A stretch of 64,000 nt of DNA from Eledone cirrhosa (lineage: Eukaryota): the NCBI GenBank assembly GCA_964016885.1, contig OZ024759.1, forward strand, positions 16,368,001 through 16,432,000, written 5' to 3'. Under the pieces are notes generated by a model. That model searched no databases. It was not told the DNA's origin and worked only from the letters and a program-made list of their open reading frames with translations. The position numbers and the translations under genes were made by a program. Shown one piece after another: positions 1 through 64,000 of this stretch (positions within the stretch are counted from its first letter, which is position 1; each line of letters starts with the position of its first letter).

Positions 1-232
1 TCCCAGTGTAAAGTTCCATACTTTAAATGTGGTTGGTGTTAGGAAGGGCATCCAGCCGTAGAAAGCCTGCCAGATAGTCCTATACGAGCGAGACACGGTC
101 ACCCGACCAACCTTGCTTCAAGTGGCACAACTCCCGTCTAACCCATGCTAGCGTGGAAGATAGACGTTAAATGATGATGATGAGACATACATACATTTGT
201 ATATAATTATGTATATATATGTATATATAAGT

Positions 233-605
233 GAAGGCATGTGGCTGAGTGGTTAGAGAATTGGGTTTGCAATCGTGATGTTGTGAGTTTGATTCCCGGA
301 CCGGGTGATGAGTTGTGTCATTGAGCAAGACACTTTATTTCACGTTGCTCCTTCTACCTGGAGTTGTGGCCAACAGAGGGTATTAAAAATTAGAAAGACC
401 AATGGAAACATTGTTTCCTCAGTCCAATTTGACGAAAGTCGAGTGACTGTTGATATATATATATAAGGCGTATGGCTTAGTGGTTAGAGCGTCAGGCTTA
501 CAATCTTGAGGTTGAGAGTTCGATTCTCGGACCGGGCTTTGTGTTGTGTTCTTGAGCAAAACACTTTATTTCACATTGCTCCAGTTCACTTAGCTGTAGA
601 AATGA
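233..605 (+). mobile_element. Two tRNA-derived CORE-like SINE copies (233-450, 466-605)
   Basis: A box TGGCTTAGTGG, B box GAGTTCGATTC, then ccttgagcaagacactttatttcac; the same head occurs at 11105, 11363, 19948, 27728, 43152 and 43929. Confidence 0.75.
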
Positions 606-772
606 GTTTACCCAGCTATGGGTTAAATAGCCTCACCAACTTGCAATTGGCCAAGTGTGGTGAGTACGGCTACCCCTCTGACATGACCAAAACAGAAAAT
701 GGTGGAGGTCAATTAGGGAGGGTTTCCTCTGGTAGGAGTGAAAAGGTGCTGGATTGAATATATATATATATG

Positions 773-833
<61 letters not shown>

Positions 834-859
834 TGGTTATTCATATTTTTCTTTCTCAG

Positions 860-984
860 GATGATAGGTCTATATCAGAGAGAAATTTACTGTTTGCCAC
901 CAAAAATCATGAGGTCAGTGAGTTTAACATTCCACCCTGGGAATACCTGGAGAAGTTGATGCCCCCAATTACTGAAGAAGAAGA
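860..984 (+). CDS. POLR3E: POLR3E exon (DDRSISERNLLF...MPPITEEE)
   Basis: ttctcag|G acceptor, GA|gtaagt donor, ends in phase 2. Confidence 0.88.
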
Positions 985-1078
985 GTAAGTATTTTAAAAG
1001 GATCACCTATAGAATTGTCTCGTTCTTCTTAACAGCATGGACTCGGTGCATTATTCGTGCCACCAGCACTAGAAAGGT

Positions 1079-1141
<63 letters not shown>

Positions 1142-4100
1142 ATGTCGGGCCACTCTTGAGTGCTGCTAGTAACATGTAACCCAGTACAACCTGTTGCACG
1201 GTCGGGTCGTCGGCGACTAAACTGGCAACCCCACCAAGTTTACTTGGTGAGGAGGGTGATTTTGGACACCCTGCAGGACAAAAAACAAAGCCTGACAAAG
1301 GGCAGAAGAACTCATAAGAGTCAACGGCCATCCAAAAGTGTGTAAATATGTATATACACATGTATGTATATGTGTATGTGTATATACATGGGTGCATGTG
1401 TGTGTATATGCACGAGGACATAGAAATAGTCGGGCTGGACACCCGATCGCGCAGTTAAACCACTGGGAGTGAAGGACCCCTAGCCTTTGTCAGGGTATTC
1501 TTCTAGGAGAAGGCAACTCAGGAAACTGGGATAACTCTGATATAAAACCTGCGGCTCAGTAGTTACCGATGATGTTGATCTTTTCTTCTTTTCGGGTTAT
1601 AGCTACTGTCGCTCAGAGAGTGGGATTGGCTCAGTGCACAGTCTTTCCTCACTTTAAAAAAATCTTCACGCACAGGTATTGCACGATAGAATTAATTAAT
1701 AATTATTAATAATGGTATATCGTTCAATGGCCATACTCGATAACGAGGTGGGCAGCCATCATGTATATATATATATATATATATATATAAACACTTTAAA
1801 ATATACAGCTTTTGTAGTGTAGAACTAGGGGTGACTTGTTCTCTACTGAAACTATTTATCATATTAATGTTTCTTATTTGTTATAACAGGGAGAAACCAG
1901 CTCTTCCCAGCAACATCCTCTCATTGAGTCAGCTGCGTACAATGCCACTCCAAGAACAGGTGAAAGCTCTTCTCATAAATGGTAAGACATCCATCAATCA
2001 TATTATCTAAATATATTCCCAGAAAGATTTCAGCTAGGACTGGCCCATACCATGTTCTGCTTAACCCTTTAGCATTCACATTACTCTATATTTACTATTG
2101 TATTTTCATGGTAAAGGCTTTATGGTGAAAATGCTCCCAGTCCACACTGTAAATGAAGTTGGTGTTAGGAAGGGCATCCAGAGACACTTCCGTGCGAGCG
2201 AGACGTGGTCTCCCGACCATTCCCGCATCAAATGGAACAAAACCGTCTAACCCATGTTAGCCATCGTTAAACGATGATGATGATGAATATCTCACATAAT
2301 ATCAAACTTATGAGATATTATTTATTTTGAGAACAATAACTTAACATCAGTATGAGTGGCCAGTTCGAACTGAAAGAGGTGAGAGAATTCTGGCCGGATA
2401 TGGCTGGTTTAAATGCTAAAGGATTAATGTCACTTTCCATCATTGTCATCATCATCATCATTTTATATTCACTTTCTGTGCTGGCATGGAGCGAGGTTAA
2501 ACTGGTCAAAGAACCATGCCTAGCTTATATGTTCTATCATCATTATCATCATCACCATTTAAACCGGCCATATCCAGCCACAATTCTCTCACCCCTTTCT
2601 GTTCAAACCGGCCATAACCAGTTGCTCATACTTACGTTAAGGTATTGTTCTCAAAATAAATAATATCAAAATCTAGCAGATTCAATATTATGTGAGGTAA
2701 TTATATGAGATAAAGTGTTTACCATGAAAATACAATAATAAATATCGAGTAATGTAAATGCTAAAGTGTTAATGTCTATTTTCCATGCTTGGATTAGACA
2801 AACTATCATGTTCTGAGGCTAGGCCAGTTAGGTAGCCATGTCTTGCTCACATGTTCTGACCCCACAGACATACTGGAGGCCTGCAACTCACATATGGCCC
2901 TACACTCTGTCAAGTCCTGGGGTGAGATGGCAGTCGGCAACTCAATTACATATGGTCCCTCTCGCTACTCTGTGCATTTTTATCGTGACACCAGCACCAG
3001 AGAGGTTGTCACATCTTTGACACAACAGTTCTCTTCACCGTTTGTTTAGTAGGTTTTCTATAGCTTGTAGCCCTCCCTATCACCAACCACTTAATAGAGT
3101 GTACTAGGTGGGCATATCATGTCTACTCAACACTAGGGAAGATGTCAGATATTTGACACAACTGTAGAGTCCTCTCAACCCTTTGTTCAACAGGTTTACT
3201 GTAGCTTGATACCTTTCCTATCGCCAACCAGTTTACAGAGTGCACTAGGTGTGTTTCTTGTGGAGATCACTAATCCTAAGGTGGTTAGCTACAGAATCCT
3301 CCCAACCGTTTGTTTGACAAGTTTTCTATAGCTGGATGCCCTTCTCATTACCAACCATTTTGTTGTTTTGATCCACGATATAAAGCATCCAGTCCACACT
3401 ATAAAATCGTTGGCATTAGGAAGGGCATTCAGCCATAGAAACCAAATCAAAATACAGATCCATAAAAGCAAGACATGGTAACCTGATTTGACTTGTCTCT
3501 TAACGTGACAACCTCTCTAATTCATGCAAGCATAGAAAAATGGAGGTTAACCCTTTAGCATTTAAACCGGTCGTATCCAACCGAAATTCTCTCACCTCAT
3601 TCTGTTCAAACTGGCATTAAACAGCTGCTCAAACTTATTTTAAGGTATTGTTCTCAAATTAATAATATAAAAATCTCATAGATTTGATATTATGTGATAT
3701 AATTATGTAAGATAAAACATTTACCTTGAAAATACAATAGTAAATATAGAGTAATGTAAATGCTAAAGGGTTAAGCAACAACAATGATGATGAGTGTACT
3801 TGGTGCATTTATTGTCTAAATCACCAACACTAGGGAGGTTAGCTGATGAGTATTCCCAACCTATGATTTTCTTCTCTAATTTCTTTTTCTTTCATTTCTT
3901 CAGCAAAAGTTATCCGGTTCCGTCAACTGCTGGCCCTTTTACCCCAAGGAACCGACTCTACTGCTGTTATCCGGTGCCTTCAGCAAGTTGCCGTGCTGGT
4001 CCAAGGTAGTTGGGTAGTGAAAAGGTATGTTACAGTTATATTTTTTTTGTTTCTTCCGTTAGTATATTATTTGACGGCTTATAAGACACACCTCAATTAG

Positions 4101-5576
4101 GGCAAGCATTTAAAAAAATAGTATTAGTATTTACATATGATTGTATTTTTGTGGTAAAGGCTTTATCTTACACAATTGTCTCACATATTATCGAATTTAC
4201 GAGATTTTGATATTTATTTTGAGAACAATACGGAAACATCAGTATGAACAGCCAGTTACAGCTGGTTTGAACAGAAAGAGGTGAGAGAATTCTGGCCGGA
4301 TATGTCCAGTTTTAATGTTAAAGGGTTAACCCTTTAGCGTTTAAACCGGCCATATCCAGCCAGAATTCTCTCACCTCTTTCTGTTCAAACCGGCCATATC
4401 CAGCCAGAATTCTCCTCTCACCTCTTTCTATTCAAACCGGCCCTATCCACAGAATTCTCTCACCTCTTTCTGTTCAAACTGGCTATAACTGGCCACTCAT
4501 ACTGACATTAAGGTATTGTTCTCAAAATAAATAATATCATCATCAAAATCTCATAGATTCCATATTATGTAAGGTAAAGAAAGCCTTTACCATGAAAATA
4601 TAATAGTAGAGTAATGTAAATGCTAAAGAGTTAAACAATGAATGTCAGGTGAAGGGTATAAAGTTTGTACATCGTATTTTTTTTTTACCATTCTACGTAC
4701 ATTTTTAAAATATAAGGAAGTGTTTGCAGTTTAATTTAAGGGTCACTGCAGCGCTAGAACTCCACTAGCCAGAAACCCAAACTGGCCCATGACCTTATAA
4801 GATGTAAATATGGTTTATTATTTCTTGATTTCAGTACTGTATAGACATCATCATCATCATTTTTATGTCTGCTTTTCCAATTCAATTGTGCTGGTCCCAC
4901 AACAAAAGCACCAGGTCCACCCTTTAAAGTGGTTGTGCTGGTGATACATCAAAATATACCCAATCTAACCTGTAAGGTGGCCGTTCTGGTGTCACAACAA
5001 AAGCACCAGGTCCACTCTGTAAGGTGGTTGTGCTTGTGACATGACAAGAAAGCATCAAATTCACCATTAGGTGGCGCTTCTGGTGCCATGGTATAAAGCA
5101 CCCAGTCAACATGTGGTTGACGTTAAGAAGAACATCCAGTCATAGAAGCCAAACCAAAATACAAATCCTTATGAGTCACTTGAACTGACCTAGTCTCATA
5201 ACATGACAACCCAAGCATCGAAAATAGACATTAAACAGTGATGATAATGATGAAGCACCTTTCAGTTGTGGGCATCATATAAATTATTCTTCACTACTAG
5301 GTGTTGTAGTCATAGTTTTTCTGTTTGTTTTCAGTGAAATCCTGTACCCTAAAGATGCAACCAGTCCCCATAGCGGTGTATCTGCTGAACATCTATGTCG
5401 AGGAAGGGACTATCTGGTCAGTATCTTCTTCTTTCTTAAACTATATTGTAGTAGATGCAGGTATGGCTTGCTGTGTGAGATTGTGAATGTCAAAAAGAAT
5501 GCTTTGCAGTATTCGTTTCTCCTCTCTGCACGGTTGGAGTTTAAATCCCACCAAAGTCAACTTTGCCTTTCATCCT

Positions 5577-5608
<32 letters not shown>

Positions 5609-8600
5609 TTTACGTCCGCTTTTCCCTGCTTGCAAAGGTGGGACGGGAACTGATTCTGGCTTGGTTTCTACAGCTGGATGCCCTTCCTAACACCAACCTC
5701 ATTTACAGTGAGTGCTGGGGTGCTTTTTTGCCGTGGCACCTCCACGACCACTTTACAGTGTGGGCTGGGTGCTTTTTTGCCGTGGCACCTCCACGACCAC
5801 TTTACAGTGTGGGCTGGGTGCTTTTTTGCCGTGGCACCTCCACGACCACTTTACAGTGTGGGCTGGGTGCTTTTTTGCCGTGGCACCTCCACGACCACTT
5901 TACAGTGTGGGCTGGGTGCTTTTTTGCCGTGGCACCTCCACGACCACTTTACAGTGTGAGCTGGGTGCTTTTTTGCCGTGGCACCTCCACGACCACTTTA
6001 CAGTGTGGGCTGGGTGCTTTTTTGCCGTGGCACCTCCACGACCACTTTACAGTGTGAGCTGGGTGCTTTTTTGCCGTGGCACCTCCACGACCACTTTACA
6101 GTGTGGGCTGGGTGCTTTTTTGCCGTGGCACCTCCACGACCTTTTACAGTGTGGGCTGGGTGCTTTTTTGCCGTGGCACCTCCACGACCACTTTACAGTG
6201 TGGGCTGGGTGCTTTTTTGCCGTGGCACCTCCACGACCACTTTACAGTGTGGGCTGGGTGCTTTTTTGTTGAGGCACCTCCACGACCACTTTACAGTGTG
6301 AGCTGGGTGCTTTTTTGCCGTGGCACCTCCACGACCACTTTACAGTGTGGGCTGGGTGCTTTTTTGCCGTGGCACCTCCACGACCACTTTGCAGTGGAAT
6401 GATAGGAACCCCAGTCCCTATCATCTCATTTCTACCGCTCAGTAAACTGGAGCAATGTGAAATAAAGTGTCTTGCTCAAGGAAACAACACATCACCCGGT
6501 CTGAGAATTGTACTCACAACCTTTCGATTGCAATATAAAAGAAAGATGTTTATTGGTTGGTTGAATCACACGAAAACAACACACACAAATACATACACAC
6601 TCATCTAAAGAGAGGCAGAAATAGAGAGATAGGCCATTATACAGAGAGAGATATAATTAAAGTGTTAGATATTGAGAGAGAGAGAGAGAGAGAGAGTGAC
6701 GTCCCACAAAGGTATCAGTTGAAGGTTTAACAGTCTTTGATTTTACAGAACAAAGAAAAATTGATTCTATTTGAAATTAATCTACCCACCAGCTTTTATC
6801 CATATACTACTTACAGATCATACTAACGAAGCTAAACACTTCAGAAGCAATGTTATGCGGTATATTGCTGTATTTTAGATGACGTTCTTTGGAGCTGAAA
6901 AAGATCATACTGACTATGGTTATTTCACAACATTTAAAATCCAAGGCTAACGCTATCATTTAATCGGCAGTTTACTGCCCCCAGCCTAATAAGGAAGTTT
7001 TATGAATGTTTTTTTTTTGTCTCTCACGCACACACACACATTACAGTCTCACCTGATACCAGACAACACATCCAATACTGTTGTTTTCACTTTTATCTGT
7101 CTTCTTTTAACTGTTCTCCCAAGTGAAGCCGGGTTCCTCAGCTAGTGGTCAATAAGGTACCAGCCCATGACAGGTCAATTCTTCCTCTGTATCTCTTTCT
7201 TACTTCCTCTCTATCCTTCTTTGGAAGAAATCGGCTGTGTTCAGATCTGGAGAGAGGATGGGCTCTGCAAGGTTTAAAAACTGCTCAAAATGCAGAGTAT
7301 ATCACGATGGTGCTCCTATGACTCCATCAGGAGTTGGGGGCCCCATACATATATACTTACATAGCTGTGTGGTTAGGGAGTTTGCTTTGCAACCATGTGA
7401 CTCTGTGTTCAGTCCTACTGCATGGCATCTTGACCAAATGTTGTTTTCTACTATAGCCTCAGGTTGACCTATGCCTTTTTCTCTAAATTGATACCAGCCT
7501 CTCCCTTCAAAATTAAACCCCATATTCTTCCGTTTTCAGATGTGGAAATTCCTTCACACCAGATATGTAACCAGGAAAGAAATATCTTCTGTAATAAAGG
7601 TAAGTCTGTCTGTCTGCTTAGTCATTGATACCAAACCAGCTGAAACTGCCTCTGGTTCTACAATACAAAACTGATTTTTTTTAAAGCGGTTATCATCATC
7701 ATTTTTGCATCCACTTTTCTATGCTGGTATGGGTTGGACAGGACCTTTTGAAACAAGTTTTACAGATAGACACCCTTCCTGACACCATCACCATCATCAT
7801 TATTTAAACCAGCCATAACAGGCCAGAATTCTCTCACCTCTTTCTGTTCAAACTGGCTGCTCATACTATCAAAATCTCATAGATTCGATATAGTAAATAG
7901 CAAATATAGAGTAACATCATCATCATCATCATTTTACGTCCGCTTTTCCCTGCTTGCAAGGGTGGGACGGGTCTTATTCAGCACAGCATCTCTCCACTCG
8001 TCACGGTCCTTCGTCATCTCCACCGTGAGCTTCAATGATCTGGGGTCTGTTCTCACCACCTCCGCCCATGTTTTTCGTGGTCTACCTCTACCACGTCTTC
8101 CTTCAACTGGCATTTCCTGGCACTTCTTCACCCATCGGTCATCCTCCATGCGCATCACATGTCCATACCACCTCAGTCTCCTCTCCCGTACACTACATTC
8201 TATCCCTCTCAGACACAGTTTCTCTCTCAACACATAACGTAAATACTAAAGGGTTAACCCTTTAGCATTTGCATTACTCTATATTTACTATTGTATTTTC
8301 ACAGTAAAGGCTTTATCTCACATAATTATCTCACTTAATATCAAATCTATGAGATTTTGGTGTTAAAAATTTGAGAACAACACCTTAATATCAGTATGAG
8401 TGGCCAGTTACAGCTGGTTTGAACAGAAAGAGGTGAGAGAATTCTGACCGGATACGGCCAGTTTAAATGTTAAAGGGTTAAAGTCCATTTTCCATGCTTG
8501 CATGGGTTAGACAGGGGGTTATATTATGAGATAAGTCAGTTCAGGAGACCACATCTTGCTCATACAGATCTGTATTTTGGCTTGGTTTCTATGGCTGGAT

Positions 8601-11600
8601 GCCCTTCTTAACAATAACTACATTACAGTGTGGACTGGATTCTCTTTATTGTGGTACCGGCTTAATAATAAGCAAGTTACTTATGTTACTAAAGCCCTCC
8701 ATGAATTCTTGATTATTTGAAAATCATAAGCAGTGTCTTTCATTGAAATATGGTAATGAAAGGATTAAGCCAGTGCTGTCTCACCACATTCCCACTAGTC
8801 ACTCACCACATTCCTACTTGTCCTTCACTGTATTCCCACTGAAACCTCACCACATTCTCATCGTTAGTCCTTCAGGACATTCCCACTGGTGCCTTTACCA
8901 CATTCTCACTGGTGCCTTTACCACATTCCCACTGGTGCCTTTACCACATTCCCACTGGTGTCTTTACCACATTTCCACTGGTGTCTTTACCACATTCCCA
9001 CTGGTGCCTTTACCACATTCCCATTGGTGTCTTTACCACATTTCCACTGGTGCCTTTACCACATTCCCACTGGTGCCTTTACCACATTCCCACTGGTGCC
9101 TTTACCACATTTCCACTGGTGTGTTTACCACATTCCCACTGATCCCCCACCACATTTGCACTGGTCTTTACTATATTCCCATTGTCATTCTCTAATGCCT
9201 GTTATTTTGTTGTTTATGGTCAAAAGTTGTTTAACCCTTTAGTTACCAACCCGGCCAAAACCAATTTTGGTTATATGAAATAAAGCCACCCATTTTAAAG
9301 GTTTCTAATTTAAATTAAAATCTTCCAACATAATTTTTTATAAAAACCTTACATTAACCCATTAACATTTAAACCAGCTGTATCTGGCCAGAATTCTCTC
9401 ACCTCTTTCTGTTCAAATCAGCTATAACCAGCGGCTCAATGATACAATATTATGTGAGTTAAAGTGTTTACTGTGAAAATACAATAGTAAATATAGAGTA
9501 ATGCAAATTCCAAAGGGTTAAGTTACAATCTAAGTAATGAAATGATTAATAATTTTAGTAAATCCCTCCAAATTCTTCATTGGTTAATTAAAAATACAGC
9601 ATGAAAGAGTTAAAAAGAGAAAGAAAGTTCCTGCTAAAAAAAATTTTTTTTTCTAGAACATCAAATATCATTCTTTTGTTTTATTTCCCTATTATTCTGT
9701 TTGTTTAGTTGCCTGCTGAGGATGTCAAGGATATTTTAGAACAGATGTCTCGTGTTCGTGTCAGCCATGGATGGGAGTTCTTGTTTGATTATGACAAGGA
9801 ATTTTGTAGCAGGTGATATTTTGTTTGTTGTTTTTTTTTTTAAATTTATTTATTGTTTCTTGTTTATTTTATTTTCATTTAGTTTATGCTTGGAGTGAAA
9901 GTGTGTGCCTTAGCGGTTAGGGTACATTCCAGGTGTGACTATTCCATCTTATATTCAGGACATAAACATCGTATCCAACGTGGCCATCCTTTTTTAAGAC
10001 CGCAGTGAGTGATTTGAAGTAGATTTGGCTGCTGTTTCAAGCAGGTCGAGTGATGTTATAAAATGTTCCTCTGACTAGCTTTCATCCATATTGATGGCCT
10101 AACATCTCGTTATAAACATTTGACATACTCTATACACATCACATGCCAACTTGGTTTAAAAGCCCCACTACAGTACTCTGACAACTCCATAAGGATTTAC
10201 AGGTCCATGCATAAATAGATATAAAAAACATACACTCTCACTAAAAATGTTCAGGAAGCTTTTAACCTGACTAAGATCCCAGTAAGGGTGATCCCAAATT
10301 ATTGTTTTATAAAATCTGTTTGAATCAAATCTTTTTGAACACATATTGTGTGTTTGTATGTGTGAGTTGAGGATCTACATGATAAATGCACCCAGTACAC
10401 TCTGTAAAGTGGTTAGTCATAGGAAAGCCAACCCTTTTTTTTGGCAAGCTTTCTATGGCTGGATGCCCTTCCTATCACAATGAAGCAGTCCTTGATATGA
10501 CTGAGGGGTCCTCTCAGCCTTTTGTTTGGTAAGCTTTTGACGGCTGGATGCTCCTCCTATCACCAACCATTTAACACCATGTACTGGGTGAATTTATTGT
10601 GTAAGTCACCAAACACTAGAGAGGCTGCCATGCCCTTGACACAACTGAAAGGTCTTCCCGTCCCTTTGTTTAGCAAGCTTTCTTCCATATGAATTACATC
10701 TCATGTCCATACCAGCGCTATCTTCTCTCCTGTATGCTTCATCTGATCCCTCTCATGTTCAATCAAACTTTATTGCTTATATAAATTAACATTACATATC
10801 CACTGGAGCACACTTGATTCATTTTTGCCCGGTCTTTCACGTATCCTTTGCATTTGCTGATCATGCCTGACTACCACACGACATTGCAGTTCAGGTCTAT
10901 TAATGTGAAAAAATATTTTTACATCTTACAGATATCCTGAAATTGTACAGAGACAGAAGGTGTTATGGGAAGCAAAGTTTCAGAGTTTATGTAAACAGCT
11001 GAAGATTAACTGTAAAGAGATTGAGAAGAAACATAAAGGTATTTCTCAAGTGATAAAATAATCAGACATTTGACTATCTCTAATAATATGTATGTATATA
11101 TGGTAAAGGCGCATGGCTTAGTGGTTAGAGCATTGGGCTTGCAATTGAAAGGTTGTGAGTTCAATTCTCGGACCGGGTAGTGTGTTGTTTCCTTGAGCAA
11201 GACACTTTATTTCACATTGCTCCAGCTGTAGAAATGAGATGATAGGAATAGGGTCCCTATCATTAAATCACCAAAGACACCTCCAACGAGATATACCTTG
11301 GAGGAGGTCAGCTAAACCTGCATAGGTGTGAGCAGTCACACACACACACACATATGGAGTGGTGAAGGCGCATGGCTCAGTGGTTAGATCATTGTGCTTA
11401 CAATCGTGAGGTTGTCAGTTCGATTCTTGGACCGGGCTTTGCGTTGTTTTCTTGAGCAAGGAACTTTATTTCACGTTACCCTATTTTACTCAGCTGTAGA
11501 AAGGAGTTGGGGAAGATGCTTTGGGAAATTGGGGATATAGGTATAGGGGAGGTTTGTGGGAGAGGAGATGGTAGGAAATGATGTTGCCTACAAGGCATAT

Positions 11601-14600
11601 GCTTCAGCCCGAGAATAATAGAGAGAGGGTCTTCTGTAATTGTCTTTATTTATTTATTTATTTCTTCATATCACCACTACGTACCAACACACTTCTCCTC
11701 CTTCTCTCTCAATCTTTTCTATATTTCATCTTCCTATCCCCCACCTTGCAGCTTTGCTATTCTCCTTACCCACCACTAGCCACTTCTTGTTGTGTGACAG
11801 TAGTTAGAGAGGCCGGTTGAGACCAGTGAGCCAGACCAAGGCGTCATTTTCAGCATTATTTGTAGCCTCCAAGCGCCTCGGACGCCATGCTTTGACGCAT
11901 AGAGTTACGGCCCTTGCCATTCTGAGTTTAAATCCCGCCGAGGTTAACTTTGCCTTTCATCCTTACGGGGTCGATAAAATAAAGTACCAGTAATGCACTG
12001 AATAATTGCTGGCCTTGTGCCAAAAGTAGAAACAATTATTTGTAGCCTCCAAGCCGCCAGGAAAACGTCTGAGAGGGTAATCCCGAACAACATGCAGTAC
12101 TGTATGGTCAGGGTTCCCACATTCACATGTTGGGCTCTCCTTCATTTCCCACCGATGGAGATGATGGGCTATCCTAGCATTTGTTGTGTGGATCCAATTA
12201 AGGGACACCCGTTGTTTTCTGGGAAGGTCAAAGCTAGCTGGTTTAGATGTGGGGTCCTGGATGAGGTCTTGGTAGGTACTGAATTCTGTCCATTGAGGAA
12301 TTTTTACCTGATGCAATCATTGATAGCATTTGGTTGTTTTAGCAGTATTTCTTGCATTGAGTTTTCTAATTTTTGGTATTTATTTGATAGGCAGTGTGTT
12401 GTATAAGAAATACAGTAACAAAAAGGTTAAATCTTCTCTCTTACAGAACAAACCACTCCAGAAAAATGTAAGAAACCACGCACACCAACCAAATCGCGAA
12501 AGCGAACTATGAGTGGCCGAAGTATATCTGACCACAGTGATATTGAGCTAGATGGCGTTGACCGGACTGCATCTAGCAAGGACATGTCAGATGATAGCTG
12601 TGTGGAAATACTGGACAACATCAACGACATCTGTGTTATATCTGATGGTGGTGCCGGTGGCAGAAGAGTAAGTGGGAGCAATATTAAAGGCACTGTGTCC
12701 TTCCATAACCATGTGCTCAACCATAATGAAGATCTGGTACAAGGGCTTCAGTCTTTTGTCAAAGAAAAACTATATTCTCGTTATGTTTTAACAATGAGCG
12801 AGTTGAAACGCTTATTTCAGTTGAACTTAATCCAGAGTCAACCTGGTCACATTTTAAGTTCTGGTGTGTCAGATCAAATGTTAGAGCAGGCTGTACTTGA
12901 TGTTGGAGGAATTAAAATGAATGATTTGGTGAGTTTTTTTTTTTTTTTGTTTTTTTTTCCTTCATTTATTCTCAAGTCCCAAATAATAGAGTGGGAGGGC
13001 AGTTTGGAAAATCAGTAATTTTTCTAAGTTGTCTTCGTTGATTTTTTTTAAAAACCAGAATTAGTTATTTAGTTTACATATTGAGACCTCAACCCATCCT
13101 ATTTATTTAACCCTTTAGTATTTAAACTGGCTGTATCCGGCCAAAATTTTCTCACCTTTTTTGTATTCAAACCGGTTGTAACTGGCCACTCATACTGATG
13201 TTAAGGTTTTGTTCTCAAAATAAATAGCATCAAAATCTCATAGACTCAATATTATGAGATAATTATGTGAGATACTTTTTTTGTCCTGTATAATGCTTAA
13301 AGAAAATTAATTGTTGCAGCAATGCTACCACTTAAAATAAATTTTTGCTGGAGATAGATTAGTAAAATTTAAAATGCACGGGTGGGTAGGGTTGGAATAA
13401 GAGCGGAGGGGGTTGAAAAAAAATCGGAAACATCAGTAAGGTGGGGGAGGTGAGGGGTGATTATTCAAGACCCAAGAGTATGTTGTATATCAATACTGAT
13501 GATCAATATTGATGATTCTCTGATTGTTTTATTTCTCTTTCACTAGTGGGTTAAACCATTCATAGACGAACCTGTATTCCTGGTCTCCAAATTTGGTGAT
13601 GCTTTAGATCCAGTAAGTTGTTATTCCTTATATATGTTTGTTGTTGTGGGTACTGTAGGTTTTGTTGTTGGTACTGGTGTGCTTGTTGTAGATGTTGTTG
13701 TTATTGTTGCCAGTAATATTGTGCTTGTTGTTATTGCTCTTGTTGTTGTTGGTACTGTAGGTTTTGTTGTTGGTACTGGTGTGCTTGTTGTTGTTGTTGC
13801 TCTTGTAGATGTTGTTGTTGTTATTGTTGCTGGTACTGTTGTGCTTGTTGTTATTGCTCTTGTAGATGTTGTTGTTGTTATTGTTGCTGGTACTGTTGTG
13901 TTTGTTGTTGTTGTTGCTCTTGTAGATGTTGTTGTTGTTGCTCTTGTAGATGTTGTTGTTGTTGTTCTTGTAGATGTTGTTGTTATTGTTGCTGGTACTG
14001 TTGTGCTTGTTGTTGTTGTTGCTCTTGTAGATGTTGTTGTTGTTATTGTTGCTGGTACTGTTGTGCTTGTTGTTGTTGTTGTTGCTCTTGTAGATGTTGT
14101 TATTGTTGCTGGTACTGTTGTGCTTGTTGTTGGTACTGTTGTGCTTGTTGTTGTTGTTGTTATTGTTGCCAGTAATGTTGTGCTTGTTGTTATTGCTCTT
14201 GTTGTTGCTCTTGTAGATGTTGTTGTTATTGTTGTCAGTAATGTTGTGCTTGTTGTTGTTGTTGTTGTTGCTCTTGTAGATGTTGTTGTTGTATATGTTG
14301 TAGATGTGGCTGTAGTTGGCCAGCAGTTCAGGGGAGGGAAGAAGTTGACTAAATCAACCCAGTTCATGACTGGTATTTGACGTTACTGAAATCTTCTTCC
14401 TGTTTTGTTTCAGATGAGAGGTGTACTTATTGGTATGTTCCAGTCCTCCTGCCGCGTGGCATCAAACACATTCAAGAAGAAAGTTGAAGATAACCTTGGT
14501 TACACCATGTCTGAAAATGACTGTAAAAAACTATTACGAGTAAGTTGAAGCGCAGTAGTCTCCTTTTATCTTCATTGTTTTGTGTGGTGGTTGAGGTTCT

Positions 14601-16353
14601 CCCCCCACACTAACACATACTCTCAGGTCCCAATAATAGAGGGAGGGGGGTAATCTTTCTGGGTTGTTTCCATTGATTTTTTTTTAATAACCAGAATTAG
14701 TCATTTATTTTACATATTGAGACCCCAACCCATCTTATTTATTTAATAACATATGAGATTTCTAGTAATGTACTTTTTTTAATGCATAAAGAAAATTAAT
14801 TGTTGCAGGAATGCTATCACTTAAAATAAAATTTTGTTGGACATAAATCAGCAAAATTTAATAAGAGGGGGAATTGGAAAAGATCTGAAAAATTAATAAG
14901 TGTGGGGAAGGTGATAGGGTCGATTATTTGAGACCTGAGAGTATTTGAAATAACTTTTTAAAAGTCTTTTTAATTTCAATTTTTACTGGTGTCATTTATA
15001 TATATATATATATATATTTATTTGACACCTACACGACCACTTTGCAGCATGGGCTTTACTAGATGTATGCGTCAGCTCGGGACGTTGGGGTGGGGTGTGG
15101 TAGTGCATACTATATATATATGCTTCAGCTTTAGCCTGTGCCAAAGCGGGTCCTCTGTATTGCTGCACAACACTAGAGATCTCAGTGCTGTGTCATCATC
15201 TTTGAGAAATGCAATTGGGTAAGGTCAGCTTTTATCATCTCATCCCAAGTCTTCCACTCTAAGGCTTCCATCCACTTTGAGTGCTCTGCACCTTTGTATA
15301 CTGCTGTCATCCTTCATATGCATCACATGTCTTTTTACTAATGCAATCTCCTCTCCTGCACACTGCATCTGATTCCTCTTATACCTAGTTTCTCTCAGTT
15401 CATTTATGCTTTGCCTTTCACGTATACTACTATTACACATCCATCGGAGCATGTAAGCTTCATTTCTTACCAATCTACGCAAGTCTTCTGCACCAAACGC
15501 CCAGGTCTCACTACCATGCAACATTGCTGTACATATGCACGCATCATACAGTCTGCTTTTCATTTTGAGGGAAAAGCCTTTTGTAACTAGCAGTGGTAGT
15601 AGCTCCCTGAACTTCTTCCATCCTGTTCTCACTTTTGCTACTGTACTCTCAGAACACCCACCTCTGTTGCTAATTTGGTCACCTAAGTAGAAGCTGTCTA
15701 CTGCTTCTACTGAGCCTTCCTGGAATTTGATAGCACTTGTTTCCTGTGGCCGTTTGCTGCTTACTGCCCCAGTGCAACTTCTACATGTAAAGCCTACATT
15801 CTTAGCTAAATTTCCCCAAAGCCCACTACATCTCTTGTGTACTCATAGTTTGCATTTGGAGCAGAGGATGGAATTTCTACTTACACCTTTCCTACATACT
15901 TAGCATGGCCATTTCCCTGAGGTGATTTGGGTTTTGTTTTCTTTTCTACTTACTAGGATCTTAGTCTTTGTCAGGTTGGCCCCTTGTTTGTACACCCTTC
16001 TTCCATATATATATATATATGTATCAATACATATATAATATGTATGAGGATTATGTTTCCGAAATATTATGTGCTTTATATATATGTACAAAATACTATG
16101 TGTTTCTTAAATGCCATATGGTTCTCTTTCTTTCTCTCTGTCCCTCTATATATATATCTTTTAATTTGAATTATATATATATATATTATTGCCACATCCA
16201 GCTCCTTGATATCTTTATCATCATAGCCTATATGTAAAATAAGCTAAGTTACAAACAAGCGATTATTTCTGACTCATTTCTTTGTTTCAGGATTATTGTG
16301 TCACGAAAGGATCTTGTTGGTATATGAAAGGGATAAACATTGATGAATCATGA
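860..16353 (+). CDS. POLR3E: DNA-directed RNA polymerase III subunit RPC5 (Sin-like), 5'-partial gene; 11 coding exons in window
   Basis: Exons 860-984, 1890-1981, 3904-4024, 5335-5416, 7540-7599, 9709-9812, 10932-11038, 12447-12928, 13547-13612, 14414-14539 and 16291-16353 join in frame with AG/GT boundaries. Peptides PSNILSLSQLRTMPLQEQVKALL, LQQVAVLVQGSWVVKSEILYP, LCRGRDYLMWKF, GWEFLFDYDKEF and the C-terminus DYCVTKGSCWYMKG match what I recall of RPC5. Confidence 0.93.
1143..1762 (+). mobile_element. Non-autonomous RTE-like element (5' UTR-like region and 3' end), interrupted by a microsatellite
   Basis: Reverse-complement homolog at about 45207-45655; ends ggccatactcgataacgaggtgggcagccatcat, also seen at 60330-60365. 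Confidence 0.5.
1890..1981 (+). CDS. POLR3E: POLR3E exon (EKPALPSNILSLSQLRTMPLQEQVKALLIN)
   Basis: aacag| acceptor, |gtaaga donor, phase 2 to 1. Confidence 0.92.
3547..3774. mobile_element. piggyBac-like MITE family A (~230 bp)
   Basis: TTAA-CCCTTTAGCATTTA...TAAATGCTAAAGGG-TTAA; further copies at 2061-2427, 4326-4634, 8254-8481, 9354-9521, 17526-17921, 33188-33390, 35324-35786, 38158-38373, 41273-41479, 49892-50095 and 57650-57879. Confidence 0.8.
3904..4024 (+). CDS. POLR3E: POLR3E exon (AKVIRFRQLL...VLVQGSWVVK)
   Basis: cttcag| acceptor, |gtatgt donor, phase 1 to 2. Confidence 0.93.
5335..5416 (+). CDS. POLR3E: POLR3E exon (SEILYPKDATSPHSGVSAEHLCRGRDYL)
   Basis: tttcag| acceptor, |gtcagt donor, phase 2 to 0. 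Confidence 0.92.
5702..6393. repeat. 49-bp minisatellite, ~14 copies, inside a composite SINE
   Basis: Unit ctttacagtgtgggctgggtgcttttttgccgtggcacctccacgacca. Confidence 0.95.
6604..7145 (+). mobile_element. Non-autonomous Helitron-like element
   Basis: A|TC start; ends CCC..GCCGGGTTCCTCAGCTAG|T; the 5' boundary is uncertain. Confidence 0.45.
7540..7599 (+). CDS. POLR3E: POLR3E exon (MWKFLHTRYVTRKEISSVIK)
   Basis: tttcag| acceptor, |gtaagt donor, 60 nt, phase 0. Confidence 0.9.
7916..8235 (-). mobile_element. RTE-clade LINE 3' fragment
   Basis: RERRLRWYGHVMRM...GRRGRGRPRKTW, followed by a (TGA)n tail; further fragments at 10680-10900, 18310-18555 and 58147-58355. Confidence 0.85.
8870..9165. 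repeat. 23-bp minisatellite, ~12 copies
   Basis: Unit cccactggtgcctttaccacatt. Confidence 0.93.
9231..9613. mobile_element. piggyBac-like MITE family B with a nested family A copy
   Basis: TTAACCCTTT terminus; homologs at 27870-28092, 42597-43049 and 55505-55742; nested insert 9354-9521 duplicates TTAA. Confidence 0.7.
9709..9812 (+). CDS. POLR3E: POLR3E exon (LPAEDVKDILEQMSRVRVSHGWEFLFDYDKEFCS)
   Basis: gtttag| acceptor, |gtgata donor, phase 0 to 2. Confidence 0.9.
10932..11038 (+). CDS. POLR3E: POLR3E exon (RYPEIVQRQKVLWEAKFQSLCKQL...)
   Basis: ttacag| acceptor, |gtattt donor, phase 2 to 1. Confidence 0.9.
11105..11510 (+). mobile_element. Two tRNA-derived CORE-like SINE copies
   Basis: A/B boxes plus CORE-like segment, starting near 11105 and 11363. 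Confidence 0.75.
12040..12340 (-). mobile_element. LINE 3' fragment with a C-terminal zinc-knuckle region (Ingi/Vingi-like)
   Basis: FDLPRKQRVSLNWIHT...HLHRWEMKESPTCECGNPDHTVLHVVRDYPLRRFPGG. Confidence 0.6.
12447..12928 (+). CDS. POLR3E: POLR3E exon (linker plus start of C-terminal winged-helix region)
   Basis: ttacag| acceptor, |gtgagt donor; contains ORF 12509-13018 up to ...GIKMNDL; phase 1 to 0. Confidence 0.88.
13547..13612 (+). CDS. POLR3E: POLR3E exon (WVKPFIDEPVFLVSKFGDALDP)
   Basis: cactag| acceptor, |gtaagt donor, 66 nt. Confidence 0.85.
13636..14310. repeat. (GTT)n-based compound microsatellite/minisatellite filling a POLR3E intron
   Basis: GTT runs interspersed with recurrent GGTACT, GTAGAT and GCTCTT words. 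Confidence 0.92.
14414..14539 (+). CDS. POLR3E: POLR3E exon (MRGVLIGMFQSSCRV...DCKKLLR)
   Basis: tttcag| acceptor, |gtaagt donor, 126 nt. Confidence 0.87.
14618..14943. mobile_element. TA-flanked MITE (Tc1/mariner/pogo-type)
   Basis: TIR TACTCTCAGGTC..AATAAT / ATTATTTGAGACCTGAGAGTA; copies at 12968-13480 (with nested family A MITE) and 32198-32557. Confidence 0.7.
15240..15975 (-). mobile_element. Decayed RTE-clade LINE RT fragment
   Basis: GWKKFRELLPLL...RLYDACI.TAMLHGSETW...MLRWMC, with an upstream Cys-rich KWPC..CRKGV segment; frameshifted. Confidence 0.8.
16291..16353 (+). CDS. POLR3E: POLR3E terminal coding exon (DYCVTKGSCWYMKGINIDES*)
   Basis: tttcag| acceptor, TGA at 16351-16353; resembles the RPC5 C-terminal CV..GG.WYLKG motif. 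Confidence 0.88.
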   Translation, partial: DYCVTKGSCWYMKGINIDES

Positions 16354-16562
16354 CACTCCCCTATCACCTTCACCATCACCTTCACCATTACTGTGTTCTT
16401 TGTTGATATCCCCAGCCATCACTCTATTTAATTTATCATATATAAATGTGAAAATCTTCCGCACTTAACTGGGAGATATCACATCGCTGTGTGTTTTTGT
16501 AGCACACTTTGGTATTTTCAAATTGAAAGAAAAAATTAAAACAAAACGAAATACAAATGATG

Positions 16563-16764
16563 TTCGAGAATCAACTGATAAGTTCTTAGGCTGACCAAGA
16601 TACTCTCACGGAATGACCAAACGTGGTTTATCTTTCAACATACTCCCTGGAAAGAAACAATGCAGTTATTAATATAAACATCTGAAGTTAATGTATGCAA
16701 GATTTCACAGCTCTAGCATCACTCCTTCATAATCATCCTATGAACTTTTCAGCCGACTCTTGTG

Positions 16765-16813
<49 letters not shown>

Positions 16814-17321
16814 GGATGAGTTGCATAATGTCGACTGCTTTTCCTAATATTACATCATGATTGACTATACGGAATGACCAGTTCTATCCAGTGGTGAACC
16901 ACCAAACCTAAATGAATATATATATATATATATAAATTTAGAAGAAACAAGGTGCTGTGTGGTTACTGATAAAGTGTATTTAGAAATGAAAGGAAAGCAC
17001 AAACAAGAGACAGGTCCCCTCTTCAGTTGTTTGCTGAATGCGTTGAAACGTCTAAGACCCCCAGCAGACAACTGAAGAGGTGACCTGTCTCTTGTTTGTG
17101 CTTCCCTTTCATTTCGACATAGGTCGACTTAAAAATTCATAGGCTGGCCAAGACTGTCACGGAATGACCAAATGAGTTTTCTTTTTCAACACAGTCTCCT
17201 GGAAGAAAACAGTGCAGTTATAAATAAGAAAGAAAAGTTGAAATAAATGCATGCAAGATTTCACAACTCTAGCATCAATCCTTTGTAATCAGCCTATGAA
17301 CTTTTCAACCAAACCTCATAT
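16563..17321. mobile_element. Two mariner-like MITE copies (16563-16763, 17119-17321) in the putative POLR3E 3' UTR
   Basis: Direct ~200-bp homologs with imperfect TIRs ...aagttcataggctga / tcagcctatgaacttttca... Confidence 0.6.
16983..17115. repeat. 54-bp inverted repeat (hairpin) in the putative POLR3E 3' UTR
   Basis: Arms 16983-17036 and 17062-17115 with 3 differences; 25-nt loop. Confidence 0.9.
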
Positions 17322-17483
17322 AAGCAAATAATAATGCAAGTTTCCACTGAGATGGAAAAGATATATGTGTATGGTGTTGGTGGTGGTGGGGTGGGGTGGG
17401 GGACAGCGTGTGACAAACAAAAAGCAAACTTACAACATCACAACAACAATAATGATTATATCATCTGTTAAAAACTGCTTGTA

Positions 17484-17489
17484 AATAAA
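17484..17489 (+). terminator. Candidate polyadenylation signal of POLR3E
   Basis: AATAAA about 1.1 kb after the stop, followed by T-rich sequence; another AATAAA lies near 17242. Confidence 0.35.
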
Positions 17490-18871
17490 GTTTATTACAA
17501 TTTGCAAATGAAATTATTTTTTATTTTAACCCTTTAGCATTTACATTACTCTATATACACTTGTATTTTTGTGGTAAAGGCTTTACCTCACATAATATCG
17601 AATCTACAAGCTATTGGTGTTATTTATTTTGAGAATAACATCTTAATATAAGTATGAGTGGCCAGTTACAGCTGATTTGAACAGAAAAAGGAGAGAATTT
17701 TGGCCGGATATGACTGGTTTAACCCTTTAGCATTCACATTACTCTATATTACTATTGTATTTTCACAGTAAAGGCTTTACCTCACATAACTATATCACAT
17801 AATATCGAATATATGATATTTTGAGAAAAATACCCTAACATCAGTATGTGTGGCCAGTTACAGCCGGTTTGATCAGAAATAGGTGAGAAAATTCTGGCCG
17901 GTTTAAACGCTAAAGGGTTAAAGGTGAACTGGTGCTTTTCATCATGACACCAGCACTGCCACCTTACAGGGTGACTGGGTGCTTTTGTTGTGGCATCAGT
18001 ACTACCACTTTACAGCATGGAGCAGGTACTTTCGTTGTGGCACCAACACTACCACCTTGCAGAGTTTACTGGGTGTATTTTATCATGACACCAGCACTAC
18101 CACCTTACAGCATGGACTGGGTACTTTTGTTGTGGCATCAGCACTATATAATGATTAATGGAAACATCATGAACCAAGCAATTAAAGGTTATCACATATT
18201 TTCGTTGACTTGTTCTCTCTGACTCTGAGGTGGATGTTGCCTGATTGTCACAGCTGGCAAAATTACAAAGCTAGAAATTTTAATACAGTTGTTGACTATG
18301 ATAAATTATCATCATTTTACGTCTGCTTTTCCTTGCTTGCAAAGGTGAGACAGATCTTCTTCAGCACAGCATCTCTCCATTCGTCACGGTCCTTCGTCAT
18401 CTCTTCTGTTAGCTTCAGCGATCTGAGGTCAGCTCTCACCACCTTCACCCATGTTTTTCATGGTCTTCCTCTACTGCATCTTCCTTCTACCGGGATTTCT
18501 TGGCACTTCTTCACCCAGCGGTCATCTTCCATGTGCATCACATGGCCATACCAAGTTTCTTCCTTGGAATATTCATTTCTAATTAAAGATACTGCTTGTG
18601 ATTGTCAAATTATCTTGAAAATGAAGAATTTGAAGAAATTTAGTAGCATAGCTAACTTTTTCTTTATTTAGCTGGTATATATATATATATATATATACAC
18701 ACACATATATCATCAGTGTCACTTTAACGGCTGCTTTCCCTGCTAGCAAATATATTATATATACATATAAATACATATATAAACACGCACATTATATATA
18801 TATAGATACATACATATACACACATGTATAAATAATATGGATGAGGTGTCAAATTTTCATTATATTTATTT

Positions 18872-18959
18872 AAGTGCGACGCACGTTTCGCGATTGATCA
18901 GCTCAAGGTTGCTCAGTGTTGATCGGACTCGACTCTGGAATCAAAAGCTCATCAGACTT
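18872..18959 (-). ncRNA. Hammerhead ribozyme motif with GUC site and imperfect stem I
   Basis: Minus strand reads AAGT-CTGATGA-GCTTTTGATT...GATCAATCGC-GAAA-CGTGCG-TC-GCACTT. Confidence 0.6.
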
Positions 18960-18985
18960 CTGTTATGGTAATGACGGAACTATAT

Positions 18986-19700
18986 ATCATCATCATCATC
19001 ATCATCAACGTTTAACGTCCGTGTTCCACGCTTGCATGGGTTTGGACGGGGGTAGTCCCACTTGAGGCAAGAGTGATTGTCTTGCTCGCATAGGACTGTC
19101 TGGCAGGTTTTCTACAGTTGGATGCCCTTCCTAACACCAACCACATTTACAGTGTGGGTCTGGGAGGTTTTTACCGTGTTGCCTACACGGCCACATTACA
19201 GCGTGGACTGTGTGTTTTTTTTTTTTATATATATATAACACAATGTCACTGGACCGAGACCTTTGGCGGTACTCAGTAATAGAGAAGACCCGCCTTACCT
19301 AAATACATAGTAAAACCTACTACAGCCAGTAGGCATCTCTAACAAAATACACCCCTGTCCCACCACCCACACCCCATCCACACCACCCCCTCCTATGTAA
19401 AGTTATGTTGGTGCCACAACATCCAGGCCGAAACAAATGAGATCGTGTAGGTGTCACGACAAAAAAACACACAGTCCACGCTGTAATGTGGCCGTGTAGG
19501 CAACACGGTAAAAACCTCCCAGCTCCACACTGTAAACGTGGTTGGTGTTAGGAAGGGCATCCAGCTGTAGAAAACCTGCCAGACAGTCCTATGCGAGCAA
19601 GACAATCACTCTTGCCTCAAGTGGGAATACCCCCGTCCAAACCCATGCAAGCGTGGAACACGGACGTTAAACGTTGATGATGATGATGATGATGATGATA
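18986..19700. repeat. ~235-bp inverted pair of RTE-tail repeats
   Basis: 18986-19222 is the near-exact reverse complement of 19461-19700. Confidence 0.9.
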
Positions 19701-19947
19701 TATATATATATATCCAGGAAGTGTAACGTGAAGTTACTGCAGGTTCACCCATGTGAGCACCCGATTTTTAGGTTCACTTCAGTGGCGAGGTGTAGTGTGA
19801 GTTCAAATCCCGCTGAGGTTAACTGCCTTTTATCCTTATGGGGTCGATAAAACAAAGTACCAGTAATGCACTGAGATAATTGCTGGCCTTGTGCCAAAAA
19901 TAGAAACAATTATTATTATTATTATTGTATATATATATAGAGAGAAG

Positions 19948-20165
19948 TGAAGGTGTGCGGCTGAGTGGTTAGAGAATTGGATTCGCAATCGTAAGGTTGT
20001 GAGTTCGATTCCTGGACCAGGCGATGCGTTATGTCCTTGAGCAAGACACTTTATTTCACGTTGCTCCTTCTACCTGGAGTTGCGACCGATAGATAGTATT
20101 AGCAATTGGAAAGACCAACGGAAACATTGTTCCCTCGGTCCGATTTGACGAAAGTCGATCGTTCC
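19948..20165 (+). mobile_element. tRNA-derived SINE, same subfamily as 233-450
   Basis: Collinear with 233-450, including the ...ccgatttgacgaaagtcga tail. Confidence 0.75.
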
Positions 20166-20226
20166 TTTATATATATATAGAGAGAGAGAGATACATACAC
20201 GCACGTATATATATATATATACACAC

Positions 20227-20390
20227 ATATCAACTAGAAATTGATTGACATATATATATATTTAAAATAAACACATGAAACAATCACAGGGGATAATTTG
20301 TAAAGTGTGTAATCACACATAGCTAGGTAGGTAACTAATTAAAGTTAAACTTTACAAATTATCCCCTGTGATTGTTTCATGTGTTTATTT

Positions 20391-20426
<36 letters not shown>

Positions 20427-20446
20427 AATTAATTTCTAGTTGATAT
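20227..20446. repeat. ~80-bp inverted repeat with internal (TA)n of unequal length
   Basis: Arms 20227-20306 and 20349-20446; 42-nt spacer. Confidence 0.88.
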
Positions 20447-20919
20447 AAAATGCTCCGATATCTATTCATTCTAATATTTGAGCTTATTCTACGGTGGATA
20501 TGGTGCATGTGTCGCACATGACTCCCTTAATTTAATTTAATTAATTTTGGATATATACACACATATATAGATATAGATGTAGATAGATGAAACGGCAGAG
20601 AGAAAGTATCATGTGTCCTAAAAAAAAAAAAAGCAGACGATGTTAATGATTTTGGCGGCGTCCGTGCGATCGTCTTTTGATAACAAGTATTGAACAAGAA
20701 AAGTAGCAGGAAATTACACCACTGGTAAATCTTTTTATTTCGATTTTGTTTTATTTTCAAATTTGTTCCTTTTCAATTATATTTTTATTTTTCGTATAGG
20801 TACCGTAAAATATGAAAAAAATAATTAAATTATATAGTTATTCTATGTATATATGTCTGTCTGTCTGTATGTGTGTATGTATGTACATGTGTTTGTGTAT
20901 ACATGTGAGTATGTGTGTG

Positions 20920-20954
<35 letters not shown>

Positions 20955-21270
20955 AGTCATACTACCTGACAAACGTATATTGCCAAATTATACCCCTCAT
21001 ATGACGGGTAACAGAAGTGAGTGTGTGTGTATATATATATATACATACACACACACAAATTGATTAACGCAGTTAAAAACTCAAATTAATCATCCCTTAT
21101 AATTTAGGGAGCTCAAGGGCTCTTTGTAACTCAACATATAGAGAGAAATACACATTCGTATGAAACAGTTCTAGACCTGTAGAATCCATTTCTATATTAA
21201 ATTTCGTTGTTTTCACTCTACTAATGTATTGAGTACCTTATTTACTGCGGTTACCCCCCGATATCACTCT

Positions 21271-21325
<55 letters not shown>

Positions 21326-21498
21326 GTAGGAGGTGAGTAATATTGTAGAACAATAAAACAATGCATATATCAGTTAAGTAGCACTCGACAGTTGGTAGAA
21401 CTGGAGTATATATAAAGAAGGAATTAAAAGATTGTTAAATATGTTGACTGAACACTTTCTTATTCACAAGTGTTTTTAGACTTCATATCATGTTACCT

Positions 21499-21568
21499 TA
21501 TTTTATCTGATGAGAACACAATTTTTGTCCCAGGATGATGTTGTTTTCGAAATGCGCATAATAAAATA
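21499..21568 (+). ncRNA. Type I hammerhead ribozyme motif with intact core
   Basis: Stem I TATTTTAT/ATAAAATA; CTGATGA at 21507-21513; stem II GAACACAA/TTGTTTTC; GAAA at 21549-21552; palindromic stem III ATGCGCAT; AUA cleavage triplet ending 21560. Confidence 0.75.
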
Positions 21569-21601
21569 TATGGAACATTTTTAACCATCTTTTAATTCCT
21601 T

Positions 21602-21647
<46 letters not shown>

Positions 21648-21834
21648 GTGTGTGTGTGTGGCTAAAGTCATTTGATTTATTTCTATATATCACTCCCTGT
21701 TTTCATCGTGTCTTGCTTCACCCATAAATAAGAAACAATATATATATATATATACAAAATAGACAGTTCGTGATCGTTTATTAAGAGGAGTGTTCAGATT
21801 GTTATCATAAATAGTAACATTCTTTTATGCGACT

Positions 21835-21897
21835 CCCGCCCATTGTGTACGTCAATTAATGATTTACCTGTAGAGTTGTGACGTAAATATCGGAAGT
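21835..21897. promoter_or_regulatory. Candidate promoter/enhancer motif cluster
   Basis: GC box CCCGCCC (21835), two inverted CRE-like sites TACGTCA (21848) and TGACGTA (21879), and ETS CGGAAGT (21891), all within 63 bp of non-repetitive DNA. Confidence 0.4.
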
Positions 21898-22264
21898 TGT
21901 TTTTTAAAAAAAAAACAAAAAAAACATCCTCCTTATACTATTTTTTATTTATTTTATTTTGTTAACAACACTCTATTCATAACATTTAATTACATATACA
22001 CACACATAGAGTGCATTTGTGTGTGTGTATATATATATATATATATAAATACACACTCATGTGTGTGTATTTACACAAACCCTCCATCTCAATTTTACTT
22101 TTGATAATCATAAGAACTGTGAAACTGGTAAAGTAAATAAATATTCTTAAAAAAGACATTAGTTGCATTTTCAAATTGTTTTCCTTATATATATATATAT
22201 AGTCTGCCAATACTGGAATTGAACCATCAAGACCGTTGAGGTATGCCATACATCAATTCATGTA

Positions 22265-22326
22265 TTTTATCTGACGAGGATGTACTGAAAATACAGCCCA
22301 GTACCTTCCAAATATATATAATAAAA
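22265..22326 (+). ncRNA. Hammerhead ribozyme motif with GAAA to CAAA core change (probably inactive)
   Basis: TTTTAT-CTGACGA-GGATGTACTG..CAGTACCTTC-CAAA-TATATA-TA-ATAAAA; same architecture as the 21499 motif. Confidence 0.65.
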
Positions 22327-22477
22327 CATATTTTGATTATGTGAATGTCTTCATTTATTAATATTCTGAATAATATTAATAACTCCAGAAAACTTCTTTG
22401 TAGAGTGCTTTTAATCTATTGTAAAACTATATTCATTGAGTAATCGATGAACCATATTAATCTTTGGTTATATATAT

Positions 22478-22650
22478 GATGGACCATAACGGCTAATTCT
22501 GGACGTTTACAGTCCAGAATTAGCCGTCGAAACGGCTTGAGCTCAGCCGTCGGGGTGCTACTTGTTCCTATTACCCACTCTACTACCCTAAGTATTGAGT
22601 ACTTTGGTGCATTATGGTCCATCTGGTTCCTTACCACATTTCCTTCGTTA
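22478..22650 (+). mobile_element. Penelope-like fragment: hammerhead 3' half plus conserved tail, embedded in (TA)n
   Basis: Hairpin ACGGCTAATTCTGGAC/GTCCAGAATTAGCCGT, then GAAA-CGGCT..AGCCG-TC-GGGGT; near-identical to 25460-25600. Confidence 0.55.
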
Positions 22651-23211
22651 TATATATATACATGCATAACTACACATGAGTGTTTCTGCTTCAGTTAGTG
22701 TGCTGTTTGTGTGTAAAAACAGGGTGTATAAATGATACCTGTTGAAATTGAGGCCATTTGGAAAGACATGTGAGATTCGTACGTCATTCTAATAAATTGT
22801 CAAGTTTGTTTGTCGTGTGTAAACTGAAACTTTCATTTGTACCACCAGAAATAGCCACAGTATACAAACCACCCGTCAAGCCTTAAATATATTTATATTT
22901 AGTTGAGCTGCTATTATAGCTAAGTCGGTGACTGGACGCAAGTGTCTGCACAAGAACACACACACATATATATATACTACATACTTTTATATATTATATT
23001 AATATATATATATTTATATGTACATATAATTTTTATAGAGAGACCAGAAAGAAAGAGAATTGAGATAGATTAAAAAAAGTTTTGTGAACTGTCTTTTGGG
23101 AAATAATTTTGCTATATTTTAAAGAAGAAAGAAACAATTTGCTGTTATTTAAAAAAAAAAATAAGTGGACAATAAATAAGGAAAGGGTAAAAACGAAGTA
23201 CTACGTTTGAT

Positions 23212-24111
23212 ATGGAAGGAAAACAAGGAGAAAGTTACACGAAAGAAAACGATGGACAATTAGAGGAAAAGCGAAAAATGAAAGAAGCATTTACAAGTGG
23301 TGGTTATTTGACCAATTCACTTGAATTAATTCCAGAGCAGTCATCGGAAATATATAATTTAGAAACAGACTCGTCGCAAAAAGACAGAGATAGAGAAGTT
23401 GTTCTGAAAGTATCGTTGGAGTCGGAAAATCTTCCTAAAAATAAAGACCAAGTAGTTGAAAGAATGAACTCCAACGAGACCGAACGGATCCCTGGACGGA
23501 AAGCCAGAAACACATCAATGAATAAAAGTGTGAAAGGTAACTACCATGTGGCTATACAGAGGGACAGACTGGATTCTTACCGCTTCTATAAAAACCGTTA
23601 TGATAACAATAAATCTAATGCTGAAGAAGTAAGAAGACACTCGGACTCGATATCCGATAATAATTATCCAGCTAAAATACCCATCACTCGTACCAACACC
23701 AACACCACCAACAACTCTGACCAAAGTACTCGTCATTCAACTTTGGCTGAAATGAACTCGGGGTCTTTTGATGACGATGTATTTGTGGCTAATCCGTCAT
23801 TTTCGCGACTGGAATCAAACACTTCAACCACATCTACGACCACAATTCGTGATAATCCTTACAATAACCTAAATTACAGAATACACGATGCTTTGTGGTG
23901 TCCGTGCATACTTCCTTTCTTCTATCTCTGTTGCAGTCCTTCAATATATTTCATGACAAATTCCGATAGTTTCTTCAGACAGAACGATGACAAGAAAGCT
24001 AAATTATATGCAAGGACAGCTACAGGTTTGTACTTGGTTGGAACAATTTTTGCTTTGTTATTTTATACGGGCATTTTTGTGCTTCTGCTCACCTATGTTC
24101 TTCCAAAATAG
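23212..24111 (+). CDS. Intronless 299-aa membrane protein: long hydrophilic N-terminus plus C-terminal CD225/dispanin-like (IFITM/PRRT/SynDIG-type) module
   Basis: Non-repetitive 900-nt ORF in AT-rich DNA. The C-terminus DALWCPCILPFFYLCCSPSIYF-(NSDSFFRQNDDKKAKLYARTA)-TGLYLVGTIFALLFYTGIFVLLLTYVL has a Cys-rich hydrophobic segment, a short charged loop and a terminal TM helix. AATAAA at 24691-24696. Confidence 0.8.
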   Translation: MEGKQGESYTKENDGQLEEKRKMKEAFTSGGYLTNSLELIPEQSSEIYNLETDSSQKDRDREVVLKVSLESENLPKNKDQVVERMNSNETERIPGRKARNTSMNKSVKGNYHVAIQRDRLDSYRFYKNRYDNNKSNAEEVRRHSDSISDNNYPAKIPITRTNTNTTNNSDQSTRHSTLAEMNSGSFDDDVFVANPSFSRLESNTSTTSTTTIRDNPYNNLNYRIHDALWCPCILPFFYLCCSPSIYFMTNSDSFFRQNDDKKAKLYARTATGLYLVGTIFALLFYTGIFVLLLTYVLPK

Positions 24112-25178
24112 GGTCCCTGACAAAACTTTCAAGCCAAAATCCCCACCGAACAAAATCATCTGGGACAAAATTCGCACCTCTACCGGACAAAAAAAAAAAC
24201 AAAAAAACTCACAAAATTTATTCCTTTTTTAAAACAAAGAAACACACATATATGTAGATTTCCGAGTTGTGTCAGGGGTAACCACAATTAAAAAAGGTAT
24301 ACTCAATACCTTTTGAAAGTAAAGGCATCTTTATTATATATAGAAAAAACTTCCACAGGACTAAAACTCTTTCATTCATATGAAATCATATATAAAGACA
24401 AAAAGGGCGAGGGAGAGATTGTATCATTAAACATCGAAGTTTACTTTCTAAATCAATTTTTTAATGTAAAAAAAAAAAAAATTATGTACGACTAGCATAA
24501 TTTGTGAATACGAATATAAAAATACTCAATACAAGCATGGAAGGGTTCTTTCGTTTTAAGCCAACGGCAGTCTCTGACCAATAATTTTCATTTATATTCA
24601 TTAAATTTACATATACAATATCCCAGAAAATACGTGGAGAAGAGATAGAGTTATGTCCATGTATGTTGCGATGTTTCTTTTTATTTTACTAATAAATCAT
24701 TCGGAATTTACTTATACAGATCTATCAGGTATTTACATTTTATTATGTACTGACGACTGCTGTCTACTTAAAACGAAATAACTCCAACATTGGTATACAC
24801 ATATATATGAAATAATGAAATGACTGTGTACAGTGCACAGGTGCACTACAAATATATATATATATATTATGCCCCTTGCCATTCTGCGTTCAAATCCCGC
24901 CGAGGTTAACTTTGCCTTTCATCCTTACGAGGTCGATAAAATAAAGTACCAGTAATGTACTGGTATAATTGCTGGCCTTGTGCCAAAAGTAGAAACAATT
25001 ATAATATAACCATATTCTACTACCGCCTTCGCCATTCTGTCCGCCGGGGCTGTGGGGAAGCCAGCACGTGGGACCCCATTTCCTCACCACACGGAGAAAT
25101 GGAGGTGATGACAGTGGGAGTACAGGCTGTTCTTTCTCGACAATTAATAAATAATGTTTATACAGCTACTACCACAGA

Positions 25179-25385
25179 GGCCCGACGCGCGATTGATTCG
25201 AGTCGGGCTAGATCGAACCTTGAGCTGATCAATAGCGAAACGTGCCTCGCCAACCAATAAAGGTAATGAAGGAGTAACTATTCGTCCTTGTTTTATTATA
25301 TTACACTGTCTAGCTCTACTACCCCAAGTATCGAGTACTTTGTTGAGTAATGGTCTAACCAGTTTCAAACTGAATCCATCCCGAT
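25179..25385 (+). mobile_element. Penelope-like terminal-repeat fragment with a degenerate hammerhead
   Basis: GGC-CCGACGC-GC..GC-GAAA-CGTGCCTC-GCC; shares AACCTTGAGCTGATCAAT.GCGAAACGTGC with the 18872 motif; tail ctctact..aagtatcgagtacttt is shared with the 22570 and 25530 copies. Confidence 0.5.
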
Positions 25386-25391
25386 ATATAT

Positions 25392-25600
25392 ATAGGAACG
25401 AGTAGGACCCCGACGGCTGAGCTCAAGCCGTTTCGACGGCTAATTCTGGACGAAATTTCGTCCAGAATTAGCCGTCGAAACGGCTTGAGCTCAGCCGTCG
25501 GGGGGTCCTACTAGTTCCTATTACCCACTCTACTATCCTAAGTATTGAGTACTTTGGTGCGTTATGGTCCACTTGGTTCCTTACCACATTTCCTTCGTTA
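25392..25600 (+). mobile_element. Same Penelope-like fragment with a 5' inversion forming a ~130-bp palindrome
   Basis: Arms 25392-25455 and 25456-25521 with no spacer; tail matches 22560-22650. Confidence 0.6.
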
Positions 25601-26339
25601 TATATATATATACATACACTACTTTTGACTTAATATTACTCTGGATATTTTCCATTGAACTAATTTATTGAGAAGCACATAATTCTTACAAATGTTATAT
25701 TTGTGTGTGTATATATATATACACACAGAGACAGACAGAGAGAGAATACGAGTTTACCTGAATGATTTATTAAGTTCTATTGACTGTAAACTTAAAATTG
25801 CATTACAATCAAAGTGTAATTATTAATACACCTCTATACAATGTTTCCATTTAAAATGTTTTGTACAAATGTATAATACTCTGTAATTTAAACAAGTTAT
25901 TTTTTTAAATATACATACAAGAAATAAACGTTCTTTTACATGTCATCAACATAATTGTTTTATCTGTGCCTTTGAAAACGTAATTATATAAAATTATATT
26001 TAAAGAATTCTTTTGGAAGTAATTAAAGATTCTTTGTTTTTAAACTGAAACTTTAGACAATATTTTACAACTACATCGCACATTGTTTTTTTCTTTAGTT
26101 TTTTTATGCATCCAGTAATTTGTTAAAATTCATTGTTGTATAAAAAGAAATTAATACAATGCTTACAGAACGAAAGTACTAACAAATATAATATAAAGGA
26201 AAGGGAAAGAAAAAAAAAGAACAACAGAGAAGCGGTTAGCACACATCTGGGAACACATACAACAAAAGGCAGACGAAATGGGTGGTGGATAAACTAGCTG
26301 CTACCAGAGTAAAAGATAACAGTATCGGGGGCACTGGGA

Positions 26340-26490
26340 CACCTCTCTAATAATTTTTGAGACAAGCCAGCACGATCGCGGCATTACCTCGGGTGATGGC
26401 GAGGCTGGGGTGCTGGAATAACCAATCGCCCTCACTAGCTTCACAAGTTACCTCTGTTAGGCGAACCGCTAGTGAAGATAGGAATCTAGC
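26340..26490 (-). mobile_element. CRE-like non-LTR retrotransposon C-terminal fragment
   Basis: Minus-strand translation FLSSLAVRLTEVTCEASEGDWLFQHPSLAITRGNAAIVLAC resembles the ..QRLSLAI.RGNA..VL terminus of CRE-clade elements. Confidence 0.55.
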
Positions 26491-28204
26491 CCGTTAAGTT
26501 GAGATGAGGGCACAAAACTGAAGTTTTGCTCAATTTTAACTTACAGAATCCTCAAATAGGACTCTACCCAAAGGCAAGCTTTCTCAGATACTAGCATAAG
26601 ATTTTACTAATAAATATATAATTTATTGTTTTAATATATGAAAAAAATGAATAACTCAAATTACTGCATGAATTACTAAATGATAATTATTATTTCTACT
26701 TTTGGCACAAAGACCAGCAATTACCCCAGTGCATTACTGGTACTTTATTTTATCGACCCCGTAAGGATGAAATGCAAAGTTAACGTCAGCGGGATTTGAA
26801 CTTATAATAATGGTTTCTGATTCAGGCATAAAGCCAACAATTTTGGGGGAGGGGAAAGTTGATTAAAATCGACCCCGGTGTGTTACTGGAACTTTATTTT
26901 ATCGACCCCGTAAGGATGAAAGGCAATTGTGACCCCGGCTCTAGTACTTTATAGCATGGACTAGGTGCATTTTATCCTCGCATCAGCACTACCACTTTTC
27001 AGAGTGTACTTTATCATAGCATCAACACTGGTACTTTACTGAGTGGACTGGGTGTATTTTATCCTAACATCAGCACTACCACTTTACAGAGTGTAGTGGG
27101 TGTGTTTTATTGTAAGCACTGGTACTTTAAATAAATTGTATAGTCACCAAAATGACTAACCAATGTCGATGATGCAATTTGTAGCATCACTGTTGAGACC
27201 TAGTAACAGTTGTGCTGGACATTTGTTCTACAATAATGACCCTGCATCTTCTTTTAACCCTTTAGCATTTAAACTGGCCAGAATTCTCACCTCTTTCTCT
27301 TCAAACCTGCTATAACTGGTTACTCTTACCGACATTCAGGTATTGTTCTCAAAATAAATAATTGTTTCTACTTTTGGCACAAGGCCAGCAATTATCGTAG
27401 TACATTACTGGTGCTTTATTTTATCGACCCCGTAAGGATGAAAGGCAAAGTTAAGCTTGGCGGGAATTGAACTCAGACCGCGACTCTGCTGCAAAGCATG
27501 GTGTCTGATCTACCAATACTGTTCGATATTATGTGACATAATTATACGAGATAAAGCCTTTTCCGTGAAAATATAATAGTAAATAGAGTAATGTGAATGT
27601 ATTTTAACCCTTTAACCCTTTAACAAACAGTTATTTGCCATGTCTTAAGGGGTTAATACTAAATATTCCTGGAGCTGGATGTTTATTTTACAATTAAGCC
27701 TTTCTGTTCATTGTACAAATAGGATGTGGAGGCATGTGGCTTATTGGTTAGGGAGTTCGGTTGCTGATCATAAGGTCCTGAGTTCGATTCCTGGCAGTAT
27801 GTTGTATCCTTGAACAAGACACTTCCTTTCATGTTGCTCCAGTAAACCCAGCTGGCAAAACTTTTATTCTTTAAACCATTAGTTACTAACCTGGTCCAAA
27901 CCAGCTCTGGTTCTATGAAATAAAACCACCCATTTTAAAGGTTTCCAATTTAAATTAAAATCTTCCAACAATTTTATATAAAAACCTTACATTAAGTTAC
28001 TATCTTAATGAAATAATTTTAGCAAATCCTTCAAAATTCATTAATTAATCAAAATAGTGTATTTCATTAGAAATGTGGTCATAAAAAGGTTTAGCTGGTG
28101 TCCTGTCAAGGAGGGATAAGTTGTTCACCTCCTGCTATCACTGGTGTTAAACTGCATCAGTCTTTCTTTTTTCCTTTGACAACATCAATATCTTGGCAAG
28201 GGGA

Positions 28205-28645
28205 AGCTGGTCTCCCCACAAAATACCTCGGCCAGGGCCAGTTCCTGGTCTCACCAAAAAATACCTCCCCCAGGGCCAGTTGCTGGTCTCGCCACTAAAT
28301 ACCTCCCCCAGGGCCAGTTCCTGGTCTCACCAAAAAATACCTCCCCCAGGGCCAGTTGCTGGTCTCGCCAAAAAATACCTCCCCCAGGGCCAGTTGCTGG
28401 TCTCGCCAAAAAATACCTCCCCCAGGGCCAGTTCCTGGTCTCACCAAAAAATACCTCCCCCAGGGCCAGTTGCTGGTCTCGCCACTAAATACCTCCCCCA
28501 GGGCCAGTTGCTGGTCTCGCCACTAAATACCTCCCCCAGGGCCAGTTGCTGGTCTCGCCACAAAATACCTCCCCCAGGGCCAGTTGCTGGTCTCGCCACA
28601 AAATACCTCCCCCAGGGCCAGTTGCTGGTCTCGCCACAAAATAAC
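28205..28645. repeat. ~39-bp GC-rich minisatellite, ~11 copies
   Basis: Unit aaatacctcccccagggccagttgctggtctcgccac(t/a)a. Confidence 0.93.
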
Positions 28646-29718
28646 TTGCCCAAGCCAGCACTTTTATCAGGTACTGGTGTAAGCCCACAACCTGTCATGA
28701 CCAAAGGGGTGCTAAATATTACTCAATAACCCTACTTTAGCCTTTTGACATTTAAACTGCTGTATCTGGCCAGAATTCTCACCTCTTTCTGTTCAAACCA
28801 GCCATAACCAGCTGCTCATACTGATTTTTCTAAAAATAAATAATAACAAAATCTCAGATTCGATATGTGAAATAATTATGTCAGGTAAAGCCTTTCTCAT
28901 GAAAATATAATAGTAAATATAGAGTAATGTAAATGCTAAAGGGTTAAAGAAAACCTTATGTAATACAAACAACTAAATAAAGACAAGAAAAAAAAAAAAG
29001 AAAAATTGATAATGGAGGGCAAATTTATTTTTAATGATTTCATTTGTTTATAAGGGTAATTGACAACAAAAATTTAAAAATATTTTTGTAAATTATATAT
29101 CAAACTTTAATTTATTTTGATCAAGTCTTTTTTATCTTTTGACAAATCATTATCAATGTGTGTGTATGCATGTATGTGAATGTGTGTGTGTGTATATATA
29201 TATTATATATATATATATAGTTTGACATGTACTCCATCCTGAGGGGGTGGTGGGAAGCTTCTTTAGAGCAATTTTTATATTTTATTTTTATTCAAATATT
29301 TTCTTTTAACAAATAATTTCAGACAGGTTTCCAACAAAATATAATAATCTTTCATTTGTTATTGGTTAAAATATGTAACATGATAATTTTATGTACAGTA
29401 ATGATATTTTTGTGAGAGTCCATATTGTACAAAAAGAGGAGAGTTGACATCTTTCGAAGATTTTTTTTTTTTTTCTTTGAATAATTAATTTTCTAATTTA
29501 GGCACAAGGCCAGCAATTTTTGTAAGTTGATTATATCGACCCCCCCAGAGAAACGAAAGGCAAAGTTGACCTCGGTAGGATTTGAACTCAGAACAGAAAT
29601 GACACTAAATACCACAGAGTATTTTGTCTGTCACTCAACCGATTCTGTCGCCTTTGAATAATAATAATTATAATAATAAATAGTAATAATAAGAATAATA
29701 ATACTTCCAAGTTCATGA

Positions 29719-62752
<33,034 letters not shown>

Positions 62753-62789
62753 CTGGAATGTTAAAAAGAGAAAGTTCAATATTGAAATT

Positions 62790-64000
62790 TACAAAGTGAT
62801 AGTCTTGTTGCTGCTGCAATAACATACACCCAGTACACTCTGTAAAGTGGTAGTGTTGCTGCTGTCGCAATAACATACACCCAGTACACTCTGTAAAGTG
62901 ATAGTCTTGCTGCTGCTGCAATAACATACACCCAGTACACTCTGTAAAGTGATAGTGCTGGAGCTGCTGCCGCAATAACATACACCCAGTACACTCTGTA
63001 AAGTGGTAGCGTTGCTGCTGCTGCAATAACATACACCCAGTACACTCTGTAAAGTGATAGCGTTGCTGCTGCCGCAATAACATACACCCAGTACACTCTG
63101 TAAAGTGATAGTGTTGCTGCTGTCGCAATAACATACACCCAGTACACTCTGTAAAGTGATAGTCTTGCTGCTGCAATAACATACACCCAGTACACTCTGT
63201 AAAGTGGTAGTCTTGTTGCTGCTGCAATAACATACACCCAGTACACTCTGTAAAGTGATAGTGCTGGAGCTGCTGTCGCAATAACATACACCCAGTACAC
63301 TCTGTAAAGTGATAGTGCTGGAGCTGCTGCCGCAATAACATACACCCAGTACACTCTGTAAAGTGATAGTGCTGGAGCTGCTGCCGCAATAACATACACC
63401 CAGTACACTCTGTAAAGTGGTAGCGTTGCTGCTGCCGCAATAACATACACCCAGTACACTCTGTAAAGTGATAGTGCTGGAGCTGCTGCAATAACATACA
63501 CCCAGTACACTCTGTAAAGTGATAGTGCTGGAGCTGCTGCTGCAATAACATACACCCAGTACACTCTGTAAAGTGATAGCGTTGCTGCTGCTGCAATAAC
63601 ATACACCCAGTACACTCTGTAAAGTGATAGTGCTGGAGCTGCTGCAATAACATACACCCAGTACACTCTGTAAAGTGATAGTGCTGGAGCTGCTGCCGCA
63701 ATAACATACACCCAGTACACTCTGTAAAGTGGTAGCGTTGCTGCTGCTGCAATAACATACACCCAGTACACTCTGTAAAGTGATAGTGCTGGAGCTGCTG
63801 CAATAACATACACCCAGTACACTCTGTAAAGTGGTAGTGTTGCTGCTGTCGCAATAACATACACCCAGTACACTCTGTAAAGTGATAGTCTTGCTGCTGC
63901 TGCAATAACATACACCCAGTACACTCTGTAAAGTGATAGTGCTGGAGCTGCTGCAATAACATACACCCAGTACACTCTGTAAAGTGATAGTGCTGGAGCT
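62790..64000. repeat. ~46-52-bp minisatellite, ~24 copies, runs off the window
   Basis: Constant caataacatacacccagtacactctgtaaagtg plus a variable GCT-rich part. Confidence 0.95.

Follow-up and report, generated by a model that had tools for sequence, protein, structure and literature searches.

What are the hammerhead-derived modules that crowd 6.8 kb between two genes of the octopod Eledone cirrhosa, and how did they come to lie there? The window (64,000 nt of contig OZ024759.1, all of which was analysed) had been described from its letters alone, in what we call the sequence-only reading, as holding a hotspot of non-autonomous Penelope-like or retrozyme-like elements depleted from the flanking genes. 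We put at roughly three in four the probability of a different answer: the modules are Hydra-clade 3' ends in (TA)n, with two alternative ends before hairpins that likely position the RT.

The modules themselves hold up. All seven positions reported earlier are hammerhead-derived, from several families, each being matched by family profiles trained without window copies (the reversed control gives 0), and the profile search adds an eighth, older module at 24341-24391 on the minus strand (Table 1). Their folds had been called complete or partial; by a full type I descriptor, which matches once across the window (21499-21568; shuffles give 0.17 +/- 0.37), the hammerhead is complete in 1 of the 8 island modules, the others being partial, mutated or weak in stem I. 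In the family D module (22265-22326) G12 has become C at 22309, so that GAAA now reads CAAA; in the family A2 module (25179-25251) both core and stem III are mutated; and the two family B modules (22490-22555 and 25392-25521) lack CUGANGA, their long 'stem II' being a fold-back between two inverted arms. The family C insertion carries hairpin 1, described below, on the minus strand at 21407-21381 within its inverted tailed arm, and the tail of the A2 copy changes to a B-like tail at the common CTCTAC. Family A gave 2698 first-look candidates across the genome. An Rfam scan of the window returned no match at the gathering threshold, and no hammerhead family even at E up to 10; the matches up to E 10 are TA/CA fold-backs. 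The (TA)n setting and common tail of the modules are borne out, as is the paucity of motifs in the rest of the window, where only 60183 and one doubtful match, at 51072 and probably low-complexity noise, were found; a search within the window for RT or GIY-YIG remnants likewise found none. The ORF between the modules is uninterrupted, and its C-terminal region is CD225/dispanin-like, which we take as a lead only; a Pfam search with the 299-aa product gave no match. Four contig runs that match part of the island yielded nothing on expression, splicing or cleavage.

Table 1. Features of the window, numbered from its first nucleotide
Feature	Position	Strand	Remarks
Last coding exon of POLR3E/RPC5	16282..16350	+	Context
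Family A 3' end, tail-less arm	18837..18984	-	CTGATGA core 18955-18949; stem I weak
Family E 3' end	21148..21272	+	Hammerhead 3' half, then hairpin 1 (21215-21236), tail, (TA)n
Family C double-armed insertion	21325..21604	+	Inverted tailed arm and direct tail-less arm
Sole complete canonical type I hammerhead of the island	21499..21568	+	Stem I 8 bp; palindromic stem III; dimer type
Family D 3' end	22203..22470	+	Hammerhead, hairpin 1 (22382-22408), tail
Family B 3' end	22478..22650	+	Short deleted inverted arm, hammerhead 3' half, hairpin 1 (22577-22602), tail
Host ORF, 299 aa	23212..24111	+	Bystander; Atlas 0.86-0.87
Old family E-like copy (eighth module)	24250..24391	-	Unseen in the sequence-only reading
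Family A2 3' end	25165..25383	+	Core mutated (CCGACGC)
Family B double-armed insertion	25394..25599	+	Inverted tail-less arm and direct tailed arm; hairpin 1 25527-25552; without CUGANGA half
Last coding exon of ABCC1/MRP1-like gene	29722..29859	-	Context
Minimal hammerhead, another family	60181..60230	+	Antisense within ABCC intron

The modules represent five Penelope-like element (PLE) families, as 5'-truncated 3' ends within (TA)n. A search for partner elements, as had been proposed, led to ORFs for four of the five: longer copies of A2, B, C and D run upstream into a GIY-YIG or RT/GIY-YIG ORF. One long copy is full-length and open (family B, locus L192, ORF of 740 aa); a GIY-YIG ORF lies upstream in L086, L089 and L191 for family C and in L307 and L292 for A2, and RT and GIY-YIG pieces lie upstream in L189 for family D. 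The search for a family E partner found no long copy, and an ORF near a family E copy in L224 was rejected as a separate insertion; family E has the hairpin, two ends and arm pairing in common with the other families, and we infer an ORF link for it. Because long copies of four families carry these ORFs, the modules are not non-autonomous, a partner having been shown for all but E. A non-LTR retrozyme identity was rejected: no tandem array was found at the modules, and coding parents were.

The ORFs bear out a Penelope-like origin and point to one clade. Pfam gave no match for the family B protein; among 42 aligned relatives, one matches RVT_1 and one GIY-YIG. RT and, at the C terminus, GIY-YIG share a single ORF in L192, with pieces of this arrangement in C, D and A2. 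The family B protein carries RLRWR and SDKTGN, corresponding to the RWK motif and the DKG to DKT change (of 120 homologs, 103 have DKT and 1 has ADKG). The CxCx5C linker occurs in 109 of the 120 and in C, D and A2; it is intact in 5 of 11 family B copies read and altered in the rest, L192 included. CNLC and CKH are present, corresponding to the CxxC and CxH that the Hydra clade has around E and N, and CCHH is absent, as in that clade. A first assignment of the ORFs to Neptune PLEs was rejected, CCHH and the CX2-5CxxC linker being absent. By sequence, then, the elements appear to be Hydra-clade PLEs, with a likeness to Hydra-1_Obim judged by eye. Their pLTR hammerheads only partly follow the complete CUGANGA/GAAA core: it is canonical in families C (25/26) and D (24/24), whereas A2 and part of A have a U4C variant and family B reads CUGAGAA in 18/21. 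The proposed targeting of (TA)n agrees with the position of modules and copy ends in such tracts, 152 of 164 modules having a tract of at least (TA)4 no more than 200 nt away (random, 66%).

Is the island a hotspot? Random tiles (26 contigs with lower-bound lengths, excluding C16, C25 and small contigs; 0.02% of the genome) extrapolate to ~2.4x10^5 insertions of these families genome-wide and ~4x10^5 complete hammerhead matches, the latter counting each arm of an insertion separately and including ~4% chance matches. The density of complete motifs is 1.5 per 10 kb in island and genome alike, and 9 of 80 random tiles equal the island when the library comes from outside it, so the hotspot was overstated. 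Modules do stand above background, the island falling within the top 3-11% of a background that is itself clumped (33 gaps of less than 500 nt between neighbours vs 20 expected), with 8 modules per 24 (TA)n tracts against 0.057 per tract. The cluster is only modestly unusual, as such elements are very common in the octopod genome.

The further suggestion, that sense-strand cleavage is selected against, is not supported. The local scarcity is real: the POLR3E and ABCC gene bodies hold 2 modules in 81 kb, neither sense, against 8 in the 6.8 kb of the island. Both genes are TA-poor, and the scarcity fits this (3.4 modules expected from TA content, p=0.34). Across ten gene bodies complete motifs are 14 sense vs 18 antisense (p=0.60), and in eight of these, from myosin genes, there are 41 modules over 324 kb, their complete motifs dividing into 12 sense and 16 antisense; the myosin sample covers motor-domain spans (8 of ~18 genes, 34/60 tiles) and has little power to reveal a weak bias. 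The reading of a genuine hotspot, made up of non-autonomous ribozyme elements that harmful sense-strand cleavage has cleared from genes, could draw on the local contrast and on reported enrichment of Xenopus retrozymes between genes (10.64898/2026.07.22.740005); it is contradicted already in the sampled gene bodies and by the partner ORFs, and we consider it very improbable.

For Hydra-clade 3' ends, the new and informative part of the result is the tail hairpin. The sequence-only reading rightly saw related tails after the modules and did not read them as a conserved fold; the tail holds a covarying hairpin, RCTC-stem-TH-GAGYRC, present in 68 of 78 distant metagenome Hydra-type loci (antisense, 8 matches; reversed, 2). 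It often occurs twice per locus, 55-83 nt apart: where upstream sequence is sufficient, 32 of 52 loci have two hairpins, 13 one and 7 none. Full elements run hammerhead, hairpin 1, hairpin 2, ATG; in octopod, hairpin 2 was seen in family B only (L192 and 2 read-through copies). The first inner pair is paired in 98% vs 75% of shuffled sequences and 0 of 5000 shuffles equal it, a test inflated by relatedness among the sequences. The outer pair is G-C in 119 matches vs A-T in 5 among metagenome Hydra-type loci, and A-T in 76 vs G-C in 7 in octopod tiles; mismatches exist (A..C, 28 matches among metagenome loci). No earlier description of the twin hairpin was found in the searched literature, the main text of Craig et al. 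2021 (PMC8557442) giving 0 matches for hairpin or stem-loop; it is visible by eye in the File S7 consensi of that paper.

Copies end at short TA microhomology, 0-12 nt 5' of a hairpin. Each of the five families tested (A2, B, C, D, E) has two sharp ends, those of family B falling 8 nt before hairpin 1 and 6 nt before hairpin 2; of 13 informative ends at distant Hydra-type loci, 10 precede a hairpin by 0-4 nt and 3 lie elsewhere. Double-armed insertions are nearly always mixed, pairing one tailed with one tail-less arm: among classifiable insertions outside the query selection this holds for 48 of 49 (24.5 expected, p about 1e-13), and at query-selected loci for 57 of 61. The motif might instead act as DNA or as a pLTR promoter or translation element (an endonuclease site, for example), TA microhomology alone setting the ends. 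Both ends do have TA/TAT in common with the target, hairpin 2 lies shortly 5' of the ATG, and the D. virilis tail was required for endonuclease recognition (cited in PMC11167929). We nonetheless find this unlikely: the inner pairs differ in letters yet covary, TA is common in these UTRs but the ends are sharp and their hairpin distance constant across families and hosts, and microhomology alone would not yield one arm of each type.

The DNA suggests how hairpins could position the RT. The GIY-YIG domain would nick the palindromic (TA)n target on both strands, a dimer of the protein would bind the two hairpins, and each nick would prime cDNA at one of them; both cDNAs would end early and then join head to head. 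A Poseidon PLE offers a published precedent: its RT starts at two internal sites, both strands are cleaved and a dimer is predicted (PMC11167929). Every insertion leaves (TA)n on either side, later insertions likely piling up alongside, and clusters such as the island would therefore likely arise; truncated copies have no hairpin 2 and are for that reason predicted to be dead ends. Folding back or template switching of a single cDNA, with the second end trimmed in repair, could also give one tail, and inverted junctions are often palindromic, having been read earlier as self-priming (PMC3846280) or endonuclease resolution of an intermediate (PMC8557442); but the tail can be on either arm (window family C vs B; L192) and both ends lie at equal offset from homologous hairpins, which makes a single cDNA rather improbable. 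We are evenly divided on the broadest form of the two-hairpin proposal: that a clade-wide hairpin pair, bound by a dimeric RT related to telomerase and priming once per (TA)n strand, explains the long-known one-sided tail and inverted arms, and thereby makes the octopod genome among the most hammerhead-dense on record (~4x10^5 motifs, 3 Gb), with no intron strand purging.

PLEs are the sister group of telomerase, and the hairpin bears on both their RNA recognition and the one-ended tail of their inverted insertions. Short, covarying, twice repeated and at fixed distance from both ends, it is a direct experimental handle; if it sets the cDNA start, it would also be a transferable signal directing RNA-templated insertion at (TA)n. 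In this octopod, a clade so far described from few families seems to make up a major class of repeats, and toleration on both intron strands suggests that its intact-looking hammerheads, which number in the hundreds of thousands, stay mostly silent unless dimerised or aided by protein.

Among known systems, Neptune PLEs share a C-terminal GIY-YIG, a cysteine linker and microsatellite bias, and are set apart by CX2-5CxxC and CCHH, neither of which occurs here. Non-LTR retrozymes (PMC7229834; 10.64898/2026.07.22.740005) likewise have type I hammerheads, high copy number and a relation to PLEs, but are tandem non-coding repeats, whereas the island holds truncated ends of coding elements, either single or inverted. 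Poseidon PAc of Anolis (Frangieh et al. 2024, PMC11167929) resembles these elements in two tail-bounding start sites 3' of the hammerhead, an AT-rich target and cleavage of both strands; it belongs to another clade, its start sites lie within the ORF at an AC-rich stem-loop and are the same on both strands, its tail is 30-40 nt (here ~55-100 nt), and its available text describes no paired conserved hairpins. Closest are the C-terminal EN+ PLEs of the Hydra clade (Craig et al. 2021, PMC8557442; including Hydra-1_Obim of Octopus bimaculoides), which have in common with our elements the order RT to GIY-YIG, RW[K/R], DKT, the CxCx5C linker, CxxC and CxH without CCHH, the (TA)n target, a pLTR hammerhead, an inverted 5' arm and a one-ended tail. 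Where the described Hydra clade comprises few families with units under 3 kb, the octopod unit is ~3.6 kb with a 1.0-1.5 kb 3' UTR, its expansion is an estimated 10^5-fold, and family B, unlike those described, is young and abundant despite its non-canonical CUGAGAA core.

The tail, the stretch that follows the hammerhead in the Penelope-like element (PLE) families of the island at 18840..25600 (A, A2, B, C, D and E), has two preferred ends. In each of five families tested the 3' ends fall into two peaks, one lying 0-12 nt upstream of an ACTC...GAGTRC hairpin and the other 55-100 nt later, with (TA)n joined at both; the choice of queries inflates the counts of tailed copies and leaves the two peaks unaffected. 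In family B, whose two hairpins lie 78 nt apart, copies stop 8 nt short of hairpin 1 or 6 nt short of hairpin 2, at a TAT also found in the target (45 and 70 copies). The hairpin motif occurs 78 times in random tiles versus 13 in reversed sequence, with inner pairs CA/TG, TG/TA, TA/TA and TG/CA. Among 78 metagenome loci whose encoded proteins are 35-41% identical, 68 carry the form GCTC-stem-loop-TH-GAGCAC (antisense 8 matches, reversed 2), and inner pairs 1-3 are paired in 98, 69 and 62%, versus 75, 44 and 41% when shuffled and 22-29% when slid. Where at least 200 nt precede the ORF (52 loci), two hairpins are present in 32, a single one in 13 and none in 7; hammerhead, hairpin 1, hairpin 2 and ATG follow one another in that order, and paired hairpins are spaced 55-83 nt. 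Second copies in the metagenome loci number 26, of which 9 stop at the contig end and 4 at the query end; among the remaining 13, 10 stop 0-4 nt upstream of one of the two hairpins. Judged by eye, published coral and sea cucumber consensi (Hydra-2_Amil, Hydra-1_Ajap and Hydra-2_Ajap) share this hairpin, which is altered in Hydra-1_Crog and not clear in Hydra-1_Amil or Hydra-1_Obim. No report of the twin hairpin was found in the full-text literature searched, which takes in few subscription journals or Repbase entries.

Double-armed insertions, in which two inverted (head-to-head) copies of the element 3' end share one (TA)n site, were met incidentally: 48 combine a tailed with a tail-less arm, versus 24.5 mixed insertions expected with independent arms, a single one has both arms tail-less, and 2 are unclassifiable. 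A tail at one end only has been described in words (PMC8557442; PMC3846280); the new part is its link to two homologous hairpins. Anatomy, end positions, covariation and arm pairing are all demonstrated in the sequence. For a Poseidon PLE, cDNA is reported to begin at two internal sites bounding the tail, both strands of AT-rich DNA are cut, a dimer is predicted, and the hammerhead is dispensable for insertion in vitro (PMC11167929). We infer that each hairpin would be bound by one protomer, setting the cDNA start a few bases upstream; at palindromic (TA)n, two nicks would each receive one priming event, and early termination and joining would give head-to-head arms. Because a new copy never acquires hairpin 2 at its 3' end, copying would require as template either a tandem read-through or a circle joined at the hammerhead site; the circle has been proposed earlier (PMC4209133). 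The island pieces would be dead ends. The tail, noted only in passing before, offers a testable model for a long-standing PLE feature.

The seven modules of the sequence-only reading are all matched by family profiles built from other genomic copies, as is an eighth, with 0 matches in reversed sequence, but only one hammerhead in the window passes a strict type I descriptor as complete. The two family B modules are without the CUGANGA half, and their apparent long 'stem II' is instead the junction between inverted arms. First-look candidates genome-wide range from at least 2,421 to at least 5,259 per module. The core is CTGATGA in 25 of 26 family C copies and in family E, CTGACGA in 24/24 of family D (GAAA intact in 20/23), CTGATGA (9) or CCGATGA (6) among 22 of family A, and CCGACGA in most A2 copies. 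Family B (21 copies) has CTGAGAA in 18, TTGAGAA in 2 and CTGAGAG in 1; its copies, including L192:7625-7736, form a young, abundant family. CUGAGAA can be read as a C3-A8 mismatch or as loss of position 7, and may be a dead ribozyme carried by a successful element or a candidate core variant; natural variants include U3-A8 covariation and U4C (PMC4209133; PMC3088659). Abundance despite this core fits a dispensable or protein-assisted ribozyme. In the random tiles another family, with TTGAAAA as its U3-A8 core, has 6 complete, near-identical copies (L218, L225, L234, L272).

The island had been called a hotspot. With a relaxed descriptor, 113 matches were counted over 80 random 10-kb tiles, versus 5 in reversed sequence; the 60 genome-wide tiles hold 1.52 complete motifs per 10 kb (bootstrap 1.00-2.15), or ~4.5x10^5 in the 3.0-Gb genome (3.9x10^5 leaving out one tandem array), and 48 modules of the five island families, or ~2.4x10^5 insertions (1.5-3.3x10^5). 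The axolotl has 126,247 motifs (PMC7229834). The island's 1 complete motif in 6.8 kb equals the genome-wide rate. When partial modules are counted too, with a library from random tiles only, it has 4, and 9/80 tiles are equally dense; with its own families added it has 8, and 2/80 central 6.8-kb windows have at least 7. Modules clump, 33 gaps falling below 500 nt where 500 null runs averaged 20 and peaked at 30, and their number rises with (TA)n density (rho 0.57). Given these densities, the clumping and the link to (TA)n, the island is dense yet inside the tail of a clumped background, although per (TA)n tract it is richer than average (8 per 24 versus 0.057). An intergenic bias of hammerhead repeats was reported previously (10.64898/2026.07.22.740005).

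Sense-strand purging from genes, also proposed, is not supported, though there may be a weak bias: in 324 kb sampled inside eight myosin genes located by profile, plus POLR3E and ABCC, complete motifs number 14 in sense and 18 in antisense orientation (p=0.60) and single-armed modules 15 and 14, with 14 modules on both strands. Load follows TA content, many in TA-rich and few in TA-poor genes, and POLR3E and ABCC hold 2 modules versus 3.4 expected. As framed, the earlier finding is ordinary and partly wrong.

The island lies between the 3' ends of POLR3E (RPC5 exon identity 71% with Octopus sinensis, 54% with a cuttlefish and 49% with Argonauta) and the ABCC1-like gene (exon 94-95% identical to octopod proteins), around an uninterrupted ORF. 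These identities make an octopod the most likely host. If the CpG-rich stretch acts as promoter of the ORF, its 5' UTR or an intron would contain modules D and B in sense orientation.

Features of the window (coordinates are window positions)
Feature	Position	Strand	Description
POLR3E	coding from 12 kb left of window to 16350	+	exon matches
Tandem repeat	13621-14380		Thr-rich, in POLR3E intron; 248 codons open in both directions, probably a repeat artefact
Inverted pair	18986-19696		two 236-nt arms, 98% complementary, spaced 239 nt; head-to-head copies of a very common short repeat, (CAT)n end
Inverted arms	20235-20420		72-nt arms separated by 42 nt and flanked by (TA)n tracts; perhaps the end of a further double-armed element without recognisable hammerhead
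Complete hammerhead	21499-21568
CpG-rich stretch	21780-21900		unique; TGACGT and CGGAAGT motifs; possible promoter
ORF	23212		299 aa; CD225-like lead only
Eighth module	24341-24391
Family switch	25300-25320		A2 changes to B-like tail at common CTCTAC within hairpin 1; apparent recombination or deletion joint
ABCC1-like gene	coding 29722 to 82627 or 88197	-	exon matches

The modules had also been taken as non-autonomous, a view contradicted by partner ORFs linked to families B, C, D and A2. Longer family B copies continue into a 1.2-kb UTR and then an RT/GIY-YIG ORF (94-97% identity), and L192 is a complete element that starts with an inverted tailed arm and a partial pLTR containing a hammerhead fold, continues with an open ORF of 740 aa and the UTR, and closes with a second fold and a tail-less end next to (TA)n. 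RT/GIY-YIG-type ORFs lie ~1.0-1.5 kb upstream in C (L086, L089, L191), D (L189) and A2 (L307, L292); none was found among the family E copies examined. Separately, the 3' UTRs of several Hydra families (L086, L089, L148, L307) carry an inserted fragment of a common SINE-like repeat. At L091:2303-5151, a frameshifted Penelope/Poseidon-type RT/GIY-YIG ORF with CCHH shows a second PLE clade in the same genome. The array at L240:5100-8940 (C6:77894801-77904800) consists of 13 identical units of 311 nt that all contain a complete hammerhead; it forms two inverted blocks with (TA)n at the ends, lacks the hairpin motif and resembles retrozymes. The full-text literature searched, with few subscription journals or Repbase entries, also yielded no report of a large cephalopod expansion of Hydra elements. 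The octopod ORFs have RW[K/R], DKT, CxCx5C, CxxC and CxH, lack CCHH and target (TA)n, the same motif set and target as the Hydra clade of Craig et al. (PMC8557442), whose supplement lists Hydra-1_Obim of Octopus bimaculoides; its protein and that of family B are alike by eye, and judged by these motifs the elements are further members of that already known clade.
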